Positions 1 to 64,000 of a DNA stretch of 64,000 nucleotides are shown here, one piece after another. Location: assembly GCA_963843575.1 (NCBI GenBank), contig CAWJKZ010000014.1:544001-608000 (forward strand). The letters are read 5' to 3'. The stretch comes from an uncultured Acidobacteriota bacterium (GTDB taxonomy: Bacteria; Acidobacteriota; UBA6911). Positions within the stretch are counted from its first letter, which is position 1, and every line of letters begins with the position of its first letter. The notes beneath the pieces were generated by a model. It saw only the letters and a list, made by a program, of their open reading frames with translations, did no database searches and was not told the origin of the DNA. A program made the position numbers and the translations under genes.

Positions 1-751
1 CGGCATGGCCGTCGACCGCGCGCTGCGCCCCTACGGCGCGACGTTCCTCGTGTTCTCGGATTACATGCGGGCGAGCGTCCGGCTCGCGGCGCTGATGAAG
101 ACGCCCGTCATCTACGTGTGGACGCACGACAGCATCGGGTTGGGCGAGGACGGCCCGACCCACCAGCCGGTCGAGCACTTCGCGGCGCTCAGGGCGATCC
201 CGGGGCTGGTGTTCATCCGGCCCTGCGACGCGGCCGAAACCGCCGAGGCCTGGCGCGCCGCCCTGCGTCACACGTCCGGACCCGTGGCGCTCGCTCTGAC
301 CCGACAGAAGCTGCCTGCGATCGACCGCAGCCGGTACGGCCGCGCCGACGGGCTGCACCGCGGCGGATATATCCTGTCCGAAGCCGAATCGGGAGCCCCG
401 GAAGTAGTCATCGTCGCGACCGGTTCCGAAGTCTCGGTGGCCCTGGGGGCCCAGGACCTGCTCGGCAAGCAGGACGTCCCCACGCGCGTGGTAAGCCTGC
501 CGAGCTGGGAACTGTTCGCCGCCGAGCACCCGGACTACCGGGAATCCGTGATCCCAAGGGCCGCGCGCCTGAGAGTGTCCATCGAGGCCGCGACCTCTTT
601 CGGGTGGGAACGCTGGGTCGGTGAGGACGGCCTCATCGTCGGCCTGGATCGTTTCGGCGCCTCGGCTCCTTACGAGACCCTGATGCGGGAATTCGGGTTC
701 ACCCCCGAGGCCGTCGCGAACGAGATCCTGGCGCGCGTCAAGACACGATGA
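1..751 (+). CDS. tkt: Transketolase, C-terminal part (5' end outside window)
   Basis: Motifs [32 protein letters not shown] and FGASAP; lies upstream of zwf. Confidence 0.96.
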
Positions 752-788
752 ACGTTCGCAGCGGAACACCTTCGAGGAGATACGCCGC

Positions 789-2354
789 ATGACCGAAAAC
801 CGCTCCGCTGCTGCGGTACAGGTAGAAGCCAACCCACTCCGGCACGGCCGCCGCATGAGCCGCAGCGCCGACGCCTGCACGATGGTGATCTTCGGGGGGT
901 CCGGCGACCTGACCCGCCGCAAGCTCGTCCCGGCACTGTACAGCCTCTCCCGCAAGAGACTCATCCCCGGCGGATTCACCGTGCTTGCGCTCGCGCGCTC
1001 GGCCCTGAGCGACGCCGACTACCGGGAAGTCCTGCGGAAGTGGGTGGACAGCAGCACCGAGGAGGAACGATCCGACCCCGAGACGTGGAATCCGTTTGCC
1101 GATGGCCTGCACTACCTCTCCGCGGATTACCACGATCCGTCCGTGTATCCGCAGATCAAGGAAGCCCTGGCCGCATTCGACCAAACCCGGGGAACGGGGG
1201 GTAACCGGATCTTCTACTTGGCCACAGCCCCCTCGGATTACGCCGGCATCATCCGCAGCCTCGGCGACTCCGGCCTCGCGCGTGAACACGTCGATGGCGC
1301 CGGCTGGGTCAGGATCATCGTCGAGAAACCGTTCGGACGCGACCTCGATTCCGCCCGCCGCCTCAACGAGGAGGTCAGCGCCGTCTTCGCCGAGGATCAG
1401 GTTTACCGGATCGATCACTACCTGGGTAAGGAGACCGTCCAGAACCTGATGGTGTTTCGGTTCGCGAACGGGATTTTCGAGCCGTTGTGGAACCGGCAGT
1501 ATGTGGACAACGTCCAGATAACGGCTGCCGAGGATATCGGGGTGGGCACCCGAGGAGGGTATTACGAGCAGGCAGGCGCGCTGCGCGACATGATCCAGAA
1601 CCACATGATGCAACTCCTGGCCCTCGTGGCGATGGAACCGCCTCCCGATTTCGCCCCGAACTCGGTCCGAGACGAGAAGGCCAAGGTGCTCCGGTCGATT
1701 CGGTCATCCACAGCTGCCGAAGCGCGTGCCAACTCCGTGCGTGCGCAGTACGGCCCAGGGTTCATCGGCGGCAAGGCGGTCCCCGGGTATCTCGACGAAA
1801 AGGGCGTCGTCCCGGCCTCTCGCACCGAGACCTTCGCGGCGCTGCGGTTTGTGATCGACAACTGGCGCTGGGCCGGCGTCCCCTTTTACCTGCGCACCGG
1901 GAAAAACCTCTCCAAGCGCATCACGGAAATTGCCATCACCTTCCGCTGCACGCCCCATCTGATTTTCGCGGAGGCAGGGGCCGAGCACGCGGACGCCAAC
2001 GTTTTAGCCATGCGCATACAGCCCGACGAAGGGATCACCCTGAAATTCAACGCGAAGCCGCCCGGGCAGGCCATGTCGGTGCGTCCAGTCAACATGGATT
2101 TCCGTTACGGCACGACCTTCGGCCTGCACCTCGCGAGCGCCTACGAGCGCCTTCTCCTTGACTGCATGCTTGGAGATCCGACCTTGTTCGACCGCGCCGA
2201 TTCCGTCGAAGCCGCTTGGCGGATCGTCATGCCGTTCATGGAGGGGTGGGCTGCCGACGAGGCGCCCCTCCCGACCTATGCCTCCGGCTCCTGGGGACCT
2301 GCGGAGGCCGACGGACTCCTGCTGAAGGACGGAAAACACTGGCGGCTGATATGA
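789..2354 (+). CDS. zwf: Glucose-6-phosphate 1-dehydrogenase
   Basis: Motifs GGSGDLTRRKL, IVEKPFG, YRIDHYLGKE, RDMIQNH and WAGVPFYLRTGK. Confidence 0.98.
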   Translation: MTENRSAAAVQVEANPLRHGRRMSRSADACTMVIFGGSGDLTRRKLVPALYSLSRKRLIPGGFTVLALARSALSDADYREVLRKWVDSSTEEERSDPETWNPFADGLHYLSADYHDPSVYPQIKEALAAFDQTRGTGGNRIFYLATAPSDYAGIIRSLGDSGLAREHVDGAGWVRIIVEKPFGRDLDSARRLNEEVSAVFAEDQVYRIDHYLGKETVQNLMVFRFANGIFEPLWNRQYVDNVQITAAEDIGVGTRGGYYEQAGALRDMIQNHMMQLLALVAMEPPPDFAPNSVRDEKAKVLRSIRSSTAAEARANSVRAQYGPGFIGGKAVPGYLDEKGVVPASRTETFAALRFVIDNWRWAGVPFYLRTGKNLSKRITEIAITFRCTPHLIFAEAGAEHADANVLAMRIQPDEGITLKFNAKPPGQAMSVRPVNMDFRYGTTFGLHLASAYERLLLDCMLGDPTLFDRADSVEAAWRIVMPFMEGWAADEAPLPTYASGSWGPAEADGLLLKDGKHWRLI

Positions 2355-2367
2355 GGACCCGCACCCG

Positions 2368-3516
2368 ATGAGCGACCGCGAACCTGGAAACAACCTGGGG
2401 ACGCCAGTCCCGGTGGATGTCGCCTCGATCGAACGCGAACTCGCCGGGCTCTGGAAGGCCGCCTCGGCGTCCGAGGGCGAAACGGCCGTGATCAGGGCCT
2501 GTTCGTGCAACCTGGTGGTGATCGCGGAAGACCGCGCCGAGGCTGCCGCCGTTCTCCCCGTGCTGGCGAGAGTATCCGAATCGCACCCCGCACGCTGCCT
2601 CGTTGCCTATCGCGAACCGTCCGACGGGTCGCGCGCGGCTGAAGCCCGGATGGATGCCTGGATCAGCGCCCAGTGTTCCCTTCCCGTCGCGGGCCGCCCG
2701 CAGATCTGTTCGGAAGTCATCACCCTCGCATCTCCCGACAGCGCTGCCGGCGACCTTCCCAACACGCTCCTGTCGCTGCTCGTGCCCGATCTTCGGGTCT
2801 ACCTGTACTGGCGCTCCTTCAGGGAATTCGATTGGGGGTGGGTCGCGCGGGTTGCCCGGTTTTCGAGCCTCCTTATCGTGGACTCGCACAAGTCGAAGGA
2901 CGACCCGGGCAATCGCCAGCGCATCCTCGAAACCCTGACGGACTCCCCCGGCGCCATCCCGGTGCGAGATCTGAACTGGTCGCGCCTCACCGCGTGGCGT
3001 GATCTCGTCACTCAATTCTTCGACAATCCCGCCTTTCGCGACGACGTGTACCGGATTTCCGAGGTCGACATCTCGCGGGCGCTCGGCGCGCCCGGAAACC
3101 TGCCGACCCGCACCCTGCTGCTCACCGGTTGGCTAGCCTCGCGGCTCAGGTGGCGCAGGATCTCCGCCGAGCGCTCCACCGACGATTGGATTTCGCGCTG
3201 GCAGAGCCCTTCGGGGGAAGTGAAGGTGCGGTTCACGGGCCGTCCCGCCCTTTCGGACCAGCAGCCGGACATCAGTTCGCTCAAGCTCCGGACACGCAGC
3301 GGGAACACCTTTTCCGTCTTCCGCGACACCGGATCGTCCGTCCTGAAGGCGACCGCATCCGGTCAGGGAGGACCCGCCTTCGCTCACTCCGTCCCCCAGA
3401 AGTCGATGGACGAAGCCGATCTCCTCGCGGGCGAGCTTTCGCTCACCGGCGAAGATGCCGGTTTTCGCGCAGCCCTGACCGAAGCTCTCGAACTTGAAAA
3501 AGGATTTCGGCGATGA
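2368..3516 (+). CDS. opcA: G6PDH assembly/effector protein OpcA
   Basis: Between zwf and pgl; motifs HPAR, CSEVITL, LLVPDLRVYLYW, LIVDS and DLNWSRLTAWR. Confidence 0.88.
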   Translation: MSDREPGNNLGTPVPVDVASIERELAGLWKAASASEGETAVIRACSCNLVVIAEDRAEAAAVLPVLARVSESHPARCLVAYREPSDGSRAAEARMDAWISAQCSLPVAGRPQICSEVITLASPDSAAGDLPNTLLSLLVPDLRVYLYWRSFREFDWGWVARVARFSSLLIVDSHKSKDDPGNRQRILETLTDSPGAIPVRDLNWSRLTAWRDLVTQFFDNPAFRDDVYRISEVDISRALGAPGNLPTRTLLLTGWLASRLRWRRISAERSTDDWISRWQSPSGEVKVRFTGRPALSDQQPDISSLKLRTRSGNTFSVFRDTGSSVLKATASGQGGPAFAHSVPQKSMDEADLLAGELSLTGEDAGFRAALTEALELEKGFRR

Positions 3517-4247
3517 CCGCCGATCGCCCCGAATTGCTGGTGTTCCCGGACGAGGCCGCGTTGTGCCGAGCCGCTGCCCGCGCCATAGCGGACTCCCTGG
3601 CGAGCCTCCTGCAGGACAGGGGTAACGTCCCCCTGGTGTTGACCGGAGGCAGGACGCCTGCGCCCGTGTACGAACTCCTGGCGGATCCTCCGCTGCGCGA
3701 CGCCATCGACTGGCGCAGGGTCCATTTTTTCTGGGGGGACGAGCGCTGCGTGCGCCCTCAAGACCCGGAGAGCAATTTCCGGATGGCCTCCGCGTCTCTA
3801 CTCTCCCGCGTCCCGGTCCGGAACGAGCAGGTGCATAGGATCGAGGCAGAGCTGGCGGATCCCGAAGAGGCCGCTCAGCGCTACGAAGCCCAGATCCGCG
3901 CGTTCTTTCCCGGGGCCGCCCTGCCCTCGTTCGATCTGGTCCTGCTCGGGATGGGCGCCGACGGCCACACGGCGTCGCTGTTTCCGGGTGCGACGTGGGA
4001 TGAAGGGCGCCTGGTCGTCCCTGTCTATGCCCCGGCGCTGAAGTCCTTCCGCATCAGCATGACCCCGCGGCTGCTGAACGCCGCCCGCCGGATCCTTTTC
4101 ATCGTGGCCGGCCAGGCAAAGGCCCAGGCCCTCAGGGACGTCCTCTCCGCAACGGACCGGGCGCTGCCTGCGGCGCGGATCCGTCTCGCCGGCGGGCGCC
4201 TCACCTGGATGGTCGACCAGACGGCCGCGGGCCTGATCGGGGGTTGA
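3513..4247 (+). CDS. pgl: 6-phosphogluconolactonase
   Basis: Motifs LTGGRTP, FWGDERCV, SNFRMA and LLGMGADGHTASLFP; ATGA overlap with opcA. Confidence 0.96.
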   Translation: MTADRPELLVFPDEAALCRAAARAIADSLASLLQDRGNVPLVLTGGRTPAPVYELLADPPLRDAIDWRRVHFFWGDERCVRPQDPESNFRMASASLLSRVPVRNEQVHRIEAELADPEEAAQRYEAQIRAFFPGAALPSFDLVLLGMGADGHTASLFPGATWDEGRLVVPVYAPALKSFRISMTPRLLNAARRILFIVAGQAKAQALRDVLSATDRALPAARIRLAGGRLTWMVDQTAAGLIGG

Positions 4248-4397
4248 ACTCGGAGGTTGTGAATCCTTGCTGAAGCCTTCGAAGCGCTTGCCGCGGTCCG
4301 CCTCCAGGACTCGACGCTTCAAGGAAATCGAACAGCCGCAGCGACCGTGCGAGATTCGCTGAATCTCCGCGCTGAAGAGAGATTACGGATCAGTGCC

Positions 4398-6158
4398 ATG
4401 AAGCATCCGAACCTGAGGAGTTATCTCGACACTCTCCTGAAAGAAAAGGAACTGCACGTCGTCGAGCAGGAAGTGGATCCCTGCCTCGAGCTGGCCGAGA
4501 TACAGCGGCGCGTTGTCGCCCAGCAGGGCCCGGCGCTGCTCTTCACCCGTGTCCGAGGCACGCGCTTCCCCGTTGTGACGAACATGTTCGGCACGCGGCG
4601 CCGCATCGATATAGCCTTCGGCGAGGACCCGGGACGGTTTATCCGCCGGTTGGCGCAGGCGGCCGAGATGCTCGTGCCGGCCCGGTTCGCGGACCTGCTG
4701 CAGTTTCGCGACCTCGCCTGGACCGCTGTCCGGTTGGGTTCCCGCAAACGTCGCACCGGCGCCGTCCTGAACAACCTCGTCCAACCGCCACGGCTCACGG
4801 AACTGCCCCAGCTCAAGAGTTGGCCCGAGGACGGCGGCCCGTTCCTCACGCTCCCGCTCGTATACACCGAGCACCCCTTGACGGGCAGGGGCAATCTGGG
4901 GATGTACCGAACCCAGATTTACGATGAACGGACGCTCGGAATGCACTTCCAGATCCATCGCGGCGGCGGTTTCCACTATCACGCCGCCGAGCAGTCCGGA
5001 GTTGCCCTACCGGCCGTTCTCTTCTTGGGTGGCCCGCCGGCGCTTATCCTGTCGGCGATCGCTCCGCTTCCGGAGAATGTGCCTGAGCTGACTCTCGCCT
5101 CCCTGCTGCAGAGCGGGCGGCTTCACGTGGTGCGCGACCCAAAAGTCAGTCCGCTCCCGGTGATCGCCGAGTCCGACTTCGCCCTGATCGGCCGGATTCC
5201 ACCCGGCCTGCGCCGGCTTGAAGGCCCGTTCGGAGACCACTACGGCTACTACTCCCTCGCCCACGAGTACCCGGTCTTTGAGGTGGAGAAGATGTGCTAC
5301 CGCAATAACGCGATTTTCCCTGCCACCGTCGTGGGGAGGCCGCCGCAGGAAGACCACTATATCGGGGAGTACCTGCAGGACCTCTTCGCACCCGTGTTCC
5401 CCCTCGTGATGAACGGGGTCCTGAAGGTGTGGGCCTACGACGACGCCGGCGTTCACCCCCTGGCTGCGGCGGTTGTACGTGAGCGTTACCGCAGGGAGGC
5501 GTTCATGGCTGCCCTGCGGATCCTCGGTGAAGGCCAACTCTCGCTGACCAAGGTTTTGATCGCCACCGATGCGGTCATCGATCTCCGGGAGTTCCGCAAG
5601 GTCTTGGTGCATGTTCTCGAACGCGCGGACTTCGCGACCGACCTGTTCGTCTTCTCGAATGTCTCTCAGGACACTCTCGACTACAGCACCAGGACTCTGA
5701 ACGAAGGGAGCAAGGCCATCCTGCTCGGGCTGGGTGAGGCGCGGCACGCGCTGGTGGCGGAGCCGCGGGAGGCTCTTCGCGACCTCCGGTTTAGCAGACA
5801 GGCCGTGTATGCCCCCGGGGTGCTGGTGGTCTCTGGACCGGCGTGGCGCGAGGGCGACGGCGCCGTCGCTCAGCTCCTCCGGGAACCGGCCGTTCAGCCG
5901 TTCCGGCTGGTCTGTCTCGTCGACGATGCCGCCGAAGACGTCGTGCGTGACGACGCCTCGTTTCTCTGGACGGTGTTCACCCGCTTTGAACCGGCCGCGG
6001 ACCTGCACGCGCGATCGGTCACCCTGGAGCGCTATCACGTCCGGCTAACCGCCCCGCTCGTATTCGACTGCCGCATCAAACCCTGGCACCCGCCTCCGGT
6101 CGCGCCTCTCCAGGAGACGGTCGCCCGGGTGGATGCCCTCTGGGGGAAGATCTTCTGA
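4398..6158 (+). CDS. UbiD-family (prFMN-dependent) decarboxylase, long form
   Basis: Motifs NLGMYR, EGPFGDHYGYYS, ATVVGRPPQED and DTLDYS; ATG at 4398 preferred over GTG at 4347. Confidence 0.9.
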   Translation: MKHPNLRSYLDTLLKEKELHVVEQEVDPCLELAEIQRRVVAQQGPALLFTRVRGTRFPVVTNMFGTRRRIDIAFGEDPGRFIRRLAQAAEMLVPARFADLLQFRDLAWTAVRLGSRKRRTGAVLNNLVQPPRLTELPQLKSWPEDGGPFLTLPLVYTEHPLTGRGNLGMYRTQIYDERTLGMHFQIHRGGGFHYHAAEQSGVALPAVLFLGGPPALILSAIAPLPENVPELTLASLLQSGRLHVVRDPKVSPLPVIAESDFALIGRIPPGLRRLEGPFGDHYGYYSLAHEYPVFEVEKMCYRNNAIFPATVVGRPPQEDHYIGEYLQDLFAPVFPLVMNGVLKVWAYDDAGVHPLAAAVVRERYRREAFMAALRILGEGQLSLTKVLIATDAVIDLREFRKVLVHVLERADFATDLFVFSNVSQDTLDYSTRTLNEGSKAILLGLGEARHALVAEPREALRDLRFSRQAVYAPGVLVVSGPAWREGDGAVAQLLREPAVQPFRLVCLVDDAAEDVVRDDASFLWTVFTRFEPAADLHARSVTLERYHVRLTAPLVFDCRIKPWHPPPVAPLQETVARVDALWGKIF

Positions 6159-6264
6159 GGCAGCGGTCACGGTTTGACCGGGGAGCGCTCGAAAAGCCTG
6201 ACAGGCACCGCTCGCGGGCCGCGGTGCGGCTGTGACGGGCCGCTCCGAGCCCGGCGCCTCCGCG

Positions 6265-8413
6265 TCAGCCCGGGAGGCAGCAATCCCGCTCCCTCGCGTC
6301 CTGTTGAGCTGTCTCGGCGCCCGTCGCGACGACGGAAACACCATGTGCAGCCAGGAAGCGCCCCAGGGCCATCAGGGGAAAGTAAAGACGGTAGAGGTGG
6401 TAACGAAGATAGAACACGCGTGGGAATCCGGTCCCGGTAAACCAGGTCTCGACCCAGGCTCCCGCGGGGTCACCGTCCGGATTGACGCGCGGGTCGGCCG
6501 CCTGCTCAGGCGACAGCTGGGTGCAGGCCAGCCAATCCAGGGCTCTCAGCAGATCGGGGTCGTTGCACCCGAAAATCTCCTGCAACACCATAGCGGCCCA
6601 GGCCGTCTGCGACGCCGTGGACGGGCCCCTCCCCTTGAGCGAGGAGTCGACGTAGCTGTCGGCCGATTCGCCGAAGGAACCGTCCGGCTTCTGGACGGAC
6701 TTGATCCACGCACCCGCACGCTGGATCCATGGCTGTTGGCGCTCGACGCCACAACGGATCGGGCCGACGACAGCCTGCCAGGTCCCGTAAATGTAATTCA
6801 CCCCCCAACGGCCCGTCCAGCAGCCCTCCGGGGCCTGGTGGGCTTTTATGTACTCGACCGCCCGCTGCACCGCCTCGTGCCGGCTGTCAAAACCGTGCCA
6901 GCTCAAGCATTCCAGGACGCGCCCCGTGATGTCGGCGCACGACGGGTCCTGCATGGCGTTGTGGTCGGCAAAGGGTATGTACTCGAGAATTCGCCGATGC
7001 GTGGTCTTGTCGAATGCGGCCCAGCCGCCATCCTCGTTCTGCAGGGCGAGCAACCACTGGACGCCGCGGTCGGCGGCGTCGCAGCCCCGCGCGGCTGCCG
7101 GCGCGCCTGAGCGCCATCGCGACCATGGCGGTGTCGTCGCAGTCCGGGTACCAGGCGTTGTGGTATTCGAAATACCAGCCCGCCGGTTCGACACCAGGTG
7201 CGACATTGGCGGCCCAATCGCCGAGGTGGCGGCACTCTCTTGTGAGGAGCCACTCCGACGCCCGCAAGGCCGGTTTCTGAGCGGAGGTCATCCCGCAATC
7301 CGTCAGCGCATAGAGTGCCGTCCCGGTATCCCAGACCGGGCTGAAGCACGGCTGCAACCGGATCCTGCCGTCCTGCTCGATCATCAGGGCGTCCAGCTCG
7401 CTCTCGGCCCGGCGGATCACCGGGTGTTCCCTGCCGAAACCGAGCGCCTTCAAGGCAATCTGCAGGTAGACCATCGGAGGGAAGATGGCGCCGAGCCCGT
7501 CCGTACAGGCGGTCCCGTCCTGCCCGGCCCGCCTGACGATCCACTCGGTCGCGCGCCGGATGGCAATGCGCCGCACCGGCGTCCCTCCCAGGGCTTGCAC
7601 GGCCTTCATGATCGAATCCATGGTGAAAAAAAAGGTCGCCCAGCCCGATGGTGCGTTGGTGCGGTTCCTCAACCGGTGGCGCAAGCGGGGATCGACGAAC
7701 AGTTCGTCGATCCCCATGCCCGCGGGGAGCGCGCGCATCGGCCTGAGAGTGACGACGAGGGAGAGCGGCAGCAGCATCGTACGCGTCCACGCGCTCACCT
7801 TGTTCATGTGAAAATAGAACCAGTGCGGCAGAAACACCAGTTCCGGCGGCATCGCCGGCACCGCGTTCCATGACACCTGACCCAGGCAGGCCAGGTAAAA
7901 CTTCGTGAAGCTGTTGCAGTTTTCCGCCCCGCCGAGCCGCACCACCGCATCTCGGGCAGCGACCATGTGAGGCGCTCCGACATCGTCGCCGAGCAGCTTG
8001 AGGGCGAAGTAGGCCTTGACGGTGCCGCTCACATCCACGGCAGATCCGGGATACAATCCCCAACCCCCGTCCTCCCGCTGCAGGCTGCGCAGATAGGCCG
8101 AGAGCTTGAGCAAAGTCTGCCAACCGTCGGCGACGCTGCCATCCGCGGCCGGCGACGTCGGCTGCCGCTCCTGCCCGAGAATGAACTTCATCAGGATGTA
8201 CTCGCTCTCCAGGATCGAGTCGCCCTGTAACTCGCCGCACCATTCCCCGTCCGCCTTCTGCAGACGGGTGAGCGCCGTCAACGCGCGCTGGGCGGCACCG
8301 AGAAACCGGCGGCAATCGAGCAGGGAAAGTTTTCCTTCAACCTGGTCGGCCAAAGCCTTCTCCAGCAGAAACACCTGAGAACGGGGCTTCCGAAAAACGA
8401 GGGCTGCCGGCAC
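6265..8413 (-). CDS. shc: Squalene-hopene cyclase (frameshift near 7100, likely sequencing indel)
   Basis: QW-type repeats (QKADGEW, QREDGGW, QNEDGGW, QAPEGCW, QKPDGSF), SPVWDT, catalytic YPDCDDTA, GRWGVNYIYGT and FTGTGFPRVFYLRYHLY, spread over ORFs 6887-8413 and 6265-7206. Start uncertain. Confidence 0.93.
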
Positions 8414-8652
8414 TGCGCCTGCTCCGGCTGCGCCTTGCTGCTCTGACCCCCGAACGGCGGAACTCCTCGGGAGCGGGACGGTCCCGGCGACGCGGTGACG
8501 CGTCCCGGAACGCGCATTTTACTTATCCTTCCGTATCATATGAGCTATCGTTTGGGCTCTGCAAGCGGAAATGGCCCGGGGGCTTTGCCGGCCACCGGTT
8601 GAATTTTGCGACAGAAACCGGGTACGATGAATTTTTCCTAACAGGGCCACGC

Positions 8653-9693
8653 GTGCGACGCCTGCCGGACGGGTTGAACGAGATACTCCGAAGCGTCTCC
8701 CGGTCGTTCTATCTCACCCTCCGGGTGCTCCCCTCGGCGGTGCGTCTCCAGATCAGTCTGGGGTACCTTCTGGCCCGCGCCGGGGACACGATAGCCGACA
8801 CCCGGCTCGTCCCCGCCGAATACCGCAGCGCGGCACTGCGCCGCTTGTCCGCCGCGATCCTCGACGCAGCCCAAGGAACGGACCCCGACCCGGCACTGAT
8901 TATGGGGGCGGCCGCTGCCCGGCTCGGCGGCTCGGCTGGAGCCTGCTCCCCGGCCGAGGAACTGCTCCTCGAATCCATCCCCGCGATCCTCCGGATCATG
9001 CGCGACCTTCCGCAACAGGACAGGTCGAGCCTCGGGACCGTGCTGCAGACAATCCTGACCGGCCAACAGGACGACTTGCTTCGCTTCGGGTCCCCCGCAA
9101 AAACCGGGATCCACTCCCTGGAAACCGATGCGGAGCTGGACGACTATGCCTACCGCGTCGCAGGCTGCGTCGGGGAGTTCTGGACCCGCACCTGCCGCGC
9201 CCATCTCTTCCCCGACGCCGTAATCGACTACGACTTATTCCTGGCCGAGGGCGTACGATTCGGCAAGGGGCTGCAGTTCGTCAACATCCTGAGGGACCTT
9301 CCCGCGGACCTGCGGCAGGGGCGCTGTTACCTGCCGCTTCGCCGGCTTGAGACGCTGGGGTTGCAGCCGCAGCGGCTGCTCGACGCCTCCACGATGGAGG
9401 TTTTGCGGCCCCTGTACGACGAGTATGCCGAACGGGCCTTGGGGCATCTCTCGGCAGGCTGGCACTACACGGGCACCGTCCCCATCACACAGCCACGGGT
9501 GCGGCTGGCCTGCGCCTGGCCGATCCTGATAGGGTTGAAGACGCTCGCACGGCTGCGCAGGGCGAACGTACTCGACGCGCGGCAGACCGTCAGAGTCACC
9601 AGGCTCGAGGTCCGGGATCTGATCCTCCAATCGATCGTCAGATACCCGTTCCCGGCCGCATGGGGCAGGTTATTCCACATTGCACGGGGCTGA
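8653..9693 (+). CDS. Squalene synthase / farnesyl-diphosphate farnesyltransferase (phytoene/squalene synthase family)
   Basis: Motifs SVSRSFYL, YLLARAGDTIAD, DDYAYRVAGCVGEFWT and GKGLQFVNILRD..D...GRCYLP; divergent from shc; start at 8599 or 8653. Confidence 0.88.
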   Translation: MRRLPDGLNEILRSVSRSFYLTLRVLPSAVRLQISLGYLLARAGDTIADTRLVPAEYRSAALRRLSAAILDAAQGTDPDPALIMGAAAARLGGSAGACSPAEELLLESIPAILRIMRDLPQQDRSSLGTVLQTILTGQQDDLLRFGSPAKTGIHSLETDAELDDYAYRVAGCVGEFWTRTCRAHLFPDAVIDYDLFLAEGVRFGKGLQFVNILRDLPADLRQGRCYLPLRRLETLGLQPQRLLDASTMEVLRPLYDEYAERALGHLSAGWHYTGTVPITQPRVRLACAWPILIGLKTLARLRRANVLDARQTVRVTRLEVRDLILQSIVRYPFPAAWGRLFHIARG

Positions 9694-9735
9694 GCCCGCG
9701 GCGAGCGGCCGCTCACCCCTCGGACGCGACGGAAA

Positions 9736-10641
9736 CTACTTCAGCAGCAGCCGGGCCAATTCTGCCTTAACGTGGGCAGGGACCTCGTCGAGGTCGGCCC
9801 AGACCACCGGCGACTTGAAGTGGGCAGGCGTCACCTTCGCCGTGACTATCTCCGTGCGGAACAGCTGGGCTTCCGCGAGCATCTCCCCGAGCGGGCTTAT
9901 GATGAAGCTGTCGCCATACCCGATGCGGGACGGCTTTCCGGTGACCACCACGTTCGAACGGGCCACGACAAGCTTCATCTGGCAGGCCAGGCCCACGTGG
10001 CAGTTGCGCACCCAGATCCGGTGATAGTTGACCCGTTGCGCGTCGATGTCGTTGTAATGGGGGGAGAAAAGTATTTCCGCCCCCTTCATCTTGGCGATCA
10101 GGGCGAGGTGCGGAAACGAACTGTCGTGGCAGATGATGACGGAGAAGCGGGCGCCGTTGGCGGTAAACACGGGCATTTCGGTTCCAGGGAGGAACCGCAG
10201 CTCGTCCCGGTCCCCTTCCGTGAGCATCGTCTTGTCATACATCCCGAGCAGCTTGCCGCGGTGGATCACCAGCACCGTGTTGTAGATGCCCTTTTCGCTG
10301 ACACGGGCGATCCCGACCATAACAACCATCTGGTGCGCCCCACTCTCGGCGATGAAGGCCTGCAATCCGGGATCGTCCAGCCGACGTGCCCCCTTGCGCA
10401 TATTCTCCGGCGTATCGTAGCCCGACAGGAAGGTCTCCGGGAGCGCGAGAAAATCGCTCCCGCGCGCCAGGGCCTCGGCCACCGCTCGTCGCGCGGTTTC
10501 GAGGTTGGCGGCGAAGTCGCCGTCCCGGCACGGCCCCTGGTAGACGGAGACAACCACGTCCCGCTCCAGCGCGGCGACTCGCGCCGCGGAGAAACCCAGC
10601 ATCAATAGGGTCAGGCCACAGGCGGATATGAGTCGAAACAT
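9736..10641 (-). CDS. Carbon-nitrogen hydrolase (nitrilase superfamily) with N-terminal signal peptide
   Basis: Glu-Lys-Cys triad contexts LPETFLSGY, YDKTML and IICHD; hydrophobic N-terminus; AGGAGG RBS. Confidence 0.88.
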   Translation of the reverse strand: MFRLISACGLTLLMLGFSAARVAALERDVVVSVYQGPCRDGDFAANLETARRAVAEALARGSDFLALPETFLSGYDTPENMRKGARRLDDPGLQAFIAESGAHQMVVMVGIARVSEKGIYNTVLVIHRGKLLGMYDKTMLTEGDRDELRFLPGTEMPVFTANGARFSVIICHDSSFPHLALIAKMKGAEILFSPHYNDIDAQRVNYHRIWVRNCHVGLACQMKLVVARSNVVVTGKPSRIGYGDSFIISPLGEMLAEAQLFRTEIVTAKVTPAHFKSPVVWADLDEVPAHVKAELARLLLK

Positions 10642-10859
10642 TGGTACTTACCTCCTTTAAATGCGGAAGCCGGAAACGGGAAGCCGGGAGCCCTCGATCC
10701 TGCCGGTCGAAGGGCGTCCGATCTGTCCTCGTTGCTCTGGCTCCCTGCGCACACGGTTCGAGTGTCACTCCGTCCACCGCATCCACCGTCGCCCACTGGC
10801 TTCGAGTTCCGGCTTCCCGCGGTCTTATCGAACGGAATTCACCCCGCGGCACGAGATCG

Positions 10860-11678
10860 CTAATCGTAAGTCAACTTGAGCCGGCGTACCCAGATGTTGC
10901 GAAACCGGATCGGGTTGCTGTGATCCTGCAACAGGAGCGGCTCCTGCGCCCCGTGCGGCGCGTACTTTCCCACAAGCCTGTGGGCCACCTGGCCTATGAA
11001 CGCCTGATGGTTGTGCATCAGGACGCCGTTGTGGAGAAGCGTCAGGTATGCCGGCTTGGCGACCTTGTCCCCTTCAAACCTGGGAGCTTCAAACACGATG
11101 TCGTAGGTCTGCCATTCACCCTGCTTGCGCGAGGCGTTAACCAGCGGTGGGTATTGGCCGTACATCGCGGCCGCCTGCCCATCGGCGTAGGTGACGTTGC
11201 CGTTGGAATCGAGCACCTGGATCTCGTACCGGCTCATGAGCATGACGCCACTGTTGCCGCGTCCCTGGCTCGACCCGGGCGTTCCGGACGGTATGCACCA
11301 TTCGACGTGCAGCTGACAGTCGCCGAACTTCTCTCTTGTAACGAGGCTGCCGGTGCCGGGGGCGATCTCGAAGTATCCGTATTCGACCTTCCATTGACCA
11401 TTGGGGATCTTCCCTCCCTGCAGCTGCCATTGGGACAGATCCTTCCCCCCGAAAAGGACGACGGCGTCCGAAGGAGGCATGGCCGGGGTATTCGGCGGTG
11501 CCGGGTTCACCGCCACCGGTTGAGGACGGTCCGCGTCGTGCACCCGCCACTTTCCGTCGGGCAGGAACGGGGTGTCGGTGTACCCTTCTTTTTTCTGCTG
11601 CGCAACGAGGCAGACACAAACAAGGCACGTGGTGATGGCGACAACCGCAAGGAGAACCCTCTTCCGTCTGGTGGTCAT
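10860..11678 (-). CDS. DUF1080 (3-keto-disaccharide hydrolase-like) exported protein
   Basis: Motifs PPSDAVVLFGG, FGDCQLHVEW, GNSGV, YEIQVLDS and LQDHSNPIRFRNIWVR; signal peptide after MTTRRKR. Confidence 0.9.
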   Translation of the reverse strand: MTTRRKRVLLAVVAITTCLVCVCLVAQQKKEGYTDTPFLPDGKWRVHDADRPQPVAVNPAPPNTPAMPPSDAVVLFGGKDLSQWQLQGGKIPNGQWKVEYGYFEIAPGTGSLVTREKFGDCQLHVEWCIPSGTPGSSQGRGNSGVMLMSRYEIQVLDSNGNVTYADGQAAAMYGQYPPLVNASRKQGEWQTYDIVFEAPRFEGDKVAKPAYLTLLHNGVLMHNHQAFIGQVAHRLVGKYAPHGAQEPLLLQDHSNPIRFRNIWVRRLKLTYD

Positions 11679-11793
11679 GATCCATTCCTTAGTCTCAAAA
11701 GGGTGAACGCGGGCAGGAAGCGCGTCGTCCGCAACCGATTCTGGTTCAGGGCAAACCCGGGTGACAAGCTGATTTTCTGCGGCGGCACGGGCA

Positions 11794-14629
11794 TCATCTC
11801 CGCGTGGCTTTCTCGACCAGGTAGAGGACAGAGCGGTAGTTCCGGCCGGTGGCACTGGACATGCCGGTCTCACACGGGATGTTGCTCGAGTAGTAGCCGT
11901 CGTAAGAGCGCCGCTTGACTTCGGCCGCCTCGAGCATCGTGGCCGATTGCGTCAACTCCGGGAACAGAAGGCCCCGGTCCCCGGCGAAGGCGCAGCAGTC
12001 CAGGTCCAGGGGAACGTGGACCGACCTGGCGCAGCGCCGGGCCACGGCGACCATTTTGTCCTGCAGGTTCATCTTCCGTGCGGCGCAGTTCGGGTGCAGG
12101 ACGACATCCTCGTCCAGGGCGCGGATCTCCAGCTTGGGCAGAAGGACATCGTGAACGAACTCCAGGCTGTCGAGCAGCGTCAGCTTTTCCCACAGAGCCT
12201 GGTCCTGCTCCGTGAGAACGTCGCGGCAGGTGCGCAGCGTGTAGGCGCACGACGTCATGTCGATGACGACCGGGAGTTCTCCCTGACGGGTCCATGTCCC
12301 CATGAAGGCCAGGGTCCGGTGCAGCGTGGCCTTGAATGCTTCCGTGTACCCGGTCGAACCGAAGGGCATCCCACAGCAGTGCCCTTTTGCATCACCGGGG
12401 ATCCACACCCGCACGCCGGCGCGTCGTGCGACCTCGACGAGCGTTTCGGCCAGCGACGGGGCGCCGCGGGCCGGTACCCCCATGGTGCGCGATATGCACG
12501 ACGGAAAATAGACGAAGCTCGCCCCCGCAGGTTCGGTGCGCGGCAGGCGGCGGGGCACGTGTTGAACCGCCTCGTTCCACTTCGGGAGCGTGCGGCCCAC
12601 GACCCGCTCGGCTGCACGCGTGACCGCCCGGACCGTGCCCGAGCCCAGCACCGCTTCCGCCGCGTGCCCGGCCCGGAGCGCGGCGCGCAACGTGGCTTCG
12701 GCAACCCCGAAATGCTCTGCGACCCACACGCCGGCGCGCTGTCCCTTCGGGCCGACCTTTTCGGCTCGCAGCCTCTTGGTCAGGTCGCCAGTGTTGATGC
12801 CCACCGGGCAGCTTGTCGCGCACAGCCCGTCGGCAGCGCAGGTTTCCACGCCGTAGTAGTCGTAGTCCTCGGTCAGCGAGGCGAGCTCGGTCGAGCAGGC
12901 GGGGTCCGTGCGCAGTCGCGCCATCTCGCGGCGCACGACGATGCGCTGGCGCGGTGTCAGGGTGAGGCGCCGGCTTGGGCAGCGCGGCTCGCAGAACCCG
13001 CACTCAATGCACTTGTCCACCTCGGACTCGACCGCCGGAAGCGTTTTGAGATCCGTCACATGGCATCTGGGATTCGCATTGATGATGACGCCCGGGCTGA
13101 GGATGCCGCCCGGGTCGAGCAATTGCTTCAGATCGGCCATGATCGCGCACGCGTTGGCACCCCACTCCGTCTCGAGGAACGGCGCCATGTTGCGCCCCGT
13201 GCCGTGTTCCGCCTTCAAGGCACCGTCGTACTTGCCCGACACGACGCGCACGAGATCCCCCATGAAGGCTTCGAACTGGCGCACCTCGCCGGAGGTGTTG
13301 AAGGACTGAGACATTACGAAGTGCAGGTTGCCGTCCTTGGCATGGCCGAAGATGATCGCGTCCTCGTAGCCGTGCGTCTGGAACAGACCCTGCAAGTCGG
13401 TCACACCGTCGGCAAGCCGCGGCACCGGAAACACAATATCCTCGATCAGGATGGTCGTGCCCGGACGCCGCATCGCCCCCAACGACGGGATCATCCCCTT
13501 CCGCAGTTTCCATAGATCGGCTTGGGCTGCTGGATCCTCGGTGAATTCGGGATCGTGGATCAGGGTCAGTTCCCTGCAGGTGCGCTCCGCCGCGGACCGG
13601 AAAGCGGCGACGTCGCGGTCGGCTCCCTGATATTCCGCCAGGATGGCGGAGGCTCCGGGGGGGAGTTGCGCGAGCAGTGCCGGCGCCCCAGGCAGCTTTT
13701 CGACGGAGCGGAGCGAGGCCCGGTCCATGATTTCCGCGGCGCGCGCGCCCGACTCCCGCAGAGGAGCGATAGCCCGGGCCGCGTCCTGGACGCTGCCGAA
13801 GTAAAGCTGACCGGTGTATTTGCGGGGGTATTCCGGGAGGGTGTCGAGCACGGCTTCCGCGATGAAGCCGAGCGTCCCCTCCGATCCGATCATCAGGTGC
13901 ACCAGGATGTCCAGGGCCGAATCGAAGTCGACGAACGCATTGAGCGAGTACCCGTTGTTGTTTTTCATCTGGTAGCGCGTACGGACTCGTTCGCTCAGCC
14001 CGGCGTCGGAAAGCAACCGCCGCCTCAACTCCAGCAGCCCACGCGCCACCTCGGGCGCTTCCGCTGCAAACTTCTCCTGCGCGCCGGCAGCGCCCGTGTC
14101 GAGCACCGAGCCGTTCGGAAGCACGACGGTCATCGACCGGACGGTTCGATAGGCGTTCTCGGAGACTCCGCAGCACATGCCGCTCGAGTTGTTCGCCAGC
14201 ATGCCTCCGATCATGCACACGTCCAGCGAGGCTGGGTCGGGACCAATCCGGCGGCCGTACGGTTTCAGCACGGCGTTGACGTAGGAGCCGATCAGGGCAG
14301 GCTCCACGCGCACCTGCTTTCCCCCCGTCTTCGACCTGGACGCGGCGCCAGGCCTTCGTGATGTCGACGAGAATCCCGTCGGTCACCGATTGGCCCGACA
14401 GGCTCGTCCCCGCCGCACGGAACGTGGCCGGGACCCCCGTCCTGCCGCTGAAACGGAACAGGCTGCGGATTTCGCCCGTCGTCGACGGCTGCACCACCAC
14501 CTGCGGCACCAGGCGGAAATAGCTGGCGTCGTTGGCGTAGGCAACCCGTTCGATGGGGCGGCTCAGAACGCGCTCGGGCCCGAGCAGTTGCACTAACTCC
14601 CGCAGGGCTCCCTGATCCAGTGTGCTCAT
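11794..14629 (-). CDS. FAD-binding and Fe-S oxidoreductase (Fe-S D-lactate dehydrogenase-like); frameshift near 14315
   Basis: FRAAGTSLSGQ, GPDPAS, GGMLANNSSGMCCG, GSEGTLG, LKAEHGTGRNMAPF, CIECGFCEPRCP, CAADGLCATSCP and CCG domains. Confidence 0.88.
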
Positions 14630-15754
14630 CGGCTTGACCTCCCGCGCCCGATCCGCAGGACGCCGGATCCGGCCGGCTCCTGCTGAGTCAGGCAATGCAG
14701 CGTTCCGAAACCGAGCACCAGGTCGACCGCGTGGATCCCGACGACGCTCCTGTCCGGGAAAAGTTCTCCCAGGATGCCGAGCGCCAGGCGGTCCCTGGGA
14801 TCGTTGAACGTGGGCACGATGACCGCGGCGTTGCTGATGTAGAAATTGGCATAACTCGCAGGCAGCCGCCCGCCGTCGAAAAACAGGGGTCCCGGCATCG
14901 GCAGCGGCACCACTTCGGGCCTCGCTCCGTCCTCGAGCCGGAAGTCGCGCACGCGCTCCCAGTTTTCCGCCAGCGGACGATAGTTGGCGTCGCGCGGGTC
15001 GTCTTCCCTCACCAGCACCACGGTCGCCGGGTTCACGAACCGGCAGATGTCGTCAACGTGGCCGTGCGTGTCGTCCCCCGCGATGCCCCGTCCGAGCCAG
15101 AGCACGTTGTTCGCGCCCAGGTAGTCCCGGACCGCTTCTTCGAACGCGCGCCGGCTCATCCCGGGGTTGCGGACCTGCACGGCAGGATCGAGGTAGCACT
15201 CGTCGGTAGTCAGGAGAGTTCCCCGGCCGTTGACGTCCACGCCTCCCCCTTCCAGCACGAAATTGCGGCGGCCGTGCCGGGCCCGGAACAGCCGTTTTCC
15301 GAGACACCGGCCGGCCGCGAGCGGGCACGCGGCGGTCGCGCCGCCAGTCCGGGTACTTCGCCCACGCGTTGAAGTGGAAGTCGACGATCGCCGTCTCCAG
15401 CCGTCGCCGGAACGTACGCCGTACGAAAATGGGGCCGCTGTCGCGCATCCAGCCGCGGTTCGTGGGCTGAACGACGAACTCGACGGACGCCGTACTCGCC
15501 CCTGCACGCGCCAGGTACCGGCGCGCGCGCCGCTCCTCGGACCTCGAGTCGACCAGGATCCGCACCTTCTCTCCCGCGGAGATCTTGCGCACGATCTCCC
15601 CGTAGACCCAACGGATGGTGTCGAGCTTGTCGGGCCAGTCGGTCGGGTTGTGTGGCCAGCCGAGCCACGTGGCCGCGTGCCGCTCCCATTCCGCCGGCAT
15701 CGAAAAGCCGAGCGCGGCGGGGGTGTCTTCTGACGCAGGTTCCGGTCTTGCCAT
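14626..15754 (-). CDS. aguA: Agmatine deiminase family protein; frameshift near 15320
   Basis: MPAEWERH, WMRDSGP, FNAWAK, LEGGG, DDTHGHVDD, PASYANFY and GFGTLHCLTQQEP across two frames. Confidence 0.9.
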
Positions 15755-15836
15755 GTGAAGAACTTGCCATGGATTTGACGAAATGCGGCAATTTTTTTTG
15801 TGCTACGCTTGACAGTCTCAAAGATGGTTGAAGCCG

Positions 15837-15842
15837 TATAAT
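15837..15842 (+). promoter_or_regulatory. Possible sigma70 -10 box for the DHS-like/decarboxylase operon
   Basis: Perfect TATAAT in an AT-rich divergent intergenic region, 35 nt upstream of ATG 15878; no correctly spaced -35. Confidence 0.35.
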
Positions 15843-15877
15843 TCATTTCTTTTGCACGAGGGGAACGGGACAGCGCC

Positions 15878-17089
15878 ATGGCCAAGGATCGGAAGAAGAA
15901 CGCTCGGTACCGGGAAGATCTTTCGGAGACGCCCGATTGGCTCAAGAAGAAGAAATGCCCGCATAGGGAGAAATACCTCTCCGGCCAGCGCATCATGCCG
16001 CCCAACATCACCGGACGGGAAAAGCCGGCAGACCTGGTCGACGGGACCTTTCTCGCATACAACGGGGCCCGGCTGAGGGAAGGCTGCCAACTCTTTGTCG
16101 AAAAGATGCTCGATCCCGACGTCACCATCGGGATGAGCCTTTCGGGGGCGCTGACCCCCGCCGGCCTGGGATGTTCCTGCATCGTCCCGCTGATCAGGGC
16201 CGGCTTCGTGGACTGGATCGTCGCCACGGGAGCCAACCTCTACCACGACCTCCATTTTGCCCTCAACTACCCGGTGCATGCCGGCAGCTTCAAGATGGAC
16301 GACACCGACCTGCGCAACAACGACATCGTGCGCGTGTACGACGTCTTGCTCGGTTACAGCGACTGCCTGATGGCAACGGACGAGATCCTGCGCGAAATCC
16401 TGGTGCAGCCCGAGTTCCAGAAGGAGATGGGGACGGCCGAGTTGCACTACCTCATTGGCCGTTATGCAGCCGAGTGGGAGCGCAAGGCCGGGTTGAAGAA
16501 CGTCTCCGTGCTCGCGGCGGCTTACCGGGCTGGCGTTCCGTGCTACACATCGTCTCCCGGGGACTCGACCATCGGGATGAACGTCGCCGGGGTGGAACTG
16601 CGCGGCAACAAGCTACGGCTAAATCCCTCGATCGACGTGAACGAAACTACGGCTTTCGTGCTCGCGGCCAAGCGCGGCGGGGGCAAGAGCGCCGTGGTGC
16701 TCTGGGGAGGCGGCAGCCCGAAGAACTTCATGCTCCAGACCGAGCCGCAGATCCAGGAGGTCCTGCGCATCAAGGAGTTCGGCCAGGACTACTTCCTGCA
16801 GGTGACCGACGCGCGCCCCGACACCGGCGGTCTGAGCGGGGCGACTCCTAGCGAGGCGGTGAGCTGGGGCAAGGTCGATCCCGAGCGGTTGCCGGACGCC
16901 GTGGTCTGCTACACGGATACGACCATTGCCATGCCGCTGCTGACGCACTACGCCCTGGCGCGCCACAAAGCCCGCGCCTCGAAGCGCCTGTACGACCAGC
17001 GCGGGCCGATGGTCAATGCCCTCACCCGGGAGTATTTCAAGCACACCAGGGTGAAGATGGTCGACGGCTCCGACCCGGTGCTCGGCTAG
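15878..17089 (+). CDS. Deoxyhypusine synthase-like protein (probable homospermidine biosynthesis)
   Basis: [35 protein letters not shown] and [17 protein letters not shown] with the conserved catalytic Lys. Confidence 0.92.
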
Positions 17090-17105
17090 ATCGCGGAGAC
17101 TCCCG

Positions 17106-18255
17106 ATGAACGCGAGACAACTGCAGGCCATTGCGAAAACCCACGGCACCCCCGTGGTCGTCATCGATCACGAAATCATCCGCCGCAATTATGCGCGGTA
17201 CAGGAAACACCTGCCCAAGGTGCAGGCCTACTATGCGGTGAAGGCCAACCCGGCGCCGGAGATAGTGCGCACCCTCTACCGCGCGGGGGCCAGTTTCGAC
17301 GTCGCCTCCCTCCCGGAGTTCATGCTGGTGTGCGACAACATCAGGCACCTGCCCGTCGGGGAACAGCAGGATTTCATCTGGGACAAGATCGTGTTCGCCA
17401 ATCCGACCAAGCCCAAGGAGACCCTGCGAGGCGCTCGATCCGTACCGGCCGCTGGTCACTTTCGACAACGTGAACGAGCTGCACAAGATCAAACAGCATG
17501 CCCCGAACGCGGGCGTGGTCCTGCGGCTGCGCGTGCCGAACACCGGCTCGATGGTCGAACTCTCCTCGAAGTTCGGGTGCGACCCGGGGGAGGCGGTCGA
17601 CCTGATCGTCGAGGCGTTCAGGATCGGTCTCACGGTCGAAGGGCTCAGTTTCCACGTCGGCAGCCAGTGCACGAATTTCGACAACTTCGTCCAGGCGCTC
17701 AACATGGCTTCGGCGGTGATGCGCGAGTCGTCGGCCCGGGGGCACGCGCTGCAGATCCTGGACATCGGCGGCGGGTTCCCGGTGCCCTACGACCGGCACG
17801 TGAAACCGTTCAGTCTCCTGGCGCGCAAGATCAATGCCGAGATCAACCGGCTCTTTCCGGAAGACATCCAGATCCTCGCCGAGCCCGGGAGGTTCCTCGT
17901 CGCGACCGCGGCAACGCTGGTGGCCAGGGTCATCGGGAAAGCCGTCCGCGACGGCAAGACCTGCTACTTCATCGACGACAGCGTCTACCACACGTTTTCA
18001 GGCATTATTTTCGACCACTGCCAGTACCACATAAAGGCCTTCAAGGGGGGCAAACCGGAGATCTGCTCCGTCTTCGGCCAGACCTGCGACGGGCTCGACA
18101 CGATCTCGCATTCGGAGGAACTGCCCGAGCTCGACCTCGAAGACCTGGTGTACTCGGAGAACATCGGAGCCTACAGCAACGCCTCCTCGACCTGGTTCAA
18201 CGGCTTCCCGCCCGCCAAGGTCGTGCCATGTGAACGAGTAAGAACAGGGTGCTGA
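17106..18255 (+). CDS. PLP-dependent ornithine/lysine/arginine decarboxylase (alanine-racemase fold); frameshift near 17430
   Basis: YYAVKANP (PLP Lys), FDVAS, SKFG, SFHVGSQ, DIGGGFP, EPGRFLV, GQTCDGLD and GAYS. True stop may be TAA at 18241 if there is another indel near 18226. Confidence 0.9.
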
Positions 18256-18311
18256 TTGAAGGGGGTTGGTCTGTCGAGCGGTCACGTCGCGTGGAACCCC
18301 GACCGGCGTCC

Positions 18312-19277
18312 CTAGCGTTCTTCGAACGGCAGAAGGACCCGCACGTTTTTCGACTTGCACCTCAGAGAGAGGCGGCGCGCCGTTGCGGGGGCCAGAAACG
18401 AATACTTGCCGTTGAGATCCCGGGCGAGATGGATGAAGTTGAAGGTCAGGGCACCGCGGCCGGTGCTCTCCCGGGGCAGCCTCAGGATATCCGAGCCCGG
18501 TGCCAGCGCACCGAACACGGAGGCTACCCCTCCGGACCGGCGCGCCAACTCGAAATAGTCGGCGAGCCAGCTGCCGTACTGGGGACGCGGAACGTACACC
18601 GGGTAGAGGAAGACGCGCTCCCGGGCGAGCGTGGCGAACAGTGGGGCCCGTTTTGCCCCGGGATTCAGGTTGCCGTCCGACAGGATGACCACGGCCTTGC
18701 GGACCTCCCGCCCGGCCAACGACGGGTCCCGTGCCGCGAACTCCGTCAGTTCGCCCGCAGAGTAACTGAGGCCGTCGATCAAGCCCCCCCGCCCCAGCCT
18801 CACGGTCTCCCCCGATCCGACCGCACTCAGTTCGGTGCGGTTGCGGGCGAACCGGCGGAACGCATCGCGCAGGGCTGCCGCGTCGTGCGCCAGCGGGGCG
18901 AGCGTCTCCAACCGGTCGCTGACAAGCTTCACCCCTATGGCCGACGCCGGGTGGAAGAGCGCGAATATCGCCTCAGCGGCGCCGGACTGGTTCTCGATCA
19001 TCCGGGCGTCCACCCCGGGGTTGAAATCGATCAGCACCCAGGCAGCCAGGGGAATGCTTTGGTCGGCCTGATGCAGGCCGCCGCGAAAACCGGTCAATTC
19101 GGCACGACGCCCGTCGATCCGGAGTTCGAATTCGGAGGCGGTGAGCCCCAGCACCGGCCGCTCGGATGGACCGAGGGCGGAGAAGTACACCCGCTGCAAG
19201 CCGGGCCCGGCTTGCAGGGCCGCCAGAAGCACCAGGTTAGGGATCAGGGACACGCCGCAGGCGGTGAGCTGAATCAT
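18312..19277 (-). CDS. Hypothetical exported VWA-like protein (Acidobacteria VWFA-type)
   Basis: PVLGLTASEFELRIDG N-terminal motif, RKAVVILSDG and LARRSGG; MIDAS degenerate. Confidence 0.6.
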   Translation of the reverse strand: MIQLTACGVSLIPNLVLLAALQAGPGLQRVYFSALGPSERPVLGLTASEFELRIDGRRAELTGFRGGLHQADQSIPLAAWVLIDFNPGVDARMIENQSGAAEAIFALFHPASAIGVKLVSDRLETLAPLAHDAAALRDAFRRFARNRTELSAVGSGETVRLGRGGLIDGLSYSAGELTEFAARDPSLAGREVRKAVVILSDGNLNPGAKRAPLFATLARERVFLYPVYVPRPQYGSWLADYFELARRSGGVASVFGALAPGSDILRLPRESTGRGALTFNFIHLARDLNGKYSFLAPATARRLSLRCKSKNVRVLLPFEER

Positions 19278-19406
19278 CGTGCTGGAGATGTCGTGGCGCC
19301 GGTTGCCGGGGAGGTACGCCCCAAGTTGTGTTTACCTACGGCGCGTCCTCAATTGTAGAATGGGCCCTCACACGAGCGCAATCCGATTCAGGACTGGGAG
19401 GTGCAC

Positions 19407-20733
19407 ATGAGATCGGCAACACCACGCTGGATCATTCCTCTGTTTGCGGTTGTGCTGGCCGCGCCCGGCCTCGTGTCTCAGGATCTGACCGGGCAGGTGC
19501 AGGTGCGCGTGCAACTCGATCACCCCGACTGGACCTACACCCCTGGCCAGCCGGTGCTTTTCCGCATCAGCGCCGTGCGCGACGGCCAACCGCTCCCGGG
19601 AGCGCGAACGACGGTCAGGATCGGCCCGGAGATGATGCCTCCCGAAATCGAGAAGACCGTCGACCTGCCGGCCGAGGGCGCCACCGTCGAGGGGGGCACC
19701 ATGAGGAGGCCAGGGTTTCTTCGCTGCATCGCTTCGATCGAGCACGAGGGAAGGAGCTACCGCGGCCTGGCGACCGCTGGCTTCCAGCCCGGAGAGATCC
19801 GGCCCACGACGGAAGACCCCGCCGACTTCGACTCCTTCTGGGCCGGGGCGAAGGCGGCACTGGCCAAGATCCCTCTCGATGCGCGCCTGACGCCGCTCCC
19901 CGACTACGGCACCTCGACCGTGGAGGTCTACCACGTCAACCTCCAGAACATCGGGGAGAGCGCACCGAGCCGGCTCTACGGGATCCTGTGCCAGCCAAGG
20001 GCGGAAGGTAAGTACCCCGCGGTCCTGTCCGTGCCCGGGGCGGGCGTGCGGCCCTACCGCGGCCTGGTGGAACTGGCCGAGAAGGGGCTGATCACGTTTC
20101 AGATCGGGATACACGGATTGCCGGTGAACCTCGACCCGGCCGTTTACGAATCGCTCCGGGTCGGCGCCCTGGCAGGATACCCGGGGTTCGGGTTGGACAG
20201 CCGCACCCGCTACTATTACTACCGCGTGTTCCTCGGCTGCGTGCGCGCCAACGACTTCATCGTCGGCCTCCCGAAATGGGACGGCGGCAATCTCCTCGTC
20301 ACGGGCGGGAGCCAGGGGGGAGCGCTGTCGATCGTGACGGCCGGGCTCGACCCCCGAGTCAAGGGCCTGGCGGCGTACTACCCGGCCCTGTCCGACGTCA
20401 CCGGATACCTCAATGGCCGGGCCGGAGGCTGGCCCCACATTTTCCGGTCGGAACAGGACCCGACCCTGCGGATGAAGGAAAAGGTCGAGACTTCGCGCTA
20501 CTACGACGTCGTGAACTTCGCGCGGCGCGTGCGTGTGCCCGGCCTTTACACGTGGGGGTTCAACGACGAAACGTGCCCGCCCACGTCGATGTACTGCCGC
20601 GTACAACGTCATCCCGGGACCCAAGAAACTCCTGCTGGCGCTGGAAACCGGGCACGGCAGCGTGCCCGAGCAGGTGGACCGGGTCAACCGGTGGATCGAG
20701 GAGTTCCTCAAGAGCGGCGGAGCCCAACACTGA
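19407..20733 (+). CDS. Acetylxylan esterase / cephalosporin-C deacetylase (CE7-like), exported; frameshift near 20597
   Basis: Signal peptide, PADFDSFW, GGSQGG nucleophile motif, YYDVVNFA, DETCPPTS and C-terminal GH. Confidence 0.87.
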
Positions 20734-20755
20734 TCGAGACGGAGTGGAATTGCAC

Positions 20756-21547
20756 ATGGCCCCTGACAACCTGAGACGAGAGCTGTACGCCGAATTCCTG
20801 GGAACGATGGTGCTGATCCTGTTCGGGGCCGGCGTCGTCGCCCAGAACATACTCAGCGAGGGCAGGAACGGGAGTTACCTGGCGATCAACATCGCTTGGG
20901 GGTTGGGGGTCGCCATGGGAGTGTACATCGCCGGCGGCGTCTCCGGAGCGCACCTCAACCCCGCGGTCAGCCTGGCGCTCGCCTTCAGGAAGACCTTCCC
21001 GTGGCGCAAGGTTCTGCCATACTCGCTCGCCCAGACCGCGGGCGCCTTCGCAGCCTCGCTCGTGGTCTTTTCGGTGTACAACGACGCCTTCCGCGCCTTC
21101 GACGGTGGGGTGCGGGCCGTCGCCGGTGCCAAGGCCACGGCCGGGATATTCGCCACCTACCCCGCGCCGTTCCTGTCGACCTTCGGCGGGCTGGTCGACC
21201 AGATCGTCGGCACGGCGATTCTCATGCTGGTCATCTGCGCGCTGGGCGACGCGCGCAACATGGCGCCTTCCGCCAACGTCGGCCCGCTCCTGACAGGCCT
21301 CCTCGTCGTCGGCATCGGGATGTGTTTCGGTTTCAACTGCGGCTATGCCATCAACCCGGCCCGCGACCTCGGGCCCCGACTGTTCACCTCGCTGGCGGGC
21401 TGGGGTGTCGAGGTTTTCCGGGCCGGCCATTTCTGGTTCTGGGTTCCCATCGCCGGTCCACTGGCAGGCGGCATTGCCGGGACGTGGATTTACGACGCGC
21501 TGATCGGCAGACACTTTGTCAGACAAGACACGCAGGCGGCACGCTGA
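20756..21547 (+). CDS. glpF: Aquaglyceroporin (MIP family)
   Basis: AEFLGT, SGAHLNPAVS, IFATYP and YAINPARDLGPR (NPARD signature of aquaglyceroporins). Confidence 0.9.
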   Translation: MAPDNLRRELYAEFLGTMVLILFGAGVVAQNILSEGRNGSYLAINIAWGLGVAMGVYIAGGVSGAHLNPAVSLALAFRKTFPWRKVLPYSLAQTAGAFAASLVVFSVYNDAFRAFDGGVRAVAGAKATAGIFATYPAPFLSTFGGLVDQIVGTAILMLVICALGDARNMAPSANVGPLLTGLLVVGIGMCFGFNCGYAINPARDLGPRLFTSLAGWGVEVFRAGHFWFWVPIAGPLAGGIAGTWIYDALIGRHFVRQDTQAAR

Positions 21548-21760
21548 ACATTCAGCGCTGCCGCCCCCGACACTCCCGGATTCCCCGGGTGTGCAGACGT
21601 GTTTGTTGACCTCATGCGAAGCCTGAACCACTCGGCGGAACCTGTGAAGTCAAGCAGGGAATCGGTGCAGGCGGCGCTCGGCTCTCGTGATCGTCACACC
21701 GAAGACGGTCAACGACCTGACGCAGGTCCGGATAAAGAGCAATGTGCTGCCCGGGCAGGA

Positions 21761-24700
21761 TCACCCTTGCGGGAGGTTTGCCCGGCGCAAGACCGGCTCC
21801 GCGAGCGCTTCGTTATTGCCCGATTCCGCGCCCTCGCCGGCGCCTCCCCGGTGGTTCCGTCCGCGCCGCGAAGTGAGTCTGGCGGTCAGATCGTCGAGCA
21901 GCGAATACATCACCGGGACCGCGACGAGGGTGAGCAAGCGTCGAGGTGATGAGCCCGCCAATCACCGCCCGCGCCATCGGGGCCCGGATCTCCGATCCCG
22001 CACCGATCTCGAAGGCGAGCGGGAGCATCCCGAAAATCATCGCCAGCGTGGTCATGACGATCGGCCGGAAGCGGGTGCCGCCGGCCTTCACCAGCGCCGG
22101 ATCGCGGCTCGTGCCGTCCTTGCGCAGCTTGTTTGCGTAGTCGATCAGCAGGATGGCGTTTTTCGTGACCAGCCCCATCAGCAGGATGAGCCCGATCATC
22201 GACATGATGTTCAGCGTGTCGCCCACGGCCCAGAGCATAGCTACGACACCGATCAGCGACAGGGGGAGCGACAGCATGATGGAAAACGGGTGGACGAAGC
22301 TGCCGAACTGCGAGGCCAGGATCAGGTAGATGAAGACGACCGCCAGGATGAGCGCATCGTAGATGTACCCGAAGCTCTCGCTCATGTCCTCGCTCTGGCC
22401 CGTGTAGGAGATCTCAAATCCCGGGGGTAGGTTCAACCCTGCCGCCGGCCTGCTTGATGTCCTCGATCACGTTTCCGAGCGGTCGGCCCGCCGTGTTGGC
22501 CGAGACGCGGACCTCCCGGATCATGTCCATGTGCCGGATCTGCGAGGAACTGGTGCCCCGTTGGAAATGCGTCACCTGGTCGACGGGGATCAGCAGGTCG
22601 TGCCCGGCCGCGTCTTTCTTTGTGCTGAGTATCTCGACGTCGGCTGAGCGCCTCGAGCGAGCTCCTGTCCCGCGTGCCAGCCGGACGCGCACGTCGTAGG
22701 CGTCGCCGTCGGCATCTTCGTACTGGGTCGCGACCTCTCCGTTCAGCAGCGCGCGCAGGGTGACGGCGAGCGCATCGAGCCGGATACCGAGGTCAGAGGC
22801 GATCTTCCGGTCGATCCGGACCTTGACCTCGGGTTTGTCGCGGTCAAGGCTGCGGTCGACGTCCGCCGCCCCGGGAACCGAGCGGGCGAGCGTCGCCATC
22901 CGGGCGGACAGGCGGTCCAGCTCGGCCAGGTCCGGCCCGCGCACGCTGATCTGGATCGGCTTGGCATCCCCCATCTCTTCGACGTCCTCGACGCTGGTGA
23001 TCGCGCGCCCGTAGGAGGCCAACGCGCGGCGCAGGGTTGTGCGGAATTCCTGGAACCCGACCTGGCGCTCTTCCTTGGGCTTCAGTTTGACATAGACGAG
23101 CCCTTCGTTGAGTGCACCCGAGGCGTTGGCCCCGATGGTGGCGAAGGTGTAGCCGACCCCGGGCTGTTGCCGGATGCTCCGTACGAGGTCGCGGGCCACG
23201 TCCTCGGTCTGCTCCAGGCTGCTGCCCGGCGCAGTCTTGAACGACACCTGCAGCTCGCCGCGGTCATACTCCGGGAAGAACGACGTCCCGAGATGCGGGA
23301 ACACGGCGAGGCTCGCGAGGAAAAGCAGCAGAGCCGTGGACATGACCAGCCAGCGATGCCGGAGCGCGAACCCGATGGAGCGCTCGTACCGGAAGTGCAG
23401 GTTTTCGAACCACCGGTCGAACACGGCCAGCAGCCGCGCCAGCCCGCGCCTCCGGATCCCCTCTTCGATGGCAGGATCGTACCAGCGCGACGAAAGCATG
23501 GGGTCCATCGTGAACGAAACGAACAGGGAGACGAGCACGGCGAACGCGATCGTGATCCCGAACTCGTAGAAGAACCTGCCGACGATGCCACCCATGAAGG
23601 CCACCGGGACGAACACGGCTATGATGGAGAAGGTCGTCGCCATCACGGCCACGCCGATTTCCGAGGTCCCGATCCGGGCCGCATCGAAGTGGCTGCGCCC
23701 GTGCTGCATGTGCCGGACGATATTCTCGCGCACGACGATGGCGTCGTCGATGAGCAGCCCGACCGCGAGCGAAAGCCCCATGAGGGTCAGCATGTTCAGG
23801 GTGAACCCGAGGGCCCGCATCACGAGAAACGCCGCGATGATGGACACCGGCAAGCGTCAGGCCCGTGATGACGGTGCTGCGCCAGCTGTTGAGGAACAGG
23901 AAAACGACCAGGACCGTGAACACACCGCCGAGGAGCAGCGTGGTCTGCACGTCTTCGACCGCGTCGCGGATAAACAACGACATGTCCTTGACGACCTGGA
24001 TCGTCGTCTGGCCGGGCAGTTCCCGGTTCAGCCTGGGCAGCTCGGCCTTGACGGCCTCGGCGACGTCGACGGTGTTGCCGCCGGACTGCTTCCGGATTTC
24101 GAGCGCCAGGGCGCGCCGGCCGTCGATCAAGGCCAGCGTGCGCTGTTCCTCGTAGCCGTCGGCAATCGAGGCCACCTCCCGCAGGTACACCGGCACGCCG
24201 CGGATGGTCTTGACGATCAGGTCCTGGAAGGCCTCCGGCTGGACGAACTTCCCTTCCACCCTCACCAGCTCCTCGATCGGCCCCTGCGTGATTTTGCCCG
24301 CCGGCACCTCCAGGTTTTCGCCCCGCACCGCGGAGACGACCTCCGGAACTGTGAGGCTGTAGGTCTTGAGACGGTCGGGATCGAGCAGAATCTGGATCTC
24401 GCGGCGTTGGCCCCCTACAATAGTCGAGCGAACCCACGCCTTCGACGTTTTCCAGCCGCTTCTTGATGATTTTCTCCGCCAGGCTGGTGAGCTGCTTGGT
24501 CGTGTATTGCGAGGAGGTCACCGACAGCGAAAGAATCGGCAGGTCCGCCGGGATCCAGTCGCTGGATTACGGGCTCCTCCACCCCGGTCGGAAACTGATT
24601 GCGCAGCGCGCTCACTTTGCTCCGGACGTCCTGCGCCGCCGTGTGGATGTTGGTCCCCAGCTTGAATTCGGCGACGATCGACGAATACCCTTCGGTGCTG

Positions 24701-24949
24701 ATGGACGTGATGTGGCGCAACCCCTCGACGGAGTTGATCGACTTCCTCGATGCGCTTGGTGACCTCGGTTTCGACGGTCTCCGGGGCGACCCCCGGGTAG
24801 ACCGTCCCGACGCTCACGACCGGGAGGTCGATGTTGGGGAACAGGTCGGTCGACAGCTCCTTGTACGAAAAGAGCCCGAGCACCACGAGGGCGGCCATCA
24901 TCATGGTCGCAAAGACCGGCTGCTTGATCGACAGGTCGGAAAGAAACAT
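21761..24949 (-). CDS. RND efflux inner-membrane subunit (AcrB/AcrD/AcrF family), split by about six indels
   Basis: MFLSDLSIKQPVFA start, LFPNIDLP, GLLIDDAIVVRENI, GLVTKNAILLID, RFRPIVMTT and PMARAVIGG in successive frames. Confidence 0.9.
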
Positions 24950-24954
24950 GGCAG

Positions 24955-26118
24955 TCACTGCCCCGCGTCGGATGAATTCTTGAGCACCTTCACCGGGGAA
25001 CCGTCTTTGAGTGCGGGCCCGATTTCGACGACGACCAACTCGCCCCGTGCGAGCCCCTCGGATATCCAGATGAGGTCGTCCCGGACACCCCCGATCTTCA
25101 CGGCGCGCGCGCGCACCACGTCGTCCTTCACCGTGTAGACGGAGCCGGAGGAGGAGTTGTCCTGTTCGCCCACCAGGGCGGAGCGGGGCACGACGAGCGC
25201 GCCGGGTTCCCGGCGCACCTCGACGAAGCCGCGCGCGAACATGCCGGCGCGTAACTCGCCGCCCGCGTTTTCGATGCGCAGCGCCACCTTGACGGACCGG
25301 CTGTCGGACTCGACCATCGGGTTGATCGCCGATACGACCCCCTGGAATTCGCGCGTCCCGAAGGTCGGGGTGGTGAAGCGGGACCGCAGCCCGGGCCGGA
25401 TTTCCGCAAGGCGGTAAGACGGGATCAGGCAGTCCAGCTCCAGACGGCTGTTGTCGACGATGGTGTAGATGGACTGGGCGGGCCCGATCAGAGTCCCACG
25501 GTCGACGAACTTCCTCTGCACGCGGCCGCTGGCGGGAGCCACGATCCGGCAATCCCTGATCGCCTTTTCGGCGATCGCGAGCGTGGTCTTGACCTGTTCG
25601 CGCTGGGCTTCGGCTAACTGGAGCTGGGCTTCGGCCTCCCTCACGCCGGTTGTTGCCGCCTGGTGGTCTTTCTCGGTGATCCCGCCGGTGCGCAGCAGGT
25701 TGTCGGCCCGTTCCTTCTCACGCCGGGCGTGGTCGAGAGCGACCGTGGCCCTTGCGACGCCGGCCTCGGCCACCCCCAGGGACGCCAGCGCCTGTTCGTG
25801 GGCGAGCCTGTAGTTGACGGGGTCGATCTCGGCGATCACCGCCCCCTCGCGCACGACGTCCCCCTCGAACAAATGGGCGTCGGTCAGGCGTCCGGCGACT
25901 TCGGACTTCACCTCGACGACCGACCGGGACCGCAGGCTGCCCGAAAACGGTACCGTGACCGCCCAGGCCTGGATCTCCACGGGCAGGGCCTTGACGACCA
26001 ACGGGGGCGGCTCCACCACCGCCGGAGCGGTTGCGGTCTCGGCCTTGCACCCGGACAGGACCACGCCCACGGTCGCGAGCAGCGTTGCCAGGTACAGCGA
26101 TGCCTTTGTGCGCATCAT
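24955..26118 (-). CDS. RND periplasmic adaptor (MFP), lipoprotein
   Basis: Lipobox LSGC, EVKSEVAG, coiled-coil hairpin, IVAPASG, LRAGMFA and GLARGELVV. Confidence 0.92.
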   Translation of the reverse strand: MMRTKASLYLATLLATVGVVLSGCKAETATAPAVVEPPPLVVKALPVEIQAWAVTVPFSGSLRSRSVVEVKSEVAGRLTDAHLFEGDVVREGAVIAEIDPVNYRLAHEQALASLGVAEAGVARATVALDHARREKERADNLLRTGGITEKDHQAATTGVREAEAQLQLAEAQREQVKTTLAIAEKAIRDCRIVAPASGRVQRKFVDRGTLIGPAQSIYTIVDNSRLELDCLIPSYRLAEIRPGLRSRFTTPTFGTREFQGVVSAINPMVESDSRSVKVALRIENAGGELRAGMFARGFVEVRREPGALVVPRSALVGEQDNSSSGSVYTVKDDVVRARAVKIGGVRDDLIWISEGLARGELVVVEIGPALKDGSPVKVLKNSSDAGQ

Positions 26119-27476
26119 CGTGTCTCCTCCGGGTCGAGAATCGGGGTGCCCTGCGCGAGGCGCAGACGGGCCTTGGCCATACCGTATTCGTAAGTGGCGT
26201 TGATCTCCGCATTGCGCGCCAGGGCGAGCGCGGTCTGCGAATCGACGACATCCAGGGTGGTCGCCGCCCCGTACTGGTAATTCGCCTGCATCATCGTGAG
26301 CACCTTCTCGGCCTGCGTCACACTCAGCCGCGCCGCCTCGATAGCCCGCGCCGACGATTCCAGTTCGTCGCACGCCGCCTTCACCTCCAACCGCACGTTG
26401 TTCTGCAGCTGGGCAAGATTGTGTTCGGCGGATTTCAGCCGCGACTGTGCCTGCATCAACTGCCCCGCCTTGCGCCCGCCGTCGTAAAACGGGAGCTTGA
26501 AGTTGAACGTGACGGTCCAACGGGAAAAATCGCTTTTGAGGAAATTGCGCGGCTCGCGCGCAGAGTGCCCCCAACGAGCATCCATGTCGATGCTGAGCCT
26601 GTTCTGCGCGTCGGCCAGCGCCACCAGGAGGCGGGATTCCTCGAGCAGGTGGCGCGCCACCTCGATGTCGGGACGAATTTCCAGGGCCCGCGCCTGCTCG
26701 CGGACGATCTCGGGAGGAGGCACAGGTTGGTATGCCAGCTTGCCCTCCACTTCGGTGGGGGCGTTGATGTCCACCATGATCAGGCTGTTGAGCGCCGAGC
26801 GCGCCATCCGAACCCTGTTTTCCGCCCGTATCAGCTCCGGTTCCATGTTCGCCACGTTCACCTGAGACCGCAGGACGTCGATCTCGGTGGCCACCCCCTG
26901 GTTGAAGCGGTTGCGCGCCTGCTCGAGGTGCTGCCCGCGCTGCCGGTGGGTCTCCCGGGTCACGTCCGCATTGGCCTGGGCCAGGAGCAGGTCGTGGAAG
27001 GCCTGGAACACTTTGAACGTCACCCGCTGCCGCGCCGCGTCCAGCCCGGCTTCCTTCTCCTGGCGACCTTGGTCCGCCAGCTTGATCGCGTTGCGCACCT
27101 TGCCGGCGGTGTAGATGGGCTGGCGCACGTTCAGGGCGACATCGAAAAGGTTGGCGGCCTGCGGGACCAGCGCGTCCCGGAATTCCTGAGGGACCCGATC
27201 GAAGCTGCCGCTGTTGAGGATGCTCGGGTCGCGCATCCGCAAACCGGCGCCCTCGGCCTGAATCTGCGGAAAGGCGTCGGCCTTGACCTCGGCGATCCTC
27301 CCCTTCACCTCAACGATCTGCTCCTCCGCCAGCAGCACCTCGGGGTTTCGCTTCAGCGCCAGATCGACCGCCTCGCGCAACGTCAGCGGGTGCGCCGGCG
27401 CCTGTGCCGCGAGGGGGGTCGCCGGCGGCACCCCGAGAATGACCAGAACGAGCGTGAGCCTGGAGACCAGAGTCAT
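26115..27476 (-). CDS. TolC-family outer membrane efflux protein
   Basis: Signal peptide, LTLREAVDLALKRNP, QPIYTAG, GVATEIDVLRSQV and YQYGAATTLDVVDSQ. Confidence 0.92.
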   Translation of the reverse strand: MTLVSRLTLVLVILGVPPATPLAAQAPAHPLTLREAVDLALKRNPEVLLAEEQIVEVKGRIAEVKADAFPQIQAEGAGLRMRDPSILNSGSFDRVPQEFRDALVPQAANLFDVALNVRQPIYTAGKVRNAIKLADQGRQEKEAGLDAARQRVTFKVFQAFHDLLLAQANADVTRETHRQRGQHLEQARNRFNQGVATEIDVLRSQVNVANMEPELIRAENRVRMARSALNSLIMVDINAPTEVEGKLAYQPVPPPEIVREQARALEIRPDIEVARHLLEESRLLVALADAQNRLSIDMDARWGHSAREPRNFLKSDFSRWTVTFNFKLPFYDGGRKAGQLMQAQSRLKSAEHNLAQLQNNVRLEVKAACDELESSARAIEAARLSVTQAEKVLTMMQANYQYGAATTLDVVDSQTALALARNAEINATYEYGMAKARLRLAQGTPILDPEETR

Positions 27477-27493
27477 ATCTGCACCAATCCCTA

Positions 27494-27505
27494 TACCGAT
27501 CGGTA
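27494..27505. promoter_or_regulatory. Putative TetR operator upstream of tolC
   Basis: Palindrome TACCGATCGGTA; near-identical copy upstream of tetR. Confidence 0.65.
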
Positions 27506-27512
27506 AACCCCG

Positions 27513-28082
27513 CTACGCGTGCCGGCGCGGCAGGAGGATGTCGACGTGGCTCTCCGCCTTCTTGCGCGTCAGACCGGGTCTTCCGGTAAACATGTTTTCG
27601 AGGATGGCCATGAGATTCATCCCCATCAGGGCCGTCGCCAACTGGCGCGCCGCGCCGCGCGCGGTCCCCGGAGGGAGCCCTTCCTCCAGGACCCCGGCGA
27701 TCACCTGGCGCTGCTTCTCCATTTCCCGGACGATGTTGAACGGGGGCATCTGCTCTTCGGGAGCGAACGCCATGCGCAGCAGGAACCTCATCCGCGCGGG
27801 ATCGGCCCTTGCGGCATGCAGGTCGTTGTACGTCATGTGTACGAGCCTGCTCCTGAAATCGCCCCTGAGGTTGGACGCCCGCAGCAGGGCCTTGAGGTAG
27901 TAACCGAACGAATCGACCATCAGTTCCTGAAACAGGTGGCCCTTGTTCCGGAAATGGTAGTAGAGGACCGGCTTGGTGACTCCCGCAACGGCACAGATCT
28001 CGCGGATGGACGAGCCGGCATATCCCTTCCGGGAGATCACCTCTGTGGCGGCATTCAGAATCGCGTCGCGGGTTCCTCGCAT
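27513..28082 (-). CDS. TetR/AcrR-family regulator
   Basis: ILNAATEVISRKGYAGSSIREICAVAGVTKPVLYYHFRNK helix-turn-helix. Confidence 0.95.
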   Translation of the reverse strand: MRGTRDAILNAATEVISRKGYAGSSIREICAVAGVTKPVLYYHFRNKGHLFQELMVDSFGYYLKALLRASNLRGDFRSRLVHMTYNDLHAARADPARMRFLLRMAFAPEEQMPPFNIVREMEKQRQVIAGVLEEGLPPGTARGAARQLATALMGMNLMAILENMFTGRPGLTRKKAESHVDILLPRRHA

Positions 28083-28112
28083 GATCGCAGCTCCGACGGG
28101 CGTCTGAATTCT

Positions 28113-28124
28113 TACCGGTCGGTA
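28113..28124. promoter_or_regulatory. Putative TetR operator upstream of tetR
   Basis: TACCGGTCGGTA, matching the TACCG-N2-CGGTA site at 27494. Confidence 0.65.
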
Positions 28125-28239
28125 TAGAAAATCAAGCGAATTCGGTCGCATTCCCGGGCAGGGTCCTGGCGGAGTCCGTCAACCTGTCGCATCTGGGGCA
28201 GATCGTGCTGCGCGGCCCGAAGTCTAAACCCTGGCGGGT

Positions 28240-29031
28240 TCAGGGCCTGTTCGAGGCCGGGGCCGGCGGCTGCTCGACCAGAATCTTCCCGGTCAGGATG
28301 AAATCCAGGGTCTGGCCGAGGTCGTTCTCGTTGGCGGCGGCCAGCACCAGGCCGCCGGCGTCTTTGACGGCGTCGAAGTATTTCGCGGCGGTGTCGAAGG
28401 CGACGAAGTAGATCGCCGCGCGACCCTCCGCAGGTTGCCTCGCGATGGCGTCCGCCACGTCTCCCGGCGAGTATCCATTATTGTTCTGGCCGTCGGTGAT
28501 GACCAGCATGTGGCGGCGAGCCAGGCCCGACGCGTCCAGTTCACGCTTGGCCACGATCATGGCGTTCCCGATCGGGGTGCCTCCGCTGGGAACCATGTTG
28601 CGGGCCGCCGCGGCGGCCGCGGCCGGGTCCGGTTCTCCCAGTCTCACGACCCGACGGGGCGAGGGTTCGCCGTCGCGCGCGCTGAACTCATAAATCCCGA
28701 CCACGAGCCTGCGATCCGGGTGCTGCTGAACGAAGCCGCTCATCTGTTGCACGAGGGTCGTCACACACCGCCGCGCGATCTCGATCTTGGGCTTGTCCTG
28801 GCCGTCGGCATCCTTCACCCCGTCGCGCATGCTGCCCGAGGTGTCGACCAAGACCAGGACGGCGATGCCATCCTGCCATGTGGCGGAGGCCGGCGGGCGA
28901 AGCATCGCCTCGAGCGGGTTGATCCCCAAGGCGGAGTCGCCGCCTGATCGGGAGCGCGGCATTTCTAAGCACCCCGCTCCCCCTAGGGCGAGCAGACAGA
29001 CGGCCGATACGACGCGAAGCGGCTGGCTCAT
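28240..29031 (-). CDS. VWA-domain lipoprotein
   Basis: Lipobox-like GAGC, MIDAS DTSGSM, GGTPIG and VITDG. Confidence 0.88.
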   Translation of the reverse strand: MSQPLRVVSAVCLLALGGAGCLEMPRSRSGGDSALGINPLEAMLRPPASATWQDGIAVLVLVDTSGSMRDGVKDADGQDKPKIEIARRCVTTLVQQMSGFVQQHPDRRLVVGIYEFSARDGEPSPRRVVRLGEPDPAAAAAAARNMVPSGGTPIGNAMIVAKRELDASGLARRHMLVITDGQNNNGYSPGDVADAIARQPAEGRAAIYFVAFDTAAKYFDAVKDAGGLVLAAANENDLGQTLDFILTGKILVEQPPAPASNRP

Positions 29032-29081
29032 CTCTTCCTCCGGAGCGGGGGCGCGCGGCCGGAGCGCGCGCCCCCGGCCGC

Positions 29082-30794
29082 TCACTTCTGTTCCGGCGGG
29101 TAAACGCTGATTTCGACGCGCCGGTTCAGACGTTGATTGTCGGGATCGTTGGAATCGGCGGGCGAGTCCCAACCCTTCCCCTCGATGCTGAACTTGTTCG
29201 GGTCAAACTTGAACTTCTCGATCAGGGCGCGTTTGATCGCCTCGGCGCGGGCGAGGCTGAGGTCGCGCACAAACTGCACCGGCACCCCCTTCCCCTTCAT
29301 GCTCGAATCGGTGTGACCCTCGATGAGGATGACCGCCCTGGCAAACTGGCCCGAAAGGCGCGCGACCTGCTCGAGGGTGGCGTCGACGTTGGGATCGTAC
29401 AGCTTGCCCGGCACGACGTTGTTGTACTCGTCCCGCGCGGGCTCATAGGGATTGGCGGAGTTCGGGAAAAAGTTGATCCGGATGGTCTGGGTCAGGATGG
29501 GTGCTTCGGCGGGCACCTTGCGGAAGCTGGACGGTGTGAAGGTGGCGATGCTCTCGTCCTTCTGGTGGGCAAAGGTCCCCTTCTGCTGCAGCTTCTGCAG
29601 GAAGGAGAAGTCCATGACCTGATCGAACGGCACGGGGGCGTTGATGCGGCCCAGCTCACGGTAGACGTAGCTGGCGTTCTTCCAGGTGCGCTCGAGGTTG
29701 GTCGGGTTGGAGGAGTTCAGGAAGAACTGGACGTTTTCCGCGAAATTGGTCGCGTGGGCGTCGTTGCGCATGGACATGATCTCTTCCTGCTTCATGCCAA
29801 ACGCGTCCGCCATCCACTTGGCCGCCTGCTCGGGTTTGTCCTTGACGGCGTCCATCCCCTCGAATATGCCGGCGATGAGGCCGTCGACGATCTCCGGATG
29901 GTCCCGTGCGAAATCCGCGCGCAGGGCGTAGACATCAGCGATCAGCTTGTTCGCGTCGCTGGTGCTGGAGAGGATCCGGGTGCCGGCTACGCGCTCCGGG
30001 ATGTTGTAGATGTCCGGTGCCCACGAAACGCACCCGTCGATTTTCCTGTCGGCCACAAACGCGGCGGCCGCCTCAAAGGCAGTGGCGGTGTATTTGACGT
30101 TCACGTCGGCCGGGCGCAGCCCGGCCGACAGGAGCAGCGACGTGAGGTAGTACTCGCTCGGAGAGTTCTGTGCGAGCGTTATGGTCTTCTTGCGCAGATC
30201 GGCGACGGACTTGATGGAACTGCGCACCACGATCCCATCTCCCCCGCTCGACCAGTCGATCTGCTGTGCAATGCGCGGCGCGGTGCGCGAGTCGCGCATG
30301 AGTTCCGGGGCAAGCAGGACCATCATGTCGACCGTGCCCCAGAGCGTGTGCACCTCGCCGGCGGCGAAGGCGTCGCGCGCAGCCACGGGGTCATCCATGA
30401 GCACCATCTCGACGCGGAAACCGTACTTCTTGGCGAAGACGCTGTCCGGGTTCGGCTTGGTCCCGCGGTTGGCGGCGATCACGGGCAGCCACCCCGCCCA
30501 GACGTTGTAGCTGAAGCGCAGGATCTTTTCGTTGGCGTTCCACCTGTACTGGCTGGCGGCCTTGACCGCGGGGAGCTTGTCGGCGGGAATGTACTTGTAC
30601 TCCTTGACCGTCGTCACGCCCCCGGTGTCGGGCGCCTCGGCCTCCGGACCTTCGGCGACGCCGGACTGCTGTGAGGGTTTTGCGGACGGTCCCCGCTTCC
30701 AGACAAGGAATGCCCCGAGCCCGATCAGTCCCACGATGAGAAGCAATGAGATGGATTTGCCCAACGGTGTCAGTCGCGCACCATTGTCTGCCAT
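29082..30794 (-). CDS. Membrane-anchored NMT1/SsuA/TauA-type substrate-binding protein fused to a C-terminal OmpA-like domain
   Basis: One N-terminal TM; DWSSGGDGIV, SVADLRKK and SWAPD; C-terminal IEGHTDS, LSLARAEAIK and NRRVEI. Confidence 0.88.
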   Translation of the reverse strand: MADNGARLTPLGKSISLLLIVGLIGLGAFLVWKRGPSAKPSQQSGVAEGPEAEAPDTGGVTTVKEYKYIPADKLPAVKAASQYRWNANEKILRFSYNVWAGWLPVIAANRGTKPNPDSVFAKKYGFRVEMVLMDDPVAARDAFAAGEVHTLWGTVDMMVLLAPELMRDSRTAPRIAQQIDWSSGGDGIVVRSSIKSVADLRKKTITLAQNSPSEYYLTSLLLSAGLRPADVNVKYTATAFEAAAAFVADRKIDGCVSWAPDIYNIPERVAGTRILSSTSDANKLIADVYALRADFARDHPEIVDGLIAGIFEGMDAVKDKPEQAAKWMADAFGMKQEEIMSMRNDAHATNFAENVQFFLNSSNPTNLERTWKNASYVYRELGRINAPVPFDQVMDFSFLQKLQQKGTFAHQKDESIATFTPSSFRKVPAEAPILTQTIRINFFPNSANPYEPARDEYNNVVPGKLYDPNVDATLEQVARLSGQFARAVILIEGHTDSSMKGKGVPVQFVRDLSLARAEAIKRALIEKFKFDPNKFSIEGKGWDSPADSNDPDNQRLNRRVEISVYPPEQK

Positions 30795-30873
30795 GAGGAT
30801 TCCTCCTGTCATGAAGCCGGGGCCACGGCCCCCGGCACTATCTGCGAGCACGGATGATCAAACGCGCCCGGAC

Positions 30874-30895
30874 CCCTCGCGGTCAGCCGCGAGGG
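30874..30895 (-). terminator. GC-rich hairpin immediately after the pspA stop codon
   Basis: CCCTCGCGG-tcag-CCGCGAGGG, 9-bp stem; no U-tract. Confidence 0.4.
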
Positions 30896-31653
30896 TCAGC
30901 TGCCGGAGGACCCGCCGCCCGGCGTCGGGCCGATCTCCTTGGCCGAGGCCGGCTCTTCCGGCTGGGGGGCGGCCTGAATCCCCTGGCTCGCCAGGAACTC
31001 GGCCAGCGCCGTCTGTTCCAGGGCCTTGCGCTCGTTCTCCTTCTCCTCGACCTGCTCGATGTCGACCAGGTCGTGCGCCACGCGGGCCTTGCCGGCCGAT
31101 TCCTCGTAGCGCTTCGCCAGGATCTCCTCGACCGTCTTCATCGTGTCCCCGAGGTCCCCGACCTTGAAGGCGGCACTGCCCAGCGCGGCCGCGGCCTCGG
31201 CCTGCGCCTCCTTGATCTTGACCTGCGACAGTTGTTTCTCCAGCCGGTGTACCTTGTCCTCGAACTCTTTCTGCGCGACCTTCGCCTGACGTAGGTTGCC
31301 CTGGTAGGCCTCCTCGGTTTCGGCAAACTCCTGCGTGTCTGTGGTCAGTCCCCCTTCAGTTCCTGCAGCTCGCGGGCCAGGCTTCCGGCCAGTTCCATGT
31401 TGCCCGCCCTGTGGTTAGCCAGGATGCGGCGCTCCAGCTCCTGAGCCCTCGTCGTCTTCCCCTTGATCTGGGTCTTGAGGCGCTCGGCAACGCCGGCCAT
31501 CCGGGCCAGGGCCATGTTGTATTGCGCCATTTTGTCGCGGAATTCCTGGCGGGCGGCCTCCATCAGCGCCTCGGGATTTCTCTGCTCCAGACCGCTGACG
31601 AAGATACTGATGAACCCGCGGAAGAGTCTGCCGATCCGTGCAAAAACAGCCAT
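30896..31653 (-). CDS. PspA/IM30 (Vipp1/ESCRT-III superfamily) protein; single indel near 31347
   Basis: Amphipathic N-terminus MAVFARIGRLFRGF, then LEQRNPEALME, long coiled coil and AGNMELAGSLA. Restoring one base gives a continuous ~252-aa ORF ending ALAEFLASQG plus a flexible tail. Confidence 0.82.
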
Positions 31654-31775
31654 TGCGCCCCCCTTCGAGGTTGGGACATGTCTCCAGTACAATCGTTGTC
31701 AGGAATAATTCGCCCATTCTAGTCCACACCGGCGGCAAAGCGACAGAAGAACCCACGCGCGGCGCGGGGAGGATC

Positions 31776-32423
31776 TCAGCCGTCGTCCTCGTCTGTGGTT
31801 ATCACTCGGTCCTCGATCAGGAAGCCGACGCTGCGGGCGAGTTCCTGCTCGACCTGACGCTTGCGCCGCCGCCACTCGCGCCACTGCTCCCGGTCGGCCT
31901 CGGCCTTCTGCCGCAGCGCGTCGCGCTCTGTCTGCAGCGCCGCGATCCCGGCCTCGATTTCGGCAGCCTTGCGCTCCCGCACGAGCTCCCGCTCCTTGAG
32001 TTTCCTCCGCGCGAACTCCTCGAAGGCATCCAGGGCCCGGTCGCGGGCGACTGCGTCCCGGATGACGTCCTGCACTTCGACCTCGTCCGCCGCGAGCGCG
32101 TCCAGGATGCGCTTCTGGATCTCCGCCCGTTCGAGCTTCTGCAACGCGTCGTCCCTGAGCACCTCGGACAGTTTCTCAACAGTCCAACCCCGTGCGGCCG
32201 CAGCTATCCCGGCGGCCTGAAAGACCTCATGGAAAGGGACGCTCAGTTCGGCCGGCAGGTCCGCGAGCGTGCGCACCTCCTCGGACCTGATCTCGGTCAT
32301 CAGTTCAGTGAGGGTGATGGTGCGGGTCCGAAGTTTCACCGGGGATTGGACGGTCGCGGGCAGGGCCTTCTCCAGTATCCCGAGACGGTCCCCCAGAGCC
32401 TGCATGATCTCGACCAGTCGCAT
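31776..32423 (-). CDS. Hypothetical alpha-helical/coiled-coil protein (~215 aa)
   Basis: ATG 2 nt after the AAA stop; charged heptad-rich C-terminal half; distal part of ORF 31776-33668. Confidence 0.75.
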   Translation of the reverse strand: MRLVEIMQALGDRLGILEKALPATVQSPVKLRTRTITLTELMTEIRSEEVRTLADLPAELSVPFHEVFQAAGIAAAARGWTVEKLSEVLRDDALQKLERAEIQKRILDALAADEVEVQDVIRDAVARDRALDAFEEFARRKLKERELVRERKAAEIEAGIAALQTERDALRQKAEADREQWREWRRRKRQVEQELARSVGFLIEDRVITTDEDDG

Positions 32424-32425
32424 GG

Positions 32426-34159
32426 CTAGGTGAATCTCCTCAGCTCTTCGATTCGAGCTTCGAGTTGTTCGGGCGGCAGGTCGCGGAAGCGCGGGGGCAG
32501 GAAGCGGCTGTCGGTGCATTCTCGTACCGCGACCAGATCCATGTACTCCAGCTTGCGCGTGTGCGCGCTCGGGCGCACCTCTCTGAAGACCTCGGCCAGC
32601 GTCTCCTTCAGCGGCCGCCGCGGCGCCGGCGTCAGCTCGTGCACGCGCAGTGCCCGGACGAGCACCCCTTCGATCTCGTTCCCCCCCAGGGCGGCGTGGC
32701 CAGCGAGCTCCGGCAGGTCCTGTTCCGCCAAGGGGAACTTGAGCTTGCGCGCCACCGACAGCAGCAGCGCCCGCAACTCCTCGGGGCTCTCGGGCGGGAA
32801 GAGCGGGATGTGAACGTCGAGGCGGCCCTGCCGTTTCAGATCGACCTCGAGCAGGTCGGGCCGGGACGTGGCAAAGACCCAGAGTATCCGGCCCCGGTTG
32901 CGCGTGTCCGACATCTCCTTGGCCAGCATCGAGTAGACGCGGCCCGAAAGGCCGCTGTCGGAGTCGCCCCCACCGCGCTTCCCGGCGGCCTGATCGGCCT
33001 CGTCCACGAAGACGACCACCTGCCCGAGCGCCCTCAGCACGGAAAAGATCTTCTCGAGGTTGGACTCGGTCGCCCCGACCCAGCGGTCCCGGAAGTTCTT
33101 GAACACGACGCAGGGTATCCCCAGCTCCCCGGCCCAGCACTGCACCAGGAAGGTCTTCCCGGTGCCGATACGGCCCGTGATGAGGTAGCCCATCGGCAAC
33201 GCGTGCAGGGTCCCGCGCCGCAGCAATTCCGCGTCGTCGCGCAGCCACGATTTCACCGCGTCGGAGCCGGCGACGTTGTCCAGGGTGAAGGGCGATTCCA
33301 GGAACTCGAGCAGGTCCTGGCACTCTTTCTCGATCTGCTCCTTTTTCATCCGGGACAGCCATGCGGACGAGACGGTGCGGCCGGTTTTCAGCGCCATGGC
33401 GAGAACGGTGCGCGCCCCGACCCGGCTGAGCCCTGTCAGCCGCCGCCCGAGGACGTCCATCGGGACCTCGCACCGGGACGGGAGTTCGGGCAGGGTGGTC
33501 GCAACCAATCCCTCGAGGTACCGGCACATCTCCGGCTCGTCCGGCAGCGGCATCCGCAGGGTGCGCGCGTGCGGGTTCCGCACGATCAGATCGTTCAGGT
33601 CGTGCAGCCCCTCGGTGAGCAGCACCGTGACGATGTTGGACTGCAGGATGGCGGGGTCGTTGGCCCAACCCAGCACCTTCACGACGTTGGAGCTGAAGGG
33701 CCCGCCGAGCTGGATCGGATCGCCTCGCGGCACCACGAACTCGGCGAAATCGATGATCACGGCGATCCGGCGCGAGCCGCCGGCGTCGCGCCCGCGCAGC
33801 GACTGGAGGTTCAGGGTGCGCAGCAGGTACCGGTCGATCAGCTCCATCGCGGGGCCCGGCTCACGCGTCTGACCGATGGTGAAGGCCTGTTCTCCCAGAG
33901 CCTGCTTGAGCCAGTCCGCCCAGTCCTCGGCGCCACGGGTCGCCCGGATGCCCTTCCCGCGGTCGTAATGCAGCACCGTGTCGTACGTCTCGAACATGAC
34001 CTCTTCGAGAAAGGCCTTCAGCGACAGCAGCCGCGGCCCCGACGGGCCGACGGCGGGAACGACGTCGAATATGTTTCCGTGCACGACGAATTGGGCCACC
34101 GAACCCGACTTGAACAGGTCGCGCATTTCGGCCGCCCAGGACGGCAGTTCAGGACTCAT
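32426..34159 (-). CDS. AAA+ ATPase with a degenerate N-terminal AAA-like domain and an active C-terminal domain
   Basis: C-terminal Walker A GRIGTGKT, pore loop RWVG, Walker B VVFVDEAD and SRH ATSRPD...KRQGRLD; N-terminal QFVVHGN and AVIIDFAE look like eroded Walker motifs. Confidence 0.9.
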   Translation of the reverse strand: MSPELPSWAAEMRDLFKSGSVAQFVVHGNIFDVVPAVGPSGPRLLSLKAFLEEVMFETYDTVLHYDRGKGIRATRGAEDWADWLKQALGEQAFTIGQTREPGPAMELIDRYLLRTLNLQSLRGRDAGGSRRIAVIIDFAEFVVPRGDPIQLGGPFSSNVVKVLGWANDPAILQSNIVTVLLTEGLHDLNDLIVRNPHARTLRMPLPDEPEMCRYLEGLVATTLPELPSRCEVPMDVLGRRLTGLSRVGARTVLAMALKTGRTVSSAWLSRMKKEQIEKECQDLLEFLESPFTLDNVAGSDAVKSWLRDDAELLRRGTLHALPMGYLITGRIGTGKTFLVQCWAGELGIPCVVFKNFRDRWVGATESNLEKIFSVLRALGQVVVFVDEADQAAGKRGGGDSDSGLSGRVYSMLAKEMSDTRNRGRILWVFATSRPDLLEVDLKRQGRLDVHIPLFPPESPEELRALLLSVARKLKFPLAEQDLPELAGHAALGGNEIEGVLVRALRVHELTPAPRRPLKETLAEVFREVRPSAHTRKLEYMDLVAVRECTDSRFLPPRFRDLPPEQLEARIEELRRFT

Positions 34160-34192
34160 GCAATCTCCGCGGGCACACCCTCCGCTGCGGGG

Positions 34193-35053
34193 CTACTGCG
34201 ATTCAGAAGCCGGAACGTTGACGGAGAGCGGGGGAGGCTCCGCCAGCAGGTCCTCCACGGCGCCGTAGATCTGTTGCTGCTCCTTCATCCACTCGGTGGT
34301 TCCCCCGAGTGTCGTCGTGATCTGATCTATGCGCTGCGACAGGGCTTCCGGGTCGGCGGCCAAGACCGCCTGCTCGCGCACGAGCTCGACCTGATCCTGT
34401 ATCCGCGTCAACTCCGCGTCGAGGAAGGCCAGCTTGTCGCGCGCCTCCTGCCTCTTCTGGAGGCGTTGCTGCAGGATCTCCGCCTGACCGGTGAGGCTGC
34501 GCCGCAACTCCTCTCCCATCGCTTCGTCTTTCAGGCGGCTCTCCAGGCCCGAGATGCGCTGCCGCAGGCGCTCCGTATCCTCCTGCGTGTTGTCGGCGCT
34601 CCGTACGATGCGCTCGATGGCCTGCCGGGCGAGGAGCAGCCGCAGGTAGACCCAGAGCAGCCGGCCCAGACCCTGCCCCTGGGCGTCGATGCCCGATGCC
34701 GGGGCGTTGAGCCGGTACTGTTGTTCGAGGATGGCCCGGCAACGCACGTCGAGTTCCCGGTACCGTCGCTGGCCGTCGGGCCCGAGCTGGGCGACCAGCT
34801 GATCGACGCGTTGCTGCCACGTGCGCCTCTCTTTCCACTGCAGCGTGGCGTCGACAAAACGTTGGAAGCGGTTGTTGGTCGAAAGGGCGCCGAGGTAGGC
34901 TAACTCCAGGCCCAGGCCCATCACCCAGAACCCGGGGCTGACCAGGCCCAGCAGGACGAACGCGCCGATGCCGACCCAGTTCGGCGGTACGAACATACCG
35001 ATGGGCCGGGCGTGGAAAGCCTCGCGAATATAGTCCGAGAATCCCGGTTTCAT
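34193..35053 (-). CDS. Hypothetical membrane-anchored coiled-coil protein
   Basis: N-terminal hydrophobic hairpin (WVGIGAFVLLGLV, FWVMGLGLELAYL) then long heptad repeats; ATGA overlap with the ABC ATPase. Confidence 0.8.
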   Translation of the reverse strand: MKPGFSDYIREAFHARPIGMFVPPNWVGIGAFVLLGLVSPGFWVMGLGLELAYLGALSTNNRFQRFVDATLQWKERRTWQQRVDQLVAQLGPDGQRRYRELDVRCRAILEQQYRLNAPASGIDAQGQGLGRLLWVYLRLLLARQAIERIVRSADNTQEDTERLRQRISGLESRLKDEAMGEELRRSLTGQAEILQQRLQKRQEARDKLAFLDAELTRIQDQVELVREQAVLAADPEALSQRIDQITTTLGGTTEWMKEQQQIYGAVEDLLAEPPPLSVNVPASESQ

Positions 35054-35913
35054 ACGCCAACCCGAGGGGGCCCCGCGCCGGCGCCCGCCGGGAGCCCCAC
35101 CGCTTCCGAAACGCGGCGGAAGGCTTCCGTGACGACCGACACGGCGTTTTTGAATTCCGGCCGCTCTTGCGCCACGAGCGGAGGGATCTCCACGCTGCGC
35201 GGAATGGATTCGGAAATATCATAAGCGATCTGCCCCGGGGCGTGGGTAAATATCCACACCCGCTCCCCCAGGTAAACCGCTTCGGTCACGCTGTGGGTCA
35301 CGCACAGGATTGTCGGGTGGACGCGGTGCCAGAGCCGCACGACCAGTTCCTGCATCTCGAGGCGAGTGGGTTCGTCCAGCGCGGAAAACGGCTCGTCCAT
35401 GAGGAGGATCCGCGGCTCCATGGCGAGCGAGCGGGCGATCGCAACCCGCTGCTGCTGGCCTCCGGACAGCTGGTGGGGGTATTTTGCGGCGTGATCGGCC
35501 AGACCGACCCGCTCCAGCAGTTCCTCGACGCGGGCCCTGCGTCCGGCGCCGTCCAGCGGCAACCCCTTCCTGTTGATGTCCAGACCGAACATGACGTTCT
35601 GAAAAACGGTCAGGTGGGGGAAAGAACTGTACTGCTGAAAGATCATGCCCCGGTCGCGGCCCGGCCCCTGTACGGGCTTCCCTTTGACGAGCACCTCCCC
35701 GCCGGTCGGCAGCAGGAACCCGGCGATGAGGTTCAGCATCGTGCTCTTGCCGCAACCCGACGGTCCGATGATGGTGATGAACTCGCCGTGGTCGGGAACG
35801 TCCGGGACGGCCACCGAGATGTCGTTCAGGGCGAGAAATTGGCCGAACCGGACGCTGGCGTCGCGCAGCTCGACGACGGGCGGGACCCGGCGCGCATCGG
35901 TTGTGAGCGTCAT
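35050..35913 (-). CDS. ABC ATPase, NitT/TauT (TauB/SsuB-like) family
   Basis: GPSGCGKST, IFQQYSSFPHL, YPHQLSGGQQQR, LLMDEPFSALD and VTHSVTEAVYL. Confidence 0.95.
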   Translation of the reverse strand: MTLTTDARRVPPVVELRDASVRFGQFLALNDISVAVPDVPDHGEFITIIGPSGCGKSTMLNLIAGFLLPTGGEVLVKGKPVQGPGRDRGMIFQQYSSFPHLTVFQNVMFGLDINRKGLPLDGAGRRARVEELLERVGLADHAAKYPHQLSGGQQQRVAIARSLAMEPRILLMDEPFSALDEPTRLEMQELVVRLWHRVHPTILCVTHSVTEAVYLGERVWIFTHAPGQIAYDISESIPRSVEIPPLVAQERPEFKNAVSVVTEAFRRVSEAVGLPAGAGAGPPRVGV

Positions 35914-36734
35914 CTTCGATCCCTTCGGTACGGAAACAGCACGCCCCCCAGCCGGGCCCATCCGAGGTCGGCAACCCACGCGATCAGGGTGATGATGACG
36001 ATCACCAGGTACACCCGTCCGGACATCGCACGCCGCCGCGCGGTGTCGATCAGGTCGCCGAGCCCCCCCGCCTTGACGACCACCTCGGCCAGGACGAGAT
36101 AGGTCCACCCGACCCCGAACGCCAGCCGCATCGAGTGCCAGATCTCCGGTGCGGCGACAGGCACGAGGACCCGGCGGATCACCTGCCAGCGCCCTGCCCC
36201 GAGGGTGTATGCGGTCCTCAGATAGACGTCCGGGACCGCGTCGATGGCGTTGACTACAGCCGGCAGCAGGAAAATGGAGAAGGCGAGGGCCAGAAACACC
36301 ACTTTCTGAATCTCGTCCACGCCGAACCACGACATGGTCAACGGGACCAGCGTGGCGATCGGTATGTACCCGCTGGCCGTCACCAGCGGACCGAAGGTGC
36401 TCCGCGCGCTTCCGAAGGCCCCCATGACGATCCCCAGCGGGAGCACCACGGCCAGCGCCAGGATGAACCCGAGCCCGACCCGGGTCAGGCTGATGATCGT
36501 GTGGTCCAGCAGCCCACGGTTGTCCTGATCGCTGCTGCCTACCAGGTCCTTCAGGCTGTCGACCACTTCGGCGGGGCTCGGGAGGATCGTGGGGCCGAGC
36601 ACGCGCTCTTCGGCCGCCCCCCGGGTGGCATACCACCACAGGATCACGAGGACGAGGATGGGCACCAGACCGAGCACCAGCGCCGCACCGCGGGGAACGC
36701 GGCCGCGTATTGCCACGAACCATCTCGGAAGCAT
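35910..36734 (-). CDS. ABC permease, NitT/TauT (TauC/SsuC-like) family
   Basis: ILPSPAEV, multiple TM segments, EAA-like loop AYTLGA and LAEVV..GGLG. Confidence 0.92.
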   Translation of the reverse strand: MLPRWFVAIRGRVPRGAALVLGLVPILVLVILWWYATRGAAEERVLGPTILPSPAEVVDSLKDLVGSSDQDNRGLLDHTIISLTRVGLGFILALAVVLPLGIVMGAFGSARSTFGPLVTASGYIPIATLVPLTMSWFGVDEIQKVVFLALAFSIFLLPAVVNAIDAVPDVYLRTAYTLGAGRWQVIRRVLVPVAAPEIWHSMRLAFGVGWTYLVLAEVVVKAGGLGDLIDTARRRAMSGRVYLVIVIITLIAWVADLGWARLGGVLFPYRRDRR

Positions 36735-36850
36735 GGGAGAGACATTAAGCAAGTACAACTCCGGTGTCAACTGCCGCGCCGCAACTCACTCCCGGCCGTG
36801 ACCTATACGCGGAATTCCAGCGGTTTATTCAGTTGTGAACGGCAATATCC

Positions 36851-37041
36851 TCAAGTGGGTCCGGGCTGAAGAGGCTGTCCAACGATTGAACTGGCCGCGC
36901 CGCGGCGCCCGCGAAACCAGAGTCGGGTCCGGTGCTTCACGACTCGGCACGTCTTTAGGCGATCTGCATCCTGATTGGACGACAGGTCGATCTCGAATAG
37001 CGACCGCAAACTGCGTCCGGGTGAAGCCCGGGCCCACTTGA
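36851..37041. ncRNA. Candidate structured RNA (or small IR-bounded element), 191 nt
   Basis: Ends pair: TCAAGTGGGTCCGGGCT (36851-36867) with AGCCCGGGCCCACTTGA (37025-37041), 16/17; inner helices GTCCAA/TTGGAC, GAGTCG/CGACTC and GGTCG/CGACC. Family not recognised. Confidence 0.5.
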
Positions 37042-37066
37042 TTCAACTCTGTGTGTCGGTTGTGGA

Positions 37067-38008
37067 CTAGCTGTTGACGGCCACCTGACCCCCGCAGGGG
37101 ACGGAACCCAGGACCACCTGGTTGCGCCCCATGGATTTGGCGCGGTACAGGGCCGCGTCGGCCACGCGGATCAGGCCGTTCACGTCGGTGGCGTCATCAA
37201 ACGACCCGCAGGCCACTCCGGCGCTTATGGTCACCCGGACGTCGCCCTCGGGTAGCACCACCGGTTCGCACATGACTGAAGCCCGTACGCGTTCCGCGTT
37301 GCCGACGCCGTCGGCGGCATCACATCCGGGCATCAGGATGAGGAACTCCTCCCCACCGTAGCGCCCGATGAGGTCGTAACGGCGTACCGCACGGCGGAGA
37401 CGCTGCGCAATGTCGACGAGCACGACGTCGCCCGTAAGGTGGCCGTAGGTGTCGTTGATGACCTTGAAGTGGTCGACATCGGCGAGGATGATCCCGAGGC
37501 AAGAGCGGTCGCGGCCGGAGCGGTCGAGTTCCCGACGGAGCTGTTCCAGTACCTCGGCCCGGCTGTAGAGCCCGGTGAGGCTGTCGTGGGAGACCATGTA
37601 GCGGAGGGATTCGCGCGTGGCCAGCAACTGTCCCTGCAGCTCGATGATGCGGCGGCCGGCATTCAGCCGCATCCGCAGTTCCTGAGGGTCGAACGGTTTC
37701 GAGACGTAATCGTCCGCTCCCGCTCCCATGCCGTGGATGACGTCGGCCTTCTGGGTCTTCGAGGTCAACAGCATGAGGTAGCGGTAGGGTTCGCCCAACT
37801 GCTCCCGGACTTTGCGGCAGACGTCGATGCCGTCCATGCCCGGCATGATCCAGTCGAGGATGGCCAGTTCCGGGCCGTTGTCGGCCGATAGTAATGCCCA
37901 GGCCTCTACTCCGTCGCAGGCGGTTACGACCTCGTAACCCCAGCGTACGAGCGTCTCCTTGAGGATGTGCCGGGAGATCTCGTCGTCTTCCGCAAGCAGC
38001 ACTTTCAA
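37067..38008 (-). CDS. Response-regulator diguanylate cyclase (REC-GGDEF)
   Basis: LLAEDD, LDWIMPGMDG, GADDYVSKPF, HDSLTGL, DVDHFKVINDTYGH, I-site RRYD and RYGGEEF; TTG start overlaps the upstream stop. Confidence 0.93.
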   Translation of the reverse strand: MKVLLAEDDEISRHILKETLVRWGYEVVTACDGVEAWALLSADNGPELAILDWIMPGMDGIDVCRKVREQLGEPYRYLMLLTSKTQKADVIHGMGAGADDYVSKPFDPQELRMRLNAGRRIIELQGQLLATRESLRYMVSHDSLTGLYSRAEVLEQLRRELDRSGRDRSCLGIILADVDHFKVINDTYGHLTGDVVLVDIAQRLRRAVRRYDLIGRYGGEEFLILMPGCDAADGVGNAERVRASVMCEPVVLPEGDVRVTISAGVACGSFDDATDVNGLIRVADAALYRAKSMGRNQVVLGSVPCGGQVAVNS

Positions 38009-41000
38009 GCCAGCATCCCCTGCCCCAATTCCTCCGCAACGGGCACAAAACGTTCGATCTCGGACTTCAACTCGGTAAAGGCCCGACGCGCTTCGTCCGG
38101 GAGTCGCTCCCGGCCCGCCGCCTCCAGGCGGGCCGCGGCCTCGACCGCAGGTTGGGCACCAAAGTTCGCAATGCTGCCCTTGACGGAATGGGCGGTGCGT
38201 TCGAGCAGGACGAAATCCTCGTGCTCGATGGCTTCCCGAAGTTGTTGAAGGAGGCCGCCGGCCTTTTCCCGGAACAACCGGAGCGCCTTCAGGAGAAACT
38301 CGCCGTCGTTGCCGAACCGGGCCACGACCTCGTCGAGGTTGACGATATCGCGCGAGAGTGTCGCCTCGACCTTCCGGGCTTCGGTAGAGGATCTGAGTCC
38401 GCCCTGCGCGATCGATTCGATCGTCTGAAGCAGTTCTGCCGGGTGGATCGGCTTGGACAGGTACCGGTCCATGCCGGCGGCCAGGCAACGTTCCCGGTCG
38501 CCCTTCATGGTGTGGGCGGTCATCGCGACGACCGGAACTTGCGCTAGGACCGGGTCATCCAGCTTCCGGATGGCCGCAGTCGCCTCGAAGCCGTCCATGA
38601 CGGGCATCTGCACGTCCATCAGGACAAGGTCGAAACGGCCTCGTTTCAGGGCCTCGACCGCGAGCAGGCCGTTGTCGACAACGACCGTTTGATGGCCGCG
38701 CTTTTCCAGGACCCGATACACAATCTGCTGGTTGATCGCGTTGTCCTCAGCGACGAGGATGCGGAGGCAATCCGGCGCGGTCGAGGAAGGGCCGTCCGCC
38801 GACGGCCCGGACAGAGAACCGGTCTTCCCCGCCAGCTCGCAGATGCGAATTCAGCAGATCCGACTGGACAACGGGTTTCCTCAGGAATGCGTCGACACCG
38901 TACTCACTGTATTCGCGCAGACCGCCGAGGTTGGCCGACGTCAGCAGCAGGATGCGCAGTCGCGCCAGCCGAGGGTTCTGCCGGATGCGGCGCGCGACCT
39001 CCAAACCGTCCATTCCCGGCATCATGGTATCGAGCGAGCACGATCCGGAAAGGATCGGGCGAGTCCAGGGCGGCCTCCAGCAGCTTCAGCCCGGAAGGAC
39101 CGTCCACCGCCAGTTTCGGGCGCATCCCCCAGTTCAGGAGCATCGCCTGCAGTATTCTGCGGTTGACCTGGTTGTCGTCGACGACGAGTACGGGCAGATC
39201 GTGCAGCTCCTGAGGGTCAGCCCCCTTATCGAAACGCCTCCGCGGCAACCTGGAACAGTACGGTGAAGTGGAACTCGCTCCCGCGTCCCGGCTCGCTGTC
39301 GACCCAGATCTCGCCCCCCATCATCGCGACCAGCTTCGACGAGATCGTCAGCCCGAGGCCGGTTCCGCCGTACTTCCGGGTCATGGAACCATCGGCCTGC
39401 GAAAACGCCTTGAAAATCACTTCCTGTTTCTCGGGCGGGATTCCGATGCCGGTGTCGGTGATGGCGAAATGCAGCGCGACGCAATCCTCGGAATGCGCCT
39501 CGGAATCGATGTGGACGATGACGTCTCCGCGCTCGGTGAACTTGATCGCGTTCCCCACGAGGTTCAGCACAACCTGACGCAGCCGGTCCGGGTCGCCGAT
39601 CAGGGCATCGGGGACCGTGGGGAGCACGTTGCACGACAGCTCGAGCCCTTTCTGATGGGCCCGCATCGCGAGCATCTTGAGGGCAGTCCCCAGCGTGTCG
39701 CGCAGCCGGAATTCGACCGGGTCGAGTTCGAGCTTTCCGGCTTCGATCTTGGAAAAATCGAGGATGTCGTTCAACAGCCCGAGCAGCGAGTCGGCTGACA
39801 CCTTCACGGTCTGCATGTACTCGCGCTGTTCCCGGCTCAGCGACGTATCGAGCAGGAGTTCGGTCATCCCGATGATTCCGTTCATCGGGGTGCGGATCTC
39901 GTGGCTCATGTTCGCCAGGAACTCGCTCTTGGCGCGGCTCGCGGACTCGGCCGCCTCTTTGGCCCTTCTCAGTTCCTCGGCTACCTTCTTTCGCTCCGTG
40001 ATGTCCTCGACAAACCCCTCGAAGTAGAGCGGTTCGCCGTCTTCATCGGTGACGGTGCGGGCCTTCTCCGAGGTCCAGATGATGGTGCCGTCCCTGCGGT
40101 AGACGCGCGACTCGAAGCCGGTGATGGAACCGTTTTCCCTGGTCAGGCGGACGAATTTCTCCCGGCGACCTTCTTCGACGTATATTCGGCGGCTTGCACC
40201 CCGGCTGGCGATGAGCTCTTCAGGCGAATTGTATCCATAGATCCGGGCAAGCGCCGGGTTGCAGGTGAGGAAACGCCCGTCGAGGGTGGTCTGGAAGACT
40301 CCCTCCTGTGCGTTCTCGAAAATGGCGCGGTACTTGGCCTCGGCCTCCCGCAGGGCCCGTTCCGTGTCCTTGCGGCCCGTCGCATCTCGAGCGATCCCAT
40401 GGACCCCGGTCGTCACGCCGTTCACCACGATCGGGCGCGCGCTCACTTCAACTGCGACACGCCGCCCATCCTTGGCGCATATCACCAGGTCGCAGGTCGT
40501 GCCGCACTCCGGGCCTGCCATTGACCCCATCAGGCCGCGCGCCCTGTCGAGATCTTCGGCTGTCACGATCTGGGCGAAGTTCATACCCAGGGCTTCCTGC
40601 TTGGAGTACCCCGTGACCCGTTCGATGGCGGAGTTGACGGAGGTGAGGTTGCCCTCCGGGTCGAGCGTGTAGATGATGTCGGTGGTGTTGTCGAACAGCG
40701 AGGCGATCCAGGCTTCGTCCTGGCAGCGTGCGGCTTTGGCGGCGACGGCAGCGTTTGCATCGCGGAAAAAACCGACCAGCCCAGTAATTTGTCCCAAGGA
40801 ATCCCGGAGTGGAGCTTTCGTGTAAGAGACCCAGGCGAGACTGGCACCGGGATGAAGCGTCGGGGCGATCCTTTCGGTCAGGGGCACACCGGTTTCCAGG
40901 ATGCGCTGTTCCTCGGCAAAGAAAGCCTCGGCCTGATCGATGCCCAGATAATCAAAGTCCGTCCTGCCAACCACTTCGGCGGGATCCATGACGCCAAGCG

Positions 41001-41145
41001 CCTCGGCGTACGGGCGGTTTACCTTGATGTACCGGGATTCGGTGTCCTTGAAACAGACGCCGTGGGAAACACAATCCATGAGCCCCTGCAGCAACTCGCC
41101 GGCATCTGGACGGCTGTTTCCGCGGACATCATTGTTTTCGGGCAT
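38005..41145 (-). CDS. Hybrid sensor histidine kinase (3 PAS, HisKA, HATPase, 2 REC, Hpt); indels near 39240, 39030 and 38845
   Basis: FLANMSHEIRTPMNG, NLVGNAIKFT, DTGIGI, GGTGLGL, VVDDN, VAEDN, MDVQMPVMDG and Hpt AHSVKGS. Confidence 0.9.
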
Positions 41146-41339
41146 ATAGGAGAAGCGCCTCCCGCCTGGAGCCGCATGTGAGCCGGGTCTGCTGTCGGCG
41201 GCAGTTCGGCGCAAAAATACAGCGCTGCCTCTATTCAGTTCCAGACTGTCTTTTCGGCTTCCGCCGGAATTTGTCTTAGGCCAAATCGGGGCAAACGCCC
41301 GGTTGAGTCTCGACCGGGCGCATTTGATTGTGCTTTCTC

Positions 41340-42890
41340 TCAGTTTGCCGGGGCTTTCGTGCGCCGTTGGGAGGAGCGATAGGTAGCGTTCATCTCGCGG
41401 TCGATGCGCGCCTCGAGCCCTCGAGGATAGGCCGGAGAGCTCGCATACAGGTTCATGTGATCCCGTCCCGGCACAAGCTCACAAGTGGCGTCGCTCCCCT
41501 GCTCCTTCAGGAATCCGCACAGCAGCACGACGGCTTCCTCCAGGTGAAAGGTGTCCTCCGACCCGCAGATGATGTGGAGCTTGCCTTGTAGCTTCGGCCC
41601 CAGCGTCGCCCAGTGGGTGGCCAAGGTGAAGCGTATGTCGTAGTGGCGCCAGGACTCTTGCGCGACCGGGTCCTGCTCACCGGTCACGCGGTTGAACAAA
41701 CGCATCGGGCGGCCATCCGGCCCGCGTGCACTGAACACCCATTCGAACGAGGCCAGCTGCCCACCGTAGGGGCCGACGACCTCCTCCTCGCGCGCGAAGC
41801 TTTCGATCGAGGCCACTTCCCGGCCGCCTTCCCGCACCAGGTTGCGGGCGGAGCCGTCCGCCTTCCGGTACATGTTGTCTCTGGAGCCGGGAGTGACGTC
41901 TACACCCGTGAAGCTCCGCATGTCGACGGGGTCTGGGGAGGTGGACCAGGTGCCGCCAAAGAAGTCCGGGTAGGTGATCTGAAGCCACAGGGTGCTCCAT
42001 CCGCCCGAGGAATGGCCGGTCAGGAAACGCGCCTTCGGTGACGGCTCGAGCGGGTAGTTCTTTTCCAGCCAGGGGATGAACTCGGTCGTGAGCGCCTTCC
42101 CCCACGGGCCGTTGTTGACCGAATCAGCGAACTCGTGGTGGCCGCTCGGAAAGGAGCCGTCCAGAAAGACGTGTGCCATCCGGGCGCGCGTTCCTGCGCG
42201 CATCATGGCGGTAAGCGACGGCGCCTGGTCCCAGGCATCCAGGTGGTTGCCGCCGAAACCGTGGACGTGGTAAACCGCCGGGTACAGCCTGCCGGACGCC
42301 TTGCCGGGCAGGACCACGCCGGCGCGCATCACGATGGGCCTCCCCCAGAACGCGGACAGCAGGGGACTCCGGAACTCCGCGAGTCGGACCTGTGGAGTGT
42401 CGGGTCGAGGCCGTGGCGGCTCGGTCCGGCTCAGGATCAGTTCCACGGGCGGGGTTTCGGCCGGATCCAGCCCTTCCTCTACCACGACGGGACTGTAGAG
42501 ATCTCCCGGCCCTAGCCCGGAGTATGCGAACGAGTGATCGGTGTCGAGGAGGGCCATGAACTGGTACCGGCCCTTGCCGTACTGGGAAAAGGGGCGGGGA
42601 AAAGCCTTCCGGTCAGGGTCCAGCCCGCAGCTCTCTCCAGGCGCGAGGTAGTCGAGTTCGGCGCCCGCAACCGCCACGTCACCGGGGACGAAACCCGTCG
42701 TGAGCACGTCGCGCTTCCCGGCTTGGTCCGTCATGAAGACGAGGAGCCGCCCCCGCACGCCCTGGGGTGCGTCGCCGGGGAAGGACACGCGAAATCGCAG
42801 CGGCCCGCCGTCGGGTGTGGACGAACCCAGCACCGCCACGCATAGCAGCAACGCCGCTGCGGCAGACAAGATCCGGTTGCGATACGTCAT
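41340..42890 (-). CDS. Exported alpha/beta-hydrolase esterase (enterochelin-esterase-like)
   Basis: Signal peptide, SPLLSAFWGRP, DSVNNGPWG and GHSSGG nucleophile elbow. Confidence 0.82.
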   Translation of the reverse strand: MTYRNRILSAAAALLLCVAVLGSSTPDGGPLRFRVSFPGDAPQGVRGRLLVFMTDQAGKRDVLTTGFVPGDVAVAGAELDYLAPGESCGLDPDRKAFPRPFSQYGKGRYQFMALLDTDHSFAYSGLGPGDLYSPVVVEEGLDPAETPPVELILSRTEPPRPRPDTPQVRLAEFRSPLLSAFWGRPIVMRAGVVLPGKASGRLYPAVYHVHGFGGNHLDAWDQAPSLTAMMRAGTRARMAHVFLDGSFPSGHHEFADSVNNGPWGKALTTEFIPWLEKNYPLEPSPKARFLTGHSSGGWSTLWLQITYPDFFGGTWSTSPDPVDMRSFTGVDVTPGSRDNMYRKADGSARNLVREGGREVASIESFAREEEVVGPYGGQLASFEWVFSARGPDGRPMRLFNRVTGEQDPVAQESWRHYDIRFTLATHWATLGPKLQGKLHIICGSEDTFHLEEAVVLLCGFLKEQGSDATCELVPGRDHMNLYASSPAYPRGLEARIDREMNATYRSSQRRTKAPAN

Positions 42891-43092
42891 CGGTCCCTCC
42901 AGTGGAGGCGCGCCACGCGGCGGCAGCCTACAGGCGTAACCAGGCGGGGCGCCACCAGGCTCGATGCGCAGCGCGGTGTGTTCCCTGCCTCACCAGCGGG
43001 CCGCTGCGCCCGAGAGCACCCTGTGGCAATTACGAATTCTCATTTGTCCCGCCCGCCCGCATAATACTAGGGCATTTCGGAAAGGGGTGCTC

Positions 43093-43938
43093 ATGTTCAG
43101 ACGTCAGAAGTCGGGGTCCGTGCTATGCAGCGCCTGCGGCAAGCTCGTCGGCGTCCGCGACGACGTGTGCTGGAACTGCGGCCGCCGCAACCCCGGCCTG
43201 TGGGGTTTCGCCCCGGTATTGCGGCGTCTGGGCTACGATCTCGGATTTGCCCCAATAGTGATGGGCGGATGCGGCCTGCTGTACCTCGCGAGCCTCGCCT
43301 GGGACCCTCGGGGCATCGGCAATAACGGCATCTCTTTCCTGGCCCCGAGCATGCGCAGCCTGCTCTCGTTCGGCGCAAGCGGCGCGATCCCGTTCTTTCT
43401 CCTCGGGCGCTGGTGGACTGTCCTGAGCGCCGGCTGGCTGCACGGCAACCTGCTGCACATCCTGCTGAACATGATGTGGCTGCGCCAGCTCGCCCCCGCG
43501 ACCGCCGAGCTGTATGGCGGGCCGCGGATGGCCATCATCTACACGCTCTCCTCGGCCACGGGCTTCCTGTTGAGCAGCTGGGCGGGACTCCTCTTCGGCA
43601 ACATCCCCATACTCGGTGGGGCGTCGTTTACGGTGGGAGCCTCCGCGCCGATCTTCGGCCTCCTGGGAGCCCTGGTCGTGTACGGACGCCGGGGCGGGAG
43701 CAGTCACATCGGCGGACAGGCGATGACCTACGCCGTCGTCATGTTCGTGTTCGGGCTGATCATGCCTGGCATCGACAACTGGGCGCACCTGGGGGGATTC
43801 CTGGGCGGCTATGCCGTCGCCCGCTGGCTGGACCCGCTGCGCCCTGAAAAAATCGCGCATGTGATCGCGGCCCTGGTCCTGCTCGGGCTCACCGCCGCCT
43901 CCATCCTCCTGTCTCTGCTGTCCAAAGTGACGGTATAG
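43093..43938 (+). CDS. Rhomboid intramembrane serine protease with N-terminal Zn-ribbon
   Basis: CSAC...CWNC, WLHGNLLHILLNM, VGASA and NWAHLGGFLGG. Confidence 0.92.
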   Translation: MFRRQKSGSVLCSACGKLVGVRDDVCWNCGRRNPGLWGFAPVLRRLGYDLGFAPIVMGGCGLLYLASLAWDPRGIGNNGISFLAPSMRSLLSFGASGAIPFFLLGRWWTVLSAGWLHGNLLHILLNMMWLRQLAPATAELYGGPRMAIIYTLSSATGFLLSSWAGLLFGNIPILGGASFTVGASAPIFGLLGALVVYGRRGGSSHIGGQAMTYAVVMFVFGLIMPGIDNWAHLGGFLGGYAVARWLDPLRPEKIAHVIAALVLLGLTAASILLSLLSKVTV

Positions 43939-44006
43939 CCTGGCCGGGAGGGCCGGGCGCATAAAGGATCGAGCGCGTTTCCGCGCCTCCTTCTGTCGCC
44001 GCCGCA

Positions 44007-45014
44007 TCAACCGCCCAGGGTGATCATCTCGATCTTCTTGCGCGCAGCCGCGCGATAGCCGTCGGGGGAGCGCAGCGCCTCGAGTCGCTCATCCGAGTAG
44101 CGGTCCTGGCGCGCTCCCCAGACCGACTCGAGCACCGCGCCAATCTCCGGATCGCCAGCTCCCGAACGCAGCAGGCCCTTCAGGTCGCGGCCACTCTCGG
44201 AAAACAGGCAGGTCACGAGTTTCCCGTCGGCCGTGAGTCGGACGCGCGTGCACCCCGAACAGAACGGCTCCGTGACCGAGGCGATGATCCCGAGGTCCCC
44301 GATGCCGTCCGCGAACCGGTAGTCCAGCGCCGGGGCGCTGCCCTTCCTGCCGATCTCCTCGAGCGGGTAGCGGCGGCCGATGATTTCCAGGATCTCGCGC
44401 TTGGACACCGTTTTTTCGGATCTCCAGCCGTTGGCGTTCCCCACGTCCATATACTCGATGAAGCGCACCGCGAAACCGTGCAGTCGCGAGAACTCCACAA
44501 GGTCCAGAATGTCGTCGTCGTTTACGCCACGCTCGATGACGGCGTTCAACTTGATGGGGGACATGCCTGTATCGCGTGCAGCGAAAAGACCGTCGATGAT
44601 CCGTCCCAGGTCCTCGCGCCGGGTGATGCGCCGGAACTTCCCGGCATCGAGCGTGTCGATGCTGACGTTGATCCGCCGCAGACCCGCGTCCCGCAGTGCT
44701 CTGGCCTTGTCGAGCAACAGCGAGCCGTTGGTGGTCAGCGACAGGTCCTTGACCCCGTCGAGGAGCGCGAGCCTCGCGACCAGGTTCTCCAGATCACGCC
44801 GGAGGAGCGGCTCACCCCCGGTCAACCGGATCCTCTCAACGCCGAGCGCGACAAAGATCCGTGCCAAACGTTCGATCTCCTCGAAGCTGAGGATTTCCCT
44901 CCGATCGAGCCACTCGTAGCGGTCGAGGGGCATGCAGTAGACGCAACGGAAATTGCACCGGTCGGTAACGGAAATGCGGAGGTCTTTGGCCTCGCGGCTG
45001 AGCTTGTCCTGCAC
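44007..45014 (-). CDS. moaA: GTP 3',8-cyclase MoaA
   Basis: LRISVTDRCNFRCVYCMP, RLTGGEPL, FCSGCTRVRLTADG..TCLF and C-terminal GG; GTG start inferred. Confidence 0.96.
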   Translation of the reverse strand: MQDKLSREAKDLRISVTDRCNFRCVYCMPLDRYEWLDRREILSFEEIERLARIFVALGVERIRLTGGEPLLRRDLENLVARLALLDGVKDLSLTTNGSLLLDKARALRDAGLRRINVSIDTLDAGKFRRITRREDLGRIIDGLFAARDTGMSPIKLNAVIERGVNDDDILDLVEFSRLHGFAVRFIEYMDVGNANGWRSEKTVSKREILEIIGRRYPLEEIGRKGSAPALDYRFADGIGDLGIIASVTEPFCSGCTRVRLTADGKLVTCLFSESGRDLKGLLRSGAGDPEIGAVLESVWGARQDRYSDERLEALRSPDGYRAAARKKIEMITLGG

Positions 45015-45245
45015 TATGGCGTTCCCCCGGCCCGCAGGCCAAAAAACCGATCCGCCCCCCCGATCCTCGCCGGCTCCCCACGCGGCGTGGAGACAGGCTA
45101 AAATAATAGCACGCGCACGCTCCGTTTGGACTTCGCTACCGGCTCCGGACTGCGGCGCGACCATGCCCTGCGGGCATCCCGGAACCGCGTCGTGCCGATT
45201 GAACCGCTGGCACGGCCGGCTGCGTTGGGTTATCATCCCGCGCTT

Positions 45246-45953
45246 ATGGCGCGCGCGTTTCGGGGGTATCTGAAGGAGACCAGAAGGCCGGCCTATTCCG
45301 CCGCCCTGCTGCTCCCCTTTTTCCTGATATACCACATCGGGACGTTTTTCCTGCGCACGACGTACATCAATGGCGCCGACGCCCTCATCATACGGTTGTT
45401 GAGCCTCCTTTCGGTCCACTCGATGTTCGCCTCCGCGCTGGTGCTGCTGGCCTGCTTCGTGGTGTGGCAGGTCCGGACCGGAGCCAAGTGGACGATAGAC
45501 ACGCGCAAGCTCGCCCTGCTGTTCCTGGAGAGTGCCGCCTTCGCCCTGTTGCTCTTCGTCTCGGTCGGCTGGCTGTGGTCGCAGGTCGGGATGGCGGTCC
45601 CCGCCGTTTCGGTCGCGGGAAAGCTGCAGAAGCTGATCCTGTACTGTGGGGCGGGCGTCTACGAGGAGTTGGTCTTCCGCGGCTTCCTACTCAGCGCCCT
45701 CATGCTGCTGCTGACCCGCTCCACCGGCTGGAGAGAACGCAAGACGGCGGTTCTGGCCGTGGCGACGGCGGCACTGGTGTTCGCCGTGTTTCACTACGTC
45801 GGCCCCGCCGCCGACAGTTTCTCGCTCGCCGGTTTTCTGCAACGGACCCTGGGCGGTCTCTATTTCTCCGTGCTGTTCGTGACCCGCGGCTTCGGGGTCA
45901 CGGCCGCGTCGCACGCCTTGTATGACATCCTGGTCGGCCTCATCCTGGCGTGA
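45246..45953 (+). CDS. CPBP (CAAX/Abi) intramembrane metalloprotease family
   Basis: AGVYEELVFRG, FAVFH and SHALYD motifs; polytopic. Confidence 0.88.
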   Translation: MARAFRGYLKETRRPAYSAALLLPFFLIYHIGTFFLRTTYINGADALIIRLLSLLSVHSMFASALVLLACFVVWQVRTGAKWTIDTRKLALLFLESAAFALLLFVSVGWLWSQVGMAVPAVSVAGKLQKLILYCGAGVYEELVFRGFLLSALMLLLTRSTGWRERKTAVLAVATAALVFAVFHYVGPAADSFSLAGFLQRTLGGLYFSVLFVTRGFGVTAASHALYDILVGLILA

Positions 45954-46026
45954 ACGGCGGGCGCGACAAGTGTCCGCGTCACGGACGCCGACTTCAAACG
46001 CCGACTTCACCTGGAACGCGAGGACC

Positions 46027-46728
46027 ATGGAAACCAACCGGCACAGTTTTCCCGTGGTAACCCATGTCATTTTTGACATGGACGGGCTCCTGCTCGACAC
46101 GGAGCCATATTACACGGAGGTGGCGCAGAAGATCGCGGCCCGCTATGGCCGCGTGTTCGACTGGTCGCTCAAGTCCCGGATGATCGGCCTCAGGGCACCC
46201 GACTCAGCCAGGCTTTTCCTGGAGAAACTGGCAATACCGCTCTCGATCCCCGAGTATCTGAAGCTTCGCCAGCGTATGCTGGAGGAGCTGTTCCCCCTGG
46301 CGGAAGCGCTTCCCGGTGCCCGGGAACTGACCACGCACCTGAAGAAGCACGGCGTCCGGTTGGGGGTGGCGAGCAGTTCCGACGGGAAGTATTTCGGGCT
46401 CAAGACCACCCGCCACAGGGAGTGGTTCTCCATGTTCGACTGCATCGTGCTCGGAGATGACCCGGAGGTTCACGAGGGGAAACCGGCCCCGGATGTTTTC
46501 CTGGTCGTCGCGCGCAGGCTCGGTGTTGCGCCGGAGAAATGCCTCGTGTTCGAGGATGCGCCGGCCGGGATCGAGGCGGCACTCCGGGCCGGGATGTATG
46601 CGGTGGCGGTACCGGACCCCAATCTGGAGGCCGCCTGTGGGCAAGCCCATCAGGTCCTGCGAGGTCTGGACGCATTCGACCCCGCCGAATGGGGACTGCC
46701 TCGGAGAGACCCTCGACAACGGAGGTAA
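46027..46728 (+). CDS. HAD-IA hydrolase, pseudouridine-5'-phosphatase (HDHD1/PUDP)-like
   Basis: VTHVIFDMDGLLLDTE, ASSS, LGDDPEV..GKPAPD, CLVFEDAP and terminal F.P..WGLP. Confidence 0.88.
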   Translation: METNRHSFPVVTHVIFDMDGLLLDTEPYYTEVAQKIAARYGRVFDWSLKSRMIGLRAPDSARLFLEKLAIPLSIPEYLKLRQRMLEELFPLAEALPGARELTTHLKKHGVRLGVASSSDGKYFGLKTTRHREWFSMFDCIVLGDDPEVHEGKPAPDVFLVVARRLGVAPEKCLVFEDAPAGIEAALRAGMYAVAVPDPNLEAACGQAHQVLRGLDAFDPAEWGLPRRDPRQRR

Positions 46729-46730
46729 TC

Positions 46731-46784
46731 GGGAAGAGTCACAGGAAAGTCCTCGAGTTCAACATCCCTTCGCGGACGGGATGA
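46731..46784 (+). pseudogene. Relic of the 5' end of a second yjbQ
   Basis: After GGAGGT, encodes KSHRKVLEFNIPSR versus [14 protein letters not shown] in the intact yjbQ; start codon lost. Confidence 0.7.
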
Positions 46785-46972
46785 TCGGGTGTGGCGTGTT
46801 CATCCCCGATGTACCAGCAGTCAGGCGGAATGGCGCCTTCCAGAATGTCGACGCAGTCGTGGATGTAGTCCTTCTGCACCGCAAAGATGGTTTTCCGGTC
46901 CTTGCTCTGCCCCGGCACCCTGACTCGGACGAGTGCAGCAAATCACTTTGGGGCCATGCTCTCGCCCCCTAT

Positions 46973-47395
46973 CTACTCGCCGATGATTTTGATGAGGATC
47001 CGCTTCTTGCGGCTGCCGTCGAACTCGCCGTAGAAGATCTGTTCCCACGGGCCGAAATCCAGCGCTCCGTTGGTTACCGCCACCACGACTTCGCGCCCCA
47101 TGATCTGGCGCTTGTGGTGTGCGTCCCCGTTATCCTCGCCGGTGCGGTTGTGGTGGTAGCGCTCAGGGCTGGGGTCAAACGGCGCCAGCTGCTCCAGCCA
47201 GCGGGCATAGTCCTCGTGCAGACCCGGTTCATCGTCGTTGACGAAAACCGAGGCTGTGATGTGCATGGCGTTAATGAGCGTAAGCCCGTCCCGAATGCCG
47301 CTTTCCTTCACGGCCTGCTGCACCTGTGGGGTGATGTTGAGGAAAGCCATGCGGCTCGGGATGTTGACCTCGATTACCTTGCGGTGGGATTTCAT
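46973..47395 (-). CDS. yjbQ: YjbQ family (secondary thiamine-phosphate synthase)
   Basis: [23 protein letters not shown] and [13 protein letters not shown]; AGGAGG RBS. Confidence 0.95.
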
Positions 47396-47520
47396 ACCGA
47401 CACCTCCTTCACAGCTTGAAGTCTGCGTTGTCCCGAAGCTCTTTGACCACCTTTCTTACTTCTATCACCTCCAACCGGCCGGACACCGCATCGCCCATCG
47501 TGATGCCGCGCTTCTGGTTC

Positions 47521-47558
47521 CAGAAACGCGGAGTTTGGTCAAGATCATCGGGGAGTAG
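47521..47558 (+). pseudogene. Relic of the 3' end of a second yjbQ
   Basis: Encodes (QKR, frameshift) LVKIIGE* versus [11 protein letters not shown] in the intact yjbQ. Confidence 0.6.
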
Positions 47559-47576
47559 ATGCGCTGGCGCACCAGA

Positions 47577-48677
47577 TCAAGCGCCGGCGCAAGGGTGACT
47601 CCCGTCGAGCAACTCCAGGATGCGGCGGGCCGCCACTTCCGCTCCCCCTTGAGGGGCCGCCTGCCGCGGTTGCGGTTGCCGCCGGATGCTTTCGAGCGCG
47701 TCCCGCAGGTCGCCCCGATACAGGCGCGCAACCGGGAGGTGGAGATGCTGCAGGTACCTGCGGATCGCGCTCTCCAGAACCGCGTACTCCCGGAAATCGC
47801 TGCGGTCGGCATACACCAGCGGTTTGCGGTTGACCACGCAGTCCGACACGATCCCGAAACCCGGTTTGGACACCACGCAGTCGACCGATGCCACCAGGTC
47901 GGGGAAGCTGACCTGCTCCCGGTTGACCGCGTATATGCGCGTCCCTTCCCAGCAGAGCGGCCGCACCGTGAAGAACTCGTATTCCGAGAGCCGCTGCACT
48001 CTCTCGAGGGCATCCGCGTCCCAAGCGAGCGTGGTGAAGGACAGGAGCACCCACGTGCGCCCTGGATCGCACCCGTGGAGCTGCGCGATTTCGTGTCGCC
48101 TCTCCCTCCCCGCGGTGGTGACCAACGGGATATCCTGCACCCGCGGGAACACGTCCATCCCCTCACAAAACGGTAGCCTCAGCAAGAGAGTCGCTCGACG
48201 ATAGCCTTCTGCAAAGCAACGGGAGATCTCCTCCCACCGCCGATCCTTTTCCGCCAGGCCCGCATAGATCCAGTCCCAGCCGAAATTGCCGATCGCGACA
48301 CCCGGAATCCCCAGCTGGGCCGCAGCTTCGAGCGGGACGGCGGGAATATCCGCCACGACGCACCGAACACCGCGACTGACGAGCTGTTGCGCCAGATCGC
48401 CGACCTGGACGTGCCGCCGCCCGCAGAGTTCCATCGCCTTGTCGAGGCTTGCCGCGACATCGACCCGGACCGAGTCCAGCTGGACCATGCCCACGTCAAA
48501 CGAACCCGGGACGAGCGAGAACAAACCCCGGGGGAGCCGGCTCGCGAAAAAGGAGGGCGGGAGATCGGTGACGATAGTAACGGGGAGGTCGGGCCGCAGC
48601 GCGCGGATCGCAGCCAGGATGTCGCACGAGCGGACGCCGTGCCCGTAACCGTGAGCCGTGATGAAGTAGGCGAGCAC
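47577..48677 (-). CDS. GT-B fold glycosyltransferase-like protein
   Basis: YFITAHGYGHGVR, VVADIP, GNFGWDWIY, VVSKPGFGIVSDC and RSDFREY. Confidence 0.72.
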   Translation of the reverse strand: MLAYFITAHGYGHGVRSCDILAAIRALRPDLPVTIVTDLPPSFFASRLPRGLFSLVPGSFDVGMVQLDSVRVDVAASLDKAMELCGRRHVQVGDLAQQLVSRGVRCVVADIPAVPLEAAAQLGIPGVAIGNFGWDWIYAGLAEKDRRWEEISRCFAEGYRRATLLLRLPFCEGMDVFPRVQDIPLVTTAGRERRHEIAQLHGCDPGRTWVLLSFTTLAWDADALERVQRLSEYEFFTVRPLCWEGTRIYAVNREQVSFPDLVASVDCVVSKPGFGIVSDCVVNRKPLVYADRSDFREYAVLESAIRRYLQHLHLPVARLYRGDLRDALESIRRQPQPRQAAPQGGAEVAARRILELLDGSHPCAGA

Positions 48678-48700
48678 GCAAGGACCCCAGACGTCAGAGG

Positions 48701-49687
48701 CTATTCGGCGATGGGCCGGATTGTCGTGGCCGACTCCGCGGGGCGGCCTTCGTCATAGGGATGCAGCTCCAGCCACCGTTCAGCCCGCAGGGCCGCCATG
48801 CAGCCGAACCCGGCGGCGGTAATCGCCTGCCGGTAGTGGTTGTCGTGCACGTCGCCGGCGGCAAAAACACCGTCCAGGCTAGTCTCGACATTGTGCCGCG
48901 TGAGGATGTACCCGTGGCTGTTCAGCTCGATGACGCCCTTCAGAAACTCCGTATTCGGGTGATGCCCGATCGCCATGAAAACCCCGCCGATCGGCATGAC
49001 CGATTCTTCGCCTGTGACGAGATTCTTGAGACCCACTGCTTCCAGGACCTGATCGCCGAGATAGCGGGTCAGGACCGTGTTCCAGAGGAAAGCGATTTTC
49101 GGATTCGCCGTCGCGCGCTCCTGCATGATCTTGCTGGCGCGCAGAGTGTTTCGGCGATGGACGACCAGCACCTTGGACGCATGGTGGGCGAGTGTCAGGG
49201 CCTCCTCTATGGCCGTGTCCCCCCCGCCAACGACGATAACCTCCTGGCCCCGGAAGAACAGCGCGTCGCAGACCGCGCAGGCGGACAGGCCGCGGTTCCG
49301 GTATTTCATTTCGTCGGGCAGGTGAAGCCAGCGCGCGGCCGCGCCCGTGGCGATGATGACCGTGCGGGCCGCGTGCCATTCCATGTGCGTCCTGACCCGG
49401 AAGGGCCCTCCCGGAACGAAGTCAACCTCGTCGACATCCTTCAGCAGGATCTCGGTGCCGAACCGCTCCGCCTGCTTTCTCATCAAATCCATCAGGGTGG
49501 GTCCGGTGATGCCTTCCGGGAATCCGGGGAAGTTCTCGACCTCGGTCGTGAACATCAGCTGCCCGCCCGGCAGCTGCAGGGCCTTCGGTTCGGAAGCGAT
49601 CATCAGGGGTGCCAGATTGGCTCGCGCGGCATAGATCGCTGCAGTGTAGCCCGCCGGGCCGGAACCGACGATAATCAGATTGCGCAT
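48701..49687 (-). CDS. trxB: Thioredoxin-disulfide reductase
   Basis: IVGSGPAGYTAA, VENFPGF, SACAVCD, GGGDTAIEEA, VFAAGDV and YRQAITAAG. Confidence 0.97.
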   Translation of the reverse strand: MRNLIIVGSGPAGYTAAIYAARANLAPLMIASEPKALQLPGGQLMFTTEVENFPGFPEGITGPTLMDLMRKQAERFGTEILLKDVDEVDFVPGGPFRVRTHMEWHAARTVIIATGAAARWLHLPDEMKYRNRGLSACAVCDALFFRGQEVIVVGGGDTAIEEALTLAHHASKVLVVHRRNTLRASKIMQERATANPKIAFLWNTVLTRYLGDQVLEAVGLKNLVTGEESVMPIGGVFMAIGHHPNTEFLKGVIELNSHGYILTRHNVETSLDGVFAAGDVHDNHYRQAITAAGFGCMAALRAERWLELHPYDEGRPAESATTIRPIAE

Positions 49688-49870
49688 ACCTCGTGCCCCC
49701 CGAAACGCCGCAACAGATACGTTTGCCGTGATTGTGGCCGAACGACCGCGACTTGCAGCTGCACTACGGCCGCCCGGTGCTCCCGCGGCCACAAACGAAA
49801 GGGTTAAGGGTACACCGAGACCGGCCGGGATGAAACGAGATTTTAAGATGTCGGAGGATCGCCCTGTGGC

Positions 49871-51556
<1,686 letters not shown>

Positions 51557-51716
51557 TCAACTGCACGCCCGCACGATACCAAATCGCCCTGAGCGAATGG
51601 AATCTGGATTCTCTGGGCCTTCAGACTCCTGGCTTCCAGCGGCGGGCTTGGAGGATTCAAAGAATCGCCTGTTCGGTTGCGGGCCCGGCCGTGCCGAGGT
51701 ACTATCGCCAGTCGAT

Positions 51717-54620
51717 ATGAAAATCCCAGCCTGCAGCCCGATGGTCGTTTCCTTGCTCGGTTCCCTACTGGCCGTCGCGCTCTTATCTTGTCCGGGATCG
51801 GGTGCCCAGACCTCACGGGCACGGCTCCGGGAACCCGCTCCCCTGCTCGAACCGGACAAGGCGTGGGTGGCTGAGAAGCTGAGCCGCATGTCGCTCCGCG
51901 ACAAGGTCGCGCAGCTCGTGCAGGTGCGTGCATTCGGGAAGTTCATGAATGCCTCCAGCCCCGAGTTCGACCAGCTCGCGGGCGAGGTGCGTCGCAACCA
52001 CGTGGGCGGGGTCGTGCTGTTTGCCGGGAACGTTTATGAATCCGCAGTGTTGCTGAACAAACTCCAATCGCTCTCGCAGGTGCCGCTGCTGGTTTCGGCG
52101 GACTTTGAACGGGGCGTTTCCTTCCGCATCGCCGACACCACATCGTTCCCGTGGACGATGGCCGTCGGCGCCGCGGGTTCGGAGGAATACGCTTTCCGGC
52201 AGGGGGCCATCACCGCACGCGAAGCCCGGGCCCTCGGTGTCCACTGGGTTTTCGCCCCCGTATTGGATGTGAACAACAACCCCGACAACCCGGTCATCAA
52301 TATCCGGTCCTTCGGGGAAGACCCTGAGCTCGTGGCGCGCCTCGGCGCGGCCTTCATCCGCGGCTGCCGCGCCGGCGGAGCCCTGACCACCGCCAAGCAC
52401 TTCCCGGGACATGGGGACACGGCGACCGACACGCACATCGGCCTGGCCGTCGTGCCTTCGGATCGCGCGAGGCTCGACACCGTGGAGTTGGTCCCATTTC
52501 GGCGGGCCATCGAGGCGGGCGTCGATTCCATCATGACCGCACACGTCGCCGTGCCGCAGATCACCGGTGATGCGGACCTGCCCGCGACCCTCTCGTCACG
52601 CGTACTGACCGGTCTTTTGCGGGACTCTCTTGGGTTTGAGGGACTCGTGGTGACTGACGCGCTGGAGATGGGTGGCATTACCAGCCACTACTGGACCGGG
52701 AAGGCAGCCGTCGAGGCCCTTCGTGCCGGGGCCGACATGCTGCTGTTGCCCCCCGACGCGACCGTAGCGATCAACGAGGTCGTCCGGGCCGTGCGCCGGG
52801 GCGACATCCCCGAGGTGCAGATCAACCGTTCGGTGCGAAAAGTGCTCGCCGCCAAGACGAGGGTCGGTCTGACGGTGCGGCGCACGGTCCCGCTCGACCG
52901 CGTCGACGACCTCGTCGCCGCCCCCGACAGCCTCATGCTCGCACAGGAAGTGGCCGACCACTCGATCACCCTACTGCGGGACCAAAGGGGGCTGCTGCCG
53001 CTCAGCCCGGTCTCCCCCGCCCGGATCCTGAGCGTTGTTCTGTCCTCGGAACCGGACCCGGCGCCCGCTGGGGTCTTCCAGGTGGAACTGCGCCGGCGGT
53101 TTCCTTCGGCACGGACCGTCTCCGTCGATCCCCGCACGTCGCAGGACGCGATCTCGGATCTGCTCGGGAGCGCGCAGGGGGCGGATTTCATCGTGTGTGC
53201 AACCGTGGTGCGGGTCCTGTCGGGCAAGGGGAGCGTGGCGCTCCCCGACAACCTGCGGGTCATGCTCGAAAGGCTCATGGACTCCGGGAAGCCCCTTGTC
53301 TGGTTCGCCTTCGGCAGCCCATACGTCCTGAGGCTCTTTCCGCAAGCGGAGACCTACGCTTGCGCCTTCAGCTATGCCGACGTCTCCTACCTGGCCGCCG
53401 CCAAAGCGCTCTCGGGCGAGATCGCCATCTCGGGCCGGATGCCCGTGTCGATTCCGGGGCTGGTGCGCGTGGGCGATGGGCTGAAGGTGCCCCGGCTCGA
53501 CCTCACGCTGAAGCCCGCGGATCCGGACAGGCTCGGAGTGCCCCGGGAGGCGCTGGCGCAGGTGAAGGAGCTGCTCGTTTCCTACGTCCAGTCCAAGGCC
53601 TACCCGGGCGCCGCACTCGTCGTAGGCTACCGCGGGTCCATACTGCTCGAGGCGACAGCCGGCAGGTTCGACTATCAGCCGAAATCCAGCCCGGTCGACG
53701 CCGATACCATCTACGACGTCGCCTCCCTCTCGAAGGTCGTTGGGACGACTTCCGCCGCCATGATTCTCGTCGACGCGGGAAGACTCCGGCTGGATGCGCC
53801 CGTACAGGACTATCTGCCGGAGTTCCGTGGCCGTGACAAAGAGAAGGTCCTGGTGCAGCACCTTCTGGCCCACACATCCGGCCTGCCGGGTTTCGAGCCG
53901 TTGTACCTGAAGGCCCGGGGCTACGAGCCGATGCTCGAGGCCGTCTGCGCCACCCCGCTTCAGAGCGCACCGGGCGCGCGGACCGTCTACAGCGATCTGG
54001 GCATGATACTGCTGGGGGAAATCGTGTCGCGAGTCGCCGGCGAGCCGCTCGACCGCTTTCTCTCCGAGCGTCTGTTTGCTCCCCTGGGCATGAGGTCGAC
54101 CTTGTACAAGCCACTCAGGGCGCTTGCAGCTCGCATTCCGCCGACCGAGAAAGACGCCTGGCGCAAACGGGTCGTCCGCGGACAAGTGCACGACGAGAAT
54201 GCGTTTGCCATGGGGGGAGTGGCCGGCCACGCCGGGTTGTTTGCCAGCGCCCGCGATCTGGCGGTATTCGCCGACCTGCTCCTTCAGCGGGGCTGGTACG
54301 ATCACCGCTGGTATTTCAATCCGGGCACCGTCAAAAAGTTCACCGCATCCCCAGAAACCGGAGGGCGAGGCCTTGGATGGGGCAAACCGACTCCCTCCTC
54401 CTGGACGAGCCACGTCTTCTCCCCCGAGGCCTTCGGCCACACCGGATTCACGGGGACGGTCGTTTGGATCGATCCCGGCCGACAGCTCTTTATGGTGTTG
54501 CTCAGCAACCGCGTGTACCCATCCAGGGACAATCACCAGTTCTTCGACGAGGCCGTCGAGGCGATTGTCCGCGCGGTCATACGGGCCGTCGCGCCGGACA
54601 CGGGCTCGGCGCCTCGCTGA
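51717..54620 (+). CDS. Exported GH3 beta-N-acetylglucosaminidase fused to a beta-lactamase-fold serine hydrolase
   Basis: GH3 motifs DFERG, RSFGED and KHFPGHGDTATDTH; C-terminal SLSK, LLAHTSG, YSD, VHDENA, GHAGLF and GHTGFTG. Confidence 0.92.
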   Translation: MKIPACSPMVVSLLGSLLAVALLSCPGSGAQTSRARLREPAPLLEPDKAWVAEKLSRMSLRDKVAQLVQVRAFGKFMNASSPEFDQLAGEVRRNHVGGVVLFAGNVYESAVLLNKLQSLSQVPLLVSADFERGVSFRIADTTSFPWTMAVGAAGSEEYAFRQGAITAREARALGVHWVFAPVLDVNNNPDNPVINIRSFGEDPELVARLGAAFIRGCRAGGALTTAKHFPGHGDTATDTHIGLAVVPSDRARLDTVELVPFRRAIEAGVDSIMTAHVAVPQITGDADLPATLSSRVLTGLLRDSLGFEGLVVTDALEMGGITSHYWTGKAAVEALRAGADMLLLPPDATVAINEVVRAVRRGDIPEVQINRSVRKVLAAKTRVGLTVRRTVPLDRVDDLVAAPDSLMLAQEVADHSITLLRDQRGLLPLSPVSPARILSVVLSSEPDPAPAGVFQVELRRRFPSARTVSVDPRTSQDAISDLLGSAQGADFIVCATVVRVLSGKGSVALPDNLRVMLERLMDSGKPLVWFAFGSPYVLRLFPQAETYACAFSYADVSYLAAAKALSGEIAISGRMPVSIPGLVRVGDGLKVPRLDLTLKPADPDRLGVPREALAQVKELLVSYVQSKAYPGAALVVGYRGSILLEATAGRFDYQPKSSPVDADTIYDVASLSKVVGTTSAAMILVDAGRLRLDAPVQDYLPEFRGRDKEKVLVQHLLAHTSGLPGFEPLYLKARGYEPMLEAVCATPLQSAPGARTVYSDLGMILLGEIVSRVAGEPLDRFLSERLFAPLGMRSTLYKPLRALAARIPPTEKDAWRKRVVRGQVHDENAFAMGGVAGHAGLFASARDLAVFADLLLQRGWYDHRWYFNPGTVKKFTASPETGGRGLGWGKPTPSSWTSHVFSPEAFGHTGFTGTVVWIDPGRQLFMVLLSNRVYPSRDNHQFFDEAVEAIVRAVIRAVAPDTGSAPR

Positions 54621-54649
54621 GAGTCGAAGGCACCCCGAGGAGACGCGCC

Positions 54650-57197
54650 ATCCGTATCCCAGAGCTGGAGCCGCTGCCGATCGACCCGCTGCTTCCCGAG
54701 GCCGTCGAGTCGCTTCGCAACCACAACAACCTGGTGCTGTCGGCCCCTGCGGGGGCCGGCAAGACGACGCGGTTGCCGCGCGCCCTTCACGAGGCGGGAT
54801 TTTGCCTCCGGGGAGAAGTCGTCGTCCTCGAACCCAGAAGGCTGGCGACGCGGCTGGCCGCCACTCGCGTGGCGGAGGAATCCGGGGAGAAGATCGGCCA
54901 AACGGTCGGGTACACGGTACGGTTCGAGAAGATCGACAGCCCGGACACCCGCATCCGGTTCGTCACCGAGGGGATCCTGACCCGAAAGATCGTCCGGGCC
55001 CCGCGGCTGGACGGGATCTCCGCAGTCGTGCTCGATGAATTCCACGAGCGTCACCTGGCAACGGACCTCAGCCTGGCGCTGTTGCGGCACATCCAGCGAA
55101 CCTGCAGACCCGACCTGCGCCTGGTAGTGATGTCCGCCACGCTGGACACCGGCCCAGTCGCCCGCTTCCTTGGAGATGCGCCGGTGCTGGTCGGCGAGGG
55201 GATTCGGTTCCCGACCGAGATCGAGTATGCCGACAGGGTTTCCGAACGCCCGCTACACGAAAAGGTGCGCGCCGCGGTGGCCTCGGTCCTGCACGGAGGA
55301 ACCGCGGGCGATATTCTGGTCTTCGTCCCGGGCGCGGCTGAAATCCGCCAGGCAGCCGCAATCCTGCACTCGCTCGCCGCGGAACACGGCCGTGTCGTGG
55401 TTGCGCTGCACGGCGACCTGCCGCCTGCCGAACAGGCGCGTGCCGTGCGAAAAATGGACCGCGGCAAGATAGTCCTCTCCACGAATGTCGCTGAAAGTTC
55501 CGTGACGATCCCGGGGGTCACCGTCGTGCTGGACTCGGGCTTGGCCCGGGTGGCGGGCCACTCTTCCTGGAGCGGGCTTCCCACCACGGCCATCCGAAAG
55601 ATCAGCAAGGCTTCCGCGGCGCAGCGGGCCGGGCGCGCGTCGCGCCAGCAGCCGGGCCTCGTGGTCCGGCTCTACACCCGGGCCGATTTCGAATCCCGGC
55701 CGGAATTCGACGTTCCCGAAATAAAACGGGCCGATCTCAGCGAAGCCCTCCTGACGCTGCACGGCGCCGGCGTGAGGGACGTGAACGGTTTTGCCTGGTT
55801 CGAGTCCCCCACGGCCGCAGCCCTGGAACACGCGCGCAACCTCCTGCGCCGGCTCGGGGCCCTCGGCGATTCGGGAGAGCTGAGCCACGACGGGCGGAGA
55901 ATGCTCGCCTTCCCGCTCCACCCAAGGCAATCGCGGCTGATAATCGAAGGGGAGCGAGCGGGGGTGGCCGGCGACGCCTGCCTGCTGGCGGCCCTGCTGT
56001 CGGAACGGGACATCCGGCTCGGAACACGCACGGGCCTCACACCTGGGGCGGGGAGAACCGGATTCCGCACTTCCGGCCACTCCGACCTTATCGAGATGGC
56101 CGAACGCTTCGCCGAGGCCGAGGACGCCGGACTTCTGCCCGGGCGCCTGCTGGAAATGGGGCTGGAACCGCGGGCGGCGGAGCGTGTCGCCAGAGCCCGC
56201 CGCCAGCTGGTGCGCCTGGCGCACGACAGGTCGAGGCCCCCGGGCACCCCCGAGGACAGGGAGGAGGCGCTGCGCATCGCCACCCTGACTGGCTTTCCCG
56301 ACCGCGTAGCCCGCTGCCGCGCGCGCGGCTCCCGGGTGTTCCTCCTCGCAGGGGGCGGCGAGGCGGCCCTTTCGGACGCGAGCGTCGTACACCACGCGGA
56401 TCTGGTCGTCGCGGTCGATGCTGAGGAGAGGAGCTCAAGCGATCCGCGCGACGCCGCGGTCCTGATCCGGGTCGCCTCCGCCATCGAGCCCGAATGGCTG
56501 GCGGCCCTGTTCCCCGGCAGACGTCGTCGAGGAACGGCAGCTCGTGTGGAACCCCGAAGCGGGCCGGGTGGACGAAGTGCGGCGTACCCGCTACGACCAG
56601 GTGACCCTCGAGCAACGCGCCCTGCCCGCTTCCGCAACCGATGAAGCGAGCCGCGTCCTGGCCGCCTGCGTTCTCGATGGACGCCTGTCGGTCTTCCCCG
56701 ACGCCGACGCGGTTCCCGCGTTGCAGGCCCGGGCCGCCCTGCTCGCAAATCTTCCAGGTGACTTCCCGAAACTCAGCCAGGAGTCGGTCTCGGCCGCGGT
56801 GCAACGCCTGTCCGCCGGTCGCCAGAGCCTGGCCGAGCTCAAACCGCTGTCCCTGACCACGGCACTGCTGGAGGGCCTATCGCCCAGCCAGAGGGAGGCA
56901 CTGCGTCGCGAAGCGCCGGAGAAAATTCAGTTCCCCTCGGGCCGAACTGTAAAGGTCCACTACGAGGCGGGCAAGCCACCCTGGATCGCTACCCGGTTGC
57001 AGGATTTCATTGGGATGACCGAGACCCCGAGGATCTGCTCCGGCCGGGTCGCACTCGTGGCGCACCTGCTTGCACCCAACGGCCGCCCCGTGCAGGTCAC
57101 CCAGGACCTGACCGGCTTCTGGCAGAAGCACTACCCGGCGCTGCGCCGCCAGCTGCAACGCCGCTACCCGCGGCATGCGTGGCCCGATCTTCCATGA
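54650..57197 (+). CDS. hrpB: ATP-dependent helicase HrpB; frameshift near 56520
   Basis: GAGKTT, EPRRLA, DEFHER, MSAT, STNVAESS, QRAGRA and HrpB C-terminus LLAPNGRPVQVTQDL..FW...YPRHAWP. Confidence 0.92.
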
Positions 57198-57267
57198 GAA
57201 CGGACCACATCCGCGGTTCGGGGAATGTGCCGGCCGTGGTAGCCTTTTGTTGTTTGAGGACTCGGAC

Positions 57268-57801
57268 ATGCTGCAAGCCTTCGGCGGTAAATTCCCTGAC
57301 GTGGCCGCTTCGGCATTGGTCCTTGACAGCGCCGTGGTGATCGGCGACGTGGCCGTGGGGGAGGAATCGAGTATCTGGTTTCACACCGTGGTTCGGGGCG
57401 ACATTCACTCGATCACGATAGGCCGCCGCACCAACATCCAGGACCTGTCGGTCCTGCACGTCAGGCGCGACGAGGGTCCCGTCGTCGTCGGCGACGGGGT
57501 GACCGTTGGGCACCGCGCCGTCCTGCACGCGTGCCGGGTGGCCGACAGCGTGCTCGTCGGCATCGGGGCTATTATCCTGGACGGGGTGGAAATCGGCAGC
57601 CGGTGCGTCGTCGCCGCCGGCGCCCTGGTTCCTCCTGGACGCATCATCCCTCCGGGGTCGTTCGTGCTGGGCTCCCCGGCGCGCGTGGTGCGCCGCGTTA
57701 CCGAGGGTGAGATCGACTGGATACGCGATTCCGCCGACCGTTACGTGCAGTATGCACGGCAGTACCGGGCTCAATCCGGAACCGCGGCTATCGCGAGGTG
57801 A
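57268..57801 (+). CDS. Gamma carbonic anhydrase family (YrdA/PaaY-like)
   Basis: Hexapeptide repeats, VRGD, NIQDLSVLH and VGHRAVLH. Confidence 0.93.
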   Translation: MLQAFGGKFPDVAASALVLDSAVVIGDVAVGEESSIWFHTVVRGDIHSITIGRRTNIQDLSVLHVRRDEGPVVVGDGVTVGHRAVLHACRVADSVLVGIGAIILDGVEIGSRCVVAAGALVPPGRIIPPGSFVLGSPARVVRRVTEGEIDWIRDSADRYVQYARQYRAQSGTAAIAR

Positions 57802-57805
57802 ACGA

Positions 57806-58270
57806 GTGGGACGCCGGGAGATTTCGGCTGGATGTGTCGTCTTCAGGATCACACCGAGCGGCACCGAGGTCGTGCTGACGCGCCCGCGCGGCCGGAACGC
57901 CTGGGCTTTGCCCAAAGGGCTCCTGGAGCCCGGCGAGCGGCCCGAGCATACAGCCATGCGCGAAGCTGCCGAGGAAACCGGCTACACCGGCGTCCTCCAA
58001 GGCCGGATCGACACCATCAAGTACAGCTACACCGCGGCATGGGAGAACCCACCGGTGAGCGTGTTCAAGATCGTCACCTTCTACCTGATGGAACATACGG
58101 GAGGCGACAGTGCCGACCACGATCGCGAGGTGGAGGAGGTGGCGTGGTTTTCGCTGGAGGAGGCCATCCGCAAAGCCACTTATCCCACCGAGAAGGGCAT
58201 TCTGAGGAAGGCGCGGGAGATGATCGGCAGCGAAGCGGGCAGCCAATGGAAACCCTCCCCCCGCGCGTGA
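57806..58270 (+). CDS. NUDIX hydrolase
   Basis: SAGCVV, WALPKG and Nudix box GLLEPGERPEHTAMREAAEETG. Confidence 0.92.
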   Translation: MGRREISAGCVVFRITPSGTEVVLTRPRGRNAWALPKGLLEPGERPEHTAMREAAEETGYTGVLQGRIDTIKYSYTAAWENPPVSVFKIVTFYLMEHTGGDSADHDREVEEVAWFSLEEAIRKATYPTEKGILRKAREMIGSEAGSQWKPSPRA

Positions 58271-58314
58271 CGGTTCAGGCGACCCATGCTCGAATACCCT
58301 GTGACGGGAGTTCA

Positions 58315-58914
58315 ATGATGCAACTGGACCACATCGCGCTGGAAGGGCGCCGGGTGCGGCTCCTACCCATGGCGCTGGAACACCTCGACGCGCTCTGCGC
58401 CGTCGGCCTCGATCCGGAGCTCTGGCGCTGGACCACCGCAGCCGTCCTAACCTGGGATGATATGAGGGGGTACATCGACGAAGCACTGGCTTGCGGGTCC
58501 GCAGGCACCACGCTCCCTTACGTCACCCTCGATCGGGCGTCGGGCACCATCGTGGGCAGCACGCGCTTCGGCAACATCGACAGGACGAACCGGCGATACG
58601 AAATCGGCTGGACGTGGGTTGCCTCACCCTGGCAACGCAGCCATGTGAACACGGAAGCCAAGTACCTGATGCTGCGGCACGCGTTCGAGACGCTGGGCAG
58701 CATCCGGGTCGAGTTCAAGACCGACTCGCTCAACCAGCGTTCGCGGGCCGCTCTCTGTCGTCTCGGCGCCAGGGAGGAGGGTACGCTGCGCAACCACATG
58801 ATCACGGCAACCGGGCGCTATCGCCATTCGGTCTACTACAGCATCATCGATTCAGAGTGGCCGGCGGTGCGGACCGCGATCGAAATGCAGCAGGGCTGGC
58901 ACACCGGGGACTGA
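58315..58914 (+). CDS. GNAT acetyltransferase (RimJ/RimL family)
   Basis: IVGSTRF, EIGWTW, NTEAKYLML, RVEFKTD..N.RS and EGTLRNH. Confidence 0.92.
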   Translation: MMQLDHIALEGRRVRLLPMALEHLDALCAVGLDPELWRWTTAAVLTWDDMRGYIDEALACGSAGTTLPYVTLDRASGTIVGSTRFGNIDRTNRRYEIGWTWVASPWQRSHVNTEAKYLMLRHAFETLGSIRVEFKTDSLNQRSRAALCRLGAREEGTLRNHMITATGRYRHSVYYSIIDSEWPAVRTAIEMQQGWHTGD

Positions 58915-58927
58915 GGGCAGCGGCAAT

Positions 58928-59161
58928 GGTCTGTCACAGAAGAACAGACCCACTTTGTCGCGAGCGCCGGGCGGGCAGATGCAAGGCGCCGCGACGCAGG
59001 CGATGTGGGGATGTCGTCGAGGAGCGGCAACGCCGCAGATGCCCGCCCGCTGACTGAGTTGCTCGCTCCTTACATACCACCCCGGGTATGCTCGTCGCTC
59101 GCGCCTTGTCAGCGGGCCTGGGGGCCTGCAGCAAAGTGGACCTGTTATTCTGTGACAGACC
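58928..59161. mobile_element. MITE-like element, 234 bp, 30-bp imperfect terminal inverted repeats
   Basis: Left end GGTCTGTCACAGAAGAACAGACCCACTTTG versus reverse complement of right end GGTCTGTCACAGAATAACAGGTCCACTTTG (27/30); no convincing internal ORF; sits between convergent genes. Confidence 0.72.
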
Positions 59162-60067
59162 CTAACCGCGCAGCCGTCCCTCGAGTCTGCGCACGCACGC
59201 CATGGTCTCGCGCGCGATTGTCTCCGCGCCCGGCTTGAAGTCGAAAACTTCCGCCGATATCCAGTTGTTGTACTTGAGTTCCGCCAGGACCTTGAGGACG
59301 GGGAGGAAGTTCAGGTCGCCCGCGCCGGGATAGCGGCCGTCCATCTCATTGATGTGCACATGGCGGATGAAACGGAAGTCCCGCCTGACGATGACCTCCA
59401 TCGGCTCGGTTTCGTCCAGGGTATTGTGGAAGTCGAACATCGTCTGGATGGCGGGATGGCCGACCTCTTTGACCATCCGGACGGCCTCTGCGAGCGTGTT
59501 GACGACGTCGGTGTCCTTCCGCGGGAGCGACTCGATCAGGATGGTCGCCTTGCGATCGGCAGCGTGCGCCGCCACCGACGCAAGCCCCTGGGCGAAATTG
59601 CGCCGGGCCTCTGCCGCGGTGTTTCCCTGCGAACCCCGCTGCTGCGGCGAGCCAAAGACCATGATCCCCCCTCCCATGTCGCCACAGAAATCGATCAGCT
59701 TCAAGACATAATCCCAGGTCTTGCGCCGCAGGGACGGGTCCGCCGTGGTTGCGTGCAGCCCTTTGGGGGTGAGGAGAAGCCAGTGCAGGCCGGCGAATCT
59801 GAGCCCCTCGGACCTCAGGATGTCGACGAGCTCGCGCCTGCGCGCGGGAGTGATTTCGTCGAGGTGCTCCGCAAGGGTGAATGGGGCGATTTCCAGGCCG
59901 GAGAATCCTGCGGCCTTGGTGGTCCGGCAGGCTGCGGCGAAATCCGCCTTCTGGAAGACCTCGTTGCAGAGCGCGTACTTGAACCGCAATCCCGCCCCCC
60001 CGGCCTGTCGCATAAGGCTGGTCCACAGCGGCAAGGCTGCCGCTCCGAGAAAGGTTCGTCTATCCAT
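59162..60067 (-). CDS. Sugar phosphate isomerase/epimerase (D-psicose/D-tagatose 3-epimerase-like TIM barrel) with Tat-like signal
   Basis: MDRRTFLG; GLEIAPFTL, VFGSP, IESL, FDFHN, HVHINE and SAEVF. Confidence 0.88.
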   Translation of the reverse strand: MDRRTFLGAAALPLWTSLMRQAGGAGLRFKYALCNEVFQKADFAAACRTTKAAGFSGLEIAPFTLAEHLDEITPARRRELVDILRSEGLRFAGLHWLLLTPKGLHATTADPSLRRKTWDYVLKLIDFCGDMGGGIMVFGSPQQRGSQGNTAAEARRNFAQGLASVAAHAADRKATILIESLPRKDTDVVNTLAEAVRMVKEVGHPAIQTMFDFHNTLDETEPMEVIVRRDFRFIRHVHINEMDGRYPGAGDLNFLPVLKVLAELKYNNWISAEVFDFKPGAETIARETMACVRRLEGRLRG

Positions 60068-60208
60068 GTGATCCTCCGGCTAAGTCTTATTGCGACCGAC
60101 GCGGGAGTCAACGGAAAACGACCACGGGTTTTGGAGGCTGTCCAAAGGTTAGTCCTGGGGTAATCCGCTTGGGTGGCGGCGTCCGGCCAGCGCACTGCGC
60201 AATTCCGT

Positions 60209-60235
60209 GTGGCGCCGAGGCGCCGCACTCCAAAA
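60209..60235. repeat. REP-like short palindrome
   Basis: GTGGCGCC-GA-GGCGCCGC hairpin followed by ACTCCAAAA; single copy in the window. Confidence 0.3.
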
Positions 60236-60306
60236 CGCTGGTGGATGGCACGCCGATTGCATGGTTAGGCCCACGCGGTACCCCGTCCGGAAAGAGAGGA
60301 ATTGTG

Positions 60307-60660
60307 ATGCGGATTGCTGGTGCGATGTTTCTGGCAGCCCTGGGGCTATTACTGACACAAGCCGGTGCCCAACCCGCGCCGAAGGGGGCGGTGCGCACCG
60401 GATATACGATCAGGATTTCGGAAATGGCAAACGACCTGGCGGTCTTCGAAGTTTTCCTCCCCCCGGCCGAGGCAAACCGCAAAAGTCTCGTCCACAAGGT
60501 GATCGACGATTCGGGGGTTACGGTTGCGACGGAGAAGTTCGGGACGGCCAACGGTCACTACAAAGTCGCCATGGTGGGGTCCTTCTTCGCCGGCCGCGCC
60601 TACAGGCTCGTCATCGACGGAAAATACGAACTCAAATTCGTCTTTGATCCCAGCAGCTGA
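60307..60660 (+). CDS. Small hypothetical exported protein
   Basis: AGAGGA RBS, signal peptide MRIAGAMFLAALGLLLTQAGA and beta-rich mature region. Confidence 0.65.
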   Translation: MRIAGAMFLAALGLLLTQAGAQPAPKGAVRTGYTIRISEMANDLAVFEVFLPPAEANRKSLVHKVIDDSGVTVATEKFGTANGHYKVAMVGSFFAGRAYRLVIDGKYELKFVFDPSS

Positions 60661-60764
60661 AGCCCTTCAGATCAGCGTGCCGGCCGTGCACGCGGATTGG
60701 CCGTCATCGGCCGAACGGATAAGCGCCGCAACCTCCAGACCCGAAGAGTATGATAGGTTTTGTG

Positions 60765-61295
60765 ATGATGCCCAAACCTGCCGGGAATCGCGAACTCGCG
60801 TCCACCCAAGATCTGGCGAGGATCCGGCGCTGGAGCTATTTGCTCGACAGAGTATTCCGGGTGCCAGGTACCCGAATCCGGTTCGGCTGGGATTCCATCG
60901 TCGGCCTAGTGCCAGGCGTCGGGGACGCAGTCACGGCGCTCGTTTCCCTTTTCCTCCTCGTGCAGGCCTTCCGTATACGGATCCCAGGCATTGTCAGGGC
61001 CCGCATGTTCATATATGTCATCGTCGACGTCACGATCGGCGCGATTCCCCTGCTCGGAGACCTTTTCGATCTCATCTGGAAGGCCAACACGCGCAACCTG
61101 GAACTCCTGGAACGGCACGCTAGCGGCAGCGCGGAACCGACGACCGCCGACTGGATCTTCGTCGCAGGCAGCGCCGCAATCGTCGTGATGATCGTGATCC
61201 TGCCGTTTTACGCCCTGGCTGCACTGCTGGACTCCCAGCTACCGGGGTGGGTTCCGCCGATCTCGTGGCGGCTTCTGCTCGGGGCGGCCGGCTAG
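60765..61295 (+). CDS. DUF4112 membrane protein
   Basis: LLDRVFRVPGTRIRFGWDSIVGLVPGVGD and GAIPLLGDLFD..WKANTRN. Confidence 0.9.
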   Translation: MMPKPAGNRELASTQDLARIRRWSYLLDRVFRVPGTRIRFGWDSIVGLVPGVGDAVTALVSLFLLVQAFRIRIPGIVRARMFIYVIVDVTIGAIPLLGDLFDLIWKANTRNLELLERHASGSAEPTTADWIFVAGSAAIVVMIVILPFYALAALLDSQLPGWVPPISWRLLLGAAG

Positions 61296-61526
61296 CAGCT
61301 AGCGCTATCGCGAGACTCAAGACACGGCGCAGGATACCCCTCAAGCCGACTTCTTTCTCAGAAGTTCGCCGAAGCGCCGCGTTCCATGACCCCCGAAGCA
61401 CAGGGTTTGGCCAACATCGTACCAGCCATCGGGTAATAATTCCCCTCTGGGGCCCGCCCGGTTGAGAAAGACCGGTCGCTGCTTCCCTGGAATTCTCCAG
61501 ATTCTCAGCTGCGCAGGACCTTGACC

Positions 61527-61570
61527 CGGTTGAGGGCGGCGCCCGGCCGACCGGGCGCCGCCCTCAACCG
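61527..61570. terminator. Perfect 20-bp hairpin directly after the DUF2934 stop codon
   Basis: CGGTTGAGGGCGGCGCCCGG-ccga-CCGGGCGCCGCCCTCAACCG; no U-tract. Confidence 0.55.
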
Positions 61571-61571
61571 A

Positions 61572-61952
61572 TCATCCCCGCTCGCCCCGTATCTCCCGTT
61601 CTGCCCTGTACCAATCCTCCTCGGGAGAACCAACCTGCCTGCCGCGCGCTTCCCACATCGAGTAGGCCAGCAGTGCTATGCGTTCCTGCTCGGAGGTTTC
61701 GCTGCGGTCCTGCCTTACGGCCTCACGCGTCGGTTGGGGAGCCCGCTTGCTGGAAGGACGCTCAGCGGGCTGAGGCGCAGCGGCTTCGTTCGCGGCCACG
61801 ACTTGCGCGGAGTCAACACCATCCAGACGCGCCCCCTTCCCTGCCGAGCTGCTGCCGGCGCCCTTTCGGCTCCGGATCCTGCGGGAAGAACCCTCTCCAG
61901 GAACTTCGGACAGGGGAACTGGTGTGGATGTGCTTTTACGCTTCGTAGCCAT
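61572..61952 (-). CDS. DUF2934-domain protein with a low-complexity N-terminus
   Basis: C-terminal ERIALLAYSMWEARGRQVGSPEEDWYRAEREI. Confidence 0.85.
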   Translation of the reverse strand: MATKRKSTSTPVPLSEVPGEGSSRRIRSRKGAGSSSAGKGARLDGVDSAQVVAANEAAAPQPAERPSSKRAPQPTREAVRQDRSETSEQERIALLAYSMWEARGRQVGSPEEDWYRAEREIRGERG

Positions 61953-62077
61953 TTGGGGACCCCTTTCATTGAAACGAATTGTTACGGACGAACGAAAGTT
62001 GCCAAAATCGCGGCCCCGGTTCAAGAGGGATATGCGGCAGAACCCTTCGACGGCCCGCACTGGTCACCGTAACCCGG

Positions 62078-64000
62078 TCAAACACCCTTGGCGATGATCA
62101 GCGTGATGTCGTCGTGTTGCTTGAGACTCCCCTGCCAGCGCCTGACCTCTTCCGTCACGATCCGGTAAATCGACTCGGGATCGAGAGTGCTCCGGTCGCG
62201 CAGAATGCCGATCAGCCGTTCTTCACCAAACTCCTCGTCGGCGTCATTAAAAGCCTCGGTCACGCCATCGGTGAAAATCGCCAGCAAGGCTCCCGGGTTG
62301 AGCTCTACGGACCCGGTCTGAAACCGCGCCGTCTCGAAGAGCCCGAGGACCGTCCCACCGTCCTCCAGCCGTCTGACGGTCCCGCCATCCACAAGGACGG
62401 GTGGCAGGTGGCCGGCGTTGCAGAAGTGCAGCATCCTTCGCGGAGCATCGAACAGGCTCGCGAACAGGGTGACGTATTTCTCCGAGGGACTGTTCAGGTA
62501 GATCTGCTGGTTGAGGCGCCGCATCATTTCAGCGAGCGTTTCACCGATGTCTTCTGCCCCCCCCTGCTTGAAGAGCGGCAGCTGGTTGCGCATGGCCGCC
62601 TGCAGGTTGGCCATCAGGAGCGCAGCCGAGATGCCCTTGCCGCTGATGTCGCCCACGAGGATATGCAGCCGTGTCTCATCCTGGATTATGAAATCGTAGT
62701 AGTCGCCGCTGACGACGCGCGCCGGCTCGCAGCCGCCGAACACGGTCAGGCCGGGCGCCCGTGGGAGCAGCTTCGGGAACAAGGTCGCCTGGACCTCGCG
62801 CGCGATCTCGAGCTCCTGCTCCAGGCGCTTCTTCTCGCTGACCTCCTCCAGCAGCCGGGTCATCGACGAGGCCATCTGGTTGAACGAGTGCGCCAGGAGG
62901 CCGAGCTGGTCCTTGCGGCGCACCGGAATCCGGTGTTGCAGATCCCCGCTCTGCAACGCCATGGTCCCCTGGTACAGGTCGTGTATGGAGCCGGTGATCC
63001 GCCGGCTGATGTTCACGCCGATGAACACCGAGACAAGTTCAACGACCACAAACAGTCCCACCAGCACATACATCACCCGAAGCAACACCTCTCCCTGATT
63101 GTACTTGCCCGAAAGGTAGGTCTGATAGAGGACCTTGACCGGGACATAAAACACCGAGAAAGCGCCAAGATCCCTGGATCCTGTCCGGTAGTTCCTGGCC
63201 TCCAGGAGGGTCCACCACCACACCATGCGCCGGGTGTCTCCCTGTCGCCGACTCTCCAGCGTCTGCGCCCGACCATCAACCTGGACCGTCCTCTCGGCCG
63301 CGCCGTCGTCGACGCGGATCTCGATCCCGCCCCCTTTCTTGACAGTTGAGCGACCAGTCCCCTCGAAGATCGCATACAGCGACTTTTCCCGCTCTAGACG
63401 CTGCTCCGTGGCCTGCTCCAGCGGGACTGAAACCTCCAGATAGTAGGGCGGATACCGCAGCAAGGGATGCACTGCCGTGAAGATGACCGTCCGCTCGTAG
63501 CGCAGGAGGCCTTCGAATTCAGGATTGGATCCCAGCCACAAACCGGCAGGGTATGGACCTCCCCGGGGCACCGGCGAAAACTCGCCATGAATCCAGGAGA
63601 CCGCGAAACTCCCGTCCGGGAGCTTGCGCGAAAGCCGCGCGAAGATCTTCGGGAACTGCGGTTCGTGGCTTTCAAAAACTGCCGCGGCCGCGCGATCCAA
63701 GGCTTCGGCCGGATCATCGGGCCGGATCTGCTGGGCCAGCTCGGTGTTGACGGACGATATCTCGTGAACCATCGAGTTCAGCGAAGACTCGAGGTAGTTC
63801 GCGGCAAGCTGCCCGGCCAACACGTAAGAAGCGAGGAACGCAGTGCCCGCCAGCAGCAGCAGCGGCAGAAAACCGACGAAGACAAACGACCCCATCACGC
63901 GGTTGCGGACCCGCCAGAAAAACCGGTTCTTCAGGCTTCGGAGCAGCCGAACGAGCACCAGGCCGATCACAACCGCTCCGAAGGACCATCCCAGGAAAAC
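62078..64000 (-). CDS. Membrane HAMP-PP2C (SpoIIE/RsbU-like) phosphatase; 5' end probably outside window
   Basis: TM segments, HAMP DQLGLLAHSFNQM, ELEIAREVQ, SGDYYD, GDISGKG, NAGH, FTDGVTEA and DDIT. Confidence 0.93.
   Translation of the reverse strand, partial: VFLGWSFGAVVIGLVLVRLLRSLKNRFFWRVRNRVMGSFVFVGFLPLLLLAGTAFLASYVLAGQLAANYLESSLNSMVHEISSVNTELAQQIRPDDPAEALDRAAAAVFESHEPQFPKIFARLSRKLPDGSFAVSWIHGEFSPVPRGGPYPAGLWLGSNPEFEGLLRYERTVIFTAVHPLLRYPPYYLEVSVPLEQATEQRLEREKSLYAIFEGTGRSTVKKGGGIEIRVDDGAAERTVQVDGRAQTLESRRQGDTRRMVWWWTLLEARNYRTGSRDLGAFSVFYVPVKVLYQTYLSGKYNQGEVLLRVMYVLVGLFVVVELVSVFIGVNISRRITGSIHDLYQGTMALQSGDLQHRIPVRRKDQLGLLAHSFNQMASSMTRLLEEVSEKKRLEQELEIAREVQATLFPKLLPRAPGLTVFGGCEPARVVSGDYYDFIIQDETRLHILVGDISGKGISAALLMANLQAAMRNQLPLFKQGGAEDIGETLAEMMRRLNQQIYLNSPSEKYVTLFASLFDAPRRMLHFCNAGHLPPVLVDGGTVRRLEDGGTVLGLFETARFQTGSVELNPGALLAIFTDGVTEAFNDADEEFGEERLIGILRDRSTLDPESIYRIVTEEVRRWQGSLKQHDDITLIIAKGV

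Follow-up and report, generated by a model that had tools for sequence, protein, structure and literature searches.

Previously described systems

The class of operon to which this locus belongs has already been described. Section 18 of Ravi et al. (mSystems 2024; PMC11237479) reports operons that combine the membrane-repair protein PspA with an inactive AAA plus a classical AAA, a transmembrane "Snf7" protein, an ABC ATPase, a permease, and a PBPB-OmpA protein, and proposes ATP-dependent membrane remodeling by analogy with Snf7/Vps4. This bears out the suspicion of the initial annotation that the gene order had already appeared in comparative-genomic surveys. All six named components were found in a single operon in the window (the whole 64,000-nucleotide stretch of DNA analyzed here, from an uncultured Acidobacteriota bacterium), and the N-terminal AAA copy is inactive here as it is in the published operons. 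The operon in the window also has a gene for a vWA protein, a term with 0 occurrences in the main text of Ravi et al. That main text is likewise silent on cc2, on the two sub-types described below, and on an amine oxidase, all of which the supplements may cover. A literature search found no experimental study of this operon type, and the initial annotation had known of none.

In the classical Psp systems (E. coli PspF-ABC, B. subtilis LiaIH, and M. tuberculosis ClgR-PspA-PspM-PspN), PspA likewise has a small integral membrane protein as its partner, and in the window the membrane protein designated TMcc occupies the position that PspB/C, LiaI, or PspM has there. In contrast to those systems, the ATPase encoded here is not a sigma-54 activator, and a domain search found no PspB, PspC, or PspF domain in the operon or its flanks and no Lia domain in the operon, as had been read from the open reading frames beforehand. 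Elsewhere in the genome there is one open reading frame with a PspC domain. Archaeal and eukaryotic ESCRT-III and Vps4 (CdvB/CdvC) resemble the locus in that a polymer-forming protein of the ESCRT-III superfamily is encoded beside a classical-clade AAA protein whose threading pore loop is intact. However, the partner in the window is PspA rather than Snf7, and the periplasmic wall-binding partners encoded here have no counterpart in ESCRT.

Organization of the operon

All eight genes are on the minus strand, in the order and at the coordinates initially annotated. The first encodes an ABC permease of the TauC/SsuC/NrtB type (35910..36770; Pfam BPD_transp_1, 1.4e-16), for which the longest open reading frame starts from a TTG at 36770 and the likely start is the ATG at 36734. 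It is followed by genes for an ABC ATPase subunit (35050..35913; ABC_tran, 1.6e-33), TMcc, a 286-amino-acid helical protein with two transmembrane segments (34193..35053), a two-cassette AAA ATPase (32426..34159), the 215-amino-acid soluble, partly coiled-coil protein cc2 (31776..32423), PspA (30896..31653), a membrane-anchored periplasmic SBP-OmpA fusion (29082..30794), and a VWA-domain protein (28240..29031). The couplings noted previously are present, with ATGA overlaps at 35910-35913 (permease/ABC ATPase) and 35050-35053 (ABC ATPase/TMcc) and a 2-nt gap at 32423/32426; from the TMcc/AAA junction onward the gaps are 33, 2, 122, 101, and 50 nt. A GC-rich hairpin with a terminator-like pattern in the cc2/pspA gap (31752..31768) is a possible attenuator or processing site, but it is weak as evidence because the scan for such patterns gave 3 sites in the region versus 6.4 expected.

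The SBP-OmpA protein has an NMT1/SsuA-like solute-binding fold (NMT1, 1.5e-7; Phosphonate-bd, 2.2e-5) and a C-terminal OmpA-like peptidoglycan-binding domain (OmpA, 1.1e-11), and its gene has an AGGAGG ribosome-binding site. The binding-protein-OmpA fusion proposed earlier is thereby confirmed, with the amendment that an N-terminal hydrophobic stretch in the translation indicates a membrane anchor. In the VWA protein (VWA_2, 4.4e-10; VWA, 5.8e-9), the N terminus resembles a signal or lipoprotein sequence, and the DxSxS metal-site motif is present as DTSGS. No matches to cc2 were found in Pfam or NCBIfam, and its Atlas matches are to "hypothetical protein" clusters only.

Conservation of the gene cluster

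Among contigs representing one genome per species, 183 relatives of the AAA protein were confirmed. The best 80 of these share 66-93% identity with it along the entire protein and belong to Acidobacteriota, Gemmatimonadota, and Planctomycetota. Neighbors were counted at the best 80 of the 183 loci, restricted to those with enough flanking sequence. TMcc was directly upstream of the AAA gene at 73 of 75 loci, PspA was downstream at 63 of 64 (directly adjacent at 45), and SBP-OmpA followed PspA at 58 of 60. The VWA gene was detected downstream by tblastn at 33 of 55 loci, which is a lower bound because a threshold of E ≤ 1e-5 can miss divergent copies. Since related loci are kin, all of these counts overstate the independent support. 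Nevertheless, the gene cluster is real and strongly conserved in bacteria, and TMcc, the AAA ATPase, PspA, and SBP-OmpA are the core of one co-conserved system across three phyla.

The accessory genes define two sub-types. The permease, cc2 (aligned over 25 orthologues), and a high-identity form of SBP-OmpA were all present at 16 loci and all missing at 34, with 0 of 50 loci discordant, so that cc2 is confined to operons with ABC genes. At four Planctomycetota loci the ABC genes follow the VWA gene instead of preceding TMcc, which shows that their linkage survives rearrangement. Treatment of the eight genes as one unit is supported by this linkage and by the conserved core. The proposal that the ABC module senses or positions the system is weakened, because the ABC genes are absent from 34 of the 50 complete loci while SBP-OmpA stays.

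The same distribution bears on whether the cluster is primarily a cell-wall-tethered solute importer, with PspA, the AAA ATPase, and TMcc as accessories that regulate or protect the transporter. The window does hold a complete permease, ATPase, and binding-protein set, and a link between membrane remodeling and solute transport is suggested by Ravi et al. (PMC11237479). However, loss of the permease and ABC ATPase from loci that retain TMcc, the AAA ATPase, PspA, and SBP-OmpA indicates that the transporter is the accessory part. Moreover, the best NCBIfam matches, TauC for the permease (119.8 bits versus a cutoff of 342) and taurine ATPase for the ABC ATPase (200.8 versus 357), fall below the equivalog cutoffs, and thus the transporter substrate cannot be named. 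A primary role in import is very unlikely.

An anti-phage defense system, for which the initial annotation had suggested phage challenge as a test, is extremely improbable. The AAA protein weakly cross-matches IetA/IteA models (2.2e-10 in PADLOC; 30.3 bits versus a cutoff of 510 in NCBIfam), but the PADLOC results are generic AAA and ABC cross-matches, with none for six of the eight proteins. The flanks of the operon contain signaling and efflux genes, and the 70-80% identity across phyla and near-phylum-level clustering in the tree are unlike what is seen in fast-evolving mobile defense genes.

The AAA ATPase and its coupling to TMcc

The 577-residue ATPase consists of a degenerate D1-like domain (approximately residues 1-290) and an active classical AAA domain, D2 (approximately residues 320-560); PF00004 matches residues 326-452 only (6e-23). 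The sequences GRIGTGKT, VVFVDEAD, RWVG, and ATSRPDLLEVDLKRQGRLD, which we take to be the Walker A, Walker B, pore loop, and arginine finger motifs, are invariant or nearly so in all 37 aligned AAA sequences. D2 thus has the full motif set of a substrate-threading classical AAA domain. In the same alignment neither GK[ST] nor the DE pair is found in the D1-like half, which has therefore lost Walker A and B. The description of the protein as a tandem AAA+ ATPase holds at the level of fold, in that residues 1..447 of the AF2 model superpose on the D1-D2 of p97, NSF, and Rix7 over 358-374 residues. It does not hold by sequence: the N half had no match in Pfam or the PDB, and profile comparison of the two halves gave a probability of 0.2%.

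By sequence, D2 is closest to Cdc48/VAT D2 and also to FtsH, with Cdc48 D2 as the best PDB match (8.9e-35). The large domain of D2 superposes on Vps4 (Z, 13.2; 152 amino acids; rmsd, 3.1), but this is tied with p97 D2, PAN, and FtsH. No MIT or other recognizable substrate-recognition domain was found in the ATPase by Pfam or structure comparison, an absence that also counts against a mechanism in which the ATPase acts on PspA. The ATPase further differs from Vps4/CdvC in having two cassettes rather than one, and the NCBIfam CdvC model scores 35.6 bits against a cutoff of 650. Thus, the ATPase is Cdc48-like, is not a Vps4 orthologue, and does not have the architecture of Vps4. It shares two stacked AAA cassettes, in the model, with the type II classical AAA unfoldases (Cdc48/p97/VAT and NSF). 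In contrast to those proteins, it lacks an N-terminal double-psi-barrel or adaptor-binding domain, lacks Walker A and B in D1, and is shorter than their approximately 730-840 residues; it reaches 70.2 bits with the CDC48 family model, for which the cutoff is 802.65.

TMcc has no Pfam family. From the N terminus, it is built of a short helix, a hairpin of two membrane helices, a cytoplasmic helical domain of approximately 225 amino acids, and a conserved tail; the AF2 model (pLDDT, 79.1) has helices at residues 24-38 and 41-59 and then six long helices. The family comprises 1475 representative clusters at E ≤ 0.001. None of the tests run linked TMcc to ESCRT-III, and no confirmation was obtained that it is a Snf7 homologue. 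Among named Atlas clusters, the Rv2743c (PspM) family is nearest to TMcc (0.87), a lead only, and the Rv2743c model did not match it at E ≤ 10.

The kinship of D2 to Cdc48/VAT D2 and FtsH raises the possibility that the ATPase is a motor for membrane-protein extraction or quality control, as Cdc48, Msp1, or FtsH without its protease would be. It would then act on TMcc, on the SBP-OmpA anchor, or on the transporter, and PspA would merely seal or stabilize the membrane in the meantime. No gene is coupled more closely to the ATPase gene than that of TMcc (overlap between the TMcc stop and the AAA start at 43 of 67 loci), the conserved C-terminal tail of TMcc is a possible entry point for threading, and the lack of an MIT-type ESCRT-III recognition domain fits as well. 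Nevertheless, the operon has no protease or degradation partner, and PspA is as constant a neighbor as TMcc and is unusually conserved, as would be expected of a direct partner more than of a bystander. We consider an extraction motor of this kind rather unlikely.

PspA might instead regulate the ATPase, or serve as its adaptor, without being its substrate, so that membrane stress frees the ATPase to act elsewhere. There is precedent in E. coli, where the AAA+ protein PspF is bound and held inactive by PspA (reviewed in PMC7619361), and the adjacency of the two genes at 45 of 64 loci is compatible with such a relationship. However, the ATPase is a classical-clade AAA protein with a threading pore loop, neither a domain for sigma-54 interaction nor one for DNA binding was found in it, and there is no sigma-54 promoter upstream of the operon, with matches in the window at chance level (23 versus 22.65 expected). 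Regulation of this type is unlikely.

PspA and the break in its reading frame

In the assembly, one base is deleted from pspA at 31347/31348, and a premature stop results. The N piece of this broken gene therefore scores just under the PspA_IM30 cutoff (32.1 versus 33.9 bits; 1.2e-7 against PF04012). The assignment to the PspA/IM30 family, and with it to the ESCRT-III superfamily, is nonetheless secure: PF04012 was matched by 36 of 36 orthologues. These are 72-84% identical across phyla, excepting one row with masked (X) residues, and their C-terminal helix and tail are conserved. The repair that the initial annotation had called for is needed and amounts to exactly one base, but the site lies outside the G run itself.

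It is decidedly unlikely that the operon is decaying in its host and that pspA is a true pseudogene. The deletion does create a premature stop, and the broken gene is the sole PspA_IM30 match in an 88%-complete genome. Yet a 151-nt public contig (one contig, depth 2), identical over 150 nt, supplies the missing base and restores the frame, pspA is in frame at 70 of 72 related loci, and the two pieces retain 97% and 94% identity with the closest relative (L022). Comparison with L022 also revealed four more frame changes in two other window genes within approximately 18 kb, a pattern of assembly indels, and the remaining operon genes are all intact. The deletion is probably a sequencing or assembly error. 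If it is real, this is a strain without any intact PspA.

Possible role in envelope maintenance

Gene content, conservation, intact catalytic motifs, and domain architecture were observed directly. They are consistent with a single system for envelope maintenance, centered on a bacterial ESCRT-III-type protein, in which the ATPase turns over PspA, a reading that we favor tentatively and to which we give somewhat under an even chance. PspA would polymerize at the inner membrane, on the cytoplasmic side, via its N-terminal amphipathic helix. The ATPase, made together with TMcc, probably acts with it at the membrane, with D1 predicted to be structural and nucleotide-dead and D2 threading-competent, and would spend ATP pulling PspA subunits from the polymer. 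The conserved C-terminal helix and KE[IM]GP tail of PspA are a possible entry point. We infer all of the physical contacts, the role of PspA as substrate, and the direction of signaling. Nucleation of PspA polymers by the membrane protein, as put forward in the initial annotation, is hypothetical.

At locus L056 the ATPase is present with no TMcc or PspA nearby, which counts against this mechanism. The weak ATPase activity of PspA, whose rods respond to nucleotide without a partner according to Junglas et al. (2024), counts against an ATPase-driven reading as well. In favor of the mechanism, the same study states that remodeling of PspA rods needs disassembly and reassembly by an unknown factor.

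If the ATPase does turn over PspA, extraction may lead to polymer turnover, shape change, or clearance after repair. In the periplasm, membrane-anchored SBP-OmpA would link the site to peptidoglycan, perhaps with a small ligand bound as well, and the VWA protein, where present, could contribute metal-dependent adhesion. The sub-type to which the operon in the window belongs has in addition a TauT/NitT-type ABC permease and ATPase and cc2, which would couple the SBP domain to transport.

Gene organization and flanks of the operon

The eight co-oriented genes described in the initial annotation were all recovered on the minus strand between 28240 and 36770 of the window (GC content, ∼65%), and six of them had a Pfam family. 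These were the ABC permease (BPD_transp_1, 1.4e-16), the ABC ATPase (ABC_tran, 1.6e-33), the AAA ATPase (PF00004, 6e-23; 82.2 bits versus a cutoff of 21.2, over residues 326 to 452 only), the N-terminal piece of PspA (PF04012, 1.2e-7), a fusion of a solute-binding protein and an OmpA-like domain, SBP-OmpA (NMT1/SsuA-like binding fold, 1.5e-7; OmpA-like, 1.1e-11), and a VWA protein (4.4e-10; VWA_2, 40.6 bits versus a cutoff of 27). The Pfam search gave no family for the remaining two genes, which encode the two-TM protein TMcc (286 aa) and cc2 (215 aa). Translational coupling of several junctions had also been proposed, and this was borne out by ATGA overlaps at 35910 to 35913 and 35050 to 35053 and by the 2-nt spacing of the AAA gene and cc2. 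The other intergenic gaps within the operon were 33, 122, 101, and 50 nt.

The genes on either side are unrelated: a response-regulator diguanylate cyclase, an RR-Hpt protein, and a PAS histidine kinase upstream and a TetR gene and an OEP/HlyD efflux set downstream. A sigma-54 promoter was not detected upstream of the operon; the scan of the window gave 23 matches versus 22.65 expected, and in the match near the permease start both invariant dinucleotides are broken. The sole zero-mismatch sigma-54 match in the window, a perfect −24/−12 consensus (TGGCAC N5 TTGCA) at 60246 to 60261 on the plus strand, is far from the operon. A GC-rich inverted repeat without a T run lies directly 3′ of the pspA stop (30855 to 30890, minus strand), and the stop of the SBP-OmpA gene is also followed by a similar GC-rich inverted repeat. 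Comparison with known defense systems gave nothing specific for the operon.

The interrupted pspA gene

The reading frame of pspA runs in one frame to 31348 and then continues in the −1 frame. An alignment with three relatives indicated that a single base is missing from the window just after a G run, and among the 72 related loci with both pieces, pspA was in frame in 70. Four public sequencing runs were compared with pspA, and a 151-nt contig from one of them (X2) matched 31251 to 31400 with one extra base behind 31347 and no other difference from the window. The extra base restores the frame when the alignment is read by hand; the support is a single contig at a depth of 2. In the RNA run X11, nothing aligned to pspA, and in the search of sequencing runs no run contained more than 0.12 of the sampled words.

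Frame changes are not confined to pspA. In a comparison with the closest relative (L022), a gene for a 1,080-aa hybrid histidine kinase at 38008 to 41214 was split in the window by changes of frame at three places (near 39233, 39035, and 38800 to 38840), and an efflux gene changed frame once, near 23853. Together with the break in pspA, this makes five frame changes in three genes over ∼18 kb, a pattern that looks like assembly indels rather than decay, and the changes in the histidine kinase and efflux genes suggest single-base indel errors in the assembly. The alternative is that pspA is a real pseudogene. The broken gene is the only PspA_IM30 match in the genome (6.68 Mb, 88% complete). Decay seems quite improbable, and pspA was treated as intact in the organism.

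Because pspA is broken, the N-terminal piece from the window reached only 32.1 bits against PF04012. All 36 of the 36 orthologues matched this family (best, 2.4e-11), and the orthologue of L022 scored 34.7 bits, above the cutoff of 33.9, over model positions 2 to 213 of 220, so that the assignment to PspA_IM30 made in the initial annotation holds. A search by sequence with the PspA family profile found no solved PspA or Vipp1 chain. Identity of PspA across phyla was 72 to 84%, apart from one row with masked residues. The orthologues have in common an amphipathic segment at the N terminus, a conserved C-terminal helix (ALEQxALAEFLASQGIQ), a linker that varies, and a KE[IM]GP tail that is nearly invariant in the alignment; we propose that this tail may be the handle by which the motor grips PspA. 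A 65-aa PspC-domain open reading frame (83.9 bits) is present elsewhere in the genome (G000:C25:34294-34464; L093), unlinked to the operon.

A two-cassette AAA ATPase

Residues 320 to 560 of the AAA ATPase form a classical AAA domain, and the best solved relatives by sequence were Cdc48, VAT, and the p97 D2 domain (8.9e-35). Four motifs were unchanged or nearly so in 37 of 37 aligned sequences: GRIGTGKT, VVFVDEAD, RWVG, and ATSRPDLLEVDLKRQGRLD, which we take to be Walker A, Walker B, pore loop 1, and the arginine-finger region, respectively. With PF00004 above its cutoff and all four motifs present, this half (D2) belongs to the classical AAA clade. At the extreme C terminus (window positions 32429 to 32440) there is a conserved RRF[VTI], in which the aromatic residue before the last is nearly invariant, and this end could be a docking tail.

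The initial annotation described the protein as a tandem AAA+ ATPase. The N-terminal half (D1) had no match in Pfam (residues 1 to 325) or in a PDB profile search, and comparison of its profile with that of the C-terminal half gave a probability of 0.2%. At the expected Walker A and B positions, the 37-sequence alignment has HGNxFD and IIDFAEF. The AlphaFold2 model (pLDDT, 76.5) supports two cassettes by fold: residues 1 to 447 superposed on the D1-D2 portions of p97, Cdc48, NSF, and Rix7 over 358 to 374 residues (root mean square deviation [rmsd], 5.6 to 7.1 for NSF and Rix7 and ∼10 for p97), and in the D1-like alpha/beta domain the superposition on p97 D1 starts at residue 1 to 6. Residues 2 to 370 aligned with a Vps4 cassette over 227 aa (rmsd, 3.8; Z score, 11.8). 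D2 alone aligned with Vps4 over 152 aa (rmsd, 3.1; Z score, 13.2), a result tied with p97 D2, PAN, and FtsH. The tandem arrangement was therefore upheld for the predicted fold, but the N-terminal half has no sequence match to AAA. Taken together, the fold and the motifs predict a compact type II AAA protein with a dead D1 domain, as Ravi et al. say.

The comparison with named families points the same way. Unlike Vps4/CdvC, the protein has two cassettes rather than one and no MIT or other N-terminal domain (the Pfam search of residues 1 to 325 was blank, and the model opens with the D1-like alpha/beta domain); the NCBIfam CdvC model gave 35.6 bits versus a cutoff of 650. With Cdc48/p97/VAT it shares the two-cassette arrangement in the AlphaFold2 model, but it has no N domain, its D1 lacks Walker A and B, and TIGR01243 gave 70.2 bits versus 802.65. 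Judged by these curated models, the ATPase falls outside both the Vps4 and the Cdc48 families. At best it acts like Vps4; it is not a Vps4.

TMcc and the remaining components

TMcc is predicted (pLDDT, 79.1) to begin with a short helix, to cross the membrane as a hairpin of two helices, and to have a cytoplasmic domain that is also helical; its family comprises 1,475 representative clusters at an E value of ≤0.001. A relationship to PspA or to Snf7, the name that Ravi et al. give to this component, was not detected. The Snf7 model PF03357 had no match at the TMcc locus at an E value of ≤10, Snf7 and PspA were absent from the 25 most frequent families in Pfam scans of 55 and 103 TMcc members, and comparison of the TMcc and PspA alignments as profiles gave probabilities of 0.8% and 1.8%. 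Foldseek returned no match at an E value of ≤0.001, a wide structural search returned generic helical bundles only (best Z score, 9.6; helical folds compare poorly, and homology may have been missed), and a PDB profile search returned only chance coiled-coil matches. An Atlas lead to the Rv2743c/PspM family (0.87) found no confirmation in the Pfam model of that family. Complex prediction with the full ATPase and TMcc residues 60 to 286 gave a score of 0.00 in both runs, which speaks neither for nor against binding.

For cc2, Pfam and NCBIfam gave no family and the Atlas only unnamed clusters, with no detectable relatives outside its own family. The best NCBIfam matches of the transporter genes were TauC for the permease (119.8 bits versus 342), TauB for the ABC ATPase (200.8 bits versus 357), and a urea-type binding protein for the SBP portion (74.3 bits versus 333.9). 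By these matches the transporter is clearly of the TauT/NitT type, yet no equivalog cutoff was reached, and so a substrate is not named. The OmpA-like domain (PF00691, 45.4 bits versus 27.2) covers residues 487 to 576 of the longest open reading frame. The VWA protein has a signal- or lipoprotein-like N terminus, and its translation contains DTSGS, an instance of the DxSxS motif of a MIDAS site.

Conservation and two operon types

A collection of one genome per species yielded 183 confirmed relatives of the AAA protein, and the best 80 of the 183 loci were kept; their ATPases were 66 to 93% identical along their entire length. These best 80 loci are labeled Acidobacteriota, Gemmatimonadota, and Planctomycetota, together with one Burkholderiales bin. 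Neighbors were counted by tblastn with nine pieces of the window, only among those of the best 80 loci with sufficient flank. TMcc was directly upstream of the ATPase in 73/75 loci, PspA was downstream in 63/64 (immediately after it in 45/64), and SBP-OmpA was present in 58/60, in agreement with the earlier proposal of one co-conserved gene set. VWA was present in at least 33 of 55 loci, a count that divergent copies can escape in tblastn, and cc2 was present in 22 of 64. In 43 of 67 loci, the stop codon of TMcc overlaps the start codon of the ATPase gene. Blind clustering of open reading frames in the flanks, which was confounded by antisense frames in GC-rich DNA, revealed no further widely shared gene.

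The operons are of two types. In type A, to which the window belongs, cc2 and the genes for the ABC permease and ABC ATPase are present, and the SBP-OmpA shares 56% or more identity with the one in the window. Type B is without the ABC genes and cc2 and keeps an SBP-OmpA that is ∼24 to 30% identical, with an OmpA match and a weak NMT1 match. Fifty loci had complete flanks: 16 of them carried all three type A markers, 34 carried none, and 0 were mixed. In four Planctomycetota loci, the ABC genes follow the VWA gene rather than preceding TMcc, so that the linkage has been kept through rearrangement.

Within a 301-genome sample of the window's phylum, 43 genomes matched the D1-like half (E value, ≤1e-10), including 3 of the 6 other genomes of its own family, and thus the distribution of the system is patchy. 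The phyla grouped in a quick maximum-likelihood tree of 77 ATPases, with one phylum change for Planctomycetota, two for Gemmatimonadota, and four for Acidobacteriota; the branches between phyla are very short. The ATPase of the Burkholderiales bin (L049, a 2,554-nt contig) was nested among near-identical Acidobacteriota sequences, and this is probably a mis-binned contig rather than a transfer.

Several loci depart from the common arrangement. A Tepidisphaeraceae locus (L056:9983-13491) has an ATPase that is 66% identical, with TMcc and PspA absent nearby, followed by a 613-aa open reading frame without a family. At an acidobacterial locus (L002:11922-13774), the ATPase is followed by two PspA genes in tandem (338 and 252 aa), and tblastn gave no match to SBP-OmpA or VWA. 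In a type B locus from Vicinamibacterales (L006, 14065 to 15696), a TAT-signal flavin amine oxidase (PF01593, 3.3e-59) lies between SBP-OmpA and VWA; a homologue is found at the same offset in 12 loci. The presence of this enzyme hints at a connection with amines or polyamines of the periplasm. At L007:1890-4039 and in about 11 Gemmatimonadota loci, two heat-shock genes, hrcA and dnaJ, precede TMcc on the same strand, an arrangement that may reflect lineage synteny or a shared stress regulon. Two Planctomycetota loci (L078:11821-14640 and L079) have a 940-aa gene without a Pfam family between the ATPase and cc2.

Relation to described systems and implications

It is now accepted that PspA and Vipp1 are ESCRT-III proteins of bacteria. 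The survey of Ravi et al. (2024, mSystems; PMC11237479) describes longer operons with TM-bearing Snf7 homologues, an ABC ATPase, a permease, and PBPB-OmpA, and proposes ATP-dependent remodeling comparable to Snf7/Vps4. The suspicion that the gene order would be found in PspA/Snf7 surveys was therefore right. The window has the PspA, the inactive and active AAA protein, the TM helical protein, the ABC ATPase, the permease, and the PBPB-OmpA of this class, all six in one co-oriented cluster, and adds one example to a class that is already known and was defined computationally. In the main text of that survey, the terms "vWA," "Acidobacteria," "Planctomycetes," and "Gemmatimonadetes" have 0 occurrences. 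Full-text literature searches turned up no experimental work on operons of this type.

The interpretation of the operon as an ESCRT-III-like system is reasonable and is already in print as a hypothesis. A 2025 review (PMC7619361) states that bacteria appear to lack a Vps4-like ATPase, and Makarova et al. (2024; PMC11188069) describe systems with both Vps4 and ESCRT-III as limited to archaea and eukaryotes. According to Junglas et al. (2024; PMC11746142), PspA has weak intrinsic ATPase activity, and rod remodeling requires disassembly and reassembly by "chaperones or PspF"; there the disassembly factor is left open. We tentatively consider it possible, while giving it less than even weight, that at least three bacterial phyla own an ATP-driven recycling motor for an ESCRT-III-type polymer, derived from a Cdc48-like two-ring ATPase independently of Vps4 and built into a trans-envelope machine. 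In such a machine, TMcc would serve as the inner-membrane dock for the motor, and threading of PspA would proceed by the conserved KE[IM]GP tail at its C terminus. Where or when this happens would be set by the two wall-tethered proteins, SBP-OmpA and VWA.

The idea itself is in print, and to it the window adds one more example only. This analysis contributes conservation counts with denominators, the observation that cc2 and the ABC genes are strictly paired, the SBP-OmpA partner that is retained, the VWA partner in the loci that have it, the motif in the tail of PspA, and the evidence that the pspA break is an artifact. The cc2-ABC pairing, SBP-OmpA in 58/60 loci, VWA in at least 33/55, and the conserved PspA tail provide handles for experiments. 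This operon type is an obvious candidate for the disassembly of PspA/Vipp1 polymers; if the proposal is true, it would contradict the statement in PMC7619361 that bacteria appear to lack a Vps4-like ATPase and would answer what disassembles these polymers in bacteria.
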